A DNA stretch of 64,000 nucleotides from Candidatus Latescibacterota bacterium (GTDB lineage: Bacteria; Latescibacterota; UBA2968; GCA-2709665): the NCBI GenBank assembly GCA_963662665.2, contig CAXXJS010000061.1, positions 128,001 to 192,000 on the forward strand. The letters run 5' to 3'. Position 1 is the stretch's first letter, and each line of letters opens with the position of its first letter. The notes beneath the pieces are model-generated. The model was given only the letters and a program-made list of their open reading frames with translations. It ran no database searches and was not told the DNA's origin. Shown one piece after another: positions 1-64,000 of this stretch. The position numbers and the translations under genes were made by a program.

Positions 1-114
1 ATCGCTTTCTACGAGGCCGCGGGGTGGCGCCGCGATGGTGGCGTCCGGGATGGTGGGCGACAAATCCGCTTCAGGCGTGAATTCACGAATGGGTTCCCGG
101 AATGGAAACATTGA
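1..114 (+). CDS. GNAT acetyltransferase, 3' end only (runs off window start)
   Basis: Frame 1 reads IAFYEAAGWRRDG...FPEWKH*, a typical GNAT C-terminal A-x-x-FYxxxGW motif; stop at 112-114 overlaps the next gene. Confidence 0.6.
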   Translation: MAFYEAAGWRRDGGVRDGGRQIRFRREFTNGFPEWKH

Positions 115-653
115 CTGAACGCCTGCGCCTGAGGGAGTTCACCACGAATGACGTGGACGCCGTCGCCGAGTTCAGGAAGGACCCGAGGTACCTGGAATAT
201 TACTACCGGCCTCCTTACACGAGAGAAGAGTGCGTCCGCTTTGTAGACAAGTGCATCGCATGGTCCAGGGAAAATCCGAGGGCCAGATTCCAGCTGGCTA
301 TCACAGACCGATCGGGCGAGGTATTGCTCGGTAACTGCGGAGTGCGTACAGAAAGCATTGAGAGCCGACGAGGCGACGTCGGTTACGAGTTGTCGCCCGC
401 TTATTGGGGCCAGGGATTTGCGTCAGAGGCGGTCCGGGCCATCCTGCAGGTAGGTTTTGAAGATTTGAGGCTGGACGAGATCGAAGCGAGATGCGTTGTT
501 GCAAACAGACGTTCTGTCCGGCTTCTCCACCGGCTAGGCTTTAGGGAGGCGGAGCGCATACCGCCCGGACCGGGCAGAGACGAATTTGCAGACCGCATGT
601 TGCCCGAGCGGTGCGTATTCCTCCTGGATCGGGACAGATGGATTCACGGCTAA
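102..653 (+). CDS. RimJ/RimL-like GNAT N-acetyltransferase
   Basis: TERLRLREF N-terminus, VGYELSPAYWGQGFASEA acetyl-CoA motif, NRRSVRLLHRLGF. Confidence 0.9.
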   Translation: METLTERLRLREFTTNDVDAVAEFRKDPRYLEYYYRPPYTREECVRFVDKCIAWSRENPRARFQLAITDRSGEVLLGNCGVRTESIESRRGDVGYELSPAYWGQGFASEAVRAILQVGFEDLRLDEIEARCVVANRRSVRLLHRLGFREAERIPPGPGRDEFADRMLPERCVFLLDRDRWIHG

Positions 654-660
654 TCAGGTC

Positions 661-688
661 TTGACGCTTGATTTCGGTACAGTATTCT
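661..688 (+). promoter_or_regulatory. Putative sigma70 promoter
   Basis: TTGACG-N16-TATTCT upstream of a GAGG RBS and the ATG at 717. Confidence 0.4.
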
Positions 689-716
689 TTATCACCGCAA
701 TAGAGGTATTAAGTGC

Positions 717-1496
717 ATGCGAATCGCCATCATCTCCGATATCCACGGGAATATCGTGGCTTTTGAAGCAGTCTTGAACGATCTCAAAACAGAACACATC
801 GATCGCGTTGTGTGCCTGGGTGACGTCGTCTCCGGAGGTCCCCACCCCGGTGAGGTCATTGCCCAATTGAAAACGCTGAATTGTCCGGTTGTAATGGGCA
901 ACATGGACAATTGGTGTCTCGACCCACAACCAGGTGAAGGAAATAGCAAGAACGCCAAACGAGGAGATGAAGTTCAATTATGGGGTGTCCGTAAGCTATC
1001 GTCTGAAGATCTCAACTACATGCGCACGTTCCAGGCAACGGTCGAGGTACCTCTCGATGCAACTACCAGTTTTCTTTGCTTTCACGGTTCCCCACATTCC
1101 AATGAAGATGTAATCGTCTCAACCACTTCAGATGAGGAATTGGAACGCATGCTGTCTGGTTATCGCGCTATGGTATTGGTCGGGGGACACACGCACACGC
1201 AGATGATTCGTTATCACGCAGATAGCACGATAATCAATCCTGGAAGTGTTGGTGCTCCAATTCATGCGCACGAGCGCATACGCCGGGTTACTCAACGACC
1301 GTTGAGAGATATGCGCGATAGGGAATATCCTCCCTGGGCAGAATATGGAGTTATCGGTTGGGAGAACAGGAGCCTTCGCATCGAGTTACGTCGCGTGCCG
1401 ATTGATGTCGATCTGCTGGTGAAAGAGACGCACGAGAGTGGGATGCCACACGCCGATTGGTGGTTGAGTTCGCGGTATGGCGATTCGGTGAAATGA
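717..1496 (+). CDS. Metallophosphoesterase (calcineurin-like, YfcE-type)
   Basis: Motifs SDIHGN, CLGD, GNMD, FHGS, GHTH, NPGSVG. Confidence 0.92.
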   Translation: MRIAIISDIHGNIVAFEAVLNDLKTEHIDRVVCLGDVVSGGPHPGEVIAQLKTLNCPVVMGNMDNWCLDPQPGEGNSKNAKRGDEVQLWGVRKLSSEDLNYMRTFQATVEVPLDATTSFLCFHGSPHSNEDVIVSTTSDEELERMLSGYRAMVLVGGHTHTQMIRYHADSTIINPGSVGAPIHAHERIRRVTQRPLRDMRDREYPPWAEYGVIGWENRSLRIELRRVPIDVDLLVKETHESGMPHADWWLSSRYGDSVK

Positions 1497-1537
1497 GGCA
1501 TCGGTGGAGACTACAATCTTAGCTGGGAGGAAAATCT

Positions 1538-1906
1538 GTGAGCGTACATCGAATCACCGCGATGGTTCCAATAACGGATCTGGATCAGGCCATTGCCTTC
1601 TACACGCGGGGTCTCGGTCTGCGGGTCGTTCGCCGCAGGGATGATTGGGGTCACGCCGTGCTTGAAGGTGAACATGGTTGCCAGGTGATGATTGACCGTT
1701 CGACACGAACGGAATCGAACGCCTCGACTGTCGTCTATTACTATACGTCCAATATTGAAACCGTACGGGACCGCTTGATCGCCGCCGGATTCGACCCTGA
1801 CCCCATCGGCGTAACTTTTTACGACATGAAGGAATTCAGAGTGCGGGATCCCGATGGGAATCGGGTCTGGGTCGGGGCGCGTGCCCGTCCTGAGAAGCGT
1901 TCTTGA
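1538..1906 (+). CDS. VOC/glyoxalase/bleomycin-resistance family protein
   Basis: DLDQAIAFYTRGLG and EFRVRDPDGN motifs; GGGAGG RBS before the GTG start. Confidence 0.9.
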   Translation: MSVHRITAMVPITDLDQAIAFYTRGLGLRVVRRRDDWGHAVLEGEHGCQVMIDRSTRTESNASTVVYYYTSNIETVRDRLIAAGFDPDPIGVTFYDMKEFRVRDPDGNRVWVGARARPEKRS

Positions 1907-1969
1907 GACTGTTCCGGGATCCAATCGAAATACGATCCACCATGATGGACCACGGAATACAAGTTTTAG

Positions 1970-2160
1970 CCCCAATTCAAAAAAAACAGCAGCACGGCGA
2001 CGCGACGAAAACCCCTGAAACGGGGCGTAACGGTCGTCAAGAAGGACGTTTTTTCAGTTCACGTCCAGTGACTTGGTGTATCCTGGTAATCCGAAGTCAA
2101 ATCGCCTTTATCTACTTGCATATATTCGGTTTTACTTCCCCGAAGAATTGCGAATCAAGG
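1970..2160. mobile_element. MITE family A, copy 1 (191 bp)
   Basis: CCCCAATTC...GAATCAAGG imperfect terminal inverted repeats; TTAG on both flanks (1966-1969, 2161-2164); near-identical copies elsewhere in the window. Confidence 0.85.
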
Positions 2161-2191
2161 TTAGGAATCGACTAACGAAAGGAATAACTCC

Positions 2192-3094
2192 ATGAGCAAT
2201 CACATCGTCGTATCGAGCATTTCGTACGCCCCGATCAGTGGTGATGACGAGAAGGTGATGAAGCAGACCCACAAGGACCTGAAGGACCTGGTGGGGCAGG
2301 TCGCCCGGGCGACCACGCCCGATCTGGTCGTCCTTCCGGAGACCATCTGTCGGACGTGTGACGAGGACGTGCCGGAGGGGCCGACGACACAACTGCTGGC
2401 CGGCCTGGCAAGGGAGTATAACTGCTATATTACCGTGCCGGTCCATGAGAAGGAACGCAAGAGCGGGGCGATCTTCAACGTTCTCGGGCTTCTCGACAGG
2501 CAGGGGGAACTGGCAGGAGTCTACCGCAAGTACATTCCGGTCTACCCGGAATTCGACCACGGCACCCGTCCGGGTCCGGGCGCAACCCTGATCCGCACCG
2601 AATTCGGGCCGGTGGGCGGGGTGATCTGCTTCGATCTGAATTTCGGTGAACTGCGGGCGCAGTACAAGAAGCTCAAGCCGAAACTGCTGCTTTTCAGTTC
2701 CATGTATCACGGCGGGCTGGTGCAGAACTTCTGGGCGCTGGACGTGCAGGCCTACTTCGTCGGCTCGGTGTACAGGGGGACGCCCTGCACCATTATCGAT
2801 CCGCAGGGTACCACCCTGGATACGAGCAATAACTACCGGAGTTGGGCCTCCGCACGCATCAATCTGGACTTTGAAGTCGTGCATCTCGACAAGAATCGGG
2901 CCCGGTTCGACGATATCCATCGAAAGTACGGCGAGGCCGTACGCATCGTCACCACCGGGGAGGTGGGCACTTCGGTGATTTACAGCGAGACGCCGGAACG
3001 CACCGCGGCCGACATTGTCGATGAATTCGAGCTCGTGCGGCTGTACGATTATTTCGAGTGGTCACGGGAACTGAGGACGGAACATCTAAAGTGA
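2192..3094 (+). CDS. Carbon-nitrogen hydrolase (nitrilase superfamily)
   Basis: Catalytic E-K-C contexts LVVLPE, YRK, ICFD; AAAGGA RBS. Confidence 0.9.
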   Translation: MSNHIVVSSISYAPISGDDEKVMKQTHKDLKDLVGQVARATTPDLVVLPETICRTCDEDVPEGPTTQLLAGLAREYNCYITVPVHEKERKSGAIFNVLGLLDRQGELAGVYRKYIPVYPEFDHGTRPGPGATLIRTEFGPVGGVICFDLNFGELRAQYKKLKPKLLLFSSMYHGGLVQNFWALDVQAYFVGSVYRGTPCTIIDPQGTTLDTSNNYRSWASARINLDFEVVHLDKNRARFDDIHRKYGEAVRIVTTGEVGTSVIYSETPERTAADIVDEFELVRLYDYFEWSRELRTEHLK

Positions 3095-3130
3095 GCATTG
3101 CGATGCACGCCATCGGAGACCGGTAAGTCA

Positions 3131-3350
3131 ATGCAAGTCACGTTTCTCGGAACATCCGCGGCGCCTTCGCTTTCGGCGAAGCGGGCTTCTCAAGGACAAT
3201 GCACGGGTCTACGCGACGCACCTTTCACACGAGGGATACCTGGAACACGACGAATTGGACAGGTACGCCGCCGACCATGGATACAGAGTCGCGTTCGACG
3301 GATTGGCGCTGACTATCGATGGGTGAGATCAGTACAAGCAGCACAAACAG
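3131..3350 (+). pseudogene. 5' fragment of a metallo-beta-lactamase-fold hydrolase (RNase Z/PhnP-like start)
   Basis: MQVTFLGTSAAPS is a typical N-terminus; no HxHxDH motif follows and the frame runs into a repeat. Confidence 0.45.
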
Positions 3351-3354
3351 GGCA

Positions 3355-3456
3355 AGTGCTCAGGAACCGGCTCGGCTTCTGCGACTCCCCCTCAAGGGGG
3401 GAGTAATCGCAACGTCAACAGGCTCGCGTTCATTTCCGCATGTTTGGTTGCGGCTG
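3355..3456 (-). repeat. Composite hairpin repeat family B, partial inverted copy
   Basis: Reverse complement has CAGCCGCAACCAAA followed by the ACTCCCC-TTGA-GGGGGAGT hairpin and CGCAGAAGCCGAGCCGG, as at ~10998-11090 and ~57021-57113. Confidence 0.8.
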
Positions 3457-3493
3457 GACAACACGACAGCCGGTTGAGGCTGGAACGGATACC

Positions 3494-4585
3494 ATGGAAA
3501 CCATTCGCCCCATTCGCGAGTCGGAACTCGAGGAACTCCTCGACCTGCTCTGCCTCGTGCACAACCCCAAAGGCCGCGAGCGGTACCGGCGCTACATCAA
3601 AGGCGATCCGACGTGGCGTACGTCACAGACACCGGTTGTCGTGGTCGACGGCCGGATCGTGTCGACGCTTCGGATCTGGGACCGCCGGGTCCACGTTGGC
3701 GCCACGCCCTTCCGCATGGGCGGTATCGGCGGTGTCACCACCCATCCGGACTACCGGAAACGCGGCATCGCCACGCGGCTGATGGCGCACGCGGCGGAGT
3801 ACATGCGTGACGATGGATTCGACCTGGGGCTGCTGTTCTCAGCGATCCCGGCACGCTTTTACCTGCGTCTCGGGTGGTGCTGCGTGCCGCTGACGGGTTT
3901 TCGGGCCGAGTTGCGCAGTGCTCCGAAGCGCGAGCGGTCGGCACGCGAAGTTCTGCCTTTCGATGAGACTCGCGACCTGGAGGAGACGGTCGCGCTCTAC
4001 CAGCGGCACAACGCCGGCCGCAGCGGCAGCATGTTGCGTCCGCGTCCCTACTGGGACTACGGTCCCTCCCGCGTGCGGGGCGTGCTGCCCGCGACCGTCG
4101 TCCGCAGCCCGGATGGTCTGTGTGGATACATCAACTGGGAAGCGAACGGCGACGGAGTCGAGGTGTACGAGGTTGCATACGACAACGGCACGTCCCTGGA
4201 TGCTCTTGTGCAGTGCGTGCTTGACACGTGCGCGGATGCCGGTGTGACGCGAATAAGCGGAGCGATCCCCCACAGCCATCCCTTTGTGGACGCGCTGGTC
4301 GCAGCCGCTGACGCGGACCTGGAAATCACGGGCGACAACTCGATGATGGTGCTGCCCTTCGAGCTCGGTTCGCTCGTCGGCAGGGCCGTGCCTGAAGCCG
4401 CGGAATTGGCTGGCAGGCTGCCGGTCGATCTGATGTGCCGGCTCCTCTTTGGCGAGACGTCCGGCAGCGATCTGGGATCCATCCTTCGCGCCCGCGGCAT
4501 CTCACTGTCGACCGAAGAAGCCCGCCAACTCGACGAGGGGTTCCCCCGCCGCGAGGTCATCTTCTGGGCGCCGGACCATTTCTGA
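3494..4585 (+). CDS. Eis-like multi-domain GNAT acetyltransferase
   Basis: MGGIGGVTTHPDYRKRGIATRLM, FYLRLGW, then a second GNAT-like domain. Confidence 0.88.
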   Translation: METIRPIRESELEELLDLLCLVHNPKGRERYRRYIKGDPTWRTSQTPVVVVDGRIVSTLRIWDRRVHVGATPFRMGGIGGVTTHPDYRKRGIATRLMAHAAEYMRDDGFDLGLLFSAIPARFYLRLGWCCVPLTGFRAELRSAPKRERSAREVLPFDETRDLEETVALYQRHNAGRSGSMLRPRPYWDYGPSRVRGVLPATVVRSPDGLCGYINWEANGDGVEVYEVAYDNGTSLDALVQCVLDTCADAGVTRISGAIPHSHPFVDALVAAADADLEITGDNSMMVLPFELGSLVGRAVPEAAELAGRLPVDLMCRLLFGETSGSDLGSILRARGISLSTEEARQLDEGFPRREVIFWAPDHF

Positions 4586-4676
4586 TGCCCGGGTGGCCAT
4601 CTCGCCAAAGACACCGGACCGGGTCATCCGATACGAGCGGCGCTCGTTGTGAATAGGATCAATTGCCATCACACCT

Positions 4677-4815
4677 GTTCAAAATCGGCTGCGTTCTTGG
4701 GGACAGCAGTGGCCCAAAGAAGGTGACCTGTATTGGCGCCACGTAACGACTTTCAAGAAAACCAGGTACTTATGCGTTCAAAATCGTCATTTCTAAATTA
4801 TCTTGGACAGCAGTG
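4677..4815. repeat. Two direct copies of GTTCAAAATCG...GGACAGCAGTG, possible IS-end relics
   Basis: GTTCAAAATCG at 4677 and 4776; GGACAGCAGTG at 4701 and 4805. Confidence 0.45.
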
Positions 4816-4861
4816 AATTGGCATATTGAATCAAGATTCGATTGACATGTGGGGGATTCTG

Positions 4862-5209
4862 ATGATTGTCAGATCCGAGGCTGCAAAAGAGGTCACATTC
4901 GAAGGTCTTAAGGTTCGAGACTATACCCCATGTCACGACCACAGTTCTTCATTGGCCACGGTCGAGGTACCACCGGGGATGCAGCACCGGAAAGCGCGGA
5001 CAACGCGTTCAGACAAATACTACTTTGTGATGGATGGAATCGTACGTTTCACTTTGGGTTCCAGCGAACACCAACTCGAAGCGGGAGACTTCTGTTTGGT
5101 GCCGAAAGGAATCCACTTCAAGTACAGCAATGACACTTCAGTGAAGGCGGTCTTGCTGTTGGTCCATACCCCCAGCTTTGATCTGTCGGCGGAGGTTTTC
5201 GAGGATTGA
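4862..5209 (+). CDS. Cupin domain protein
   Basis: SLATVEVPPG...H, YYFVMDG, LEAGDFCLVPKGIHF. Confidence 0.85.
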   Translation: MIVRSEAAKEVTFEGLKVRDYTPCHDHSSSLATVEVPPGMQHRKARTTRSDKYYFVMDGIVRFTLGSSEHQLEAGDFCLVPKGIHFKYSNDTSVKAVLLLVHTPSFDLSAEVFED

Positions 5210-5418
5210 ACCCCTTGTCCATACCGAACTTTTTTGTGGCATCATCCGCTGCGATTCTGCATTGGTATTCCTTTTGGATGGCATATAGAGTGAAACGCTG
5301 CGTTACATTCGTATGTGCAGCATAGTCGCATCCGCGCATCATTTTCAATCTGCTTCGCAGCTTTGCAACAGGAGGCTCTGTAATCGAAGTGCGGGCCGGG
5401 CCGGACGGGAGTACAGGT

Positions 5419-6351
5419 GTGGAAATCTTCGACCATGGACGTGTATCCCGATCCGACGCGGTCTTGCGGAGGATTCTTGACGCCGTTAACCGGACGGAAG
5501 AGATCACTTCGATCGCCAGCGACATCGAGCTATTCGTCCAGGAATACGGATTGATCGCGGCCCATCTCCGAGGGTTGCACCTGGAGACCGGGCTTGTCGT
5601 CATTGTCAAGGTCGGCACGAGCGCGCGCGAGAACTTCTGGTGCCGGGAACTCCATCGCCATTGCCCCGACCTGGTCCCACGAGTATATGCCGTGGGATCC
5701 CGCATTGGGGATATCGACGTCCACTGGATCGCATTGGAAGCCATCCCGTATGGGCCTCTCGGGGATTCCTGGAACGGCAGGGAGTTCGAGTTGATGCTCG
5801 ACGCGGGGATTCGGTTCTATCGACACGCGAGGCTGATCGATGACCCCACGCTGGGCGTCACGACGCGGGGCGAAGTTTTCGGCTGGCTTGAGGGCGCAGT
5901 CCGGCAGCGTTGTCCGGGCGCGGTCGATATGCTTCTATCGAGACTCGACGACCATTGGGAGTTTATCCTCGCGAAGTGTGGATCCGAAACCTGCTTCGAA
6001 GACTTCCACCTGTGCAACGGATTGATGAGAGATCCGCCTCCCGACGGTGACCGCGCGGTCCTGATCGATATCCATCCGAATTGCCGCCCGTGGATCCTGG
6101 ATCCGGCATATCTCCAGGTCCTGAATTCTGGAGACAGGAATCGGCCCGGTAACAGGGACCTCGTCCCCAGAATGGCCGCCAAACGCCGCGACGCGGAACT
6201 CGCGAGCCTTGAGGGATCCGACCTGGATGCCGCAACGAAAATTGCCCTGGGTTGGATGGCCGCCCGTCAGTGGCGACCTGACCTGGTGGATTCGCAACCC
6301 CGTTACCGCGACGCATTTCAAGAGTTCATTGACAGCGCCGCAGAAGTGTGA
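5419..6351 (+). CDS. Aminoglycoside/choline phosphotransferase-like (APH fold) protein
   Basis: VIVKVG lysine, FEDFHLCN catalytic-loop-like motif, VLID; start codon uncertain (5389 or 5419). Confidence 0.65.
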   Translation: MEIFDHGRVSRSDAVLRRILDAVNRTEEITSIASDIELFVQEYGLIAAHLRGLHLETGLVVIVKVGTSARENFWCRELHRHCPDLVPRVYAVGSRIGDIDVHWIALEAIPYGPLGDSWNGREFELMLDAGIRFYRHARLIDDPTLGVTTRGEVFGWLEGAVRQRCPGAVDMLLSRLDDHWEFILAKCGSETCFEDFHLCNGLMRDPPPDGDRAVLIDIHPNCRPWILDPAYLQVLNSGDRNRPGNRDLVPRMAAKRRDAELASLEGSDLDAATKIALGWMAARQWRPDLVDSQPRYRDAFQEFIDSAAEV

Positions 6352-6357
6352 ACGACA

Positions 6358-7227
6358 ATGCCGTATACATCCATGAACGGCTTCAGGATGTACTTCGACG
6401 TGCGGGGCGAGGGAGATGTCATCGCGTTCGTCCACGGGGGATTTCCTTCGCTCGATATGCATCTCCGCGCGGATGCGACCGGTGCATGGGGGTGGGAGAT
6501 GGACTTCGCGTCGGAATTCAGGTATGTGATGTACGATCGGCGGGGTTGCTGGCTGTCATCCCGTCCGGAGTCGGGCTATGACCTTGAGAACCAGGCACGT
6601 GACCTGGCCGAACTGCTGGACCACCTCAATATCGAAAGCGCGCACGTCATCGGTTCCTCCGCCGGAGGTCCGATTGCGATCCTTTTTGCAACGCAATACC
6701 CCGAGCGAGTCAGGACACTCGTCTTGGCCGGGACCGCGGCGCATCTCTGGCCGGATGACGACACGATTACCGGTATTGTCAAGAATCAGTTGGCAATACT
6801 TAATAAACAGGGTGATATATCGGCATGGAAGAACCGGCCGGATGGCGTCGAACTTTCTCTCGACGTTCTCTGGGAACGCGACGAGATGGAGGAGCGGGGA
6901 GCCCTGGCGGAATACGAGGAGCGAGTCAAAAAGCTTGTGGCGAAATCCAGCTTCCAGGAACGCGTTGAGTGGTACGGTACCCAGTTGAAATCTATTGACG
7001 CGTACCTTGACAGAGATTTAACCGTCGAATGCGGCCGCATATCGGCGCCAACGCTTGTGGTGCACGGAGCCAGAGATCGCGAAGTGCCTGTGGATTGGGG
7101 CAGGGAACTGGCAGCGAAGATTCCCGGCGCTGAATTCCGGGTGTATCCGGATAAACCACACAGCGTGGTCCACGGAAGCAAGAGCGTTCGCGAAGATCTG
7201 CTGGCGTTTTTCCGCAAGGCAGGCTGA
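6358..7227 (+). CDS. Alpha/beta-fold hydrolase
   Basis: FVHGG, YDRRGC, GSSAGG nucleophile elbow, HGARD, C-terminal His. Confidence 0.92.
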   Translation: MPYTSMNGFRMYFDVRGEGDVIAFVHGGFPSLDMHLRADATGAWGWEMDFASEFRYVMYDRRGCWLSSRPESGYDLENQARDLAELLDHLNIESAHVIGSSAGGPIAILFATQYPERVRTLVLAGTAAHLWPDDDTITGIVKNQLAILNKQGDISAWKNRPDGVELSLDVLWERDEMEERGALAEYEERVKKLVAKSSFQERVEWYGTQLKSIDAYLDRDLTVECGRISAPTLVVHGARDREVPVDWGRELAAKIPGAEFRVYPDKPHSVVHGSKSVREDLLAFFRKAG

Positions 7228-7264
7228 AGACGCCAACACCATAATACAGTTGAGGGATGAGCGA

Positions 7265-7810
7265 ATGGCTGCAAGAGTTGTTGAACATCGACGACACTCG
7301 ATGAGGACGAAACCAGGCCAGCATCTTTCTCAGGCCGGTGTCGACCTCGCCAGGAGCGTGGGGGAGGGGATGACCGCATTCGCTAAAGTGTACACGAGTA
7401 CCATCCCCCGCGCATTCGAAACCGGTATTGCCATGGGATATGCGGTCGACCATCAGGTCGAACTGCTCGCTTCCATGCCTTCGGACGCGGAGATCTCTTT
7501 CGATGAGGGATTTGACGGATTCTCTGCCTATATTCGTCAACATCCAAACTGTGTCGTCGCGAACTTCGCCAGAAAACTGGCCGCGTTTCACCTGGACGTC
7601 GCCCGGTCGCTCCCGGACGGCGGCCAGGCACTGATTATTTCTCACGGGGGATTCATCGAAGCCAGTGCGGTCGGTTGCCTGCCCGACGCGGACCACGGTG
7701 TCTGGGGGCCTTCCTGCAACTACTGCGAAGGGGTCAGGTTGACGTACGACGAAGGGGTGTTCACGGAGTGCGATATTCTCCGGGTCCCTGGCACCGTCCT
7801 TCTGAACTGA
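7265..7810 (+). CDS. Histidine phosphatase (phosphoglycerate mutase-like) family protein
   Basis: RRHS catalytic motif, YTSTIPRAFET, ISHGG. Confidence 0.8.
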   Translation: MAARVVEHRRHSMRTKPGQHLSQAGVDLARSVGEGMTAFAKVYTSTIPRAFETGIAMGYAVDHQVELLASMPSDAEISFDEGFDGFSAYIRQHPNCVVANFARKLAAFHLDVARSLPDGGQALIISHGGFIEASAVGCLPDADHGVWGPSCNYCEGVRLTYDEGVFTECDILRVPGTVLLN

Positions 7811-7855
7811 CCGTCCAATGAGATTTATCCATGGACGGTCTTCCGCGAGGACCTC

Positions 7856-8914
7856 ATGAGCCCGACGAAAGTCGCCGTGATCGGGTGCGGTCAGATCGCA
7901 ACCACACAACATCTGCCGGCCTACAGAGAGGCAGCACATGCCGGGGTCTGCTCGCTTGTGGGCGTATGCGATCTGGATCCCATCCGGCTGTCGCGCGCCA
8001 GCAGGCAGTTTAAAGTCGCCGGATTTCAGGACGCGGAAGCGATGCTTGAAAAGACAAAGCCCGACGTCGTAAGTATCGCCACGCTGCCTTCGAGTCATCG
8101 AGATCTCGCGGTAATGTGCCTGGAGGCGGGATGTCACGTCCTGTGCGAGAAGCCCGTGGCGATGGACGCGGGCGAGGCCCGGGACATGGTCCGCGCCGCC
8201 GAAACAAACGACCGGCTGCTGAGTATCTGCTTCGAATACCGGACCTGGGACGAGTCTCGGTACCTGAGAAACCGAATTGCAGAGGGCGTCCTGGGTCACG
8301 TGCACGCCGTTCGGACGTGGGGAGGGTGTGCTTCCGGACTGCCGGGGATAGCATACAGTCCGGTTGGATTAACCGGCGGCGGCGTTCTCGCGCACTGGAC
8401 GATCCACAACCTTGATCTCGTGCTCTGGCTGCTCGGCAATCCCGAACCGCTGACCGCCAGCGCATTCTGCCATCAGCGGGTGTCCGAATACCCGCCGGCA
8501 GCCGGACACCTGTCAGACGACGTCGATCCAGCGTCGATCGATCCCGATTTCGAAGACTTCGGCGCAGGTTTCATTCGACTGTCCGGAAACACCATCCTGA
8601 CCGTGGAAGGAAATTTTCTTCAGGCGCCCTCTGACAGGCATGAGGGTTGGGAATTTCTCGGAAGCCGGGGTAACGCGTCCATCTCACCACTCAGAATCCG
8701 GACCGACGACGGAGGATCGTGGCGTGAAGAGACCCCCGACTTGAAGCCTTGCGACTACGATATGAGGCAGCTGATCAACGAATTCCTGGGCGCCGTGCGT
8801 CAGGGTGAGGCGTCTCCCGTTTCGGGCGTGGAAATCATTCGAATTCAGCGGCTCATGGACGCGCTCTACGCTTCGGCGTCATGCGGGCATGAAGTTGCTG
8901 TCGCGAGAGCCTGA
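7856..8914 (+). CDS. Gfo/Idh/MocA family oxidoreductase
   Basis: VAVIGCGQIA Rossmann motif, HVLCEKP, GGGVL..WTIHNLD. Confidence 0.93.
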   Translation: MSPTKVAVIGCGQIATTQHLPAYREAAHAGVCSLVGVCDLDPIRLSRASRQFKVAGFQDAEAMLEKTKPDVVSIATLPSSHRDLAVMCLEAGCHVLCEKPVAMDAGEARDMVRAAETNDRLLSICFEYRTWDESRYLRNRIAEGVLGHVHAVRTWGGCASGLPGIAYSPVGLTGGGVLAHWTIHNLDLVLWLLGNPEPLTASAFCHQRVSEYPPAAGHLSDDVDPASIDPDFEDFGAGFIRLSGNTILTVEGNFLQAPSDRHEGWEFLGSRGNASISPLRIRTDDGGSWREETPDLKPCDYDMRQLINEFLGAVRQGEASPVSGVEIIRIQRLMDALYASASCGHEVAVARA

Positions 8915-8935
8915 GACATCAGGAGAACACACACG

Positions 8936-9544
8936 ATGGGGCTTGTCTACATCGAGTACATCAGCCGTCTGCCAGGCATCGATCTGGAGACCTTTCGCGC
9001 ACAGGCCGCACAGGGACAGGAGGGGTGGGACAGCGGGTATGAGGACGAGATGGTCCTGTCAATCGGCCGCACGTGGCGATTGGGGCCCAACCCGGGCTAC
9101 ATGACCGTCTGGCATACGCGGAGCGCCGGCCTTGAGAGGATAGACGCGTGGGACCGGATCTTTCGCAGCGGCGAGGCGGACGACCTGGAACAGCCTTTCT
9201 TTCAGGTCGCACGGATCGACGTGGCCGGCTGCTACGACCCGTTGCTCGAACCGGTCCCGGCCCGCAAGGGTACGTACTACGCCGAGTTTTTCGGCTCCCG
9301 CGACACCACGGATACCGTCAGAAGCTTCTTCAGGAGCCGTGCAAAACAGCATCCTGAATTCACGCTCAATCTCCTCGTACAGAGAATAGGGAAGCTGGCG
9401 CCCGAGCCCGGCGGCCTGGCCGTCTGGACCGTCCCCAATTTCGCAGCGCTGGATTCCATCGCAACCGAGTTGGACGAACCGGACATCCCGATCAGCCTCT
9501 CCGCCGCCGGGACCTATGCGGACTTCGGCAGTGAGATCCTTTGA
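8936..9544 (+). CDS. Hypothetical protein with internal tandem duplication (dimeric alpha+beta barrel-like)
   Basis: AGGAG RBS; the two halves share YxE[YF]...R..[RK]L[GA]PxPG...VW...AGxY. Confidence 0.7.
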   Translation: MGLVYIEYISRLPGIDLETFRAQAAQGQEGWDSGYEDEMVLSIGRTWRLGPNPGYMTVWHTRSAGLERIDAWDRIFRSGEADDLEQPFFQVARIDVAGCYDPLLEPVPARKGTYYAEFFGSRDTTDTVRSFFRSRAKQHPEFTLNLLVQRIGKLAPEPGGLAVWTVPNFAALDSIATELDEPDIPISLSAAGTYADFGSEIL

Positions 9545-9635
9545 GAAGCTTGCTGGCGCGGCCTGTAGCGAGCCATTCCATTAGGTCCGCGGTATCAAGG
9601 GTGCGTACCTGGAACATAACATCGGACCGCAATCG

Positions 9636-10931
9636 ATGCTCTTTGTATCGCTCATCTGTGCGCTGTTGACGTTTTGTTTCCTCAGCTGTTCTGTTGCGTG
9701 CGCGCAGGGCGGTCTGACCGCGGAGCAATATGAAGAGGACTTCGATTTTCTCTGGGAGACGTTCCGTTCTGAATATGCCTATTTTGATGAAAAACAGACG
9801 GATTGGGATCGTGTCAGAGAGATCTACCGGCCACAACTCCGATCGATTTCGACAGAATCGGAATTTGTTGCACTGATGGAGACCCTCCTGGAGGAGCTGT
9901 ACGACGATCACATTCATCTGAACACGCATACGGCTTCTTCCCCGAACATCGTCCCGTCTCGGATCGACGTCTGGGCGGAATGGAAGGACGGGAAAGCGAT
10001 GATAACGGGAATCCGACCGGGCTTTCCCGCCGATGCCGCTGGTCTGCGGCCCGGGATGGAGATCCTGCGTTTCAATGGCATTCCAATCGAAGACGCCGTC
10101 CAAAAGCGGATGGGGCGGTCCTTTGTCCTGATTGACGACGAGATTGAGAGTTGGACGCTGAGAAAAGTGCTGGCGGGATATCGGAATCAGACCCGGACGA
10201 TCGAAGTCAGGTACCAGGGCGAGACGACGCGCGTCTCCATCCCGCCCGAAGCGTTCGATGCCGCGTATGATACACAGCACCGGACAAGACTCGATTTCCG
10301 GATGCTCGATGACCGGATCGGTTACGTGGCCATCAATGGTACCCTGGAAGGCCGTGGACTCCTGGACGACTTCGATTCAGGGCTGGAAGCGTTGCGGGAG
10401 ACCGCGGGATTGATCCTGGATCTCCGCAGAGTCGGCGGGGGCAATACCGGGATTGTGGAAGGAATTATTGGACGTCTGATCGATCGGGAGCGGGTCTACC
10501 AGAGAACCGTGCCGAGAGAAGGAACGCCGTTTCTGAGCCGCGTGAGACCGCGTGGAGAGTGGCAGTACAGACACCCGGTTGTCATACTGGTGAACCACTG
10601 GACGGGAAGCGCCGCCGAGGGTCTGGCAATCAGCCTGGATGCGATCGGGAGCGCGACGGTCGTCGGAACAAAGATGGCCGGCCTTGAGGGTTCAGTCTAC
10701 ACGATGCGGATGCCCCATACGGGAATCGGGTACCAATGCACCAAACAGAGGGTATTCAACGGCACGCTGAAGGGTGACCCGGCCTCGCGGGAGTTCGCCG
10801 GATCGTCCAGAAGCGCGTATATCCCATCCGTTCTCGTCGATACGATGACGGAAGCCTGGCGCGAAGACGAGGATCCGATTCTTGAGAAGGGTCTGAAGGT
10901 TCTCGGCAAACTGATGATTCGAGCGAGATGA
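9636..10931 (+). CDS. S41 family C-terminal processing peptidase with PDZ domain, exported
   Basis: Signal peptide, PADAAGLRPGMEI (PDZ), LILDLRRVGGG, TGSAAE catalytic Ser, VVGTKMAG. Confidence 0.9.
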   Translation: MLFVSLICALLTFCFLSCSVACAQGGLTAEQYEEDFDFLWETFRSEYAYFDEKQTDWDRVREIYRPQLRSISTESEFVALMETLLEELYDDHIHLNTHTASSPNIVPSRIDVWAEWKDGKAMITGIRPGFPADAAGLRPGMEILRFNGIPIEDAVQKRMGRSFVLIDDEIESWTLRKVLAGYRNQTRTIEVRYQGETTRVSIPPEAFDAAYDTQHRTRLDFRMLDDRIGYVAINGTLEGRGLLDDFDSGLEALRETAGLILDLRRVGGGNTGIVEGIIGRLIDRERVYQRTVPREGTPFLSRVRPRGEWQYRHPVVILVNHWTGSAAEGLAISLDAIGSATVVGTKMAGLEGSVYTMRMPHTGIGYQCTKQRVFNGTLKGDPASREFAGSSRSAYIPSVLVDTMTEAWREDEDPILEKGLKVLGKLMIRAR

Positions 10932-10975
10932 TTTATCATTCCCTGGTACCATTGCATCTTTCATCGTCGACGCCT

Positions 10976-11275
10976 TGGCGCGGCTTCGCTTTGCTCAGCC
11001 GCAACCAAATAGGTGACACGGAACGCACGCGTCCGCTTGATGAACCAATCACTCCCCCCTTGAGGGGGAGTCGCAGAAGCCGAGCCGGCACCTGAGTACT
11101 CGCTATCTGCCTGCCGAAGAATGTCGTGGGCGTTGCCCTGAGATTGTGGTCCCTGAGCCTGTCGAAGGGACCGGCGACGGCTGATGCGGTGGGGGGAATA
11201 CAACACCATACCGTATGCAAGCAGCATTATTAAACATGCACGCATTTTGCGTTGAAGTCCTATTGTAGGGTCTAA
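10976..11275 (+). repeat. Composite hairpin repeat family B, full copy (contains the empty MITE-A target site)
   Basis: Colinear with 57001-57454: GCGGCT/AGCCGC hairpin, ACTCCCC-TTGA-GGGGGAGT hairpin, CCCTGAGCCTGTCGAAGGG, ACCGTATGCAAGCAGCAT..TTAAACATGCACGCA. Confidence 0.85.
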
Positions 11276-11462
11276 AGACCATAGGCGTTCCCACGGAACC
11301 GTATGGTTCGGACATCGTCGGCCGGGCGACATTCCTGTAGATTTCAACTTCGGAACTATCGAAAACCTTGCTCCTGGAGAGCCAATAATCTATATTGGCG
11401 TTGTGTACTTAAGTTGCGGTATACCACCAGGAAATATTGGAAGTCCCTGAAGGAGCGTAATT

Positions 11463-11639
11463 ATGTGGAAGGACCCTATCGTTGAGGAAATTCATGCAGT
11501 TCGACGACAGATCGCAAAAGAGTGCAACCACGATATTCGTCAAGTTGTAGAACGACTACGCGAAAAAGAGAAAAGACATAAAGGAAGGCTTACGTTTCCG
11601 AAGCACGGCGTTGGGAAGAAGCCCAAAGCTACCGCATGA
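11463..11639 (+). CDS. Small protein (58 aa) of the type usually found next to PIN-domain toxin genes
   Basis: MWKDPIVEEIHAVRRQIAKECNHDI...; AAGGAG RBS; not in the supplied ORF track (<60 aa); no intact PIN gene upstream. Confidence 0.6.
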   Translation: MWKDPIVEEIHAVRRQIAKECNHDIRQVVERLREKEKRHKGRLTFPKHGVGKKPKATA

Positions 11640-11718
11640 TGGCTTCTCGTTTTGCTGCGGAATAGCGCCGAACGTGCGTTAACTGGACTGACGAAGGGCC
11701 TGAGAAAGAGAGACGCAA

Positions 11719-11958
11719 TTGAAAACAGACAGGGTACCGATGCAGGATGAACTGCGGGCGGAGTATGATTTGAAGAGCCTGCGGGTGAGGAAGGTGGGTC
11801 CGGGGCGAAAGGGCTTTGGCAGATTCGTCGTCCAGTTGGAACCTGATGTTGCAAAGGTGTTTCCAGACGCTGATTCCGTTAACGAGGCATTGCGTTTCCT
11901 GATACGCGTGACCACAGAAAACAAAGCGGCGCTTTCTGAAGATGATGGTAATATCTGA
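11719..11958 (+). CDS. BrnA-like antitoxin (orphan)
   Basis: DELRAEYDL...VQLEPDVAKVFPDADSVNEALRFLI; the preceding EKERRN* resembles a BrnT C-terminal remnant. Confidence 0.7.
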   Translation: MKTDRVPMQDELRAEYDLKSLRVRKVGPGRKGFGRFVVQLEPDVAKVFPDADSVNEALRFLIRVTTENKAALSEDDGNI

Positions 11959-12188
11959 TGCCTGAAGTGAACGATCCGGACACCTAACTCCTTTAAATAC
12001 AATCGTATTTTCCTTGTATGCAAATCCCCGTTGGTGCGGTTGGCTCGCGGGGATTGTTTTCAATGAGTGGATTTGTTTTTCCGGGACACCAGGACAGATT
12101 TCGATTTGTTGGCGCGGACTGTGAGATCTTCGATTCCTTCCACGAACTTGTCGAAGCGCATCTATTGGTTGGAATTGCCGGCAGTTAG

Positions 12189-12379
12189 CCCCAATTCGAA
12201 GAAAACAGCAACTCGGCGACGCGACGAAACCCCCTGAAACGGGGCGTAACGGTCGTCAAAAAGGACATTTTTTCAGTTCACGTCCAGTGACCTGGTGTAT
12301 CCTGGTAATCAGCAGTTAAATCACCTTTATCCACTTGCCTATATGCGGTTTTACTTCCCCGAAGAATTACGAATCAAGG
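12189..12379. mobile_element. MITE family A, copy 2 (191 bp)
   Basis: Same termini; TTAG at 12185-12188 and 12380-12383. Confidence 0.87.
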
Positions 12380-12415
12380 TTAGACGTATACAACGTATAC
12401 AGTGAGGGAGAAACG

Positions 12416-13327
12416 ATGAAGACCTTTCCGTTGCAGTACACGGCGGCCGCCGCGGCCGGCCAGATGTCGTTCCATCTTCCGAAGGCCGTGCAGTACGAGG
12501 GAAATCCGGTCCTGGCGGCGACAGACGACCAGGAGTTCGCGGGACAGGACGCGACGTACATCTCGGTGCTACCGACGGCGGGGGTACTTCCGGACCCGAT
12601 CGACGCGTACTATGCCTACGTGGCGACGCACGACGGGTCGGAAATCTGGCTTGCGACGGCGGCGCACCCGCTGGGGCCATGGACGTGGCGGAGGGCCGTG
12701 CTGGAACTCTCGGCGACGTCGTTCACGAAGCACATATCGTCTCCTTCGGCCGTCATGCACAACGGGGAGGTCTATATGTACTTCCATGGCGTACACCCTA
12801 CCGGCAGGCAGCCGACGGCGCTCGCGACGTCCAATGACGGAATCCATTTCGAGCAGAAGGTGTTCCCCATAATGTCAACGCATCCCAACCTGGAGAACCA
12901 CTGGTACGGTCAAAGCGTAAGCTACGTCCGTGTGGTCAAGGACGGCCCCATGTTCATTGGGACCTTTCAGGGGAACGGACACGGGTGGAACGCGCAGGCG
13001 AACGGGGTGACGACCGTGGCCGGTCTGGCAATGAGCGATGACGGGATCCACTGGCGCCTGTCGAAAAAACCGTTGCTGGGAAATATGCCGGGCAGCCGGG
13101 GTCCGTTCGCCTCCATCCTCGTCCGGCTGTGGGACCGCTGGCTGATGCTGTTCAATGATGACCGCGGACTCTCCGGTGCGCTTTCGGAGGGCTCGGACGT
13201 GACGGGTCCGTACGAAGACATGGGTTGTGTGATCGAATCCGGCCACTGGCCGTTTCCGGTGTTTCACGAGGACAAGCTTTATCTTCTGTGCGGAGGAATC
13301 AACGCCGCGGTGGTCGAGTGGAAGTAG
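12416..13327 (+). CDS. Five-bladed beta-propeller glycoside hydrolase-like protein (GH32/43/117/130 clan)
   Basis: YEGNPVL, WLATAAHPLGPW, HISSPSA, LATSNDGIHF, LAMSDDGIHW repeats; GAGGGAG RBS before the ATG at 12416. Confidence 0.75.
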   Translation: MKTFPLQYTAAAAAGQMSFHLPKAVQYEGNPVLAATDDQEFAGQDATYISVLPTAGVLPDPIDAYYAYVATHDGSEIWLATAAHPLGPWTWRRAVLELSATSFTKHISSPSAVMHNGEVYMYFHGVHPTGRQPTALATSNDGIHFEQKVFPIMSTHPNLENHWYGQSVSYVRVVKDGPMFIGTFQGNGHGWNAQANGVTTVAGLAMSDDGIHWRLSKKPLLGNMPGSRGPFASILVRLWDRWLMLFNDDRGLSGALSEGSDVTGPYEDMGCVIESGHWPFPVFHEDKLYLLCGGINAAVVEWK

Positions 13328-13382
13328 ACGAAGCGCATCGTAACTGAATTGAATCGAACGATTGGATGCCGGGGGAAGAACC

Positions 13383-14042
13383 ATGAATAGAAGGTTGCTG
13401 CGAACGACGTATCATGCGGAAGTCGAAGTGGTCAACTTCACGCACGGCCTGCCGGCCCGGATGACGCAATCGCTGACCGGATCGTCGAGGGCCTCGACTT
13501 ATGACTATACCGATCCTTACGGGAGCCATTACGCGATGGTCCCGAGTGGAAATGCCGGAGAGGGCGTGACGCTGGCGGGGTCTCGGGTTTGCATGTCCGT
13601 CGCGAAGGTGTTGGAGTTGGAGGCGGTGGGGGTGACCGTGGCCGGACCGACGGAGTTGACCCTGGGGCTCGTGTCGCCGATCGACGGCGTCGCCGGGATA
13701 CAACTGCAGGCGGCCCCGATTGACGCCGGTGCGGCGCCGGCCGGACGCGTGAGGCTTCTGCTGCGGGACGGGTCTTCGGAGGGAAAGCAGACGCTTTTCG
13801 CGGAGGGCAACGACGGTCAGATCCATGACGGGGGGACGGTGATCGATGACGTTGACCTGGGGGTCATTGTTGATATCGATGCGAAGACCGCGCAGGCGCA
13901 CCTGGGGTATTCATACGTCTCCTGCGGTCCCGAGGGCTTTCCGGACGGACAGGTGCTGGCGCCCGCCATCCGGACGGCGCTGGTTGCCGATGGAAAGGCT
14001 TCGGCGAAGGTGCGCCGGATGACGATAGGGATATACAGTTGA
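13383..14042 (+). CDS. Hypothetical protein, predicted beta-rich
   Basis: Open frame with GC3-rich codons and a purine-rich RBS; no motif recognised. Confidence 0.65.
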   Translation: MNRRLLRTTYHAEVEVVNFTHGLPARMTQSLTGSSRASTYDYTDPYGSHYAMVPSGNAGEGVTLAGSRVCMSVAKVLELEAVGVTVAGPTELTLGLVSPIDGVAGIQLQAAPIDAGAAPAGRVRLLLRDGSSEGKQTLFAEGNDGQIHDGGTVIDDVDLGVIVDIDAKTAQAHLGYSYVSCGPEGFPDGQVLAPAIRTALVADGKASAKVRRMTIGIYS

Positions 14043-14120
14043 ACGGGAAACCATTGGGAAGGAAGACGTGACAAAGAGAAGCGAATCGGTCACGTTCAAT
14101 GGCCATATCGAGACCAACAG

Positions 14121-15014
14121 ATGACAGATAGGTCCAGGGCGCTTGTGGAGGTGCATGTTGCGACACTCCTGTATGGATTTATCGGACCCCTGGGAAAGGC
14201 GGTCGATCTCGACCCGTATCAGATCGTCTTCTGGAGGACGGCGCTTGCAGCCATCGTTATATTCGTCGTCGCCGGGCGGCTCAAGAGCCACGTGCCCGTC
14301 AGGAGTTGGAACGATCTTGGGACCTTTGCGGCGATCGCAGCCTTGCTTTCGGTCCACTGGGTGCTCTTCTTCCAGTCGATCAAGGTCTCGACGGTCGCCA
14401 TCGGTCTGGTGACGACGTATACCTATCCGGTCCTCATGGTGTTTCTTGAGAGCCTTTTCTTTAATGTGAGGCTGCGCGCCCTTGACTTCGCCAGTGCGAT
14501 TGCGGTCCTGATCGGGGTCTACTGCCTCCCGCCGAATATCGACCTGTCCGATGCGAATTTCCAGGGGGTTCTCTACGGCGTGGCCTCCGGCGCCATGCTC
14601 CCGCTCTTCATCCTGTTGCGCAAAAAACGGATCATCGACAGATACAATACCTGGGACATATCAGCCTATGAAATGGGCATCGCCGGCCTTCTCCTTCTTC
14701 CATTCATGGTTTACAATGAGACGCTGTTCGAACTTCCCGGTACAAGGGACCTCCTGCTCGTGGTGGTGCTGGGCGTGGTGCTGACCGGATTCGCACGGAT
14801 TCTCTTCGTCAACAGCCAGAGACACCTTTCAGGAAAAGTTGTCGGGATTACCCTGGCCCTGGAAACGGTCTACGGTGTCATCATCGCGGTCATCTTCCTG
14901 GCTGCCATACCGTCCGGAAGAGAAATCATTGGCGGGCTGATCATCCTGTCCGCCGCTGTGTTCGAGAGCCTGAGAGCGCCGGGCGATCAAACAGCCGTTA
15001 GCGATAGTCAGTGA
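14121..15014 (+). CDS. DMT/EamA family transporter
   Basis: About 10 hydrophobic helices; HWVLFFQSIKVSTVAIG, LETVYGVIIA. Confidence 0.92.
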   Translation: MTDRSRALVEVHVATLLYGFIGPLGKAVDLDPYQIVFWRTALAAIVIFVVAGRLKSHVPVRSWNDLGTFAAIAALLSVHWVLFFQSIKVSTVAIGLVTTYTYPVLMVFLESLFFNVRLRALDFASAIAVLIGVYCLPPNIDLSDANFQGVLYGVASGAMLPLFILLRKKRIIDRYNTWDISAYEMGIAGLLLLPFMVYNETLFELPGTRDLLLVVVLGVVLTGFARILFVNSQRHLSGKVVGITLALETVYGVIIAVIFLAAIPSGREIIGGLIILSAAVFESLRAPGDQTAVSDSQ

Positions 15015-15105
15015 TTCGGGAGATCCGCGGTACACGTAGAGAGATCTATCGACTGGACCGTGTCACCCACGGTGAATAAAGGAGGGCTCGAAAACAGACG
15101 ATTGG

Positions 15106-15295
15106 CCTCAATTCGAAAAAACAGCAACCCGGCATTGCGACGAAAACCCCTGGAACGGTGCGTAATGGTCGTCAAAAAGGACATGCTTTCAGTTCACGTC
15201 CAGTGACCTGGTGTATCCTGTTAATCAGAAGTTAAATCGCCTTTGTCTACTTGCACATATTCGGTTTTACTTCTCCGAAGAATTACGAATCAAGG
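15106..15295. mobile_element. MITE family A, copy 3 (190 bp)
   Basis: CCTCAATTCG...CGAATCAAGG; TTGG at 15102-15105 and 15296-15299. Confidence 0.87.
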
Positions 15296-15325
15296 TTGGT
15301 TTCAGTAATCCTGGAGAGCGAAAAG

Positions 15326-16396
15326 ATGAAAGTCGGAAAGTTCATGATGCCGCTGCATCCGCCGCAAAAGAACCGCACGCAGACGTTCGAAGAGGACATC
15401 GAGTGCGTGCTATGGGCCGAGGAACTCGGTTTCACGGAAGCGTGGATCGGCCAGCACCACACTGCAATGTGGGAGCCCATTCCCGCCAACGACCTGTTCA
15501 TCGCCCACGTTCTGCCGCAGACGGAGCGAATCCGACTGGGCACGGGCGTCACCATCATGACGCAGCATCACCCGGCAAACGTGGCGGTCCGCCTCGCCTA
15601 TCTCGATCACCTGTCGAAAGGGCGCATCAACGTGGGCTTCGGGCAGGGGGGCGTGCCAACCGACTGGCCGCTGTTCGATCTCCCGGACCCGCGCACGCAG
15701 GGGCTGATGAACCTGGAGGCGATGGACATCGTCCTGAAGCTCTGGACCGAAGACGGTCCGTTCGAGTTCAAAGGGGACTTCTGGAACGTGGCGATGGCGG
15801 AGAAAGTACCGGAACTGGGGTTGGGGGAGGTGTTGAAGCCTTATCAGAAGCCCCATCCACCCATTGCCATGAGCATCGTCAAGGAAGAATCGATGGCGGC
15901 AACTACAGGCGGCAGGCGCGGGTTCCTGCCGATCAGCATCAATATGGCGCCGTCGCACAAGGTGAAACGGCAATGGGAAATGTACTGCGAGGGGGCCGCG
16001 GAAGGAGGGCGGCCCGAACCGGACCGGCGCGACTGGCGGATTTCGCGCAGCATCTGCGTTGGCGAGACCGATGCCCAGGCACGCGAGCACGCGTTAAACG
16101 GCGCTTTTGCCGACTCGCTGATGTACCTTCGCGGCATGCTCGAAATTGCCAATATGCTGGACCTGCCGAAGATGGACCCTGGGATGTCCGACGCGGACCT
16201 CACACGCGACTATTTCATCGACGAGATCGCCATCGTCGGCAGTCCCGACACGGTGACGAGACGCCTCCAGGAGCTGTACGACGTCACCGGTGGTTTTGGT
16301 ACGGTACTGATGATCGGTCACGACTGGGATGACAAGGCGAAGATGAAGCGCTCGATGGAGTTGATGGCGAAGGAAGTCATTCCACGCCTCCCATAA
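15326..16396 (+). CDS. LLM-class flavin-dependent monooxygenase (luciferase-like; limonene monooxygenase-like subgroup)
   Basis: FMMPLHPP, AEELGFTEAWIGQHH, IRLGTGV, LDHLSKGR, KPYQKPHPPI. Confidence 0.93.
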   Translation: MKVGKFMMPLHPPQKNRTQTFEEDIECVLWAEELGFTEAWIGQHHTAMWEPIPANDLFIAHVLPQTERIRLGTGVTIMTQHHPANVAVRLAYLDHLSKGRINVGFGQGGVPTDWPLFDLPDPRTQGLMNLEAMDIVLKLWTEDGPFEFKGDFWNVAMAEKVPELGLGEVLKPYQKPHPPIAMSIVKEESMAATTGGRRGFLPISINMAPSHKVKRQWEMYCEGAAEGGRPEPDRRDWRISRSICVGETDAQAREHALNGAFADSLMYLRGMLEIANMLDLPKMDPGMSDADLTRDYFIDEIAIVGSPDTVTRRLQELYDVTGGFGTVLMIGHDWDDKAKMKRSMELMAKEVIPRLP

Positions 16397-16453
16397 GTGA
16401 CCCTACCCGCTGCGCCCAATTCCCTTTTCAAATTACACGTCAGGAGATATCCA

Positions 16454-18355
16454 ATGAGTACCGCACCCGCCCGCCGCGCCATTGTCGCTGGAATGGACGG
16501 CGCCAGTATGGAACTGGTGAAGAATATGGCCGACGCAGGCCACATGCCCAACGTAAAGGCCCTGATGGAGGCGGGCGTCTGGCGGCCCATGGTCGGCGTC
16601 TTTCCCACCCTCACGCCGCCGGGCTGGACGGCCCTGTCCACCGGCTCGTGGCCGGGCACCCACGGCATCCTGGACTTCAACATCCGCCACGTGGGCCAGC
16701 CCCTGGACCGCACACTCTGGGGCATAGACACCTCCCTCTCGCGCTCGGAATACATCTGGAACGCGTTCGAGCGCGGCGGCCGGACGCCGATCCTGGTAAA
16801 GTGGGAGATGTCCTGGCCGCCCACGGTGCGCTCGGGGGTGCAGGTGGAGGGCACCGGCCCCGGTGTCTCCAATCACCATCAGGTGGCGGGCTATCACCTG
16901 TTCGTGGCCGGCAAATGGGCGCCGCGGCGGCTCGAAGCCCAGCGCGACCCTGAGACACTGGACCCCAGCGCCCTGCAGGGGGTGCGCGAGTTCGACCCCG
17001 TAACCCTGGTTGACGCCGTGGGATGGACCGGAACGCCCGATTCGGCGCGGCCGCCGAAGGAGGCGGTCCTCACCATCCAGCCCCTGGCCAGGGGCCGCGA
17101 AGGCATGAACCGGGGCCGGGAGGGCGCCCCCGTGCCGCTGCACGCCCTGATCTACGCCAGCGGCGGCGGCGGTTATGACCGGGTGCGCCTCTGCCGATCC
17201 AGGGACGCGGCCCGGCCGTTGGCCGATCTGGCGGTGGGGGAGTGGAGCGAGTGGTGGCTGGACCACTTTGAGATCGATGGCCGGAAGGTGGGCGGCTACG
17301 TACGTGCGAAGCTCATCACGCTGACGCCCGAGGCCGACGCCTTCGAGCTCTTTATTCCCCAGATCTGGCCGCCCGACGGTTACACGAAGCCCGCCCCGGT
17401 GGCCAATGAGATTGACCGGAACGTGGGCAACTTCCTCCAGAACCCTGCGCGAGACGCCCTCGGCCTGATTGACGACGACACCTATTTCGAACTGCTCGAG
17501 TTCCACCATCAGCGCCTGGCCGACGTGGCGGAATACCTCGCCGGCTCCCGGGACTGGGACCTGCTGATGACGGAGACCCACGCTTCGGACTACACCAGCC
17601 ACTTCTTCCTGCGCGCCGCCGATCCCCACTCCGGGGCGCCGCCGGAGGTTCAGCGCCGCTGCCGTGAAGGGGTGGAGCGCACCTACGCCTCCATCGACCG
17701 CTGGATCGGACGCTTGCGCCAACTCGCCGGGGACGACACCGCCTTCTTCGTGGTGTCCGATCACGGAGGCACTTCGCAGCAGCACACCGTTGTCAACGTC
17801 GCCGCGGTGCTGGAGCAGGCCGGTTTCCTGAAGTACACGGGCAGCGGCCCCGACCGATGCATCGACTGGTCGCGCACGCGGGCGGCCGACGTGGGCCTGG
17901 TGCACATCTTCGTGAACCTGAAAGGGCGGGAGCCCGGCGGCATCGTCGATCCCGCGGACTATGACGCCGTCTGCCAGGACATTATTCAGGCGCTATATGA
18001 CCACGAGGACCCGGAGACGGGGCGGCGGACCTTCGCGCTCGCCCTCACGCGGGAGGACGCGGAAATGGTGAACCTGTGGTCTGACCGGGTGGGCGACGTG
18101 GTCTACGCCCTGCGACCGGAGTTCGACGGCGCCCATGGCAAGCAGTTGCCCTCGGTGGCCTTCGGGATGGCCGGCCAGCACTCGACGTTCATCGCCGCGG
18201 GCGCGGGCGTGCGTCAGGCGGGTCTCCTCGAGCGGCAGGTGCGCGTGATCGACGTGGCGCCCACGGTCTGCTACCTCACGGGGGCGCCCATGCCGCGAAA
18301 CGTCGAGGGCGGGGTGGTCTACGAGGCCGTGGAGGACGCGGACCTGCACCGGTAG
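16454..18355 (+). CDS. Alkaline phosphatase superfamily / nucleotide pyrophosphatase-phosphodiesterase family protein
   Basis: GMDGA, PTLTPPGWTALSTG, VVSDHG, DVAPT; AGGAG RBS. Confidence 0.9.
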   Translation: MSTAPARRAIVAGMDGASMELVKNMADAGHMPNVKALMEAGVWRPMVGVFPTLTPPGWTALSTGSWPGTHGILDFNIRHVGQPLDRTLWGIDTSLSRSEYIWNAFERGGRTPILVKWEMSWPPTVRSGVQVEGTGPGVSNHHQVAGYHLFVAGKWAPRRLEAQRDPETLDPSALQGVREFDPVTLVDAVGWTGTPDSARPPKEAVLTIQPLARGREGMNRGREGAPVPLHALIYASGGGGYDRVRLCRSRDAARPLADLAVGEWSEWWLDHFEIDGRKVGGYVRAKLITLTPEADAFELFIPQIWPPDGYTKPAPVANEIDRNVGNFLQNPARDALGLIDDDTYFELLEFHHQRLADVAEYLAGSRDWDLLMTETHASDYTSHFFLRAADPHSGAPPEVQRRCREGVERTYASIDRWIGRLRQLAGDDTAFFVVSDHGGTSQQHTVVNVAAVLEQAGFLKYTGSGPDRCIDWSRTRAADVGLVHIFVNLKGREPGGIVDPADYDAVCQDIIQALYDHEDPETGRRTFALALTREDAEMVNLWSDRVGDVVYALRPEFDGAHGKQLPSVAFGMAGQHSTFIAAGAGVRQAGLLERQVRVIDVAPTVCYLTGAPMPRNVEGGVVYEAVEDADLHR

Positions 18356-18368
18356 GCGCCCCGTTCAG

Positions 18369-18722
18369 TTGAATGGGAAGAGGACTCTTCTTCCTCAGAC
18401 CGTTGAAGCGATTACGGCCCGCCATCGAACCGGAATGAAGGACGAAATCCTGGGTCCTATTGCGGACATGGGTCTGGGTTTCTGCGTCAACTCGAACATC
18501 TACGGCAGGGAGTCGGTTCCGTACGGGTTCGGGCGATACGCCTCTCCCCGTGCATCTGGCAATGCAGGCTATCAGTCGTCGATCGCCTTCGTGGATCCCG
18601 ACGCGGGCCTCGTCGTCGTGTGCATTTTCAACGGCACACCGGGTGAAGGCGCTAATCAGGTCCGCAATAGAGAGACGAACAGCGCCATCTACGAGGACCT
18701 CGGTCTGACTGTGGCGCGTTAG
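18369..18722 (+). pseudogene. 3' fragment of a beta-lactamase-family serine hydrolase
   Basis: GLGF..., FGRYASPRASGNAGYQSSIAFVDPDAGLVV match the C-terminal part; the SxxK N-terminal part is absent. Confidence 0.7.
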
Positions 18723-18805
18723 CCGAGCGGATTACCGACTCTTCGGAAATCCAGTCACGCACTCGCGTTTCCATCTCCTCTCAGCCCTCCGCGACATCTC
18801 CTGAA

Positions 18806-18924
18806 TGTCCATATTCGGACACTTCTGTATCAAAAACGAACACCATCCGTTGGTTCCCACTTCCTGCCCGTTATGTATAACTCCCTGACAAATATGCACA
18901 TGAATGTTTGGCACGATTATTGAT
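18806..18924 (+). promoter_or_regulatory. Sigma54-type promoter with upstream enhancer-like sites, copy 1
   Basis: TTGGCACGATTATTGAT (GG-N10-GA) at 18908-18924; TGT-N10-ACA palindrome TGTCCATATTCGGACA at 18806-18821 and TGT-N11-ACA at 18826-18842; block duplicated at ~29080-29198. Confidence 0.7.
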
Positions 18925-19002
18925 TTATCTTGTATGAGATCTGTCGTCAACCGAACATGTCAATCCTCGGCGTGCTCAGCAGATACATCAGGGACGCACT
19001 TC

Positions 19003-21429
19003 ATGTTCCGAAACGTACTCCTCATCACCATTCGCAATATGCGTCGCTATAAGCTCTATTCGGCCATCAATATTGCCGGGCTTTCGGTCGGGATCGCATG
19101 TTGTCTAATGATCGGACTGTTGATAGAAGATGAACTGCGATACGACCGGTTTCACCAGCACGCCGACCGTATCTTTCGGCTCACAACCTGGATCGAAATC
19201 AATCACCCAAAGGCGAATGCGCATCTCGGCCCAAGGCTTGTTGAGGATTTTCCCGAAGTTGAACAGGTCGTCCGCTTGGCGCGCCTGCCAACAAAAACGT
19301 TGACTGTAAACCAGGATCGGAAATTTCTCGAGGACGATCTGTTGTATGCAACCCCCGAATTCTTCGACGTATTCTCGTTTACACTCGTTCGGGGCGATCC
19401 CACGACCGCGCTTGCTTCGCCCGATGCGATCGTGATTTCCCAAGACATGGCAAAACGCCTTTTCGGCGACGCAGATCCGATAGGCAAGCCATTGCGGATA
19501 TCCCCGCGGTCAAAGACAACCACGCTTCAGGTTACGGGCGTACTGGGAGACCTCCCCCGCCGCTCTCATATAGAATTCCGGGGACTTATCTCCTACGCAG
19601 CATATTCCAGTGGTGAACGAAAGTTTGCAGGCGCCTACACGTATCTCCTCCTCGACGATAAGGCAAAGACCCAGAAATTGGCTGACAAACTCCGCGACTG
19701 GCTGCCTCATCAGTTTACCGCCAACGAGGATGACGACAAATCCGCCGCCAGCACGTCCACTTCCTCTAGACCATTCCGGCTGATGCCACTTACAGATATC
19801 CATTTGCATTCTCATATGGAGCAGGAACTGGGCGCCAATCGCGACATTAATGAATTGTACTTGTTTGGTTCTGTGGGAGTTCTCATCCTGCTGATTGCCT
19901 GCGCGAACTACATGAATATGGCCACGGCGCGTTCCGCCAACCGGGCCCGGGAAGTGGGGCTGCGCAAGGTCGTGGGTGCCGACCGCGGGCAATTGATCCG
20001 GCAATTCACGGGCGAAGCCGTTCTTGTCGCCATACTTGCATTTGCCGGTGCCGTAATCCTTACAGAGATGTTTCTTCCGATCCTGAATGCTGCTGTCGGC
20101 AAGTCCCTTGGCATAACTTACGACGGCCGTTTCTTTTGTATCCTGGCTGCGGCGGCACTCGCGGTCGGGGCACTAGCAGGAAGCTATCCGGCATTCTTCT
20201 TGTCGCGTTTTCGCCCCATAGAGATGCTAAAGGACCTTTCAACAACCACACACAGGAGCGCAGGATTTCGCAAGAGTCTTGTGGTCATCCAGTTCGTAAT
20301 CTCAATTGGCCTGATCGGTACGACAGCCGTGGTGATGAGACAGTTGCATTTCACAAAGAGCAAGAATCTGGGCTTTGATACACGTAATGTGGTTGTACTC
20401 GATACGGAGGGAATCGAGTGGAATGTGAATTCCGCGGAGCATCGTTTCCGTTCTATAAAAGACGAACTGAAGCGGCATCCGGACATCCTCAATGTGTCAC
20501 TGGCCTCTGTCGTTCCGGGCCAGGACTATTTGCCCAGATCCCAGTATACCCTGATCGACTCGCCTGGCAGCCAACCGAAGTCCATCAAGACAGTGTATAT
20601 CGATCAGGACTACCTGGAGACGATGGGTATTGAACTTATCGCCGGGCAGAATTTTGCCTCCATTTTCGCCAAGAAATCGAATGACGGTGTCATTCTCAAT
20701 GAATCAGCGGCGGGAGAGATGGGTATTGGTAGTACAACCGGTCAGAGGGTGCACATGAAGTCTTGGATGATTGAAACGGCTGGCACTATTGTGGGTATTG
20801 TGCGAGACTTCCATATTCGGTCGCTGCATCACAGAATCGAACCATTGGCGTTACGATTAAATCTTGATGGAAAGTATGTTTGGAATGCCACTGAAATTGC
20901 CGCAAAATTGCGAACCGGTACTGTCCAGTCGGCGCTGCCATACCTGAGAGAAAAATGGGCTGATTTTGCCCCCTCACAATACTTTCGGTATACCTTTCTC
21001 GACACCTATTTTGATTTCGATCAGTTATATCAAGCAGAAACACGATTGATGCGCGTATTCGGCGCATTCTCGGCGCTGGCGATTTTTGTGGCATTTCTCG
21101 GGTTGTTCGGACTCGCATCATTCACGGCTGAGAGTCGCACCAGAGAAATCGGCATCCGCAAAGTTCTCGGCGCATCCGAGGTCGATCTCGTTTCCCTGAT
21201 ATCAAGAGATTTTGTATTCTTGGTGATCATCGCCATCGTCATCGCCTGGCCTCTCGCGTATTTCGGCGCGGAAACCTGGCTGCAAGACTTCGCCTATCGG
21301 GTCGACGTCGGCTGGTGGACTTTCGCGCTTGCTGGTGCACTGACGCTCGCTATGGCTCTGTTAACCGTCGGCTGGCAAGCCGGTAAAGCCGCCCGCGCCA
21401 ATCCGGCGGATGTATTGCGAAATGAATAA
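19003..21429 (+). CDS. ABC transporter permease, duplicated MacB/FtsX-type (~800 aa), paralog 1
   Basis: MFRN..., two periplasmic + FtsX repeats, RAREVGLRKVVGA, RTREIGIRKVLGA, ANPADVLRNE. Confidence 0.95.
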   Translation: MFRNVLLITIRNMRRYKLYSAINIAGLSVGIACCLMIGLLIEDELRYDRFHQHADRIFRLTTWIEINHPKANAHLGPRLVEDFPEVEQVVRLARLPTKTLTVNQDRKFLEDDLLYATPEFFDVFSFTLVRGDPTTALASPDAIVISQDMAKRLFGDADPIGKPLRISPRSKTTTLQVTGVLGDLPRRSHIEFRGLISYAAYSSGERKFAGAYTYLLLDDKAKTQKLADKLRDWLPHQFTANEDDDKSAASTSTSSRPFRLMPLTDIHLHSHMEQELGANRDINELYLFGSVGVLILLIACANYMNMATARSANRAREVGLRKVVGADRGQLIRQFTGEAVLVAILAFAGAVILTEMFLPILNAAVGKSLGITYDGRFFCILAAAALAVGALAGSYPAFFLSRFRPIEMLKDLSTTTHRSAGFRKSLVVIQFVISIGLIGTTAVVMRQLHFTKSKNLGFDTRNVVVLDTEGIEWNVNSAEHRFRSIKDELKRHPDILNVSLASVVPGQDYLPRSQYTLIDSPGSQPKSIKTVYIDQDYLETMGIELIAGQNFASIFAKKSNDGVILNESAAGEMGIGSTTGQRVHMKSWMIETAGTIVGIVRDFHIRSLHHRIEPLALRLNLDGKYVWNATEIAAKLRTGTVQSALPYLREKWADFAPSQYFRYTFLDTYFDFDQLYQAETRLMRVFGAFSALAIFVAFLGLFGLASFTAESRTREIGIRKVLGASEVDLVSLISRDFVFLVIIAIVIAWPLAYFGAETWLQDFAYRVDVGWWTFALAGALTLAMALLTVGWQAGKAARANPADVLRNE

Positions 21430-21712
21430 ATGGAATCCACTTCCAATGTCACAAGCACGGCAACTCCGGTAAGTCTGACGCACATAAATCCGTCGGAGAA
21501 AAAGAGACGTGGTCCGACCTAATCGAATCCCCGACTATATTTCTCCCGGCCAATTTCAACTTACCTTCTATGGACGGGTAACGAATCCATTGGATTCTTT
21601 GGGTCTCAAGGAGATTTAACTGGTAAGCACGAGTCTCGTCCTGGCAGAGAGTGTCGAGGGCTCATTGTTTTATTACATGAAACCATTTAAGCAATTTTCC
21701 AGATTTACACCG

Positions 21713-22948
21713 ATGCCGTTGTCAGATTTTAGACCGAGTCTGACACTTCGCCGGCCAATCCCACCTGGCTTCCGGATCTTGTGCGGGTTATTGGTTGTAT
21801 TGTTTGGATGCGCTCCAGGTGAATCAGGGCGAACTCCCCTGGTTTATACCCTTTCAAAACAACCCTTTCACAGAAGTGTGGACGCCGATGGTGTATTGGA
21901 GGCCAAACGGGCAACAACGCTTACTGCACCCCGTCCACGCTATTGGTGGGAACTCGAGATTTCGTATCTGGCCGCTGAGGGATCCGCTGTCAAGAAGGAT
22001 GAAGTGGTCGTCAGATTTGATACCCAGCCTTTCGAGAACGACTATCGGAGCGCATTCAACGCGCTCGCTATAGCTCGCGCCGATGCCAACAAGAAACAAG
22101 CGGAACGAAAGGCCCAGCAATTCATGCTGGAAGCGGACCGGGAAAGCGCGCGCACCGCCGCGGCGATTTCACGGCTTCAACTGGCCAAGCTCGAATTCGT
22201 TGCGCCTCGGCTCAGGGAAATCAAGCGGCTTGAAATGGAACGAGACGAGTTGCGAACAAAAAAGATCAGCAGGAAGCTCGAATCCATGGCGGCTATTCAG
22301 AAGGAAGAGCGCGCCCACACGGACATCCTCATCAAACAGGCCGAACAGAAGCTCAATCAGGCGGAAGAATCGATTAAAAAACTTAGCATTAGAGCGCCAA
22401 CCGCGGGCATAGTGATCTATGACCGGGGCTGGCGAGCCGTCAAGCCTCGGGCAGGCGGTGCAAAATACCCTGGGGAACCCGTCTTAAGGATCCCCGATCT
22501 GTCTGTTATGCAGGTGACGTTGCAGGTTGACGAGATTCAGTCACAAGGACTGAAAGAGGGTCAGCATGCGGAAGTTGTGATTTCGTCGTTGAGTATGGAA
22601 CCGATTTCGGGGAAGGTCGCGCGGGTTGCCACACGTGCAACACCGTTGGAGGCTGGCTCCAGTGTGAAGAAGGTCGAGGTCATCGTGGAACTGGATTCCA
22701 CAAGGTCTGGTTTTACAACCGGTCTTTCCGCACGGGTGCGCATATTCGTGGAAAAAAGGCCTGAGGCCCTCGTTGCGCCGCTTGATTGTGTATTCCAACA
22801 GGACAGCTTGCATGTGGTCTATATGCGACAAGGGAAACGATTCGTACCGCGCCGGGTGAGACTGTCCGCCAGGAATTCAGATTTTGCAGTCATCGAAGGT
22901 GACCTGGAGGCTGGAGCGGAGCTGGCGCTACGTCGGCCACCGGAGTGA
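21713..22948 (+). CDS. Periplasmic adaptor (MFP/HlyD, MacA-like) 1
   Basis: LAAEGSAVKKDEVVVRFD, coiled coil, IRAPTAG, IPDLSVM; LFGC lipobox-like motif; start uncertain (21665-21713). Confidence 0.88.
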   Translation: MPLSDFRPSLTLRRPIPPGFRILCGLLVVLFGCAPGESGRTPLVYTLSKQPFHRSVDADGVLEAKRATTLTAPRPRYWWELEISYLAAEGSAVKKDEVVVRFDTQPFENDYRSAFNALAIARADANKKQAERKAQQFMLEADRESARTAAAISRLQLAKLEFVAPRLREIKRLEMERDELRTKKISRKLESMAAIQKEERAHTDILIKQAEQKLNQAEESIKKLSIRAPTAGIVIYDRGWRAVKPRAGGAKYPGEPVLRIPDLSVMQVTLQVDEIQSQGLKEGQHAEVVISSLSMEPISGKVARVATRATPLEAGSSVKKVEVIVELDSTRSGFTTGLSARVRIFVEKRPEALVAPLDCVFQQDSLHVVYMRQGKRFVPRRVRLSARNSDFAVIEGDLEAGAELALRRPPE

Positions 22949-22970
22949 TTTCATTGCACGGGAGTATGTG

Positions 22971-24206
22971 ATGAGAACGCCCAATTCCCTGTTCGGTCCT
23001 TTTGCTCTGGCAGCGTTGACTGCTTGCGCAGGCGTAGCCGCTCCGAAGGTCGAGACCTACAAGGTCAAGCCTGCGGAGTTTACCAGTAACATCACTGTTA
23101 CCGGAGAACTCGAAGCGGTCCGGTCCGTGGTGGTTGTGGCGCCACCTATCGACTGGCGATTTGGCGAACTCAAGATTGTAAAGCTCGTGGATGATGGTAA
23201 GCAGGTTGAGAATGGCGATCTACTCGTTCAATTTGACGAAGGCGAAGTCCAAAAAGCCATTTCAGAGGCAAAGTCCAACCTTGAAATAGCCGAGGCCGAA
23301 CTACGCAAAGCCCGGGCCAATAACAACTCCGAGATCGAAGGTCTTCAGATAGATCTCGAAATAAGCCGCGTCAATAGGGAAATTGCACAGCTAAAGCTGG
23401 AACAGGCGGTGTTCAAGGCCGAAATCGATCGAAAACAGGATGAGTTTCGGCTCGAGGAAGCTGGCATCAAGCTTGAACTGGCCGGCCGGGAATTGGAGAA
23501 TAAAAAGAATATCCACCGCGAAGAAATCAGCAAGCTGAAGTTGAAATTGCAGCAGGAACAGGACAAACTGGACGCGGCGAAAAATACGCTTTCCATGCTT
23601 ACAGTCAAAGCGCCAGCCTCCGGCATCGCGATCCTTCGTAAGAATCCCTATACTCGCGACAAGTATCAGCTGGAAGATCAGGTTTATGCGGGCTGGCCGG
23701 TTATCGGCCTGCCGGACCTGAGCCAGATGAAGGCGAAGGTTCAAACCAGCGAGATCGAAATCGCCAAAGTCAAGATCGATCAGCAGGCTTCGGTAACCCT
23801 CGACGCGTATCCTGATACCACGTTCACCGGACGGGTAGTCGAAATCGCCTTGCTCGCACGGAGCAAGTCGAAAGAAGCGAAGGTCAAGGTATTCGACGTC
23901 GTCGTAAAGCTGGACGGACATGACGAAAAACTGATGCCCGGGATGACAATCAGTTGCCAGCTCCTTGTAGAAAGGATTCCAAATGCGTTGTCCGTACCTC
24001 TTCCGGCCGTATTTGAACAAAACGGGAAACCGATCGTATACCGACGGACCGGAAGGAGGTTTGAGGCGCATTCCGTTACCCTTGGTGAGGAAAACGGCAC
24101 CCATGTGGTCGTCGAAAGCGGCCTGTCGGACGGCGATGAAGTCGCGCTGGCAAATCCCAATGCGATCGTCGAATCGCAATCTCCTGGAGAAGATGGGTCA
24201 AGATGA
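22971..24206 (+). CDS. Periplasmic adaptor (MFP/HlyD, MacA-like) 2
   Basis: LTAC lipobox-like motif, DDGKQVENGDLLVQFD, VKAPASG, LPDLSQM, LMPGMT. Confidence 0.92.
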   Translation: MRTPNSLFGPFALAALTACAGVAAPKVETYKVKPAEFTSNITVTGELEAVRSVVVVAPPIDWRFGELKIVKLVDDGKQVENGDLLVQFDEGEVQKAISEAKSNLEIAEAELRKARANNNSEIEGLQIDLEISRVNREIAQLKLEQAVFKAEIDRKQDEFRLEEAGIKLELAGRELENKKNIHREEISKLKLKLQQEQDKLDAAKNTLSMLTVKAPASGIAILRKNPYTRDKYQLEDQVYAGWPVIGLPDLSQMKAKVQTSEIEIAKVKIDQQASVTLDAYPDTTFTGRVVEIALLARSKSKEAKVKVFDVVVKLDGHDEKLMPGMTISCQLLVERIPNALSVPLPAVFEQNGKPIVYRRTGRRFEAHSVTLGEENGTHVVVESGLSDGDEVALANPNAIVESQSPGEDGSR

Positions 24207-25462
24207 ACCGCGAATCCGGTGATCCACAAAACAACGAACGACAGGGTCGAAGTGATGCGAAAAGAATCCGCGAGCTCGGCCGGTGTCTTCTTGTATCTGC
24301 GATTCTACTCGCACAGTACCGATGCGGCGATTTAGAACATCAATATGCAAGGGTTGAGCGAGGCCGGTTTCGGTCTACGTTGACCGAGACCGGAGAACTT
24401 CAGGCTGTACGGTACACGATCATCCCCATGCCCCATTTCAATTGGCAATTCGGCCGTCCGAAAATAACTGACCTGGAACCCGAAGGTACTCTTGTGAGAA
24501 AAGGCGATCTGGTGGGGAATATTGAGGCTTCGGGTGTCGTCCAGCAAATGGGCCGCAAGCAGGCCGACCTCGCAATTGGACGGGCCGACCTGAATAAAAT
24601 GCGCGTGCAGCACGCAAGCAACGTCAAGGAATTGGAGGGTAAAATCCGTTCGGCCGAATCTTCCTTGCGTATGGCGGCAATCGACGAGCAACGCGTAAGA
24701 TTTGAATCCAAGACTCAGAAGAAAATCAAAGCTTCTGATAAAAGGATCAAACATCTTACTCTACAACGGCTACGCGAAAAACTTGAAACCGTAAAGCTTG
24801 TTCAGGAAGAAGACCTGAAGATTCACCGGGCCAAAATCAGAAAAATCGAATCGGCAGTCGACATGGCTCGCCGGACCCTCGAAAGCTTCGTCTTGAGAGC
24901 GCCGGCTGACGGCTTGATCGAATACAGGCAGAATCGGCAGACCGGTCAGAAAGTCGCTGCGGGCGACCAGTTGTGGCCCGGTACCCCCATTATCGGCCTG
25001 CCGGACCTGAGTCGCATGAAGGCCCGGACGTGGGTCAGCGAGACCGACATCAAAAAGGTAACGCTTAAACAGGAAGTTCGACTCAGGTTGGACGCCTTCC
25101 CCAAGTTTGTCTTTACGAGCCACGTTACCGAGATCAGCCGTATCGGGCGGCGCAAGGACAAGAACGACAAGAGCAAAGTTTTCGCCATTGAAGTGTTGTT
25201 GCATGACTCGGACCCGCTCTTGCGTCCGGGTATGACCGTCAGCTGTGAATTCGTGGTGGCAGACCTGGATGACGCTCTATTTGTACAAAGCGATTGCATT
25301 CACAGCGACAACGGCGAGTTCGTTTTGTACGTTAAGCGGATCTGGGGACTTAAACGCGTTCCGGTCAACCTTGGACCGCGCAGCAACCGAGCTGTCGTCA
25401 TATCCGGCGACGTCTCGGCAGGCGACAGGGTTGTCAGATCTGTCAGGGAGGGCTCGACCTGA
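24203..25462 (+). CDS. Periplasmic adaptor (MFP/HlyD, MacA-like) 3
   Basis: EPEGTLVRKGD, LRAPADG, LPDLSRM, LRPGMT; ATGA overlap with the previous gene. Confidence 0.9.
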   Translation: MNRESGDPQNNERQGRSDAKRIRELGRCLLVSAILLAQYRCGDLEHQYARVERGRFRSTLTETGELQAVRYTIIPMPHFNWQFGRPKITDLEPEGTLVRKGDLVGNIEASGVVQQMGRKQADLAIGRADLNKMRVQHASNVKELEGKIRSAESSLRMAAIDEQRVRFESKTQKKIKASDKRIKHLTLQRLREKLETVKLVQEEDLKIHRAKIRKIESAVDMARRTLESFVLRAPADGLIEYRQNRQTGQKVAAGDQLWPGTPIIGLPDLSRMKARTWVSETDIKKVTLKQEVRLRLDAFPKFVFTSHVTEISRIGRRKDKNDKSKVFAIEVLLHDSDPLLRPGMTVSCEFVVADLDDALFVQSDCIHSDNGEFVLYVKRIWGLKRVPVNLGPRSNRAVVISGDVSAGDRVVRSVREGST

Positions 25463-26700
25463 TGGACCGGCGTGACATGCTTCGGGTTGGCCTGGAAGGC
25501 CTTTCTCAACACCGGCTGCGTTCCGTTTTAACTACGCTCGGTGTGATATTCGGGGTCGCGGCGGTGATTGCCATGCTCGCCATCGGGGAGGGAGCAAAGC
25601 GAGAGGCCCTGGAGAAATTCAGGGTGCTGGGAGTCAACAACATCATTGTGCGCGACAGGAAGTTGACCGAAGAAGAATTGGAGGAGGCGCGCGCCAGATT
25701 CTCGTCGGGACTGTCGCTGGCGGACGCCGAAGCCATCCGCTTGATCGTACCCGGCGCGATGCATGTGGCGCCACAGGCCGAACTGGATACGGAAGCCAGA
25801 TATGGAGACAAGTCGACAAAGATCACCCTGGTGGGGGTGAGCGACGCTTTCAAGGCGATATTTCAGTCCGCTCCCGCTAATGGCGAGTTTCTATGGCGCG
25901 ATCAGCACGATCGGGAAGTTCGGGTATGCGTGTTGGGTGCGGAGGTCGCCCGGTCGCTCTTTCCAATAGAAGACCCCATCGGCAAGCAGGTAAAGCTGGA
26001 CGACCAGTGGTTTGAAGTGGTCGGTACAATGGCAGACAAAGCACTGTTTACAGAGACCGTGGGCGAATTGGCCGCACGCAATCTCAATCAGGACGTCTAC
26101 ATTCCGCTCTCGGCTTTCTTGCGCCGATTTAGCAAAGAGAACGCCCTTGCCAGTCAGATTGATCAGCTAACCGTCCAGGTGGCGGACTCGGAGCGCCTGC
26201 CGGAAGCGGCTGCGGTTATCAGGCGCGTCTTACAACGCAGACATCGCCAGAACGTCGACTTCGACCTCGTCATTCCATTCGAGTTGCTCAAACAGGAGGA
26301 GCGGGAACGCCGCATCTACAATATGGTGCTGGGATCAATCGCGGCGATTTCGCTTCTGGTAGGCGGTATCGGCATAATGAACATCATGCTGGCCACCGTG
26401 CTGGAACGGACCCGCGAGATCGGTGTGCGCCGGGCTATGGGAGCAAAGCAGCGAGAGATTCTGATTCAGTTCCTCATCGAGGCCGTTGGCCTTAGCGTCG
26501 CTGGCGGGTTTGTTGGCATTCTTCTTGGAGTGGGCATGGCCGTAATTATTGGCGCCATTGCGGAATTCAAGACGATCATCTCGCCCGTCGCCGTCGTACT
26601 CGCCTTCGGCCTGTCGGGGATAGTGGGCGTAGTGTCCGGCACGTTTCCAGCCCGACGCGCCGCCCTTGTGAACCCCATTGAAGCGCTCAGGTACGAGTAG
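25462..26700 (+). CDS. MacB-type ABC permease (single FtsX domain, no NBD)
   Basis: RSVLTTLGVIFGVAAVIAM, LLVGGIGIMNIML..ERTREIGVRRAMGA, NPIEALRYE. Confidence 0.95.
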   Translation: MDRRDMLRVGLEGLSQHRLRSVLTTLGVIFGVAAVIAMLAIGEGAKREALEKFRVLGVNNIIVRDRKLTEEELEEARARFSSGLSLADAEAIRLIVPGAMHVAPQAELDTEARYGDKSTKITLVGVSDAFKAIFQSAPANGEFLWRDQHDREVRVCVLGAEVARSLFPIEDPIGKQVKLDDQWFEVVGTMADKALFTETVGELAARNLNQDVYIPLSAFLRRFSKENALASQIDQLTVQVADSERLPEAAAVIRRVLQRRHRQNVDFDLVIPFELLKQEERERRIYNMVLGSIAAISLLVGGIGIMNIMLATVLERTREIGVRRAMGAKQREILIQFLIEAVGLSVAGGFVGILLGVGMAVIIGAIAEFKTIISPVAVVLAFGLSGIVGVVSGTFPARRAALVNPIEALRYE

Positions 26701-26844
26701 CATTTCAAGAACAACCCTTATCGCACAGTACATCCGGGTTCGACGTTGTACGATAATCATGTCGCCAATAGAGATTCCGGTGTCGGCGCGAACACCCCGA
26801 AACTTGCGTTCCGGATGCCGTCCAAGCGAAAGTTGAGGAATCCC

Positions 26845-28370
26845 ATGCGCCTTTTGACGATCTGCCTGATCATTGTCTCCGGGGTGTCATTTCAAGCCCA
26901 GGCGCGGATGCTGGTCCTGACGTTGAACGACGCCATTGGACTGGCCCTGGACGACGGGTACCGCGCACGTCACCTTTGGCTGGACCTTCAAGACGCCAGG
27001 TTCCAAATGGACGCTGCGAAACGCAGCACGCGAGCGCGTGTGAATCTGTCATTGCGAGCTCCGGATTACGTGGAGAGTGTGCAGGCCATTCGTGTACCTA
27101 ATCAGTTACCTATTTACAACAAGATTGGAATGCTCCAATGGTTTGGGGCGGTCTCCTTCGCACAGCCATTTCTGATGACCAACGGCGAATTGAGTTTCGG
27201 GTCAAATTTCAGGCAACTTCGGGAATCCGTTTTTCAAGAACAGTTCAATCTTGCCGAGCGCAGTAAGCGCTTTTTCAGTACCCTTAGCGTTCGCTTTCGG
27301 CAACCCCTGTTTGCGCCGAATCAACTCAAACTAAATCTGGAACGCGCCAGGTTGAACCTCGAGAACCAGCAGCGTGCATACACCAGCACCCAACTCGATA
27401 TAATCTATGAAATCACGAGGGCATTTTACGATTTCTACAGCGCTCAACGTAGCCTGGAGATTGCTAGCGAAGCCCTGGTTCAACAGGAGCAGTCTCATGA
27501 TCTGGCAAGGAAAAAATACGAGGCCGGGCTGATTCCGGAAGTGGAGGCGCTACAAATGGAAGTTGCCCTGTCTCGAAGCCGCAACGAGCTCCTTCAGGCC
27601 GAGGGTCGTATGGCGCGCAACTCCGACCAACTGAAGCTGGCGATTGGTCTATCGCTGAACGATAGTGTGACGGTTCGCCCCGATCTGGATCTGAAGACGT
27701 TTGAAATCGACGAAGATCGGGCAATTACGCACGGTATGCGCCACAGCGCGTCGCTACGTCAAAGCGAGATCTATCAGCGCCTTGCCGAAATCAACCTCCG
27801 GGAGACTCAGGCGGCCGGGACCGTCCGCGGAGAATTCTCCGCCTCGTATGAGCGGACGGGGTTCACGAACGCCTTCCCCGAAGACACGTCCACAGCCGAC
27901 CTGCTGGATGCCAGTTGGAATGACCTCCGGCGCCGCCCACGTAACCTGGGAATGGAGTTTACGCTTACAGTCCCACTCTGGGATTCCCGCCTGAACAGAG
28001 CAAGAGTTTCATCGGCGAGGACAAGGCTGGACCAGCGCATGCTCGATCTGGAAGACGGGCGTCAAAGGGTAGTTTTACAGATTCGCAGTGCGATTGCCAG
28101 GATTCGCGAAGCGCGCGACAGGCTGGAGGTCCTTAGAAAAAGCTGAGGACGTGGCGTTGCGTGGTTATGAGATCGACCGTGCCAGATTTGAGAACGGGAA
28201 TATCACAGCGCAGGATCTCACGCGAACCCGTGACGACCCTTACGCATTCCCGCCAGGCCTATCTGGACGCCTACATCCAGTACCAGTTGGCGGTGGCTGA
28301 CTTAAAACGCCAGACGCTCTACGATTTCGAGAACGAGCGCAGTCTCGTCGTGGAGGAGAGTTCTCCGTAG
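26845..28370 (+). pseudogene. TolC family outer membrane efflux protein with two +1 frameshifts near the 3' end (real lesion or sequencing error)
   Basis: Main frame stops at 28146; the TolC C-terminus continues as AEDVALRGYEIDRARFENGNITAQDL (frame of ORF 28088) and then [31 protein letters not shown] (frame of ORF 28161). Confidence 0.85.
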
Positions 28371-29065
28371 TGGCCGGGAAGGATGCGATTATTATTGACC
28401 TGAAACGTATCTTCAAAGCCTATCGGATGGGCACCCGGGACCTTCCGGTTCTGCACGACGTGAACCTGCAGATCGAAGCCGCGGAATACATCGCAATAAT
28501 GGGACCGTCCGGGTCGGGGAAATCCACCCTGATGAACATCATCGGGTGCCTGGACACCCCGACGACCGGAGAATATTTCCTGGACGGTGAAAGTGTAGCG
28601 GACCTGGACGACGACCGGCTCGCGGAAACACGCAATCTCAAGATCGGATTCGTGTTTCAGACGTTCAACCTGCTGCCGCGTGCAACCGCCCTTGAAAACG
28701 TGGCGCTTCCCCTGATTTACTGTGCTACGTCTCCAGGGGTGCGCAAGAAGCGAGCCATCGAGGAACTCGAGCGAGTTGGTTTGGAAGACCGCATGTATCA
28801 CCGGCCCATTGAGCTTTCGGGCGGAGAGCGCCAGCGAGTCGCGATCGCCCGGGCGCTCGTCAATAACCCGGCCATTATTCTGGCCGACGAGCCAACGGGG
28901 AATCTGGATTCCAAAACCGGGACCGAAATCATGGATATCTTTGATGGGCTGCACGTACGCGGCGGCACGATCATCCTTGTCACCCACGAGGCGCAGGTCG
29001 CCAGGAAAGCCGGGCGGATTGTGAATGTCCTCGATGGCCGCCTGGTTGAAAAAAACGGAACGTGA
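28370..29065 (+). CDS. ABC transporter ATP-binding protein (LolD/MacB-type)
   Basis: Walker [39 protein letters not shown]. Confidence 0.96.
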
Positions 29066-29079
29066 ATCGGACGGCTTTG

Positions 29080-29198
29080 TTTCCGTTTTCGGACATTGCT
29101 GTATCAAAAACGAACACCATCCGTTAGTTCCCACTTCTTGCCCGTTATGTATAACCCCCTGAAAAATATGCACATGAATGTTTGGCACGATTATTGAT
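29080..29198 (+). promoter_or_regulatory. Sigma54-type promoter with enhancer-like sites, copy 2
   Basis: TTGGCACGATTATTGAT at 29182-29198; TGTATCAAAAACGAACA at 29100-29116; near-identical to 18814-18924. Confidence 0.7.
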
Positions 29199-29275
29199 AT
29201 ATCGCGTACAATCTATCATCTTCCGTACGCGCCAATCCTGAAGGTTGCCACCCAGTTCGATAGGTGTCGCCGGTT

Positions 29276-31702
29276 ATGTTCCGAAACGTGCTTCTCATCA
29301 CCTTTCGCAATATGCGTCGCCATAAGCTCTATTCTGCCATCAATATCGCCGGTCTTTCGGTGGGGATCGCGTGCTGTATAATGATCGGGTTGTTGATAGA
29401 GGATGATCTGCGTTACGACCGGTTTCATGAGCACGCCGACCGAATCCATCGGCTCTCAACGTGGAAAGATATGCCAAAGGCGAGTGCGCACCTCGGCCCA
29501 AGGCTCCTTGAGGATTTTCCTGAAGTTGAACGGGTCGTCCGCTTGGCGCACCTGCCAACAGAAACGTTGACGGCATATCAGGATCGGGAGTTCTTCGAGG
29601 AAGAACTGCTGTATGCGAGCCCCAGCTTTTTCGACGTATTCTCGTTTGCACTCGTTCTGGGCGATCCCACGACCGCGCTTGCTTCGCCTGATGCGATCGT
29701 GATTTCCCAGGACATGGCAAAACGATACTTCGGCGACGCCGATCCGATAGGCAAGCCATTGCGGATATCCGCCTGGTCGGAGACAACCAAGCTTCAAGTT
29801 ACGGGCGTACTGGGAGACCTCCCCCGCCACTCTCATATAGAATTCGGGGGGCTTGTCTCCTATGCAGCATATTCCACTGGTGAACGAACGTTTTCAGGCG
29901 CCTACACGTATCTCCTATTGGACGATAAGGCAAAGACACAGAAATTGGTAGACAAACTCCGCGAATGGCTGCCTCTTCAGTTTACCTCCAACGAGGATGA
30001 CGACAAATCCGCCGCCAGCGCGTCCACTTCCTCTAGACCATTCCGGCTGATGCCACTTACGGATATACACTTGCATTCCCATCTGGAGCAGGAGCTGGGC
30101 GCCAATCGCGACATAAGTGAATTGTACTTGTTTGGTTCAGTGGGAATTCTCGTTTTGCTGATTGCCTGCGCGAATTATATAAATCTGGCGACCGCGCGTT
30201 CAGCCAACCGGGCAAGGGAAGTGGGTCTCCGCAAAGTCATAGGGGCAGACCGCCGGCAACTGATGCGGCAATTCCAGGGCGAAGCTGTCTTTATCGCCGT
30301 TCTCGCTTTTGCCGCTGGTGTAATGCTTACAGAGATGTTTCTTCCGTTCCTGAATGCTACCATTGGCAGGTCCCTGGCGATCAGCTACAGTGGACGCTTT
30401 CTTTGTACGCTAAGCTTGGGGGTATTGATTGTAGGCATGTTGTCAGGGAGCTATCCGGCATTTTACCTTACTCGTTTCAAGCCCACTGCGATGATGAAGG
30501 ACCTGTCAAGGGCTACACCCAGGAGCGTCGGATTCCGAAAAGGCCTCGTTGTCTTCCAATTTGCAATTTCGATAGGTCTGATAGGGTCAACAATCGTAGT
30601 GATGAGGCAGTTGCATTTCACCAAAAACAAGAATCTGGGCTTCGAAAGTCGAGATGTAGTTATACTCAATTCATCGGAAATCGACTATGATGTGTATTCC
30701 GCGGAGCATCGTTTCCGTACCATTAAGGGCGAACTGAGGCGGAACCCGAATATTCTCAACGTGTCACTTTCGTTTGTCGTACCTGGGGAAGAATTTTGGA
30801 CTGGGACGGAGTTTACGTTAATTGATGCGCCCGAAAGTAAACCGACGATAATCAAGACAATGTATATCGACCAGGATTACCTTGAGACGCTGGGCATTAA
30901 CCTCGTAGCGGGGCAGAATTTCAAGTCCGCATTCGCCACCAGGTCCTTTGACGGCGTTATTTTCAACGAATCTGCCGCCCAAGAGATGGGAATCGGACGA
31001 ACCACCGGTCAGAAGGTGCATATGAATTTGGGAAACGTCGTGGAGACAAACGGCACTATCGTGGGCATAGTGCGAGATTTCCATATACGGTCGCTGCATC
31101 ACAAAATCGAACCATTGGCATTGCGCTTGCATCTCGATAACGTGGGTGTAGGGGGGCACGCCCGTCATCTCGTTGCAAGATTGCGCCCCGAAAACGTCCC
31201 GGCGACGCTGCAATTCCTGAGGGACAAACTGGCTGAGTTTGCGCCCTCGCAGCATTTTCGGTATACTTTTCTGGACACTTATTTTGATTTCGATCAGCTA
31301 TATCAAAACGAGACGCGATTGATGCGCGTATTTGGCACATTCTCCGGATTGGCGGTATTTTTAGCCTTTCTGGGGTTATTCGGTCTCGCATACTTCACGA
31401 TGGAGAATCGCACCCGGGAAATCGGTATCCGGAAAGTCCTCGGCGCATCCGATTCCGATGTCGTTGCCCTTGTATCCAGAGACTTCGTAGTATTGATGAT
31501 TATTGCCATCGTCATCGCGTGGCCGGTCGTGTATTTCGGCGCGGAGGCCTTGCTGGAGAACTTCGCCTATCGGGTCGGCGTTGGCTGGTGGACCTTCCCG
31601 TTGTCAGGCGCCCTGGCGCTTGGGTTGGCGCTGTTTACCGTCGGATGGCATGCTCGCAGAGCTGCCCGCGCCAATCCGGCGGATGTCTTGCGGCAGGAGT
31701 GA
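29276..31702 (+). CDS. ABC transporter permease, duplicated MacB/FtsX-type, paralog 2
   Basis: Colinear paralog of 19003-21429; ends ANPADVLRQE. Confidence 0.95.
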   Translation: MFRNVLLITFRNMRRHKLYSAINIAGLSVGIACCIMIGLLIEDDLRYDRFHEHADRIHRLSTWKDMPKASAHLGPRLLEDFPEVERVVRLAHLPTETLTAYQDREFFEEELLYASPSFFDVFSFALVLGDPTTALASPDAIVISQDMAKRYFGDADPIGKPLRISAWSETTKLQVTGVLGDLPRHSHIEFGGLVSYAAYSTGERTFSGAYTYLLLDDKAKTQKLVDKLREWLPLQFTSNEDDDKSAASASTSSRPFRLMPLTDIHLHSHLEQELGANRDISELYLFGSVGILVLLIACANYINLATARSANRAREVGLRKVIGADRRQLMRQFQGEAVFIAVLAFAAGVMLTEMFLPFLNATIGRSLAISYSGRFLCTLSLGVLIVGMLSGSYPAFYLTRFKPTAMMKDLSRATPRSVGFRKGLVVFQFAISIGLIGSTIVVMRQLHFTKNKNLGFESRDVVILNSSEIDYDVYSAEHRFRTIKGELRRNPNILNVSLSFVVPGEEFWTGTEFTLIDAPESKPTIIKTMYIDQDYLETLGINLVAGQNFKSAFATRSFDGVIFNESAAQEMGIGRTTGQKVHMNLGNVVETNGTIVGIVRDFHIRSLHHKIEPLALRLHLDNVGVGGHARHLVARLRPENVPATLQFLRDKLAEFAPSQHFRYTFLDTYFDFDQLYQNETRLMRVFGTFSGLAVFLAFLGLFGLAYFTMENRTREIGIRKVLGASDSDVVALVSRDFVVLMIIAIVIAWPVVYFGAEALLENFAYRVGVGWWTFPLSGALALGLALFTVGWHARRAARANPADVLRQE

Positions 31703-32183
31703 TCTTGGGAGAGCGGCGCATTTCGCTACTCTCCTGTGCCTACCGTTGTCCTGATCCGGGATTAAATCGTGTACCAGTCCTACTTGCAGGATTCTTCAGA
31801 TGGGCGGCGCCAGGATCAACATCAGATGTGCGCCTGCTTTCCCCGCGCCGTTCCCGCGCAGATTCCCTGAACGCTCCCACCATATTTCCCGGATTCCACT
31901 GCAATCGAACCTCCGGTTGGCGATATTTTCATTCTGCCCCTTAATTTGCGCAAGGCATCGCATATAGGAATTCGCCAGAATTCTTTTTTTCCTATTTTTC
32001 TCATAAGGCGCTTAATAACAGGTAATTTTACAGATCGATTGCCGGATCCGGGATGCAAAAATGGGGGAGGGGGGACTTGATTTTGCGGCACTTCGCGACC
32101 ATATTCCTTCTATAGTTTCCATTCTTCGTAACAGCGGAAGGGATTAGTCCGCCGAATCGACTGAGTAATCAGGTCACGACGTT

Positions 32184-32708
32184 ATGCCAGCAAATGAGAT
32201 TGCCTTGAAATGGGCGCCACGCGTGAAACGGGCTTGAATCCGGCGTCTCTACCGCTTCGCCGGCATGGGCATCTTCGATAAAGAACCGCTCGATGACGTG
32301 GGGACGTCGCTTTATGCCCGTAGTTTGGATATTGCGACTGTCGCCGACGCATTTTAGCATGGACGGGTGGCGTGTCCCCAATGCCGGATACTGGTGCAGT
32401 GCCGAATAGATCCCCTCTACGGCCTGGGTTGGCACGGCGAACGTGGACGCTGGTTTCACTGTCCGCCCTGCTCAAGTCGCCTCTTGTGGACGCAGTGCCG
32501 GAAGGTGCTCCGCGAACTGCCCCGCTGTTTTGACTGCGGCGCTATACTGCGCGGGCAGAATCCGCTCCGGTGCAACTTCGGAAAGGAATGGGATCCCAGA
32601 GCGTACCACCGTTCCGTCGGATCGCGCGTCCGGCTTCCTTGCCCGCCTCGGCGCCGCAGGCCACACCACACGTCCGCCCCTACGAAGGGCCGGACGTGTG
32701 TAATCTGA
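32184..32708 (+). pseudogene. Cys-rich (CxxC) zinc-ribbon-like hypothetical protein with two in-frame stops
   Basis: MPANEIALKWAPRVKRA*IRRLY...DAF*HGRVACPQC...CPPC...CFDC; TGA at 32235 and TAG at 32355 in the frame of ORF 32367; 3' end runs into a hairpin. Confidence 0.6.
32667..32700. repeat. REP-like hairpin (GTAG-type on the minus strand)
   Basis: CACACGTCCG / CGGACGTGTG perfect 10-bp arms; minus strand contains GTAGGGGCGGACGTGTG. Confidence 0.5.
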
Positions 32709-32766
32709 TATCGTCTGGCCTTATCGGTAACCGGTTTTGGCTGGAGGCTGCTTCTCCGATCCGGAT

Positions 32767-32918
32767 CTACCCCCTTCCCCCTTCTTCCTGAAGGAAGGGG
32801 AGAACTGTCATCGCTCGATGTACGCCTGACTCTGCTCCCCCTCTCCCTTTGGGAGAGGGGGTTGGGGGGTGAGGGTCTCCCCCTTTCCCTCCGGGAGAGG
32901 GGGCCGGGGGGAGAGGTC
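32767..32918. repeat. Cluster of G/C-rich REP-like hairpins (family C)
   Basis: CCCCCTCTCCC-TTT-GGGAGAGGGGG plus TTGGGGGGTGAGGG tail, a second copy in tandem, and a CTTCC-TGAA-GGAAG variant; related copies at ~43307, ~44268 and 54229-54386. Confidence 0.75.
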
Positions 32919-32980
32919 CGCGCACCTTCCGAACCTGCCGCCTCACGGCGCTGACGTCAACTGATCGGCTCTTGATTCAA

Positions 32981-33012
32981 GCTGACCGCTGACGACGGAA
33001 AGCCGACAGCTG
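32981..33012. repeat. Degenerate 7-bp repeat (GCTGACN)n
   Basis: GCTGACC GCTGACG ACGGAAA GCCGACA GCTG; related tracts at 34358-34389 (inverted), 44545-44570 and 54177-54201. Confidence 0.55.
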
Positions 33013-33124
33013 TTTCTCGATGAATTGGCGTCGCAGGTCCTCGCTCACGGGAATCCGGACAGAAGGCTGGCAACGTGATTCGCGAAGTATATCGCAGGGA
33101 CGAACTGGCCGAATGGGAGTATCG

Positions 33125-33598
33125 ATGATCAAAAGACCGGTTGTACGAGCGGTGATGATAACGCCGGACCGTCATGTACTGCTGATGAGGGTCCAGGAAC
33201 CTGTATTGGGAAATGAGTTCTGGGTAACTCCCGGTGGAGGTCTGGAGCCCGGTGAGTCTGATGAGGATGCGCTTCGTAGGGAGGTCGCGGAGGAGACTGG
33301 CGCCACGGAGATCTCTCCAGGGCGACTTGCATGGACCAGACAGTGCGATTTCACGTGGGACAACCGCGACTACAGCCAGAGGGAGAACTTCTATCAGGTT
33401 CAGACCGCCCGTTTTGAACCCGTCATGGACGGGAATCCCGCGCAAGGCGAAGCATCGGCCTTCCGCGAGTTTCGATGGTGGTCAATCGAAGACATCGGCA
33501 GGTCTGAAGAGACGTTTTCGCCCCGCGATCTTCATCGCCTCCTGGAGAGTTTAGCCAGGAACGGACCGCCGGAGAGATCGACTGACGTTAGGGTATGA
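33125..33598 (+). CDS. NUDIX hydrolase
   Basis: Nudix box GGGLEPGESDEDALRREVAEETG. Confidence 0.92.
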   Translation: MIKRPVVRAVMITPDRHVLLMRVQEPVLGNEFWVTPGGGLEPGESDEDALRREVAEETGATEISPGRLAWTRQCDFTWDNRDYSQRENFYQVQTARFEPVMDGNPAQGEASAFREFRWWSIEDIGRSEETFSPRDLHRLLESLARNGPPERSTDVRV

Positions 33599-33671
33599 TT
33601 GAGAGACGGAAGCCGAACCCCAATCTGGGGCAGGGTTGAAAGAATCCGGATCGCATTCGGCGGTTTTTTCA

Positions 33672-33700
33672 TTGTCGGAGGTTAACGAATATGTTATCTT
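33672..33700 (+). promoter_or_regulatory. Sigma70 promoter with overlapping palindromic operator of the TA operon
   Basis: TTGTCG-N17-TATCTT; the spacer carries TAAC-N6-GTTA; ATG 5 nt downstream suggests a leaderless mRNA. Confidence 0.55.
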
Positions 33701-33705
33701 CCTGA

Positions 33706-34068
33706 ATGGCCATGCGTGTTGAATTCTATCGCACAGCGGATGGGAAATGTCCGGTTGAGAGTTTTCTCGGCAGGTTGGCTCCCAAAGATGCGCAGAAGGT
33801 CTTGTGGTTATTTAGACTCATGGAGCTGATAGACCGGATTCCGCCGCATTTCCCAAAGAAGCTTGTTGGAACATCGGACATTTGGGAATGCAGGATTCCA
33901 ACCCAGACCGGTACCTTTCGGATATTTGGTTTTTTCACATCCGGCAACAGGCTGACTCTCACCCACGGATATTTGAAGAAGACACCGAAAACCAATCCGC
34001 GGGAGATCAGAAGAGCTGAAGCGTACAGGCGAGATTATCTGAATCGTCACAGGGGGCGTGTATCATGA
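33706..34068 (+). CDS. Type II TA toxin, RelE/ParE (HigB/Gp49-like) family
   Basis: VEFYRTADGKCPVESFL, IWECRI, LTHGYLKKTPKT..EIRRAE. Confidence 0.88.
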   Translation: MAMRVEFYRTADGKCPVESFLGRLAPKDAQKVLWLFRLMELIDRIPPHFPKKLVGTSDIWECRIPTQTGTFRIFGFFTSGNRLTLTHGYLKKTPKTNPREIRRAEAYRRDYLNRHRGRVS

Positions 34069-34340
34069 GCGATGTAGAAAGATATATTGCGAGTCGGAAA
34101 GCGTCCGATCCTGAATTTGCAGAGGGTTTTGAGGAAGGGTACAAGGAGTTCGAATTCGGCGTTTTGCTGCGGCAAGCTCGAGAGGAGGCCGGCTTGACGC
34201 AGGAGCAGCTCGCCAGGTTGATGCATACTAAGAAAACGGCGATTTCCCGCCTGGAGAACCGCGCTGGAGACATCCGGCTGTCGACGCTGAGAAAAGCGGC
34301 CAGGGCATTGGGTAAAGAACTTGAAGTGAAGCTGAAGTAA
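34065..34340 (+). CDS. XRE-family HTH antitoxin
   Basis: REEAGLTQEQLARLMHTKKTAISRLEN; ATGA overlap with the toxin gene. Confidence 0.92.
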   Translation: MSDVERYIASRKASDPEFAEGFEEGYKEFEFGVLLRQAREEAGLTQEQLARLMHTKKTAISRLENRAGDIRLSTLRKAARALGKELEVKLK

Positions 34341-34782
34341 TTCCTGGTCTTTGAACAAGCTGTCAGCATTCAGCTTTCAGCCGTCAGACCACCCATCCCA
34401 CAACCAGCCGGGGGTCCCGCGGAAGAGGGAGACCGCTGAACGCTTGAAGATTCACACGTCTGGCAACGCGACAATTCCCTCGCATTACGGTACCCGAAGG
34501 GCATGTTGACTAATCCGAAAATTGCTGCGTCCGACACAGGTACACCTCCCCGCAATCCTGCCCCGAGTCAACAATTAACGACCGCTCCCGGATCAGGACG
34601 CTTCCGCCTCTTCGCCCCCACATGAACCACAAACCCGTGATGTCTCACATATCTGGAGAAACGGCGAAGTACCGCCTTAAATTGCGGCATTGCCCCATTC
34701 CCCAACACCAACCCGGCAAGTCACGAACGCATTGAAGACTCTCCATTTCCGACGAAGAGCCCTATATCAAGTTGCGCCTAAA

Positions 34783-34803
34783 GGGATAACATCCTGTTAT
34801 CCC
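34783..34803. repeat. Perfect 9-bp-arm palindrome
   Basis: GGGATAACA-TCC-TGTTATCCC. Confidence 0.5.
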
Positions 34804-34965
34804 AGTCCTGGACAGGAACCGATCAATATGTCTTCCGGTTTTTTTCCGGGGCGGGCTAACGCCTGACGTTGTTGCCTGCCAGGATGACAAAACGGCCGCA
34901 CATGTGAGCCTGCGAAAGCGCCCGCAACAAGCGATGTCAAACCTCTTGTTCTCGTTCGAGGGATA

Positions 34966-35775
34966 TTGCCAATGGGTCCACGTCCGCACAGTGTAGAGTG
35001 GTACAGGAGACTCGCGAGATCTCAGCAGGGCTATCCTTCCACATCACAAGACGTGGAGGTTGGAGCGTACGGTGGGGAAGTCTTCTACCTGGATTTTGTG
35101 AAGGCGCATATGCGCCCTGACGAGGACGTGATGGACGTCGGCTGCGGACATGGTGAAGACGCACTTCGGCTCGCGCAGCTCTGTCGAAACTTTCTGGGGT
35201 ACGATCCGGCTCCCTCATTTATCGAACTTGCGCGGGAGAATGCCCGGGCCGCCGGGCTGGAAAATGTCACGTTCCTCGTACACGATTCAAGCGCGAAGGC
35301 AAATCAGGGAAGGGTGAGAATACCGGTCGGGGACGAGTCTCTTGACTTGATCATCTCTCGGCGGGGGCCTGTACACTGGATCGCAGACGCGAAACGGGTT
35401 GTAAGAAGCGGAGGCGTTCTTATTCAGCTCTGCATGTCGGGTCGACTTCCCGTTCCCGAATGGAATGTTGAGCTGCCGGAACCCTTCGATCGTGAAAACC
35501 ACCACCTTCCGGACATGATGCTGGATACGGTTAAGGGGGCCTTGGCGGATGCAGGGATTGAACTGCACAGTTTTTGGACTTTCGACGTGCCTGCCCTGCT
35601 GGACGGCCCCGGAAGGTTATACAAGGCGCTTGCTTTCGGACGGCCCCCAGCTGATATTCCGTCCTATTCCGAAGTGGAAGAAGCTCTGAAGGCCATTTTC
35701 TTCCGCCACAGAAAACATGGAAAGCTTGATATTCGGCAGCGTCGGCTGCTTTGGAAAGCAGTCATTGACAAATAG
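34966..35775 (+). CDS. Class I SAM-dependent methyltransferase
   Basis: VMDVGCGHG, LDLIISRRGP; the start may be the ATG at 34972. Confidence 0.9.
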   Translation: MPMGPRPHSVEWYRRLARSQQGYPSTSQDVEVGAYGGEVFYLDFVKAHMRPDEDVMDVGCGHGEDALRLAQLCRNFLGYDPAPSFIELARENARAAGLENVTFLVHDSSAKANQGRVRIPVGDESLDLIISRRGPVHWIADAKRVVRSGGVLIQLCMSGRLPVPEWNVELPEPFDRENHHLPDMMLDTVKGALADAGIELHSFWTFDVPALLDGPGRLYKALAFGRPPADIPSYSEVEEALKAIFFRHRKHGKLDIRQRRLLWKAVIDK

Positions 35776-35918
35776 GAACGCCTGAATCGAACAAACCCGC
35801 GCATGTAGTTCGGGCTGAGTCGCTTACCCCAACCGCTTCACGGTTGCACCGCCTGCGCGTCTCCGCGCCTGGAAAGCGTAGTGGGACAGCAGACAAGAGA
35901 GTTACGGGACGCCGGAAA

Positions 35919-36509
35919 ATGCAGACGCTTGTTCTTGTGAAACACGCGTTACCTGAGATCGATCCTGCCGTCCCCGCCAAGGACTGGCATCTTTCCGAGG
36001 AAGGCTGCGTCCGTTCACGGATACTCGGGGAGGAATTGGACCGGTATGATCTCGATCTGGTTATCAGCAGCATCGAACCCAAGGCCATGGAAACGGCTGA
36101 AATTGCGGCCGGCTTATTGAAGATTCCTATGAAGGTCGTCGAAGGGCTGCACGAACATGAGCGCGTCAATGTCGGATTCCTGGAGAAGGAGCGATTTGAG
36201 CAATCGATCAGGCGATTCTACGAGCAACCTGCCGGTCTGGTTTTCGGTGAGGAAACCGCGGATGGCGCGTATGTCAGGTTCTCGAAGGCCGTATCAGGTC
36301 TGACGACCCTACATCCACGCGAGAATATAGCCATCGTCACGCATGGGACAGTGCTGAGCCTATTTCTGAGCCGAAATTCAGTTTTGGAACCGTTTGCGTT
36401 GTGGAAAGAGCTGGGTCTGCCGTCCTGTGTCGTCATGTCCCGCCCAGGTTTTGACGTGGTCGAAATTAATCCTGACATCAGGGACGGCGCTTTTCCCGGC
36501 AGCGCATGA
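35919..36509 (+). CDS. Histidine phosphatase family protein
   Basis: LVLVKHA, SSIEPKAMETA, LHEH, IVTHG. Confidence 0.88.
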   Translation: MQTLVLVKHALPEIDPAVPAKDWHLSEEGCVRSRILGEELDRYDLDLVISSIEPKAMETAEIAAGLLKIPMKVVEGLHEHERVNVGFLEKERFEQSIRRFYEQPAGLVFGEETADGAYVRFSKAVSGLTTLHPRENIAIVTHGTVLSLFLSRNSVLEPFALWKELGLPSCVVMSRPGFDVVEINPDIRDGAFPGSA

Positions 36510-36593
36510 CGGATCGGCGATAATGAGATCGCACGAGGGAGCGATTCTGGTGTGCCACGCCGCCTGTCGATGGGTTGGCCCAGGAGTCTTGCC

Positions 36594-36698
36594 GTGGATG
36601 GATTGAGCATTCGCCAGGCGTGCGAGGGGGACAGCGACTTCGTATTCGCCGTGAAAGAGGCGGCGTTCCGTGAATACGCCGAACAGGTCTGGGGCTGG
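36594..36698 (+). pseudogene. 5' fragment of a GNAT gene
   Basis: AGGAG RBS, then (V)DGLSIRQACEGDSDFVFAVKEAAFREYAEQVWGW, then an abrupt switch to higB sequence. Confidence 0.7.
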
Positions 36699-36873
36699 CG
36701 CGGCATTGCGCCACACCTTTCCATTGGCCGATAGGGTCGGCGAATTCGTCGTGTTCAACATCGCCGGTAACAAGTACCGTCTGATTGCATCCGTTCACTT
36801 CAATCGGGGCAAAGTATACGTCCGTGATGTGCTTACGCACCAGGCCTGTGACCGTTGAGGATGGAGGACATGA
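36699..36873 (+). pseudogene. higB: 3' half of a HigB toxin gene, with an extra nonsense codon
   Basis: LRHTFPLADRVGEFVVFNIAGNKYRLIASVHF...VLTHQACDR*GWRT*; the natural stop would overlap the higA ATG. Confidence 0.8.
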
Positions 36874-37268
36874 GCGTTATTACACCACAGCTTCAGCGAT
36901 CCTGGTCGCAAGTGAGCGCGCTACTCAAGATCCGGACCGAGCGGGAATACGATCTGGCGTTGCAGCGGCTCAACAGCCTGATCGATGAAGTGGGCACTGA
37001 TGAGCGACATCCGCTTTATTCTCTGCTCGATACGCTGGGCGCCGTTGTCCACGCCCGGGAAGAACAACACTGTTCCATGCCCAGCCTGGAGGGTGCAGAT
37101 CCACTCCGACTCCTCATGGAGGAGCATGAATTGACTCAGTCGGATTTTCCGGAGGTAGGTTCGCAAGGGGTGATTTCGGAGATTCTGAGCGGCAAACGAG
37201 AGCTGAACATCCGACAGATTCGTGCTTTGTCCAGGCGATTTGGCGTTTCGCCCTCAGTATTCATTTAG
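36870..37268 (+). CDS. higA: HigA antitoxin (XRE HTH)
   Basis: IRTEREYD..., LRLLMEEHELTQSD..., SEILSGKRELNIRQIRALSRRFGVSPSVFI; GGAGGA RBS. Confidence 0.9.
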   Translation: MSVITPQLQRSWSQVSALLKIRTEREYDLALQRLNSLIDEVGTDERHPLYSLLDTLGAVVHAREEQHCSMPSLEGADPLRLLMEEHELTQSDFPEVGSQGVISEILSGKRELNIRQIRALSRRFGVSPSVFI

Positions 37269-37332
37269 GCAAGGGGATTAGCAGCCCGTCATTCGACTGA
37301 CGACAGCTGATACAAAGCCACGTATCCGCACT

Positions 37333-38073
37333 ATGAAATTCGACCAACTCACCTCATCCGTCAGGGAGGTCTGCCAGGCCTTCGTCAAGGGTCTTGGGGA
37401 CATTCTCGATGCGAACCTGCACGGCGTCTACATGTACGGCGCATCCGTATTTCCGGATTCCGGACCGATACAGGACATAGACTGTCACGTGATCCTCGCA
37501 GGTCCGTTGGGCAACCGAAACAAAGACACGATTCTTCGATTGCACAGGGATCTTGCGGAGCGTTTTCCACCTCTGGGTGGAGAATTGGATGCCTATTTCA
37601 TCCTGTACGAGGATGCCATCAATACTCACCCACCCGCGCACCAACTTCAGCCCGCAATACGTGACGAGGCCTGGGCTCTGCATTGCGCCCACATCAGGGC
37701 CGGGCGTTACATTACGCTCTGCGGGCCGTCCCCGAAGTGCATCTTCCCGGCGCCGTCGTGGGATGACATCTCGACAGCTCTTGAGCAAGAGGTTTCGTTC
37801 ATCGAGCAGAACCTGCAATATCCCGACTACTGTGTCCTCAATATGTGCCGGATCATACGTACCGTAGACGAGAGAAACCCCGCGGTGTCGAAGTTTTCCA
37901 GCGGCATATGGGCTTCTGGTCGGTTTCCCGAATGGAAACCAATGATCGACGCGGCGGCCGCTTCCTACCTGGGAAGGTTGACGCCGGATCAAGCTGGATT
38001 TCTAGAAGCCGGGGTGGAATCTTTCATCGGGTTCGGTACCGGACTGATCCGCGAACAGCCCGAACACGGCTGA
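37333..38073 (+). CDS. Aminoglycoside adenylyltransferase-like nucleotidyltransferase (AadA/DUF4111-type)
   Basis: GVYMYGA...DIDCHV pol-beta motif; YCVLNMCR, SKFSSGIWA. Confidence 0.8.
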   Translation: MKFDQLTSSVREVCQAFVKGLGDILDANLHGVYMYGASVFPDSGPIQDIDCHVILAGPLGNRNKDTILRLHRDLAERFPPLGGELDAYFILYEDAINTHPPAHQLQPAIRDEAWALHCAHIRAGRYITLCGPSPKCIFPAPSWDDISTALEQEVSFIEQNLQYPDYCVLNMCRIIRTVDERNPAVSKFSSGIWASGRFPEWKPMIDAAAASYLGRLTPDQAGFLEAGVESFIGFGTGLIREQPEHG

Positions 38074-38159
38074 TTTTGCGGCCGTCCAGTCTGCGCCACG
38101 CGGGTCGTTATTGAAGGCTCGAGGTTCGCTCAGTACGTTCGCGGCGACGGATCAGCGTC

Positions 38160-38188
38160 GGTACCGCAAACTGCCAGTTTGCGGTACC
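38160..38188. repeat. REP-like perfect palindrome
   Basis: GGTACCGCAAACTG-C-CAGTTTGCGGTACC, 14-bp arms. Confidence 0.65.
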
Positions 38189-38252
38189 TGATCAAGCACA
38201 TCCAGCGCTGATTCAGTCCTCGTGGCCTTTTGCAGCGTAGAGACGAGATGAT

Positions 38253-39278
38253 ATGACATCGAGTCCGAGCGATACGCTTCCCGACCCCGATTGGCTCAAA
38301 CGGAAGTACGGGATTCTCTGGGATTGACAGTATCGCGACATGAGCGGCAAGATCGCCAATGTTGTCAGGATATCGTGCGGGAACACCGGGAATTAGTACG
38401 TCCTGCGGGTTTCCGATCCCGGGCGGAACTCAGAGGGCTCATTGTCGTCTGTCAGCCGTCTATCGCAAGTGCACCGATTCCAGACGCACCTGAATGATCG
38501 TGGCGTACGAACCGTCCTGCCGTTCAGGTCGCTTGACGGGAAGACGTTCCTGATAACGGAAGCGGGGACGACGGTAGAGGTTTTCCCGTATGTCGAGGGA
38601 AGGCCGCCGAAGAAGGGGCATGTGTCGGACGTTCGTCTGACGGGGGCTGAAATCGCCCGTCTTCACGGTGCAGGCGTCGGATATCCGGACCTGCCGGACG
38701 AAGGACGTCTATCCATGAATCATCTCGCTGTCGACAGGTTGCAGGCGAACGTACGGAAGATGCGGGAGTCAACCAGGGGAAAGGCATTTCACGATCAGTT
38801 TATCAGGTACGTGGCAGAGACGGAACGCTGCGTCGAAGAGATCGACAGGCTTCGTCCGTGCCTGGTCGAAACCGGTCTGCACCTGGATACCAGTCCGCAG
38901 AATATGATCATCGATCACAAGAGCAACCTCTGGTTCATTGACTGCAACCATGCGTCAAGAGGTCGGCGGGTGTTCGAAGTCTGTGTTTCGACGTACTACC
39001 TGGCTCCTCATTCCGATTCGCCATGGGGCGAGTCGACGCGATATCAACTTGTGGACGAAACCGTGGAAGCCGCATTCCTTGAATCCTACCGGGACGTCTG
39101 CGAACCTGCCTGGCGAGAGGAGGAGTCGACGGCCCTGGCGATCGAACGGATGCTGATGTTCATTCACGGGGTCACCTGCTGGACGACGATGGGGGATGAT
39201 GACGAGGTGCGGGATGAATTGGACCGATGGAACGCGTGTTACGCCACCTTGAAAACCGGACTTGACAAAGCTGTGTAA
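38253..39278 (+). pseudogene. Phosphotransferase (homoserine kinase type II/APH fold) with two in-frame stops in the 5' part
   Basis: ATG 38253 is in frame with ORF 38442; TGA at 38325 and TAG at 38394 precede YVLRV; downstream EVFPYVEG, IARLH, LHLDTSPQN, FIDC. Confidence 0.75.
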
Positions 39279-39449
39279 TGCGGGTGCGGTTGGCTCAGAC
39301 ACTCCCGTTGACGACGCCCGCCTGTTGACCTGCACGCATCGCGACACCGACCGGCGCGCCACCCTCTTCCAGAAATAGATCGAAGAAATTCCAGGGGTCG
39401 AAATCGTCCTTGACAGCGAAATTGTATTCGACGATGTTTATAGCAAAGA

Positions 39450-39458
39450 TGATATAAT
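39450..39458 (+). promoter_or_regulatory. Extended -10 promoter
   Basis: TGATATAAT, then a GGAGG RBS and the GTG at 39473; a TTGACA hexamer further upstream. Confidence 0.5.
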
Positions 39459-39472
39459 CATTGGAGGTATTC

Positions 39473-39724
39473 GTGCCGTTCGATTGGTTGCAAATCAGGC
39501 AGTTTCGAAAAACCGTGGGGATAACCCAGCAGAACCTGGGAGACATTCTGGATGTTCCGCAGTCCACGGTCGCCCGTTGGGAGACCGGCAGGATTTCGCC
39601 CAACGCGGAACATATCGGTCTCCTATGCGACCTTGGGAGAGTTCAGTCCATCGGACCGGACTTCTTCTTTCCAGCTTATTCCAGGCTTGAGCTGCCAGGC
39701 AATCTATCAGAAAGAGGAGGATGA
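39473..39724 (+). CDS. XRE-family HTH transcriptional regulator
   Basis: IRQFRKTVGITQQNLGDILDVPQSTVARWETG. Confidence 0.85.
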   Translation: MPFDWLQIRQFRKTVGITQQNLGDILDVPQSTVARWETGRISPNAEHIGLLCDLGRVQSIGPDFFFPAYSRLELPGNLSERGG

Positions 39725-39728
39725 ACTT

Positions 39729-40064
39729 ATGACGCCCGCTACGTTTACCGATGCGACCTTCGAAACGGAAGTTATTTCTTCAGACCGGCCCGTCCTCGTC
39801 GATATTGGCGCCAACTGGTGCGGCCCCTGCCGGCTTATCGATCCGATCGTGAAGGACCTCGCCGCGGAATATGCCGGGCGTCTGAAAGTCGGAAAGATGG
39901 ATTTCGACACCTCCCATACATCGGCGGTCCGGTACGGCATTCAAAGCCTGCCAACCCTTCTGCTCTTCAAGAGTGGACACGTAATGGACCGCCTCGTCGG
40001 CGCCGTCCCCAGGCAACGGATTGTGGATTCCATCGAGGAAGTCCTCAGGGGCCGAGGCGAATGA
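39729..40064 (+). CDS. trxA: Thioredoxin
   Basis: PVLVDIGANWCGPCRLI, YGIQSLPTLLLFK; GAGGAGG RBS. Confidence 0.92.
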   Translation: MTPATFTDATFETEVISSDRPVLVDIGANWCGPCRLIDPIVKDLAAEYAGRLKVGKMDFDTSHTSAVRYGIQSLPTLLLFKSGHVMDRLVGAVPRQRIVDSIEEVLRGRGE

Positions 40065-40404
40065 ACGGGACTCCGCTGTGATCACATATGTAACGGATAC
40101 ATCGACGTGGGAAGACTGGCAGCGCGTCTACCGGCTCCTTCCTGTGCGACCGGTTGGACTATATGGTTCCCGACGGGAACTTCCAGTTCAACAGGCGGAT
40201 GACGTTCCCGCTTGGTGATTCGGTGTAAAAATCCTAACTTGCCACCGAGGGTGCGACTCTCGACGGCACGACAGGTGTTGCCCAACCTGATTTGTCAGAT
40301 TTTACCGGATCTGGCTTTTGAGTTTATATCCTGTCCGTCCTGTTCATCCATGTAAGTTTTCGCTTTGTGAATAAACCGGTTTTACACTCAGCAAGGACAA
40401 GCTC

Positions 40405-41481
40405 GTGAAGATCGAGAACATCGAAGTCATCCAGATCGAGACGCCGCGCTTCTACGGGCAGATTTCCGGTCATGTGCTGATCCGGATGCACGTAGACGAC
40501 GGTCCCTTCGGCCTCGGCGAGGCGTCGGACAGCCGGTGCGCCGACGTGTCCGCCCTGGCGCGGCAACTCAACGAGCAGTTGAAGGGCCGCGACGCCCGCC
40601 GCATCGTTGAGATCAACGACTTCGCCCGCGCACGGAACTGGAACAGCACGGTCACAAACCAGCACGTGGCCAGTGCGATCGACCTCGCGCTCTACGACCT
40701 CAACGGCAAGGTCCAGGGGGTACCTGTCTACCAGATGCTCGGAGGCAAGGTGCGCGAAACGCTCTACTGCTGCTATCCGATTTTCGGATGGCAGGTGACG
40801 GAGGATTTCGAGCGCGCCGGATCCTACCTGCAGCGCCTGGTGGATCTCGGCCACCATCTGTTTCGCTACTACGTCTCCGGCGACGTGGACCTCGACGATC
40901 GCTTTCTGACGGAGATGAAGTCCAGGCACGGCGAACGTATCAGGCTCAAGTCCATCGACTTCTCGGGCCGCTTCCGCGACTGGCAGGAGGCGCTGCGCTA
41001 CGGCGACAGGCTGAGGCGCCACGACCCGTTTCACTTCGAGCAGCCGACGTATGAGATGCGGTCCAGTGCGCAGTTCACGCAGCGCGTCGACCTGCCGGTC
41101 ACCTGGCATATCGGCTCTCTGCAGCAGGCTTTGGAGGCGGCCGAGCGCGGCGCCTGCACGGCCTTCAACGTGGCCTGCGTGTCCGGCGGGCCGACTCACG
41201 TCAAGCGAATCCTGGCGGTGGGGGAGGCCGCCGGCATGCCCTGCCTGATCGGCACCGACCAGGAGTCCACACTGGGCATGAGCGCCCAGGTGGCGGTGGG
41301 CATCACGTCGCCACAGGTCCAATTGCCGTGCGATCCCATGGGACCGCTGCTCTACACGGCGTCGCCGGCCAGGGAGCGCGTACGTGCCGAAGGCAGCTAC
41401 CTGACCCCGCTCGAGGGCCCCGGTCTGGGCGTGGAACTGGATGAAGACAAACTTGCAGCACTAACCGTAGAGAGGGCTTGA
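40405..41481 (+). CDS. Mandelate racemase/muconate lactonizing enzyme (enolase superfamily)
   Basis: GLGE, SAIDLALYDLNGK..GVPVYQMLGGKVR, FEQP, GPGLGVELDED. Confidence 0.92.
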   Translation: MKIENIEVIQIETPRFYGQISGHVLIRMHVDDGPFGLGEASDSRCADVSALARQLNEQLKGRDARRIVEINDFARARNWNSTVTNQHVASAIDLALYDLNGKVQGVPVYQMLGGKVRETLYCCYPIFGWQVTEDFERAGSYLQRLVDLGHHLFRYYVSGDVDLDDRFLTEMKSRHGERIRLKSIDFSGRFRDWQEALRYGDRLRRHDPFHFEQPTYEMRSSAQFTQRVDLPVTWHIGSLQQALEAAERGACTAFNVACVSGGPTHVKRILAVGEAAGMPCLIGTDQESTLGMSAQVAVGITSPQVQLPCDPMGPLLYTASPARERVRAEGSYLTPLEGPGLGVELDEDKLAALTVERA

Positions 41482-41484
41482 GCG

Positions 41485-42252
41485 ATGGAGGATCACCTGA
41501 AGATCAGCGAAGACCAGATCGCGCACTTTGAACGAAACGGGTTCTTCCTCATTCCGAACCCCCTTGGGGCGAAGGGTGTGCGGGAGGTCGACAACCGGCA
41601 GCAGGAAGTGGAACCGGAGTGGGCGCGCGCTGAGTTCCCCGCGGGGTGTAACCGGTTCGCATGCCTGTTTCTGATGCTCGGTGAACCTGTGCTGCAAATG
41701 GTGGAACGCCCCGATCTGATCAAAGCCGCACGGCGGATCCTGGGCGTTGAGAAAGTGCACGTGGGTGCGTGCGGTATCGGCGACGCCTCGAAAGTGCAAC
41801 GGGGCGGTCCCCGTCAGGTCGAGTGGCACGCGGACGGCAGTCCGGAAGTCCGGCAGGTGTCCTTCCGCACCGCCCTGGACCGTCACGACGCCAGCAACGG
41901 ACCGCTGCGGGTGCTGCCCGGCAGCCAGCACCGGCCGCCGGAGGAGGTCAAGGCGGAACTGCTGCAACTCGAACTGGCCACCGGGACCCACGACGAGATG
42001 CCCGCGCAGTTCTTCGCCCGCCATCCCCAGGAGGTGGAGGTCATCCTCGACCCACGGTGGACCCTGGTGTGGACGCCCTCCTGCTGGCACGCCACCGGGT
42101 TGAAGACGGCCGCCGGACCGCGGCGCGCCATGGGCTGGAACTACTACCCGGCGAGCGGCCGCAACCGCGATCTGGAGGCGCTCAAACACGTCCATCCCGA
42201 CTGGCCGGACTGGACGGAGACGCGCCAGCGTCTCTGGGGCCTCGTCGACTGA
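41485..42252 (+). CDS. Phytanoyl-CoA dioxygenase (PhyH) family Fe/2OG enzyme
   Basis: FERNGF, WHAD, NGPLRVLPGSQH, WHA. Confidence 0.88.
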   Translation: MEDHLKISEDQIAHFERNGFFLIPNPLGAKGVREVDNRQQEVEPEWARAEFPAGCNRFACLFLMLGEPVLQMVERPDLIKAARRILGVEKVHVGACGIGDASKVQRGGPRQVEWHADGSPEVRQVSFRTALDRHDASNGPLRVLPGSQHRPPEEVKAELLQLELATGTHDEMPAQFFARHPQEVEVILDPRWTLVWTPSCWHATGLKTAAGPRRAMGWNYYPASGRNRDLEALKHVHPDWPDWTETRQRLWGLVD

Positions 42253-42264
42253 CGGTCGTGCCCT

Positions 42265-42747
42265 ATGCTGATTTATATCAACGGTTCGATCAATTCCGGC
42301 AAATCGACCGTCGGTCGCCTGCTGGCGGAAAACCTGTCCGGGACCGTCCACATCGAGGTCGACGAACTGCGGCACTTCGCCCGCTGTCTGAGTCTGGCGG
42401 ATGCGTGCCCTTACTGCGTCGAGGATGCGGCAACTTTGGCGCGGGCATGGCTATCGCGCGGGTTTAACGTTGTGGTTACGTGGCCGATTTCACATCGCGA
42501 CTACGCGGTCTTCGAGCGTGAAGCGGCAGTCGCCGGCGTTTCCATACACGCGTTTACGCTCCGGCCGCCCCTCGAAGTAGCCACTTCCGATCGCGGCGGC
42601 CGGCAACTGACCGAACGGGAACGGTCCCGCATCAGGGAGCAATACCGAATGCCCCATATCGATCCGGGAATCGGAACGGTGATCGACAACAGCCTTCAGA
42701 CGCCGGCCGAGACTCTTGCGGCCATCAACTCCGTGCTGGGAATATAA
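42265..42747 (+). CDS. P-loop nucleotide kinase-like protein (AAA_33/TmrB-like)
   Basis: INGSINSGKSTV Walker A, IDNS. Confidence 0.8.
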   Translation: MLIYINGSINSGKSTVGRLLAENLSGTVHIEVDELRHFARCLSLADACPYCVEDAATLARAWLSRGFNVVVTWPISHRDYAVFEREAAVAGVSIHAFTLRPPLEVATSDRGGRQLTERERSRIREQYRMPHIDPGIGTVIDNSLQTPAETLAAINSVLGI

Positions 42748-42799
42748 AGCCAATGTTCAAAGTACCAGATAGTTCTGCTCAGACCGCCGCCCTGGACAA

Positions 42800-43258
42800 A
42801 TGAAAAAGCCTCCCGTCCATAAGGCGTTCGCGCTGATTATCAGGCATGACGCGGATGAGAGATGCGAGTTGCTGGTCCTTGAGCTCAAATCCGTCGGTTA
42901 CGAATTCTATCGTCTCCCGGGTGGAAATATCGAAGGCGATGAAACGCCGCTCGAGGCCGCGCGGCGCGAGACCCTCGAAGAGTCGGGCATCGAGAATCTG
43001 CAGTTCGTCCGCAAGATCGGGACAACCCGATACTTCAAACCCTACATCCAGTCGGACGTGGAACGGACGGACTTCCTGTTCAAACCCGATTCTAATTTGC
43101 CTGACGAATGGGAGCACATTGGAACCGTGGGCCCTGAAGCAGGTGTTGTATTTGCATATTCATGGATCTCCGCCGATTTCATTCCAAGAGTGGATCCGGA
43201 ACTGCGGACCTTCCTGACGCGGGATCGCGTTCCGGAACTGTTCCCGGAGCAGCCGTAG
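42800..43258 (+). CDS. NUDIX hydrolase
   Basis: PGGNIEGDETPLEAARRETLEESG. Confidence 0.9.
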   Translation: MKKPPVHKAFALIIRHDADERCELLVLELKSVGYEFYRLPGGNIEGDETPLEAARRETLEESGIENLQFVRKIGTTRYFKPYIQSDVERTDFLFKPDSNLPDEWEHIGTVGPEAGVVFAYSWISADFIPRVDPELRTFLTRDRVPELFPEQP

Positions 43259-43306
43259 CCTGGTCTGGCGCGCGTATCGCTGACAGACATCGCCAGGCTC
43301 ATAGCG

Positions 43307-43493
43307 CCCCCTCCCCCTTTTCTTAAGGTGAGGGGCCGGAGGGAGAGGTCTCGAAAAAGCGGGGAGAGGGTAGAGGTGAGTCGGTAGAAGATATCCTTGC
43401 TCGATAGGTTATTCCTCGTCACCTCCGGCACGAGCAGAATCCTCACATGGCAGGTAATCTCTCCCCGCTTCCGTCTCACGTGACTCACCCGGT
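43307..43493. repeat. Family C hairpin plus ~150-bp fold-back element D, copy 1
   Basis: 43341-43493 is colinear with 44322-44471; AAGCGGGGAGAG/CTCTCCCCGCTT 12-bp arms. Confidence 0.75.
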
Positions 43494-43534
43494 GGCCGAT
43501 GGGTGGTCTTCTTTTGCTTCCATTCCTGATTTTC

Positions 43535-44230
43535 ATGCCTATGTCCAGCGAATTTGATTTCGGGGGAGCCGTTCCCGCCTGGGGCCGAAGCGCTACTGAA
43601 TACGAGGCTTTTTTCGCGTTGTCCGACGTCCCGTCATCCGCGCGCGTCCTGAATTGCGGCGGCGGGTGTTCGTCATTCGCGGCCGAATGGGGCGGGAAGG
43701 GGCGACTCGTTGTCGCCGTCGATCCCGTGTACAGTTCGTCCGGCAGGGACCTGGAGTCCGCTTTCAAAGTCACAGCCGCACGAATGCTCGCCGGGTTGAA
43801 AAAGACGCGCGAACGGTTTCTCTGGGACCGCTATGACAGCCCCGAAACGTGCCTCCACGTGCGCCGTGACATCCTCGCAACCTTCCTCCCCGACTTCCGG
43901 TCCGGAACCGCGAGCGGCCGTTACGTTGCGGGAAAACTGCCTGACCTTCCCTTCAGGTCGAAATCCTTCGATCTGGTCCTGTGTTCCCATCTGCTGTTTC
44001 TGTACTCCGCGGAATTCAACCTTGAAATGCATCTCTCCTGCCTTCGGGAACTGCTTCGAGTGGGGCGAGAGGTCCGGGTATTTCCGTTGATGGACATGGC
44101 GGGTAAATCATCGAGGCATCTGGACCGCACTATACGATCCATGCAGAATTGCGCAGACGTCGAGGTGGTAGCGGTCCCATTCGAGTTCCGGCGCGGCGAC
44201 ACCGACATGCTGCGGATAGCCCAAAGCTGA
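43535..44230 (+). CDS. SAM-dependent methyltransferase-like protein
   Basis: WGRSATEYEAFF, VLNCGGGCSSF, VAVDP, LPF..FDLVLCSHLLFLYS, EVRVFPL. Confidence 0.85.
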   Translation: MPMSSEFDFGGAVPAWGRSATEYEAFFALSDVPSSARVLNCGGGCSSFAAEWGGKGRLVVAVDPVYSSSGRDLESAFKVTAARMLAGLKKTRERFLWDRYDSPETCLHVRRDILATFLPDFRSGTASGRYVAGKLPDLPFRSKSFDLVLCSHLLFLYSAEFNLEMHLSCLRELLRVGREVRVFPLMDMAGKSSRHLDRTIRSMQNCADVEVVAVPFEFRRGDTDMLRIAQS

Positions 44231-44267
44231 CCGCTCCGCTCTGCGCGTGACCGGACTTCCTGGCTTC

Positions 44268-44471
44268 CTCCCCCTCTCCCTGTGGGAGAGGGGGTTGGGG
44301 GGTGAGGGCCTTGGGGCTGGGGGGAGAGGTCGCGAAAAGGCGGTAAGAAGGTAGAGGGAAGCCGGTAGAAGAAATCCCTGCCCGCTATTTTATTCCTTCT
44401 TGCCTCCGGCACGAAACGAAACCTCACAGTGCAGGAAATCTCTACCCTCTCCCGTCTTGCGTCTTCCCGGT
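44268..44471. repeat. Family C hairpin plus fold-back element D, copy 2
   Basis: CCCCCTCTCCC-TGT-GGGAGAGGGGG, then element D in the same orientation as copy 1. Confidence 0.75.
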
Positions 44472-44638
44472 TTTAAGGACCCCGCCGGAGGCAGGGAATA
44501 TGGGGAGAAGTGGATGTTGCATTTGATTTTCGACTTTGGTTCAAGCTGACGGCTGACCACTGTTAGCTAAGTCTGAGCGCCGGGGCGCGAGGTCGCCGGA
44601 GTGAGGACATCTTGCCGTTGTTGCGTTTGCCTCGTATA

Positions 44639-44666
44639 TAACGTTTATCGTTTAACGAATATCGTT
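44639..44666. repeat. Two 14-bp palindromic units (TAACG-N5-CGTT)
   Basis: TAACGTTTATCGTT TAACGAATATCGTT. Confidence 0.75.
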
Positions 44667-44820
44667 ATAATCTCGCGCGGCACTGTTCGCCAGGTCTTCG
44701 GAGTCGCGACGATAGACCTGCCCGTCCTGCCGTCGAGTGCACTTTTCGAATTGCCACGGATTTCATCTTTGTTCGTCTCCGCCGGATATGGCTTTCGACG
44801 AATCGTGTTTTTGCGATGTC

Positions 44821-44960
44821 TAACGTATATCGTTTAATGGATAACATTAAACGATATACGTTAAATGAATTCCGTTTAATGAAAAACATTTAACGTTTAA
44901 AATTTAATACTTTCTATTAAACGGAACTCATTTAACACTTGTCATTTAACGAAAAACGTT
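44821..44960. repeat. Tandem array of ten 14-bp palindromic units WAAYG-N5-CRTT, AT-rich
   Basis: Units start every 14 bp from 44821 to 44947 with no indel; followed by the perfect palindrome ATATAATATTATAT (44961-44974). Confidence 0.88.
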
Positions 44961-44986
44961 ATATAATATTATATGGCGTCGGTCCC

Positions 44987-45025
44987 GCCGGCTCCGCCTG
45001 TGATGTTGAGATCGCATTTGATCGA
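44987..45025 (+). pseudogene. Possible 3' remnant of a higB (plasmid-killer type) toxin gene
   Basis: GSACDVEIAFDR resembles the GxAYDVEIVDYH C-terminus, directly upstream of higA. Confidence 0.45.
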
Positions 45026-45040
45026 TCCGGAGAAATAACC

Positions 45041-45346
45041 ATGTCCACTGGAGAAACGGTTCCCGTTCATCCCGGGAGAATATTGCAGGAACAGTTTCTC
45101 GAGCCGATGGATCTCAGCCAGAATCAATTGGCGCTGTCCATCGGGGTGCCGCCGCGGCGCATCAACGAAATCGTCCTTGGCAAACGCGGCATCACGGCCG
45201 ATACGGCGCTGAGACTCGCCCGGTACTTCTACACCTCCCCCCGATTCTGGATGAACATCCAGACGAACTACGAACTGGACGTGGCCGAGGAGACCCTTGC
45301 GGACCGGCTGGACAGGGAAGTGCGTCCGCATATTCGCGGCGGTTAG
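45041..45346 (+). CDS. higA: HigA/VapI family addiction-module antitoxin (orphan)
   Basis: PVHPGRIL..FLEP..LSQNQLA...RRINEIVLGKRGITADTALRLARYF.TSPRFWMNIQ. Confidence 0.93.
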   Translation: MSTGETVPVHPGRILQEQFLEPMDLSQNQLALSIGVPPRRINEIVLGKRGITADTALRLARYFYTSPRFWMNIQTNYELDVAEETLADRLDREVRPHIRGG

Positions 45347-45423
45347 ACCGCGGTTACCAATTGTCACATCTGATATCGGGACGAAACTTTCGCAGGATTG
45401 GACTCAAGAATGTCCGGACTTCG

Positions 45424-45634
45424 CGACGGGACGGCGTCGAATACCTACCACGGCTATGAGGGAGCGGCATACGATCTGCGCCGCCATCATCTGGCCTGGC
45501 GCCTGGACTGGGTCCTGTTTCGCGGACCGGGTCTGTAGGTCGACGTGGAAAAGTCCGACATCGTCCGAAGCCACCGGGGTCCGCTCTACCCCAGCGACCA
45601 CTATCCGGTCGTTTCGGACTTGAACTGGAAGTGA
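45424..45634 (+). pseudogene. 3' fragment of an endonuclease/exonuclease/phosphatase family gene
   Basis: NTYHGY...WRLDWVLFR..*..LYPSDHYPVVSDL; internal TAG, 5' part missing. Confidence 0.7.
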
Positions 45635-45995
45635 CGGGAGGCGGCTGGTCAAGTGATGTTCGAAGGGTATACACCCAATAAAACTGAACTCTCCCCCAGG
45701 GTATTCGATAACAAGCAATCATGTAACGCGTTTCTTGCAAAGGATTTAGAAAAGGAGGTGGGGGAGCTGAAATCATGAACTATCACGTTGAATCTCAACG
45801 CCAATACTCCGTTCGTCCGAATCCGAACGAGGGGCAAAGTCATCCATTTCGATGAAGCAAGCCGGATTCGCGCGCTCGATGGTTGTAAACCGAACCGTGC
45901 AGTTCGTTTTGCAGGATTTCTCGTATCGTCAACACAAAAACGGAAATACGTCATACGTTTCAAGTACGAAATGCCACAAATCGATTGGGGGGAAC

Positions 45996-46466
45996 ATGTC
46001 TGCGAATGAGATCGTATATAAGGAGAATCCGAGCGGCGTCAATTGGCAGGCCCTTGCCGAAGTCTATCGGCGCATTCCTCTGGGGAAGCTGGATTCCGGA
46101 AAACTCCGTCGCGCGTATACCAACAGTGAGATCTGTTGTTTCGCCTTCAGTGGTGAGGCGCTTGTGGGGGGTGGAAGGGTGATTTCGGACGACGAAGCGC
46201 CCGCGACCGTCTGCGAGCTGGTTGTAGCCCCGGAATACCAGCGCCGGGGCATCGGAAGGGCTATCTTGAAATCGATCCTCAGGAAACTCGACGTTCCCAG
46301 GGTGATCCTGGCGTGTATGCATGGTCAGCAGGAATTTTTCAGAAAAGAAGGATTTCTCGGGCACAAGTCGGTAATGGCGCTGTACGCCAATTCGCAATGG
46401 TTCGTGGACAGCGGCAATCTGGAATCGAAAGATTCCGCCAATGCAGCTGCGGCATATTCTGATTGA
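45996..46466 (+). CDS. GNAT N-acetyltransferase
   Basis: LVGGGRVISD, LVVAPEYQRRGIGRAIL, FFRKEGF. Confidence 0.88.
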   Translation: MSANEIVYKENPSGVNWQALAEVYRRIPLGKLDSGKLRRAYTNSEICCFAFSGEALVGGGRVISDDEAPATVCELVVAPEYQRRGIGRAILKSILRKLDVPRVILACMHGQQEFFRKEGFLGHKSVMALYANSQWFVDSGNLESKDSANAAAAYSD

Positions 46467-46512
46467 CGCGTCGTCGATTCGTGACATTCAACCCGGGCCG
46501 AACATCGAGCCT

Positions 46513-47154
46513 ATGGAAATGGTACGATCCAGGTTCCGCGTCGGGGATGCCATTCTTTACCGCGAACTCGACGAGTACGGCCGGCTTATCGACTTGAAGC
46601 CCGTCACCGTGGTCGAGGATACCGACGCCCGGACTGTGCTATGGCTTCCGTTAGGGACGCCGACCAAAAAGCCTGAAGCATCTCTCGACATTCGGGGCAA
46701 GCCGCGGGACTGGATGAACACCAACTGGAAATTGTCGGATGCGATCTGGCGGTGGGCGGACCTTCTGATCATCGTCCGGTCCGGCGAAAACCGCGCAACG
46801 TGGGTGCGGCGGTCTGCCGATGGCGTGTTTCAGGGCTGGTACGTCAATCTTCAGAGCAAGTTGATACGCACGCGGCTGGGCTTCGATTACCGGGATTACC
46901 AGCTGGATATCGTCGTAGAACCGGACCGAAGCTGGTCCTGGAAGGACCGCAACGAACTCGATCTCGCGGTCAGCCAGGGTCGAATATCACCAAAAGAGGC
47001 AAGGGCGGTGTGCAACGAAGGAAGACGCGCCATCGAAGAAATCGAGGGTCCCCGCGGGGTGTATATCGAGGGGTGGGAGAACTGGCGTCCGGATGCAACG
47101 CTGCCGCGACCGCACATGCTAGCGGATTGGGACGACCTGTCTATGTACGGTTAG
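46513..47154 (+). CDS. DUF402 (FomD-like) family protein
   Basis: PVTVVEDT, GWYVNLQ, DYQLDIVVEPD..WKD..EL. Confidence 0.8.
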   Translation: MEMVRSRFRVGDAILYRELDEYGRLIDLKPVTVVEDTDARTVLWLPLGTPTKKPEASLDIRGKPRDWMNTNWKLSDAIWRWADLLIIVRSGENRATWVRRSADGVFQGWYVNLQSKLIRTRLGFDYRDYQLDIVVEPDRSWSWKDRNELDLAVSQGRISPKEARAVCNEGRRAIEEIEGPRGVYIEGWENWRPDATLPRPHMLADWDDLSMYG

Positions 47155-47178
47155 ACCGGGTCTCGGAAGCAGCCTTGC

Positions 47179-47357
47179 GACGTCTTTTCAGTTCACGTCC
47201 AGTGACCTGGTGTATCCTGGTAATCAGCCGTCAAATCACCCTTATCCACTTGCCTATATTCGATTTTAGTCCCGGAAAAATAACGAATCAAGGTTAAATC
47301 GCCTTTATCTACTTGCATATATTCGGTCTTACTTCCCCGAAGCATTACGAATCAGGG
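47179..47357. mobile_element. MITE family A, copy 4: left-truncated, with two right ends in tandem
   Basis: First end CGAATCAAGG at 47293 is followed by TTAAATCGCC..., the element's own internal sequence; second end CGAATCAGGG at 47357. Confidence 0.8.
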
Positions 47358-47447
47358 TCAGGCCACGCAAATGGAAACTTCCGGGACTCCCGGGGCGTTA
47401 AAGTACGAGTTGGGAGTGTCATGAAAAACCGGAATCAGGAGACCAAA

Positions 47448-49520
47448 ATGATGCGTCGTATTGGCGCGCTGTTGCCGGCGCTTTTAAGCGTGTCCGTGCT
47501 GCTTCAATGCAGCGAACCCGAAGAGACCCCGCCGCCGCTGGCCAGATATACGGGCGACCTTGCCGAGTTGGTTTCGCGAGGCAAGCTCAGGGCGATCGTC
47601 CCACTTGAGCCGATCGCCTATCTGCCGCGGCATGGACAGCACGTGACGATCGCCTACGACATCGCGAGGGAGCTTTCGGAGGCGCTCAAATTGGAGCCGG
47701 TTCTTGTAAGGGTCGGGGATTTCTCCGAAATCATGGGCAAGTTGCTCGAGGGCGAGGGCGACATCGCGGTGGCCAGCCTGACCATAACACCCGAACGCCA
47801 GAAGCAAGCTGTGTTTTCGGTCCCGTATATGTTCGTGGACGAATACCTGGTCACAAAAACAGGCGGCAAGCTTCCACAGAAGGTCGATGACCTTGCGGGT
47901 ATGGAAATCAGCGTGCGGCGCTCGAGCTCGTACTATCAGACACTTGTCAACCTCCGGCGGCAGGTGCCGTCCCTGCGAATCCGGGCCGCACCGGAAACCC
48001 TGAACATCGAAGCCCTGCTGGACGGCGTCGCCAGCGGGGAATACGAAGCCACGTTGTCCGATTCGCATCTGTGGCATGCCCTGTCCAGTTATTATGACAG
48101 TCTGACTACGTCCCTCGTGCTGGCGAAGGGCCGGCCGATCGCGGTGATGATGCGGCCGGAGGATACCGAACTTAAAACCAGAGTGGATGAGTTTCTACTA
48201 GCCCGGCACTTTACTCGAGAGCGGCAGCACGAATTCACCGACGATCTGCCCGGGCTGATCGAACGGGGCCGCTTGCGGATGATCACACGCAACAACGCAT
48301 TGACCTATTTCATTCACCGCGGCCTGCAGGTGGGATTCGAGTACGAACTGATGAAGAAATTCGCCTCGGAACACGGCCTGCGCCTGGAGATTGTTATTCC
48401 CAAATCCCACGCCGAACTCCTGTCGTATCTGAACGAGGGCAAGGGGGACGTGGTGGCAGCCGCGATGACCATAACCCCAGAACGCCAGAAGGCTGCGGAC
48501 TTTACGAGGCCGTATAACGACGTGGACGAGGTGGTCGTTGTACGTGAAGACGACGGTTCAGTCAACACGATTCGTGACCTGGCCGGACGGACGGTCCACG
48601 TACGTGCGAGTTCTTCCTTCTATTCAACGCTCATGGCGATCCGGGATTCCCTGCCCGGTCTTGAGATTGTCGCGCTGCCGGACGACATGGAGACCGAAGA
48701 GATACTTGCAGGGGTCGAGTCCGGACTCTATGACCTCACGCTTGCGGATTCCAATCTGCTCGACGTGGAACGCGCCTACGGCATGCGCCTCAAGGCCGCA
48801 TTCAGCATCAAGTCAACCACACTGGGGTGGGCCGTCCGCAAGGGTAATTCCTCACTGTTGGCGTCGTTGAATGAGTACATCCGGCGCGAAAAAGGCGGAC
48901 TCTACTTCAATATGATGAAGAAGCGGTATTTCGAGAACCCTCGAGGAATCGCGAGGGCAAAGGATTCGACGCGGGTCGGTATAAGCGGACAGCTCTCGCC
49001 GTACGACGGCATTGCAAAAAAATACGCGCAGCGATACAGCCAGGATTGGCGCCTGATTACCGCGCAGATGTACCAGGAATCCAAATTCAACCCGGAAGCC
49101 GTCAGCTGGGTCGGCGCCAGGGGATTGATGCAGGTGATGCCCAAAACAGGGCTGCAGTTGGGTTTTGAAAACCTGGAGGACCCGGACGAGGGCGTACACG
49201 CAGGGACCAAGTACATGCATCAGCTATTGGGGCGTTTCGACCATGAGATCCCGATACAGTCGCGGATTCACTTTGCTCTGGCGTCCTATAACGTCGGGTA
49301 CGGTCATCTGCTGGATGCCCGCCGCCTGGCGCGCGAAAAGGGATGGGACGCCGACGTCTGGTTCGGCAACGTGGAGCAGGCCATGCGCCTGCTTTCGCAA
49401 CCGGCCTATTACGAACGGGCGCGCTACGGATACTGCCGAGGCGGCCAGCCCGTGCACTACGTAGAGAAAATACAGAGTCTGTACGACGCTTACGTGGAGG
49501 TACTGGACACCGCCCAATGA
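47448..49520 (+). CDS. mltF: MltF-like lytic transglycosylase with two tandem periplasmic-binding domains
   Basis: LLQC lipobox-like motif; two SBP_bac_3 repeats (GEGDIAVASLTITPER / GKGDVVAAAMTITPER); SLT motifs YQESKF, GLMQ, ASYNVG, ARYGYCRG. Confidence 0.9.
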   Translation: MMRRIGALLPALLSVSVLLQCSEPEETPPPLARYTGDLAELVSRGKLRAIVPLEPIAYLPRHGQHVTIAYDIARELSEALKLEPVLVRVGDFSEIMGKLLEGEGDIAVASLTITPERQKQAVFSVPYMFVDEYLVTKTGGKLPQKVDDLAGMEISVRRSSSYYQTLVNLRRQVPSLRIRAAPETLNIEALLDGVASGEYEATLSDSHLWHALSSYYDSLTTSLVLAKGRPIAVMMRPEDTELKTRVDEFLLARHFTRERQHEFTDDLPGLIERGRLRMITRNNALTYFIHRGLQVGFEYELMKKFASEHGLRLEIVIPKSHAELLSYLNEGKGDVVAAAMTITPERQKAADFTRPYNDVDEVVVVREDDGSVNTIRDLAGRTVHVRASSSFYSTLMAIRDSLPGLEIVALPDDMETEEILAGVESGLYDLTLADSNLLDVERAYGMRLKAAFSIKSTTLGWAVRKGNSSLLASLNEYIRREKGGLYFNMMKKRYFENPRGIARAKDSTRVGISGQLSPYDGIAKKYAQRYSQDWRLITAQMYQESKFNPEAVSWVGARGLMQVMPKTGLQLGFENLEDPDEGVHAGTKYMHQLLGRFDHEIPIQSRIHFALASYNVGYGHLLDARRLAREKGWDADVWFGNVEQAMRLLSQPAYYERARYGYCRGGQPVHYVEKIQSLYDAYVEVLDTAQ

Positions 49521-49581
49521 ATGCGAATTTCCGACCACGGTCGACGTTGCAGCAGGGCGTATTGAAGGAGGATCCCGGCTT

Positions 49582-50364
49582 GTGGCAGAAAGCGACAATG
49601 TGAACGAATATCACGCCGCAAATCGCGCACGCTGGAACCATGGGGCCGAGGCGTGGGCTGCCATGCACGACCGGCGCGGAACGTGGAGAGTTGCTCACAG
49701 GCGGCCCGAACAGGTTTTCCTGCCGCAAGAAATCGAACTGATTGGCGATGTGGAAGGCAGGCGCGTCTGCGTGCTGGGAAGCGGCGACAATCTGGCGGTT
49801 TTCGCGTTCGCAGGAATGGGCGCAAGGGTCACGTCCGTGGACATTTCGGTCGAGCAACTGGCCGTCGCGCAACGGCGCGCCCGCGAACTGGGCCTAACCA
49901 TAGAGTTCGTCGAATCGGACGTGTCTGACCTGGGTTGTCTGCCTGACGCAAGTTTCGACCTCGTATACACCGGCGGCCACGTGGCGGTGTGGGTCAGCGA
50001 CTTGCGAACCTATTACCGGGAGGCAATTCGGATCCTGCGCCGGAAGGGCTTGTTTCTGATCAACGAGTACCATCCGTTCCGGCGGATCTGGAAGGGCGAG
50101 GAATCGACGCTGGCAGTTGCGTACAGCTACTTCGACAACGGACCGCACGAATACACTGCCTCCAGGGATGTCCTCGACAAGGCGCAGGGTGATATAAAGC
50201 AGTTTGAATTTCACTGGACGGTTTCCGAGTATCTCAGGGCCGTCATCGAGCAGGGTGTCGAACTGATCAGGTTCGAGGAATTCGGGGATGAGGCGGAGGG
50301 ATGGGAGGGCGCGCCACTTCAGGGCCTGCCCCAGAAGCTGTTGATTGCAGGAAGGAAAAGCTGA
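49582..50364 (+). CDS. Class I SAM-dependent methyltransferase
   Basis: VCVLGSGD, VTSVDIS, FDLVYT, INEYHP. Confidence 0.9.
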   Translation: MAESDNVNEYHAANRARWNHGAEAWAAMHDRRGTWRVAHRRPEQVFLPQEIELIGDVEGRRVCVLGSGDNLAVFAFAGMGARVTSVDISVEQLAVAQRRARELGLTIEFVESDVSDLGCLPDASFDLVYTGGHVAVWVSDLRTYYREAIRILRRKGLFLINEYHPFRRIWKGEESTLAVAYSYFDNGPHEYTASRDVLDKAQGDIKQFEFHWTVSEYLRAVIEQGVELIRFEEFGDEAEGWEGAPLQGLPQKLLIAGRKS

Positions 50365-50422
50365 ATCCACGACCGATCGTGATTGCATACATTGAGACGC
50401 CACATTCGTTCGGGTTCACGAA

Positions 50423-50947
50423 ATGACGACTTTCCATCTCATTCGCCATGGAGAACCCGATTGGGACCTGGCTGCCGGCGGCGATTTAAAAGGCGCCGAG
50501 GTCGGCTGGGCGGCACACATCGTACCGCTGACCCCGAACGGAATTCGTCAGATTGAGATCGCATCAGAACCTCTCGAAGCTGAAGATTATCAACTGGTTA
50601 TTTCGTCGCCGATGACACGTGCGTTCCAATCGGCCAGCGTCATCAGCCGGATTCTCCACCTGGATCTTCACGTCGAGTTCGATCTGCACGAATGGGTATG
50701 CGCCTGGCGACCTTCGCTTGAACTCGTCGAAAAAACCGTAGCCGAGATGCTGTCGTGCGGTGGCGAGTGGCCGCCCGATGAGACGAGAGACTGGGAGCCG
50801 TTATCCAGCGTACGCTCGCGCGTCAGTCGTGTTCTGGATCGTTACGAGAACTTCGAGCGGGTAATCGTGGTCTGTCACGAAACCGTGATTTTTTCACTCA
50901 CCGGGAAATGGTTGGGACACGCTGAGTCGGTAACGCTTGATATGTAG
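50423..50947 (+). CDS. Histidine phosphatase family protein
   Basis: LIRHGE, SSPMTRAFQSA, DLHEW, VVCH. Confidence 0.9.
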   Translation: MTTFHLIRHGEPDWDLAAGGDLKGAEVGWAAHIVPLTPNGIRQIEIASEPLEAEDYQLVISSPMTRAFQSASVISRILHLDLHVEFDLHEWVCAWRPSLELVEKTVAEMLSCGGEWPPDETRDWEPLSSVRSRVSRVLDRYENFERVIVVCHETVIFSLTGKWLGHAESVTLDM

Positions 50948-50972
50948 CGGCGTAAGAGGTGCCTGTAGTGGT

Positions 50973-51809
50973 TCACTGATCCATCGGCCATGCCTTCTGC
51001 GAAGCCGCACAAACCCATTTTTCGGAGGGCCCTGCGATCATCCTGCTTTGCCTTGCGCAGATTTCGTTGAAATGATCCACCCAATCCGCTGACAACATTG
51101 AATTGGCAATTAGATTGACGCACAGTCGTGCATTTGCATCTCTCATCGCAACTCCCAACGCGACATCGGGGGACAATGCCATCCACATCCTTTGTTCCGC
51201 GGGGATCCAATTCGGGTCGTTTTCTTTCTGCTTTTGATTGTCCACTCCAAGCTCGGTATCCCGAGTAACAAACGGTCCACAATCGCCCAACACAAAGGTC
51301 GGAGCATCAACTTGGCTCAAAACCACAACGAATTCGCCTTCCTGAATGAGCTTCGTGTTTTCCTCCCTAATAATGGAGACCAGGTCTTTGCCGGCTTTTT
51401 CCGATTCTCTCTGGATCGTGTCCAACCCTGAAAAGAAATCTTCTCCCAACCATTGCGGGGACCGGTACGCTAAATGCAGAAGAAATAGCCCACATGCACG
51501 AATGTCATCTGAAATCGCAGTCACATAGGAAGGGTCCTCTTGATCGATCCCCTGTCGTGCCGTGCGCAGAATATTCCTCACATATTGTAAAGAGAGGCTT
51601 TCCGTTTTGCCCATATGGGACTCCAACGATTCTCCGATCTCCTTCGCCGCGTAATAGTCTCTCCGTTTGAAGACGTTCCGTGGCTTGCATTTGAAGAACC
51701 TCCTTGGATTCTTCCTGCCAACGTGAAGAAAACCGTCTTGATCCGTGAAGTTCTCAAGGAGCCATCTAGGGATCGTATGTTGCTGTTCCGATTTCATCTT
51801 CTTTTCCAT
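50973..51809 (-). CDS. DUF4238 domain protein
   Basis: N-terminal QQHTIPRWLLENF, FVLGDCGP and ALSPDVAL patterns typical of DUF4238. Confidence 0.7.
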   Translation of the reverse strand: MEKKMKSEQQHTIPRWLLENFTDQDGFLHVGRKNPRRFFKCKPRNVFKRRDYYAAKEIGESLESHMGKTESLSLQYVRNILRTARQGIDQEDPSYVTAISDDIRACGLFLLHLAYRSPQWLGEDFFSGLDTIQRESEKAGKDLVSIIREENTKLIQEGEFVVVLSQVDAPTFVLGDCGPFVTRDTELGVDNQKQKENDPNWIPAEQRMWMALSPDVALGVAMRDANARLCVNLIANSMLSADWVDHFNEICARQSRMIAGPSEKWVCAASQKAWPMDQ

Positions 51810-52533
51810 AGTGGTGGGTCCATCTCCAACTTTCAGGAAGTTGAGAAACCGGGGATAGAACCCAAACCCCGGGATGTGCGGATTGTATGATGAATTCGCC
51901 GGTCAGGTCAATAAGCAGACATCAATATAAATATACAGCTACCGGAGTGAATATGATAGGAAACTGCGGAAAAACGCGATGAATCCTTGCCAAGAGAATA
52001 AAAAAACCGTCTGAGTGGATCCGCCTTTGCCCCAAGGCCAATATCAACCTATGAACACCAGTAGGGATTCCCCCCCGGTGAGCTTCTGCATCGCCAACCC
52101 GAGATTGAAGCCATGCCCTTGAAAAATGCTGGACCTAGTAGATGTTGTTGTGGACGAGCAAGTGAGTGCGTCGAATACCCCCGGTCTCTCCGGTATGAGC
52201 ACGACTGCGTTCCGCATGCTTGGAGCGCCGTCGCTTGAGTCGCTTGCATTGCACTCTTCGAAGGTGCAGTCGACTGACAGGAAGCACTAATGCTGAACAG
52301 CCGCGTGAATCTGGCCATCGTCTTCACCCGGCAAGGAGGCGGGCGGCGACGATAACACAATCTTCAACTCTTACGAAACCACACCTGGGTGTCGCCCGAA
52401 TCAGGATGGAAAGATTAGCTGAAGGGTGAGGGCAGGCAGAGGGGAAGGAGATATTCGTTATTTCACTTCGTGGGCGTCGGCGCCCTGTAATCTGGAGTCA
52501 CCGTCGTTCAGGTTGCGCACTTCGATCAGGATT

Positions 52534-52929
52534 TTACACATCCGCGAGGTTCAGTTTCTCCCGCAGAGTACGCCGAACACGCCGCATCACCCGTACCGCT
52601 TCTTTTGACTCGTCAACAGTAGCATTATCTCCTGGATAGCGAAATTCAACGGCAAACGGGTAGAGAAAATCGAGATCAAGTCGCAACTCCTCGAGATCGG
52701 AACCTATATCCACCGCGAAATCCAATAGTGCCAGAAGATCGTGAGTCTTCGGAAAATGAACGCGATGAAAAACCAGAAAGGCTTTGAGGTACTTTTCAAC
52801 ACACTGGTGCGCGCAGAAACACACATTGTCGGGAACAGGCTCTCTGCGTTTCCGAACCATCGTTGTGGCCGTGCGAAAGTCTTCTTCCGCTTTGTAGACC
52901 CACGCTTGTATATCACCCGGCCGATTCGT
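52534..52929 (-). CDS. HEPN domain protein of an MNT-HEPN pair; the expected start codon reads ACG
   Basis: WVYKAEEDF, CFCAHQCVEKYLKAFL, PKTHDL, FRYPG; in-frame ACG at 52929 lies inside the MNT TAC-GAA codons; alternative TTG at 52944. Confidence 0.8.
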   Translation of the reverse strand, partial: TNRPGDIQAWVYKAEEDFRTATTMVRKRREPVPDNVCFCAHQCVEKYLKAFLVFHRVHFPKTHDLLALLDFAVDIGSDLEELRLDLDFLYPFAVEFRYPGDNATVDESKEAVRVMRRVRRTLREKLNLADV

Positions 52930-53251
52930 AGAGGGTACGTCCAAGTTTGAAAATTCCCTCAAGAAATGGATCAAAGTTTCGCAGGCGGGTTCGAATCTCT
53001 TCCGGTGTACGCACGACAATATCCATCGCAACATATTTGGGACGACAGATGCGGGCAACCGCGGAACTCCTCGCTGCCGGACGCATTTCTGTATCCATTA
53101 TAACAAGCAGATCCAGGTCGCTGTCGTATCTCGGCGCACCATATGCATGGGAGCCAAAGAGAATGATTTTATCTGGACTGAAGTGATCGACGATTTTTCT
53201 CGCGATCTCATCCAATAGTGGTTCCGTTATTTGTGGAGCCTTCCCATTCAT
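52913..53251 (-). CDS. Minimal nucleotidyltransferase (MNT)
   Basis: PDKIILFGSHAYG...SDLDLLVI, DIVVRTPEE, GRTLYE. Confidence 0.92.
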   Translation of the reverse strand: MNGKAPQITEPLLDEIARKIVDHFSPDKIILFGSHAYGAPRYDSDLDLLVIMDTEMRPAARSSAVARICRPKYVAMDIVVRTPEEIRTRLRNFDPFLEGIFKLGRTLYESAG

Positions 53252-53433
53252 ATGAAATCCAATAGAGAGTTGTCACAAACCCTGGTGCAAGATACACAAT
53301 GTCTGGGCCAATCACAATCCACACATTGAATTGGCGCGATCAGCGACCTATCATCTGGAACATAGGGGCGAATTCCACCGTGATCGATTGGCGTTCAGAT
53401 GGCCGGCTTGCTGGTATGGCGCGAAAGTTCAGG

Positions 53434-54144
53434 TCACTGGCGCCGGGGTACGTTGCCGTCGTAGGGTCGTTCGCCGCGCACCAGCATCCGGTGGGGATTC
53501 TCCAGGTCGGCGATTTCGTCCACGCTGTGGTAGCCCATGGTCATGCTCATCCGGGTGCCGTCCGTCCTGTTCTGCCCAACGCCGTGCATGATCATGCTGT
53601 CGATGACGAGCATGCCGCCTTCGGGCATGGGCACCGGCACCGCCTGCTCGAGGAGTTGTCTTGTCACAGATTCGTCGTAGAGGCGGCCTTTTACGCCCGG
53701 GAAATGGTGGGATCCCGGCACAACCTGGGTGCATCCGTTTTCCACGGTTGTTTCCTCCAGGTAGAAGATCACCGTGAAGATGGTCCGCGACCACTGCCTG
53801 ACGTCGCGGTGCAATCCCTCCGGCCGGTGCTCCGAGGCCCGGCGGAGCGTGGCGTGGTTGTGACGGTTCTTGATGAGTTCTATGTTGGGGCCCAAAAGGG
53901 ATTCCAGGGAATCCAGGACCAGGGGGCATGTGGCGGTTCCGAGGAAAACGGGTTCTCTGTCCACGACGCCGGAGAGGCGTATAATCCGTCCTTCGGCGTC
54001 GCGTACGACCGGTTCCACCTCTTCCCGGATGTTCCTCCAGATCGCCTCTTTGAGCTTTTCAACAAGCTCCTCCGGAAGCCGGTTCTCTAACTTGTGGAAG
54101 CCGTTGTGGCGAAAAAGGTGGACCTGTTCCGATGTGAGTGACAT
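53434..54144 (-). CDS. Phytanoyl-CoA dioxygenase (PhyH) family protein
   Basis: FRHNGF, LHRD, ENGCTQVVPGSH, MHG. Confidence 0.9.
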   Translation of the reverse strand: MSLTSEQVHLFRHNGFHKLENRLPEELVEKLKEAIWRNIREEVEPVVRDAEGRIIRLSGVVDREPVFLGTATCPLVLDSLESLLGPNIELIKNRHNHATLRRASEHRPEGLHRDVRQWSRTIFTVIFYLEETTVENGCTQVVPGSHHFPGVKGRLYDESVTRQLLEQAVPVPMPEGGMLVIDSMIMHGVGQNRTDGTRMSMTMGYHSVDEIADLENPHRMLVRGERPYDGNVPRRQ

Positions 54145-54228
54145 AAAGAATAGCCCGATCGGCACAATTTAAAGGAAGCTGTCAGCGATCAGCTGTCAGC
54201 CAGGAGCGAAAACCGAAATCCAAACCCG

Positions 54229-54386
54229 CCTCTCCCCTCGGCCCGCAGACCTCTCCCCCCAGCCCCATCAGAACCTATCCCGCCTGCCTGGCGGCAGGCA
54301 CCCTTTCCTGAAGGAAAGGGAAAAGCGGGTCACGAAATAGGATCCCGGTTCCCCCTTCCTTCAGGAAGGGGGTAAGGGGGTAGGTC
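54229..54386. repeat. Cluster of family C G/C-rich hairpins
   Basis: CCCTTTCC-TGAA-GGAAAGGG, CCCCCTTCC-TTCA-GGAAGGGGG, GCCTGCC-TGGC-GGCAGGC. Confidence 0.7.
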
Positions 54387-54561
54387 CTGCCCCGCGCCGA
54401 GCGGCGTTCTTCTCTTAAAGGCGGGAAGACGTGAGACGATAGAAATGAGAGGACCACACCGCAGCACTGCATGGATTTGACGCTCCGCCTCGCAATCCAC
54501 ATCGCGTCGTACATATCGAGCGCCCGTTAGCGGACGAGTTATACGGAACGGTTCTCAGCAC

Positions 54562-54617
54562 TTCATCCTTTTTCCTTCATCCTTCTTCTTTCTTCCTTCC
54601 TCCTTCTTCCATCTTCC
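54562..54617. repeat. Eight tandem 7-bp pyrimidine-rich units (TTCWTCC)
   Basis: TTCATCC TTTTTCC TTCATCC TTCTTCT TTCTTCC TTCCTCC TTCTTCC ATCTTCC, immediately after the sulfite oxidase stop codon. Confidence 0.8.
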
Positions 54618-54619
54618 TT

Positions 54620-55921
54620 CTATCCGCGATTGACCGTCACCGCCACCCGGTGCATCGAGTTGTTCAGATAGCCGCGCGGGTTCCACGCGATCCCGTGCGG
54701 CTGTCTCACGCCGTGCGAGTCCGTGGCCCTGGCCCAGACCTCGTAATATCCCGCCTGTGGAAATGAGACCCTGGCGCGCCAGTTCTGCCATGCGTACGTA
54801 TTTACCGGTTCATCCAGCGTCGCCTCCATCCATGATGCCCCAAAGTCGATCGAGAGATGCACGGCGTCCACCTTCCGTTCGCCGGCCCAAGCGTGCCCGC
54901 GGACCTCCAGTGATCGGTCGCCCGTCCTGTGTCCGTTGGCCGGATTCGTGATCAGGGACTTTACCGGCATGCCGTGTATGATGTCGAAGTCTTTCTCGTC
55001 CACTTTCTCGCCGCGGGCGATCGGACGATTGGGGACGCGATAGGATGTCCCGGTCATCTTCGGACCGTCGTGCACGCGGTCTCTCAACCAGATGCGGGTC
55101 AGCCACTTCTGCGAGCAGGATCCCGGCCATCCCGGCACGATCAGCCGCAGCGGCGCGCCGTTCATGGGATGGATGGGCTTGCCGTTCTGGGCGAAGGCGA
55201 TGAGATTGTGTTCGTCCATGGCCTTCGCGATCGGTACGCCACGGGAGAGGGGCAACCTGCCGGGCTCCCCGGAGAGATGGGAGTCGGCGCCCTCGTGTGC
55301 GGTGTAGACGACGTTCGTCCTGACGCCAGCGGCCTTGAGGACGTCAGCCAGACGTACGCCCGTCCATTCAGAGCAGCCAACGGCGCCGTAGGTCCACTGG
55401 TCTCCCCTCGCGGGCGGGTCGAAAAACGCGCGGCCGTTGCCGCCGCACTCCAGCACAAGGGCGCGGGTGACCACCTTGAACCCTTTGTCGATATCGTCGA
55501 TGCCCAGCGTCATCGGACGGTCGACAAGGCCGTCAATGGTCAGCTTCCACGCAGCCGCATTCGTGTTCTCCGGCGGAATTCCGTTATTCCGGATGAAATG
55601 CCTTTCCGTCGGCGTAATGGCGTCGTCCAGCAGATGGGGCGGCGTTTCCGCGTTTACAGGACGTTCATTGATCACGACAATCCCGTCTTTGCCGTGAATG
55701 ACCCGCTCCGCGGCGAGTACTGAAGGAATGAAATGCGCGGGCATGCTGCGGTGGAACGGGATGGTGGAACCGACCATGGCCCCCATTACCGCCAATCCCG
55801 CCCTTTTCAGAAATCCCCGCCTGTCGGAAAAGGTCTCGCGGCCGAAGAGGAGCCGGTCGGCCTCGTCCGGATCACGCCTGTAGAGTTCGAACAATTCCGG
55901 ATAATCGGTATCTTTTTTCAT
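54620..55921 (-). CDS. Sulfite oxidase-family molybdoenzyme (SorT/SoxC-like), Tat-exported
   Basis: SDRRGFLK Tat motif, NAETP, FIRNN, LECGGNGR, HPMNGAPLRLIVPGWPGS, WNPRGY. Confidence 0.93.
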   Translation of the reverse strand: MKKDTDYPELFELYRRDPDEADRLLFGRETFSDRRGFLKRAGLAVMGAMVGSTIPFHRSMPAHFIPSVLAAERVIHGKDGIVVINERPVNAETPPHLLDDAITPTERHFIRNNGIPPENTNAAAWKLTIDGLVDRPMTLGIDDIDKGFKVVTRALVLECGGNGRAFFDPPARGDQWTYGAVGCSEWTGVRLADVLKAAGVRTNVVYTAHEGADSHLSGEPGRLPLSRGVPIAKAMDEHNLIAFAQNGKPIHPMNGAPLRLIVPGWPGSCSQKWLTRIWLRDRVHDGPKMTGTSYRVPNRPIARGEKVDEKDFDIIHGMPVKSLITNPANGHRTGDRSLEVRGHAWAGERKVDAVHLSIDFGASWMEATLDEPVNTYAWQNWRARVSFPQAGYYEVWARATDSHGVRQPHGIAWNPRGYLNNSMHRVAVTVNRG

Positions 55922-56008
55922 CGTCTGTCCTTGTTCCCGTTTCCACTGCGCAAACCAACGCACGCTATCGGGTCGCCGGTGCGTGTTTGGAGTTCCGGAT
56001 GGTCCGAT

Positions 56009-56905
56009 TCAATTACCAAATAACCGCCTGGCATTGAGCGTCAGTGTCCAGAGACGGGCGCCGGAAAACGAGTTGTGACTGGGGAAATCGGGGTCGATAC
56101 TGTGCATCGGATGAATCTCGTACTCCCCCCGGACGTCCATGCCGCCTGTCATGGAATATGTCAGCTTCAATCCCAGCATCGTCTTGTCGCTGACCGGATA
56201 TTCCGCGCCCGCGTGCAAGCTGCCCACCAGAACCACGCCGGCGAGGTCACCTTCCTGACGGCCGTTGTAGAACGATAGCGGCGGATCGTATACCTGGCCG
56301 CTGCCGGCCGTTTCCTTGTGGTCGTCGGAATAGTGCGTGCCGGTCATGGCAACGTGCGCCGCGCCCAGCCCGCCGCCGACGTAGGGTGAAATGCCGCGCT
56401 GGCGACCTGGAAGATCGAAAAAGACATTGAGAGAAAGCGAGCGTACCACAAGATCGTCGATCGAAGACCGGGTATTGGATTCGACAGTGCCGCCTGCTCG
56501 GTCCTCCATGGCCACACCCTCGAGATTGGTGACGCTGCGGAAGATCTGGTTGACGCCGTTCATTTTCTGTGTGATAGACAACTCAAGCCGTCGGCGACCG
56601 GACACGCGTCCTAAGGAGACCCCGAACGTGTTGCCGCGGGAGGGCTCGACATTGTAACGCCAGCGGTACCCGGGAATTTTCGGAATGGGATCCAGATCGA
56701 AGCAGGCGTCCGTCGGATAGCAGAATGTGTCCCGATTCCAGCCCTCCTGATCGATGTCGGTCGCTCGATTCAATCCCAGTGTCACGCCGCCGTACCACCC
56801 GGAGCGCGGGAGTTCGGACGGCGCCGGTTGCGGCCATGCGATGGAATTCTGGCAGATCGAATGCAATGCAAAGAACAAGGATAAGAGGAACAGCGCAAAT
56901 CGCAT
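56009..56905 (-). CDS. Outer membrane beta-barrel protein (opacity/OmpW-like) with Cys-pair loop
   Basis: Signal peptide, GWYGGVTLG, SPYVGGGLG, alternating beta pattern, C-terminal ...RRLF. Confidence 0.78.
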   Translation of the reverse strand: MRFALFLLSLFFALHSICQNSIAWPQPAPSELPRSGWYGGVTLGLNRATDIDQEGWNRDTFCYPTDACFDLDPIPKIPGYRWRYNVEPSRGNTFGVSLGRVSGRRRLELSITQKMNGVNQIFRSVTNLEGVAMEDRAGGTVESNTRSSIDDLVVRSLSLNVFFDLPGRQRGISPYVGGGLGAAHVAMTGTHYSDDHKETAGSGQVYDPPLSFYNGRQEGDLAGVVLVGSLHAGAEYPVSDKTMLGLKLTYSMTGGMDVRGEYEIHPMHSIDPDFPSHNSFSGARLWTLTLNARRLFGN

Positions 56906-57000
56906 TGGAAAAATCCCTTTGAGACCTTGCCGTGCCGGCGGCGCTCTACCGCGAAGCGCGGGAAGTGGCAGCTTCCCTTCAGATGGCCCTCCAAATATCC

Positions 57001-57454
57001 TGGCGCGGCTTCGCTGTACTCAGCCGCACACCAAACAGGTGGCGATCATCGGGCGAGCCCGTTTGAAGGTTCAATCACTCCCCCCTTGAGGCGGAGTCGC
57101 AGAAGCCGAGCCGATCCCTGAGCATGCGTTGCCCTGAGCCTGTCGAAGGGTCGAAGGGCCGGCGACGGTGGTGGGGGGATTTCAACGCCTTACCGTATGC
57201 AAGCAGCATGATAAACCCCAATTCGAAAAAATACAGCAACTCGGCAACGAGACGAAAAGCCCTGAAACGGGGAGTAACGGTCGTCAAAAAGGACATTCTT
57301 TCAGTTCACGTCCAGTAACCTGGTGTATCCTGGTAATCAGAAGTTAAATCGCCTTTATCTACTTGCATTTATTCGGTTTTACTTCCCCGAAGAATTTCGA
57401 ATCAAGGTTAAACATGCACGCACCTTGCGTAGAAGTCTTGCTGTAAGAATCTAA
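57001..57454 (+). repeat. Composite repeat family B, copy interrupted by MITE A
   Basis: Colinear with 10976-11275 on both sides of the insertion. Confidence 0.85.
57216..57407. mobile_element. MITE family A, copy 5 (192 bp)
   Basis: Same termini; flanks TAAA / TTAA; four extra bases relative to the empty site at ~11230. Confidence 0.87.
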
Positions 57455-57643
57455 TACGAATCCAACAATGTCAAGTCTGTTTTACGAGTGAATGCGTCAC
57501 GCCGGGTTTGCAATGGGCCTCCGCGGCTCCTGACGATCCCGTTTGCCACCGAACGGCGCACGCGATAACTTGAAGGGGTCGCGCGAACCAAACGCGGATC
57601 GCAGAGAGACTCAAACACACAGCATCACCAGGGAGGATTTCCC

Positions 57644-59311
57644 ATGTTGACCTATGAATCCCTGCTGCCGCTCCTGGATGCCCGGGTGGCGTCCATCCTT
57701 TCCACGCAGGTCCTGGACCGCTCGCAGACTGACTTCGGCGGATTTGTGAGCGAAGGCGTAGCGGGTGGGACCGGAGTGGGGCAGGTCGTTGCTCTGGGCT
57801 ATGCATATCTCCTTGAAGGATCTGCTCACTTTCGGAGTGCCGAAGTTCTCGAGCGAATCCTCCTCGGTGCGGAGTTTGGCCGGAGGATCCGGCGGGAGTC
57901 CGGGCTGTTCGATCTGGTGGCGACCAACTTCGATTCGGCGCCGGATACCGGCTTTCTGGTGCAACTGATGTCGCCGGTGGTGGTGGCGGCGCGGGAGGCT
58001 GCACACGATGAAGGCGCCGCGGAGATCGCTGAGGCGCTTGGGGAATTGATTCGAACGGCCACGCCCGGGATGGCCGAGGGCGGTTTCCATACGCCCAACC
58101 ACCGGTGGGTGCTGGTTTCGGCGCTTGCGCAGGCGCGGGTGTTGTTTCCGGACCTGGATGTCATGGATACGATCGAGGCTTATCTGGCGGAGACCATCGA
58201 CATCAATGCGGATGGAGAGTATACCGAACGGAGTACGGGGGTCTACAACGCGGTCTGCAACCGTTCCCTCAGGATCGCCGCGGAGGCGTTGGACCGTCCG
58301 GAGTTACTGGTTCCCGTACGGAAGAACCTGGACCTTTCGTACCATCTTCTGCATGCAGATGGAACGGTGATTACGAGTGTGTCCCGAAGGCAGGACCGTG
58401 GAGAGCGGACGGTCCCGGTCGGCCTGGCGGACACCTGCTATGCACTGGCCCGGATGGAGAACAACGGGTTTTATGCGGCGGTCGCGGACTGGCTGTTCGA
58501 TCTGAAGCCGGGCGGGCTGCCCTGGACGCTGCATCCATTCCTCGAACACCCGGAATGGCGGGAAGATACCCTGAAACGCGAGGCGTTGCCGGAGAACTAT
58601 TCGAAGGTTTATCCGGTTTCGGGCCTGTGGCGCGTGCGACGCGGAAGGATGAGCGGGACCGCGGCGTCCGGCATTACCGCGGCGTTCAGCCTGAAGTTTG
58701 GAGAAGCGGAGCTGACGGCGGTGACGATATGCGCAAGTTACTACGGCACAGGGCAGTTCGTGGGCGAGAATTTTCGCCGGGTGGATGGCGGGATCCGGAT
58801 CACGCATCCCGGTAGGGGGTGGCACTACGACAGTCCCGGATATTTCCATCCTCTGGGCGAACCCGTGGCGCAGGAACAGTGGGAGGAGGCCCGCTGGAAA
58901 CGAAGATTCACGCCAGTACCGCCTCTCGCGATGGATCTGACGGCCAGTGAAGTCGAGGGCGGGTTCGACCTTCGGGTTCAGGCGGGGGGGCTGGACAGGG
59001 TGCCGCTTCAGATCGCGTGCGATTTCGCCCCCGGTGGGGAACTCGATCTCAACAGCGGCGCGATACAGGGCATTGCGGGTCAGACCGTGTTTCTGAAGTC
59101 CGGTGATGCGATCTACCACGTTGGAGACGACGCGATCTGTATAGGCCCGGGCGCATACGCGCACAGGACGTGGAATATGCGCTGGAGCGAACAGGCGCCG
59201 GACGGGTTCCGGGTTCTGATTTCGCTGGTGTCGCCCGTGGATCGGACAATGGAGGTCCGATGCGGCGCGTGGTCTGCGGCGACTGAAGGAATACTGAAGA
59301 GCGAAGCCTGA
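57644..59311 (+). CDS. Hypothetical protein, alpha/alpha-toroid plus beta-sandwich (heparinase II/III or alginate lyase-like architecture)
   Basis: GGAGG RBS; GGFHTPNHRWV and DGEYTERSTGVYN resemble lyase-type NH / DG..E..Y motifs. Confidence 0.6.
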   Translation: MLTYESLLPLLDARVASILSTQVLDRSQTDFGGFVSEGVAGGTGVGQVVALGYAYLLEGSAHFRSAEVLERILLGAEFGRRIRRESGLFDLVATNFDSAPDTGFLVQLMSPVVVAAREAAHDEGAAEIAEALGELIRTATPGMAEGGFHTPNHRWVLVSALAQARVLFPDLDVMDTIEAYLAETIDINADGEYTERSTGVYNAVCNRSLRIAAEALDRPELLVPVRKNLDLSYHLLHADGTVITSVSRRQDRGERTVPVGLADTCYALARMENNGFYAAVADWLFDLKPGGLPWTLHPFLEHPEWREDTLKREALPENYSKVYPVSGLWRVRRGRMSGTAASGITAAFSLKFGEAELTAVTICASYYGTGQFVGENFRRVDGGIRITHPGRGWHYDSPGYFHPLGEPVAQEQWEEARWKRRFTPVPPLAMDLTASEVEGGFDLRVQAGGLDRVPLQIACDFAPGGELDLNSGAIQGIAGQTVFLKSGDAIYHVGDDAICIGPGAYAHRTWNMRWSEQAPDGFRVLISLVSPVDRTMEVRCGAWSAATEGILKSEA

Positions 59312-59318
59312 ACGCGGG

Positions 59319-60800
59319 TCATGGCCGTTGGCATGGCAACTGTGAAAAATCGAACCGGTTGCATCCGTCCGGAGGGACAAAGGGGGCCACGGGATGCGGC
59401 GCGGGTCCGTTTCCGGATCGCCGGATCAGGTCACGCCCCCGGTTCTGTTTTTCGGCGTCTTCGAGCATGCGCTTGGCGGACCACCGTGCGTGTATTCTGT
59501 TCTGGAGATCCGCGGCGATTCCCTTGCAGTCCGGGTCCTGCGCCCGGTCGCATATTTCGCCCGGGTCCTCGTCCATATTGAAGAGTTGGCAGGACTGGAA
59601 TTCGTGATAATAGTTCAGCTTCCAGGGGCCGCGCCGGACCATGCAGGCGGGTTGATCGCCGAGCAGCCCGATGTATTCTGAAAAAACTTCACCGGGCCAG
59701 TCCGGAATCGAGGCGTCGCCACAAAGAAAACCGGCGAAGCTTCGCCCGGAAACATCAGGCAGCGGCGGGGCGCCGGCGAGTTCCAGGAGCGTAGGGCCGA
59801 CGTCGATGAGACTGCCAACCGCGTTGTTGGAGCCGCGTTGAACTTGCCCAGGGCAGGAAACGATAAGGGGTATGCGGGCCGAGCCGTCGTAGAGACTACT
59901 CTTCCACCACATGCCGTGCTCGCAGGCCATATCCCCGTGGTCGGAGCAGTAGATGATGATTGTACTTTCTGCTGCCTGGGACGACCTGACCGCGTTCACG
60001 ATTCTACCAACGTTCCTGTCGAGTTCCGTGACCAGGCCGTAATAGGCGGCCAGTCCCCGCCGGTTCTGCTCCGGCGTCAGTTCATCCACGCCCCTTCGCT
60101 CACGCCATCGTCTCATCGCCGGATGGAGGGATTCCAGATAGGCGGGGGATACGGGCTCCGGGGCAGGGATTTCCTCCATGTAGCGGTCGAACAGGGGTCT
60201 GGAACAGATGAGGGGGTTGTGGGGCAGTATCAGGCCGACGACCAGGCAGTGGGGGCGACCGTCCCCGGTCCATGTCGAGATGTCATTGCACGCGGCTTCC
60301 GTGACGCTGTCGTCGAACGCCTGGTACCCCGTGCTGCCGTATCCGGCGACCTCCACAGCGTATTTCGACTGCCCGGTCGTACGGTTGTTTCCCGATCCCC
60401 GGATTTCCGAAGTAAGCGTCCCGCCGCAGTCGGCGTGGATGCGTTTCTGGAATCCGTGTAGCTGGTCCTGACCCACAAAGTGCATCCTGCCGCAGAGGAC
60501 GGTCTCGTAGCCCGCCGCGCCCAGACCGTGAGCAAACGTGGGGGTTTGCGACGTGAGTGTCCCGCTGTTGTCGAATCCGCCAACTTCGCTGGGGTAAGCG
60601 CCGGCCATAAAGCCCATACGGGACGGGGCGCACAACGGATAGGGACAATAGACGTTCGTGAAGCGGGCGCCATCCCGGGCCAGCGCGTCCAGGTTGGGGG
60701 TCTGAACGATCGGGTTGCCGGCGCAGCCCATCACGTTCGCGTTGTGCTGGTCGGACATGACAAGCACGAAATTCGGCTGGTCGCCAGTCGTCATTGGCAT
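59319..60800 (-). CDS. Sulfatase (choline-sulfatase-like)
   Basis: NFVLVMSDQH, CAPSR formylglycine motif, GRMHF, SDHGDM, WWKSSLY. Confidence 0.93.
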   Translation of the reverse strand: MPMTTGDQPNFVLVMSDQHNANVMGCAGNPIVQTPNLDALARDGARFTNVYCPYPLCAPSRMGFMAGAYPSEVGGFDNSGTLTSQTPTFAHGLGAAGYETVLCGRMHFVGQDQLHGFQKRIHADCGGTLTSEIRGSGNNRTTGQSKYAVEVAGYGSTGYQAFDDSVTEAACNDISTWTGDGRPHCLVVGLILPHNPLICSRPLFDRYMEEIPAPEPVSPAYLESLHPAMRRWRERRGVDELTPEQNRRGLAAYYGLVTELDRNVGRIVNAVRSSQAAESTIIIYCSDHGDMACEHGMWWKSSLYDGSARIPLIVSCPGQVQRGSNNAVGSLIDVGPTLLELAGAPPLPDVSGRSFAGFLCGDASIPDWPGEVFSEYIGLLGDQPACMVRRGPWKLNYYHEFQSCQLFNMDEDPGEICDRAQDPDCKGIAADLQNRIHARWSAKRMLEDAEKQNRGRDLIRRSGNGPAPHPVAPFVPPDGCNRFDFSQLPCQRP

Positions 60801-60847
60801 ATCCCGCTTGAGCCTTCCCGTGGTTTCTCTCCCGGCCCTGCCTCGCA

Positions 60848-62002
60848 CTACGGATCCGACACGGATTTCCCACGGTTCCAGCCGGCTTTGTCTTCCTTCA
60901 TTTCTTCATTCAGCAGGACGGTACGCGAGGTGGTCTGCGTGCGTGCGTCGTGCAGCCATCGTCCCCGGTTGTCTCTCCGAACCGGCAGGCGCTGGTCCAC
61001 CGCCGGCGGCTGGTTGACGGCGCGGGGACGGTCGCCGTACCAGTAGGCCACGCTACTCATCTCGTTGCACAGATGGTTTCCGTGGCCGTGCTCGATGGTC
61101 ACCCTGATTTCCCGTTCGAAGCGCACGGGGTTTTCCAGGTGGTGCACGTAGCTGGTCTGGTAGCCGTCGGTATCGCCCTCGTAGATTGAGGAGCCGTTGC
61201 GCAGGAAGGCATTGGGCTGCATGCCCCAGGCCTGGTTCAGATAGTCCTCGCTGCCGGTGCCATGCAGATCCGGCGGCCACCGGTACCCATCCACCCAGAT
61301 CATATCGTCGCCCTCGCCCCACCATGTCCCCTGGAAATTGGTGACGCTGAGATTGCAGCCGATATAGTGGCCGCGCCCCTTTGCGTCCACAATCAGGTAG
61401 TTATTTTCCCATGCCTCGCGACCCGTATTGACGATATCCGCTTCGGGCGTGTTAACCCGGATTTCGTGTCCCCAGCCGCCGAAGGGGTTTTCGCGACGGA
61501 ATTCAGCGTGGAAATACCCGGTATCGGCCGGCACGCCATCTGGCCAGGTCTCCCAATCCACGTAGAAATATTGCCGGTGAGGCTCGTCGCTTTCGTTCAC
61601 CAGTTCAACCAGAGCCCTCTCGCGGAAGGGCATGGGGACGTACGCGTTGAGAGCGCAGCCGGTTTCGAACTGGTTGTTGCCGTTGGTCGACGCGGTGAAC
61701 AGTAGCGACTGGTACGAGTTGACAATGCCGTGGCCCAGTCCGAAGAAATCGCCAAGTGGACACAGTACGCTGGGTTCTTCCGCATCGTCGTAGGTGATTT
61801 TCAGCAGGCACTCACGGTAGTGATTGCGCTGGGTAAACCAGAGATGGGTGATGCATGCCGGGCCTTCGATGTCCGCCAGGACCCGTGTCTCACCGGGTTC
61901 CAGGGTCCACGCGTCGCTGTTTCGCCCGGTCGTATCCCATGAAGAATGGCGGCCGGTGCGGTTCGACTGGATGCGGGCAAGTCTGCCCGGTAAATCGTAC
62001 AT
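60848..62002 (-). CDS. DUF2961 / GH172 family glycoside hydrolase
   Basis: SSWDTTGRNSD, PLGDFFG, WWGEGDDM, HGTGSEDY, IEHGHGN. Confidence 0.9.
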   Translation of the reverse strand: MYDLPGRLARIQSNRTGRHSSWDTTGRNSDAWTLEPGETRVLADIEGPACITHLWFTQRNHYRECLLKITYDDAEEPSVLCPLGDFFGLGHGIVNSYQSLLFTASTNGNNQFETGCALNAYVPMPFRERALVELVNESDEPHRQYFYVDWETWPDGVPADTGYFHAEFRRENPFGGWGHEIRVNTPEADIVNTGREAWENNYLIVDAKGRGHYIGCNLSVTNFQGTWWGEGDDMIWVDGYRWPPDLHGTGSEDYLNQAWGMQPNAFLRNGSSIYEGDTDGYQTSYVHHLENPVRFEREIRVTIEHGHGNHLCNEMSSVAYWYGDRPRAVNQPPAVDQRLPVRRDNRGRWLHDARTQTTSRTVLLNEEMKEDKAGWNRGKSVSDP

Positions 62003-62133
62003 GTCAGGCTCCTGAGTGGGGATAATCCAAAAACATCAGCAACAGGTATGCTGTAACAGGGCGTATAGCCGAAAGACAACGAAAAAAGTGCAGCGTCACG
62101 GCGTTACGACACAGGCCGTTTCGCACCGATACC

Positions 62134-62160
62134 TTCTGTGCCTTTTGTGCTTTTTGTGGC
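62134..62160. repeat. Three tandem 9-bp units
   Basis: TTCTGTGCC TTTTGTGCT TTTTGTGGC. Confidence 0.55.
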
Positions 62161-62176
62161 CAATTTGACGGTTATC

Positions 62177-62192
62177 TTTTTTCGAATTGGGG
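62177..62192 (-). mobile_element. Solo left end of MITE family A
   Basis: Minus strand reads TTAG|CCCCAATTCGAAAAAA, then unrelated sequence. Confidence 0.6.
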
Positions 62193-62216
62193 CTAAACGC
62201 CCGGCTGTTGTATTCC

Positions 62217-62876
62217 TTAAAGCAACCCCTTTTGACGCTTGGACTCGATCAGATCGTCCACGAATCCCGGTCCGCAGAAGCCCTCCAGCCCGCCCCCAGG
62301 GAAGCGTGTCGCCCATTCGTACAGGGCTCGAATTCGCTCTTCATCGGATTCAGCAACCGGCGGTTCCGCGCGGACGGCATCCAGCTGCTCGATGACCGCG
62401 TCGGCAATTCTGGCGTACAGTCGCTCTGTGCACTCGCTCACGCCGGCGGCGCCGTCACGCGCTTCCTGGTACCATGCCATCGCGTTGAACCCGAGCATTT
62501 TGACGCGAGGGTAGAAGGAGCACATCAGGTTCCAGTCGTCGCCGTCCTTGTCCTGGTCGCCGGAGGAACGAAAGTCGGAGCGCAGAATCACCGACGGGAT
62601 ATCCAGGAGCTTGGCCACCATGAATTCCACGACGGTGCCAGAATCCAGGTCCGTCCCGTCGAAGTTGAACAGTCCCAGGTCGCACGCCATCACCTGCTTC
62701 AGGTCCTGATTCCGTATGTCCACCGCCCGTCCGGTTGCCTGTTCAAGGTGCTGCGGCACGACGCAGGCGTACCGGCCGTTTGAGTAGCGTTCGATGGCTT
62801 CAGCCAGGATGGCGTTGCCGATAAGGTGCTTGTGGTCGAAGAGTTCACCCGCGAAATAGACGCTGTACGTGGTCAC
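62217..62876 (-). CDS. Nucleoside 2-deoxyribosyltransferase-like protein
   Basis: VYFAGELF, IRNQDLKQV..CD, DGTDLDSGTVVEF, SDFR, WNLM. Confidence 0.82.
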   Translation of the reverse strand: MTTYSVYFAGELFDHKHLIGNAILAEAIERYSNGRYACVVPQHLEQATGRAVDIRNQDLKQVMACDLGLFNFDGTDLDSGTVVEFMVAKLLDIPSVILRSDFRSSGDQDKDGDDWNLMCSFYPRVKMLGFNAMAWYQEARDGAAGVSECTERLYARIADAVIEQLDAVRAEPPVAESDEERIRALYEWATRFPGGGLEGFCGPGFVDDLIESKRQKGLL

Positions 62877-62921
62877 GCCGCGGTTCCTCCCGTTAACGGC
62901 TGTCCTGCCGATTGCGCGTAT

Positions 62922-63773
62922 TCAGAGTCCATATCGCAGGGTAACGCGAAGCCCGTGACTGGACAGATTCGCTTCAGTCTCCGCCAGATCGAGTTCCAGC
63001 GGCTCGCGGCTTCCGTCCCGCCAGACAATTCGACCCGTGGTCCGTCCGGTTTCCACGGCGCCGGCGTCCATGTACTGCCAACCGACGTCGACCGTTACCT
63101 TTTCCCGGAGCCGCGCCGCAGCGCCGGCGGTCAACAGGAACGCGAATCCAGTCCGGCTCGCGCCGGGCACGACGGTTGTCGTCCTGGGGAATTCCATGCG
63201 GGTCTCGCCGATGGAGTTGCGCGCCAGACCGCCCCCGCACCCGAGGAACGGGCTGAACGGCCCCCGTCCGGGGAGGTCCGCGTAGACGCTGAGAAGTGTG
63301 GAAAGAGCGGATACATCGGCCGAGACGTCCTGACGTCCGGAGGTCTGCACAAAGTTGGCGCGGCCGTTAAAGGAGAACGGCGGGCGATATTGAACGGTGG
63401 CCTCAACGCGGAAGCGCTCTCTCGCAACGTAGCCCGCGCCCACTTCGAAGCCGGGCGCCCTGGCGAATTCGCCCGAGGCGCTCAGGGCGGCGGCGTCCAC
63501 GCCCGTCCCGCATCCATACAGGGCCGCCGGCGTCTCGCTGGAGCAGTTCCTGTCCTTGAACCGCGACGTTGCCCGCAGGTCCAGACCAGCCCCGCCGAGA
63601 ATATAGAAATCCCCCCGAGCGAAGGACGCCGCGCGGACCCTCGCAGGCGCGGTTTCAGATTTCGGGCTGGACGTCTGTGCATTTAGAACAGTCGTATGGG
63701 TGGCGGCCAGAACCAATATCGTTCCGAACACCAATCTACGGAAACCGAACTTGGAGTCATTTCGATTCGTCAT
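62922..63773 (-). CDS. Outer membrane beta-barrel protein (opacity-like) with Cys-pair loop
   Basis: Signal peptide, FYILGGAG, FKDRNC...LYGCG, SPFLGCGGG, VDVGWQYMDAG, C-terminal LRY. Confidence 0.82.
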   Translation of the reverse strand: MTNRNDSKFGFRRLVFGTILVLAATHTTVLNAQTSSPKSETAPARVRAASFARGDFYILGGAGLDLRATSRFKDRNCSSETPAALYGCGTGVDAAALSASGEFARAPGFEVGAGYVARERFRVEATVQYRPPFSFNGRANFVQTSGRQDVSADVSALSTLLSVYADLPGRGPFSPFLGCGGGLARNSIGETRMEFPRTTTVVPGASRTGFAFLLTAGAAARLREKVTVDVGWQYMDAGAVETGRTTGRIVWRDGSREPLELDLAETEANLSSHGLRVTLRYGL

Positions 63774-63821
63774 TAATTGGCGACAGTTTCTTGTCAGGAT
63801 GGTCTGTGCATGTTACAGGAT

Positions 63822-63837
63822 TCGGCACATTAATCGC
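63822..63837 (+). promoter_or_regulatory. Possible sigma54 -24/-12 element pointing out of the window
   Basis: TCGGCACATTAATCGC = GG-N10-GC; the target gene is not visible. Confidence 0.3.
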
Positions 63838-64000
63838 GATGGCAAGGGCGTCGACGTTCAGGAAAGACAAACCCTTGAACTCGTGCCGATGAAAATACGG
63901 AAGCACGGGTTCCGGATTCAGTTTGTGGCCGTCTACCCGAAGTGTCGTGAAAGGTCACTCTGCAATAGTCTTTTCCCGATTACGTTGGATACATTGGTAG

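Follow-up and report, generated by a model that had tools for sequence, protein, structure and literature searches.

Toxin-antitoxin operators normally comprise one to a few sites, and longer series are familiar from plasmid centromeres of the ParR/parC type, in which about ten phased repeats carry many bound dimers and a ParM or ParA motor is needed. The closest described relatives of the locus presented here are the operators of two antitoxins, GraA of P. putida and HigA of P. aeruginosa (PaHigA). The operator of P. putida graTA, as printed in Table 1 of the available part of one report, contains the 15-mer TAACGAATAACGTTA, a perfect instance of T-AACG-N5-CGTT-A, and the same part of that report describes two GraA dimers that read TAAC half-sites cooperatively from opposite faces (PMC6393540). 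PaHigA, in the available text of a second report, uses TTAAC/GTTAA half-sites and is likewise bound as two cooperative dimers (PMC6987408). As far as these texts go, the two dimers (6FIX, 6JPI) interleave on opposite faces with an offset of about 7 bp, the operators span about 28-33 bp, and a toxin gene follows the promoter. A third system that invites comparison is ω of ω-ε-ζ (pSM19035 family), which in the available part of its description polymerizes as dimers on contiguous arrays of short repeats (heptads) that overlap promoters, and which also controls the ParA-type δ gene (PMC4803016).

The locus described here lies in a 64,000-nucleotide stretch of DNA from Candidatus Latescibacterota bacterium that was analyzed as a whole (the window, in whose numbering all coordinates are given). 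In common with GraA and PaHigA it has a protein of the same family over its full length and TAAC/GTTA half-sites, and in both of those systems, in the texts available, more than one dimer sits at the antitoxin's own promoter; the repeated unit of the window can also be written TAAC-N7-GTTW, which by our reading of the printed operators is the span of one dimer in the GraA and PaHigA complexes. The window differs from them in that ten plus two sites follow one another head to tail at a 14-bp pitch, along 140 plus 28 bp, and in that no toxin gene follows the promoter. With ω it shares a regulator linked to a toxin-antitoxin module and an array of contiguous short repeats, but ω is an RHH protein on 7-bp heptads, non-palindromic or palindromic, whereas the window HigA is an HTH protein without sequence relation to it, and the partition role that ω arrays also serve with ParA (δ) has no visible partner at the window locus. 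The phased-repeat form is common to the ParR/parC centromeres as well, but neither a motor gene nor a plasmid is seen here. The locus appears to hold an antitoxin operator that has grown to a dozen phased boxes, with the toxin gene lost, and the listings from a literature search on HigA operators, orphan antitoxins and cooperative or tandem repeats showed no description of a HigA operator array.

A phased array of palindromic units

Direct parsing, a motif scan and an analysis of core composition resolve positions 44821-44960 into ten 14-bp units with zero indels and in strict register (this array, the other palindromic boxes and the spacer discussed below are given without a strand). Units 1, 3 and 10 are strict matches to AACG-N5-CGTT; units 2, 4, 5 and 8 depart from it solely at the CG, where C has become T or G has become A; and units 6, 7 and 9 are degenerate, one of these three bearing the -35 of a promoter. 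When two perfect units that lie upstream are counted with the main array, five of the twelve are strict, and CG-to-TG or CG-to-CA changes account for most departures. Each of the twelve opens with T or A, has A at positions 2-3 and closes with T at positions 13-14; ten of them have G at position 5 and C at position 11, while position 4 alternates between C and T and position 12 between G and A. Seven of the ten main-array units fit WAAYG-N5-CRTT.

An initial annotation of this DNA, made from the sequence, had already proposed ten phased units without an indel, a WAA start and a TT end in every unit, and a fit of most units to AAYG-N5-CRTT, and all of this is borne out here by the unit parse and by the shuffle test below, with the WAA and TT flanks kept in the two extra units too. 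The same annotation took the central 5 bp to be free, which is wrong: the cores vary from unit to unit and are strongly A/T-constrained, with just 8 G or C among their 60 positions, where the window as a whole has 57% GC. The array is also the lowest-GC 150 bp of the window, at 22%, the next lowest being 36.7%. Invariance of AA and TT in twelve of twelve units whose cores differ is among the signs of constraint.

The array is real and non-random. Identity at lag 14 over 44821-44974 is 0.55, whereas 5000 shuffles that preserved dinucleotides gave 0.324 ± 0.038 (z about 6), and in none of them was 0.55 attained, either at lag 14 or at another lag between 5 and 45; the shuffle comparison of 14-bp periodicity that was put forward with the initial annotation has been run, and shuffled sequence did not equal the array. 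The pattern WAAYGN5CRTT has 21 matches in the window on both strands versus 3.5 ± 2.3 expected, a count reached by none of 100 shuffles, and 18 of the 21 fall within 44639-44961, where they represent nine units, each counted on both strands.

Superimposed on the units is a higher-order symmetry, every element of which, as first annotated, was reproduced: a perfect inverted repeat with 19-nt arms (44821-44839 and 44845-44863), a second pairing in which 44861-44880 matches 44916-44935 at 19 of 20 positions, and a perfect 14-bp palindrome at 44961-44974. The DNA fold of the array has a predicted energy of -34.9 kcal/mol (z -7.6). Units 1 and 3 are mutual reverse complements, as are units 4 and 8, and such pairs would be expected if palindromic boxes had undergone duplication and inversion among themselves. 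A micro- or minisatellite arising by slippage consists of near-identical head-to-tail copies, cores included, and the array does not have this form; Tandem Repeats Finder recovers merely 1.9 copies (score 38), and the array is therefore not a slippage repeat, as its divergent cores had suggested to the initial annotation. The heptamer and 14-mer tandem repeats retrieved by the genome pattern scan described at the end are, unlike the array, of the satellite kind. Comparison by eye with a Fur-box core, with the CtrA pattern TTAA-N7-TTAA and, in unit 2, with a DnaA box gave a poor fit in each case.

The adjacent HigA gene and its neighborhood

The array is adjoined by higA (45041-45346, plus strand), which encodes a 101-aa HigA-family HTH antitoxin that matches TIGR02607 at E 3e-30 and 103.9 bits against a cut-off of 47.7. 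A GGAG ribosome-binding site read from the sequence (45029-45032, plus strand) stands 8 nt before the ATG. The protein aligns over its full length and ungapped with C. burnetii VapI (3TRB), P. aeruginosa HigA (6JPI; E 1.4e-21) and P. putida GraA (6F8S/6FIX; E about 4e-17), and its dimerization follows by analogy from these solved homologues. Its recognition helix is PPRRINEIVLGKR (residues 37-49), and of the five residues named in the available parts of the GraA and PaHigA papers three differ, the window protein having R39, L46 and E43 where those have P39, R46 and D43. The window contains no HigA paralogue.

The neighbors are ordinary metabolic genes. Upstream is a SAM-methyltransferase-like ORF (43499-44230), and Pfam assigns the others to enolase-superfamily, PhyH, AAA_33, NUDIX, GNAT, DUF402/FomD-like and MltF-like proteins. 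Neither ParA/ParM nor an RHH protein, Rep, or a recombinase, integrase or resolvase was found by a Pfam scan of the nine main ORFs in 40405-49520, in agreement with the initial statement that no parA/parB, RHH or recombinase gene adjoins the array. Small ORFs flanking the array, and those within 650 bp downstream of higA, gave no credible Pfam family; a match to DUF1177 in 45788-46009 (15 bits, cut-off 25) is too weak to be credited. No Rfam family was matched in the whole window, and blastn of 44600-45040 returned nothing in plasmids and nothing in phages.

Operators and recognition helices at homologous loci

A tblastn comparison of the window HigA with 72,556 plasmids gave 782 records, and 19 loci from the best 40 (L122-L140), whose HigA proteins align with the window protein at 41-56% identity, were taken for comparison. 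Strict AACG-N5-CGTT sites occur in eight of the 19, a total of 11 sites. All 11 begin between 24 and 46 bp ahead of the higB start codon, directly beside a TATA-like -10, and the remainder of the 50,637 bases of the 19 loci has none. The count expected from 300 Markov resamples was 0.62 ± 0.75, with a maximum of 4. The window unit is found, then, at the operator position of close-homologue promoters. These higBA promoters (L122-L127, L136 and L138), from Picosynechococcus, Synechocystis pSYSM, Rhodococcus, Nocardia, Rubrobacter and Caballeronia, have an identical T-AACG-N5-CGTT-A abutting a TATA-type -10, and two parts of the window locus each resemble one such promoter: an upstream pair of boxes with its -10 (P1), and the last two array units with the -10 of the promoter P2. 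They differ from the window in having one or two boxes, as against 12-13 in the window, and, in eight of eight, an intact higB. Their operator cores are of mixed composition, whereas the window cores, the eight positions noted above apart, are A/T-only.

Of the eight loci, five carry a single box and three a pair 16 bp apart, and none has more; the homologues with two boxes at the 16-bp spacing belong to Actinomycetota, Caballeronia and Leptolyngbya. Traces of a second unit at 14 bp are also present, as a degenerate copy with three of four left half-site bases in L123, and with the right half-site alone kept in L122 and L136. Inspection by eye places one box over the -35 and one in the spacer in L127 and L135, as at P2 of the window.

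The proteins vary together with the boxes. All eight box-bearing loci and the window protein have a recognition helix of the form RRINEIVxGKR, and the RR is missing from ten of the 11 loci that lack a strict box, the exception being L130, in which higA directly adjoins thrC and lacks its own promoter region. Loci without a strict box have variant palindromes instead, such as AACG…TGTT in L139. Because the box stands in the homologue promoters and co-occurs with this recognition helix, we take the window units, on comparative evidence, to be the operator that belongs to this clade of HigA proteins, and the window protein to have the matching reading head. If HigA does coat the array, the link between RRINEIVxGKR and T-AACG-N5-CGTT-A would offer a recognition code, open to testing, for a HigA clade of some size.

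A putative upstream operator pair and two promoters

Two perfect T-AACG-N5-CGTT units 14 bp apart, detected by repeat and motif scans at 44639-44666, form the upstream operator pair P1. They had been missed by the initial annotation. The pair lies 182 bp (13 x 14) upstream of the main array and in the same 14-bp register, and its layout is like that of the one- or two-box promoters of the homologues. A TATAAT read from the sequence at 44666-44671 (plus strand) overlaps the last T of the second box, in the CGT-TATAxx arrangement of the homologue higBA promoters. P1 has no good -35 and no gene behind it now, and was not called by the promoter scan. A G+C-rich spacer of 154 bp (44667-44820), without recognizable gene, motif or higB remnant, separates it from the main array, which is contained in a gene-free interval of 811 bp.

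At the other end of the array is P2, a sigma-70-type promoter of the form TTGTCA-17-TATAAT, with 11 of 12 consensus matches, which stands ahead of higA and is the sole call in 44200-45400. One site was called where shuffles give 0.8 by chance, and the count is accordingly without weight; it is the placement that matters. The -35 hexamer, TTGTCA (44939-44944, plus strand, from the promoter consensus scan), is inside unit 9; unit 10 (44947-44960), a perfect box in the motif scan, exactly fills the spacer between -35 and -10, the classical position for a repressor; and the -10 hexamer, TATAAT (44962-44967, plus strand), is within the terminal palindrome 44961-44974. Units 9 and 10 of the putative operator overlap the core promoter of the module. 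Sequence around P1 (44636-44669) is 79% identical to the end of the array (44930-44963), so that P2 looks like a copy of P1.

One extra strict AACG-N5-CGTT site was located by the motif scan 13 nt into the higA coding sequence (45054-45067), off the 14-bp register. In all, three strict sites lie outside the two blocks, including this one and a single site at 34857, versus about 1.3 expected by chance in the whole window, numbers that give no evidence within the window for a HigA regulon.

Absence of the higB toxin gene

In 16 of the 19 plasmid loci a full-length higB immediately precedes higA, as judged with a HigB HMM that was built from 10 of those 16. In L134 higB is truncated at its 5' end, beside IS1, and L130 and L137 have no higB, and toxin-less or truncated higBA modules, at three of 19 plasmid loci, are not rare. 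In the window no higB lies between promoter and higA: tblastn with six HigB proteins gave a best E of 0.085 over the window, at a place away from the array locus, and the 10-sequence HigB HMM gave nothing significant (best E 2.4). The top HMM match, the minus-strand ORF at 44668-44889 (E 2.4, 5.6 bits), was rejected as compositional. A search of 44231-45040 for a higB remnant by tblastn and the HMM likewise gave nothing significant.

A shorter trace may nevertheless be present at 44975-45016 (plus strand), where a C-terminus profile picks out 14 codons (…DVEI…) in frame with higA and directly upstream of it. When about 128,000 six-frame positions are scored with a 14-residue profile of ten HigB C-termini, this peptide comes 16th, and 15 of 18 bases are identical to L129 at the equivalent place. 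Its identification as a higB relic, with an estimated p of about 0.005 given its position, is suggestive only. The distance from the P1 -10 to the higA ATG is 370 bp, and the corresponding distance in the homologues is 320-352 bp and holds a 282-bp higB. Since P1 looks like a complete homologue-type promoter at a near-homologue distance, and in view of the relic peptide, the sequence suggests that higB once lay between P1 and higA. The initial annotation had called the HigA an orphan; this is apt insofar as no HigB is detectable in the 64-kb window, but the locus is better termed a higBA module with the toxin lost.

Interpretation of the array

We put at about 0.6 the probability that the array is a multiplied operator for the adjacent HigA, in a higBA module that lost its toxin. 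The locus is best explained as a known kind of regulatory site, enlarged, and not as a new class of element. Of the three analogies offered with the initial annotation, that with an operator, with HigA (which the annotation had named just as the sole DNA binder nearby) as the putative binder, gains from the comparative evidence, and those with a centromere and with recombinase accessory sites find no support, none of their partner genes having appeared in the Pfam scan of the main ORFs in 40405-49520. The motif, its phasing and enrichment, its occurrence in homologue promoters, the co-occurring helix, the position on the promoter and the absence of higB are direct observations; HigA binding, multi-dimer occupancy, autorepression and the history of toxin loss are what we infer from them. 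That many dimers would bind in strict register, as the initial annotation had it, is reasonable at that level of confidence.

Under the operator reading, each 14-bp unit would be the site of one HigA dimer, T-AACG-N5-CGTT-(A) or, equivalently, TAAC-N7-GTTA, and neighboring sites would share the junction base, so that dimers would tile the DNA every 14 bp. By calculation, this pitch would rotate each dimer by about 120 degrees relative to the last and place three dimers in four helical turns (42 bp), with every third dimer on the same face of the helix. Since unit 9 covers the -35 of P2 and unit 10 occupies its spacer, HigA bound to these two units should block RNA polymerase there and shut off its own transcription, which would amount to tight autorepression of higA. 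The upstream units could provide added cooperative loading or a reservoir, with units 1, 3 and 10 presumably strong and the others weaker. The history we envisage is that of a degenerated higBA, in which the old promoter-operator P1, with two boxes and TATAAT, would persist 370 bp upstream of the higA ATG, while higB is gone and the array, with its own copy of the promoter, has apparently taken the place of the higB body. If HigA does coat the array, the locus would be a natural case of an antitoxin turned into an independent regulator whose operator is ultrasensitive or buffering, and a ready substrate for the study of HTH-dimer tiling at a 14-bp pitch.

Several observations sit less easily with an operator. 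The homologues have just one or two boxes, and where there are two their spacing is 16 bp and not 14; the CG-transition variants could equally reflect decay of a disused structure; and the A/T-only character of the cores is without counterpart in the homologue operators and is not explained by HigA binding.

Alternative explanations

The alternative that survives best is a decaying relic, in which a palindromic operator was duplicated and inverted during the breakdown of higBA and has no present function beyond one or two promoter boxes. We think this unlikely, while noting that much of the locus would look as it does in that case: higB has been lost, P1 has neither a gene behind it nor a good -35, the strict form is kept by only five of the 12 units, the variants being products of CG transitions, the reverse-complement pairs 1/3 and 4/8 are as inversion-duplication would leave them, and three of the 19 plasmid loci show that modules of this family do become toxin-less or truncated. 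Decay accounts poorly, however, for AA and TT flanks that are invariant in 12 of 12 units despite diverged cores, for a higA that is intact and of full length behind a near-consensus P2, and for a GC content of 22% that would be hard to hold within a 57% GC window unless constrained. Even as decay debris, the array would document the amplification of a palindromic operator by duplication and inversion.

A bolder form of the operator reading is that a domesticated, toxin-less HigA polymerizes as a helical coat on the long phased array, which would then act as a chromosomal titration platform or switch. This is doubtful. Such a platform would set a sharp threshold of free HigA, could sequester or buffer antitoxins of the HigA type, for instance to counter addiction to higBA plasmids that enter the cell, and would be an HTH analogue of the ω-heptad system that had evolved from a toxin-antitoxin operator.

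Another DNA-binding protein might instead own the array, such as an AT-preferring nucleoid-associated protein or an unrelated regulator, the likeness to the HigA box being in part coincidence. The cores are A/T-constrained beyond those of homologue HigA operators, in what is the AT extreme of the window, and AAYG-N5-CRTT also fits unrelated sites, among them the probable ARG boxes between argR and argG in L044. It is nonetheless improbable that these boxes belong to another binder, for the strict ones match the clade operator at all eight half-site positions (AACG, CGTT) and stand exactly at the promoter of a HigA with the matching recognition helix, and no HigA paralogue is present in the window.

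More improbable again is a centromere- or ω-like platform on which HigA polymerizes for segregation or for global control. Ten or more contiguous phased sites and a dimeric repressor linked to a toxin-antitoxin module recall ω and its heptads as introduced above, and the calculated geometry of three units per four turns would wrap the protein around the helix. Type Ib and II plasmid centromeres combine a phased array, which is present here, with an RHH binder and a partition NTPase, and against such a role the main ORFs in 40405-49520 yielded no ParA/ParM or other NTPase partner, the scanned ORFs include no RHH protein and the putative binder is of the HTH type (HTH_3), while the neighbors are metabolic and the region has no similarity to plasmids or phages. 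An iteron block of a replication origin or a block of recombinase accessory sites, which phased repeats in AT-rich, easily melted and cruciform-prone DNA (see the fold energy above) might bring to mind, is most improbable of all, given that no Rep, integrase or resolvase was found among the scanned neighbors, that cumulative GC skew does not turn at the array, and that the units are palindromes suited to a dimeric HTH protein and not directional iterons by an unwinding element.

Similar patterns in other genomes

A scan of genome contigs for three loose units in tandem found at least 121 loci. Nearly all of the matches listed are either microsatellites of the heptamer (G/C)AACGTT or genuine tandem duplications of 14 bp, and none of the 121 loci shows homology to the window locus. 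A phmmer search of their six-frame ORFs with the window HigA gave no hit near the matches listed, with flanks of up to 5 kb on each side (less at contig ends) for 80 of the 121 loci and of about 300 bp for the others. The scan neither supports nor refutes the existence of homologous arrays elsewhere. Two of the matches listed are of other kinds: L044 is the probable ARG-box region mentioned above, and L021, which shares two unit sequences with the array, is a contig-end tandem repeat beside an SCO1-like gene.

Specificity of the motif and HigA loci elsewhere

Tandem arrays of the heptamer (G/C)AACGTT, a unit that leaves all three frames open on one strand, are a frequent find in assemblies of Verrucomicrobiota and Bacteroidota among the matches listed from a scan of genome contigs for three units of the loose pattern AAYG-N5-CRTT (loci L001-L121). 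Among these same matches the heptamer arrays occur several times per genome and are often positioned at a contig end; L018, L019, L046-L049 and L063, all from one Verrucomicrobiae MAG, are examples. No HigA homologue was found near the pattern matches in any of the 121 loci listed, the span searched being up to 5 kb on each side for 80 of them and about 300 bp for the others. In L044, three units matching the pattern (5001-5041) sit in the interval between two ORFs, one ArgR-like (4453-4920) and the other argininosuccinate-synthase-like (5062-6276), both named by eye from their translations. Because these three units are probably ARG boxes, AAYG-N5-CRTT is not specific to HigA.

The strict form of the unit, T-AACG-N5-CGTT, also occurs singly and with a G+C-rich core at an intergenic location in the window (34857-34870), about 100 bp upstream of an ORF at 34966-35775. 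The number of strict sites expected in the window is about 1.3, and this one could be either a stray HigA target or a chance occurrence.

We note that plasmids also carry HigA genes whose partner toxin gene, higB, is missing or truncated. In a Stanieria plasmid (L134) the 5' end of higB is truncated and an IS1 transposase gene adjoins it, and in two further plasmid loci (L130 and L137) higB is not detectable; an operator array is present in none of the three.

Non-coding regions and a flanking repeat

The two operator blocks, the P1 pair and the main array of ten 14-bp units, are separated by a G+C-rich spacer of 154 bp (window 44667-44820), or 11 x 14, that shows no visible 14-bp motif. Its length equals that of the main array together with the terminal palindrome (44821-44974), which may be coincidence. 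Beyond the array, about 650 bp (45347-45995) separate the higA stop from the probable start of the GNAT gene, with no credible family match among the ORFs tried there; the sole weak match past higA is to DUF1177 (45788-46009; 15 bits vs a cut-off of 25), and GC content falls to 0.47-0.49 within 45600-46000.

A methyltransferase-like gene (43499-44230) is flanked on both sides by copies of a 150-bp direct repeat (43332-43481 and 44313-44462) that are 79% identical; their termini consist of inverted runs, one rich in G/A and the other in C/T (GGGAGAGG…CCTCTCCC). The 9-mer GGGAGAGGG is present in eight copies in the window, vs 0.88 expected. The repeat has no Rfam match, and its + strand folds with 41 pairs (RNAalifold, both copies), four of which show compensatory changes; its appearance is that of a REP/MITE-like element or of a structured RNA.
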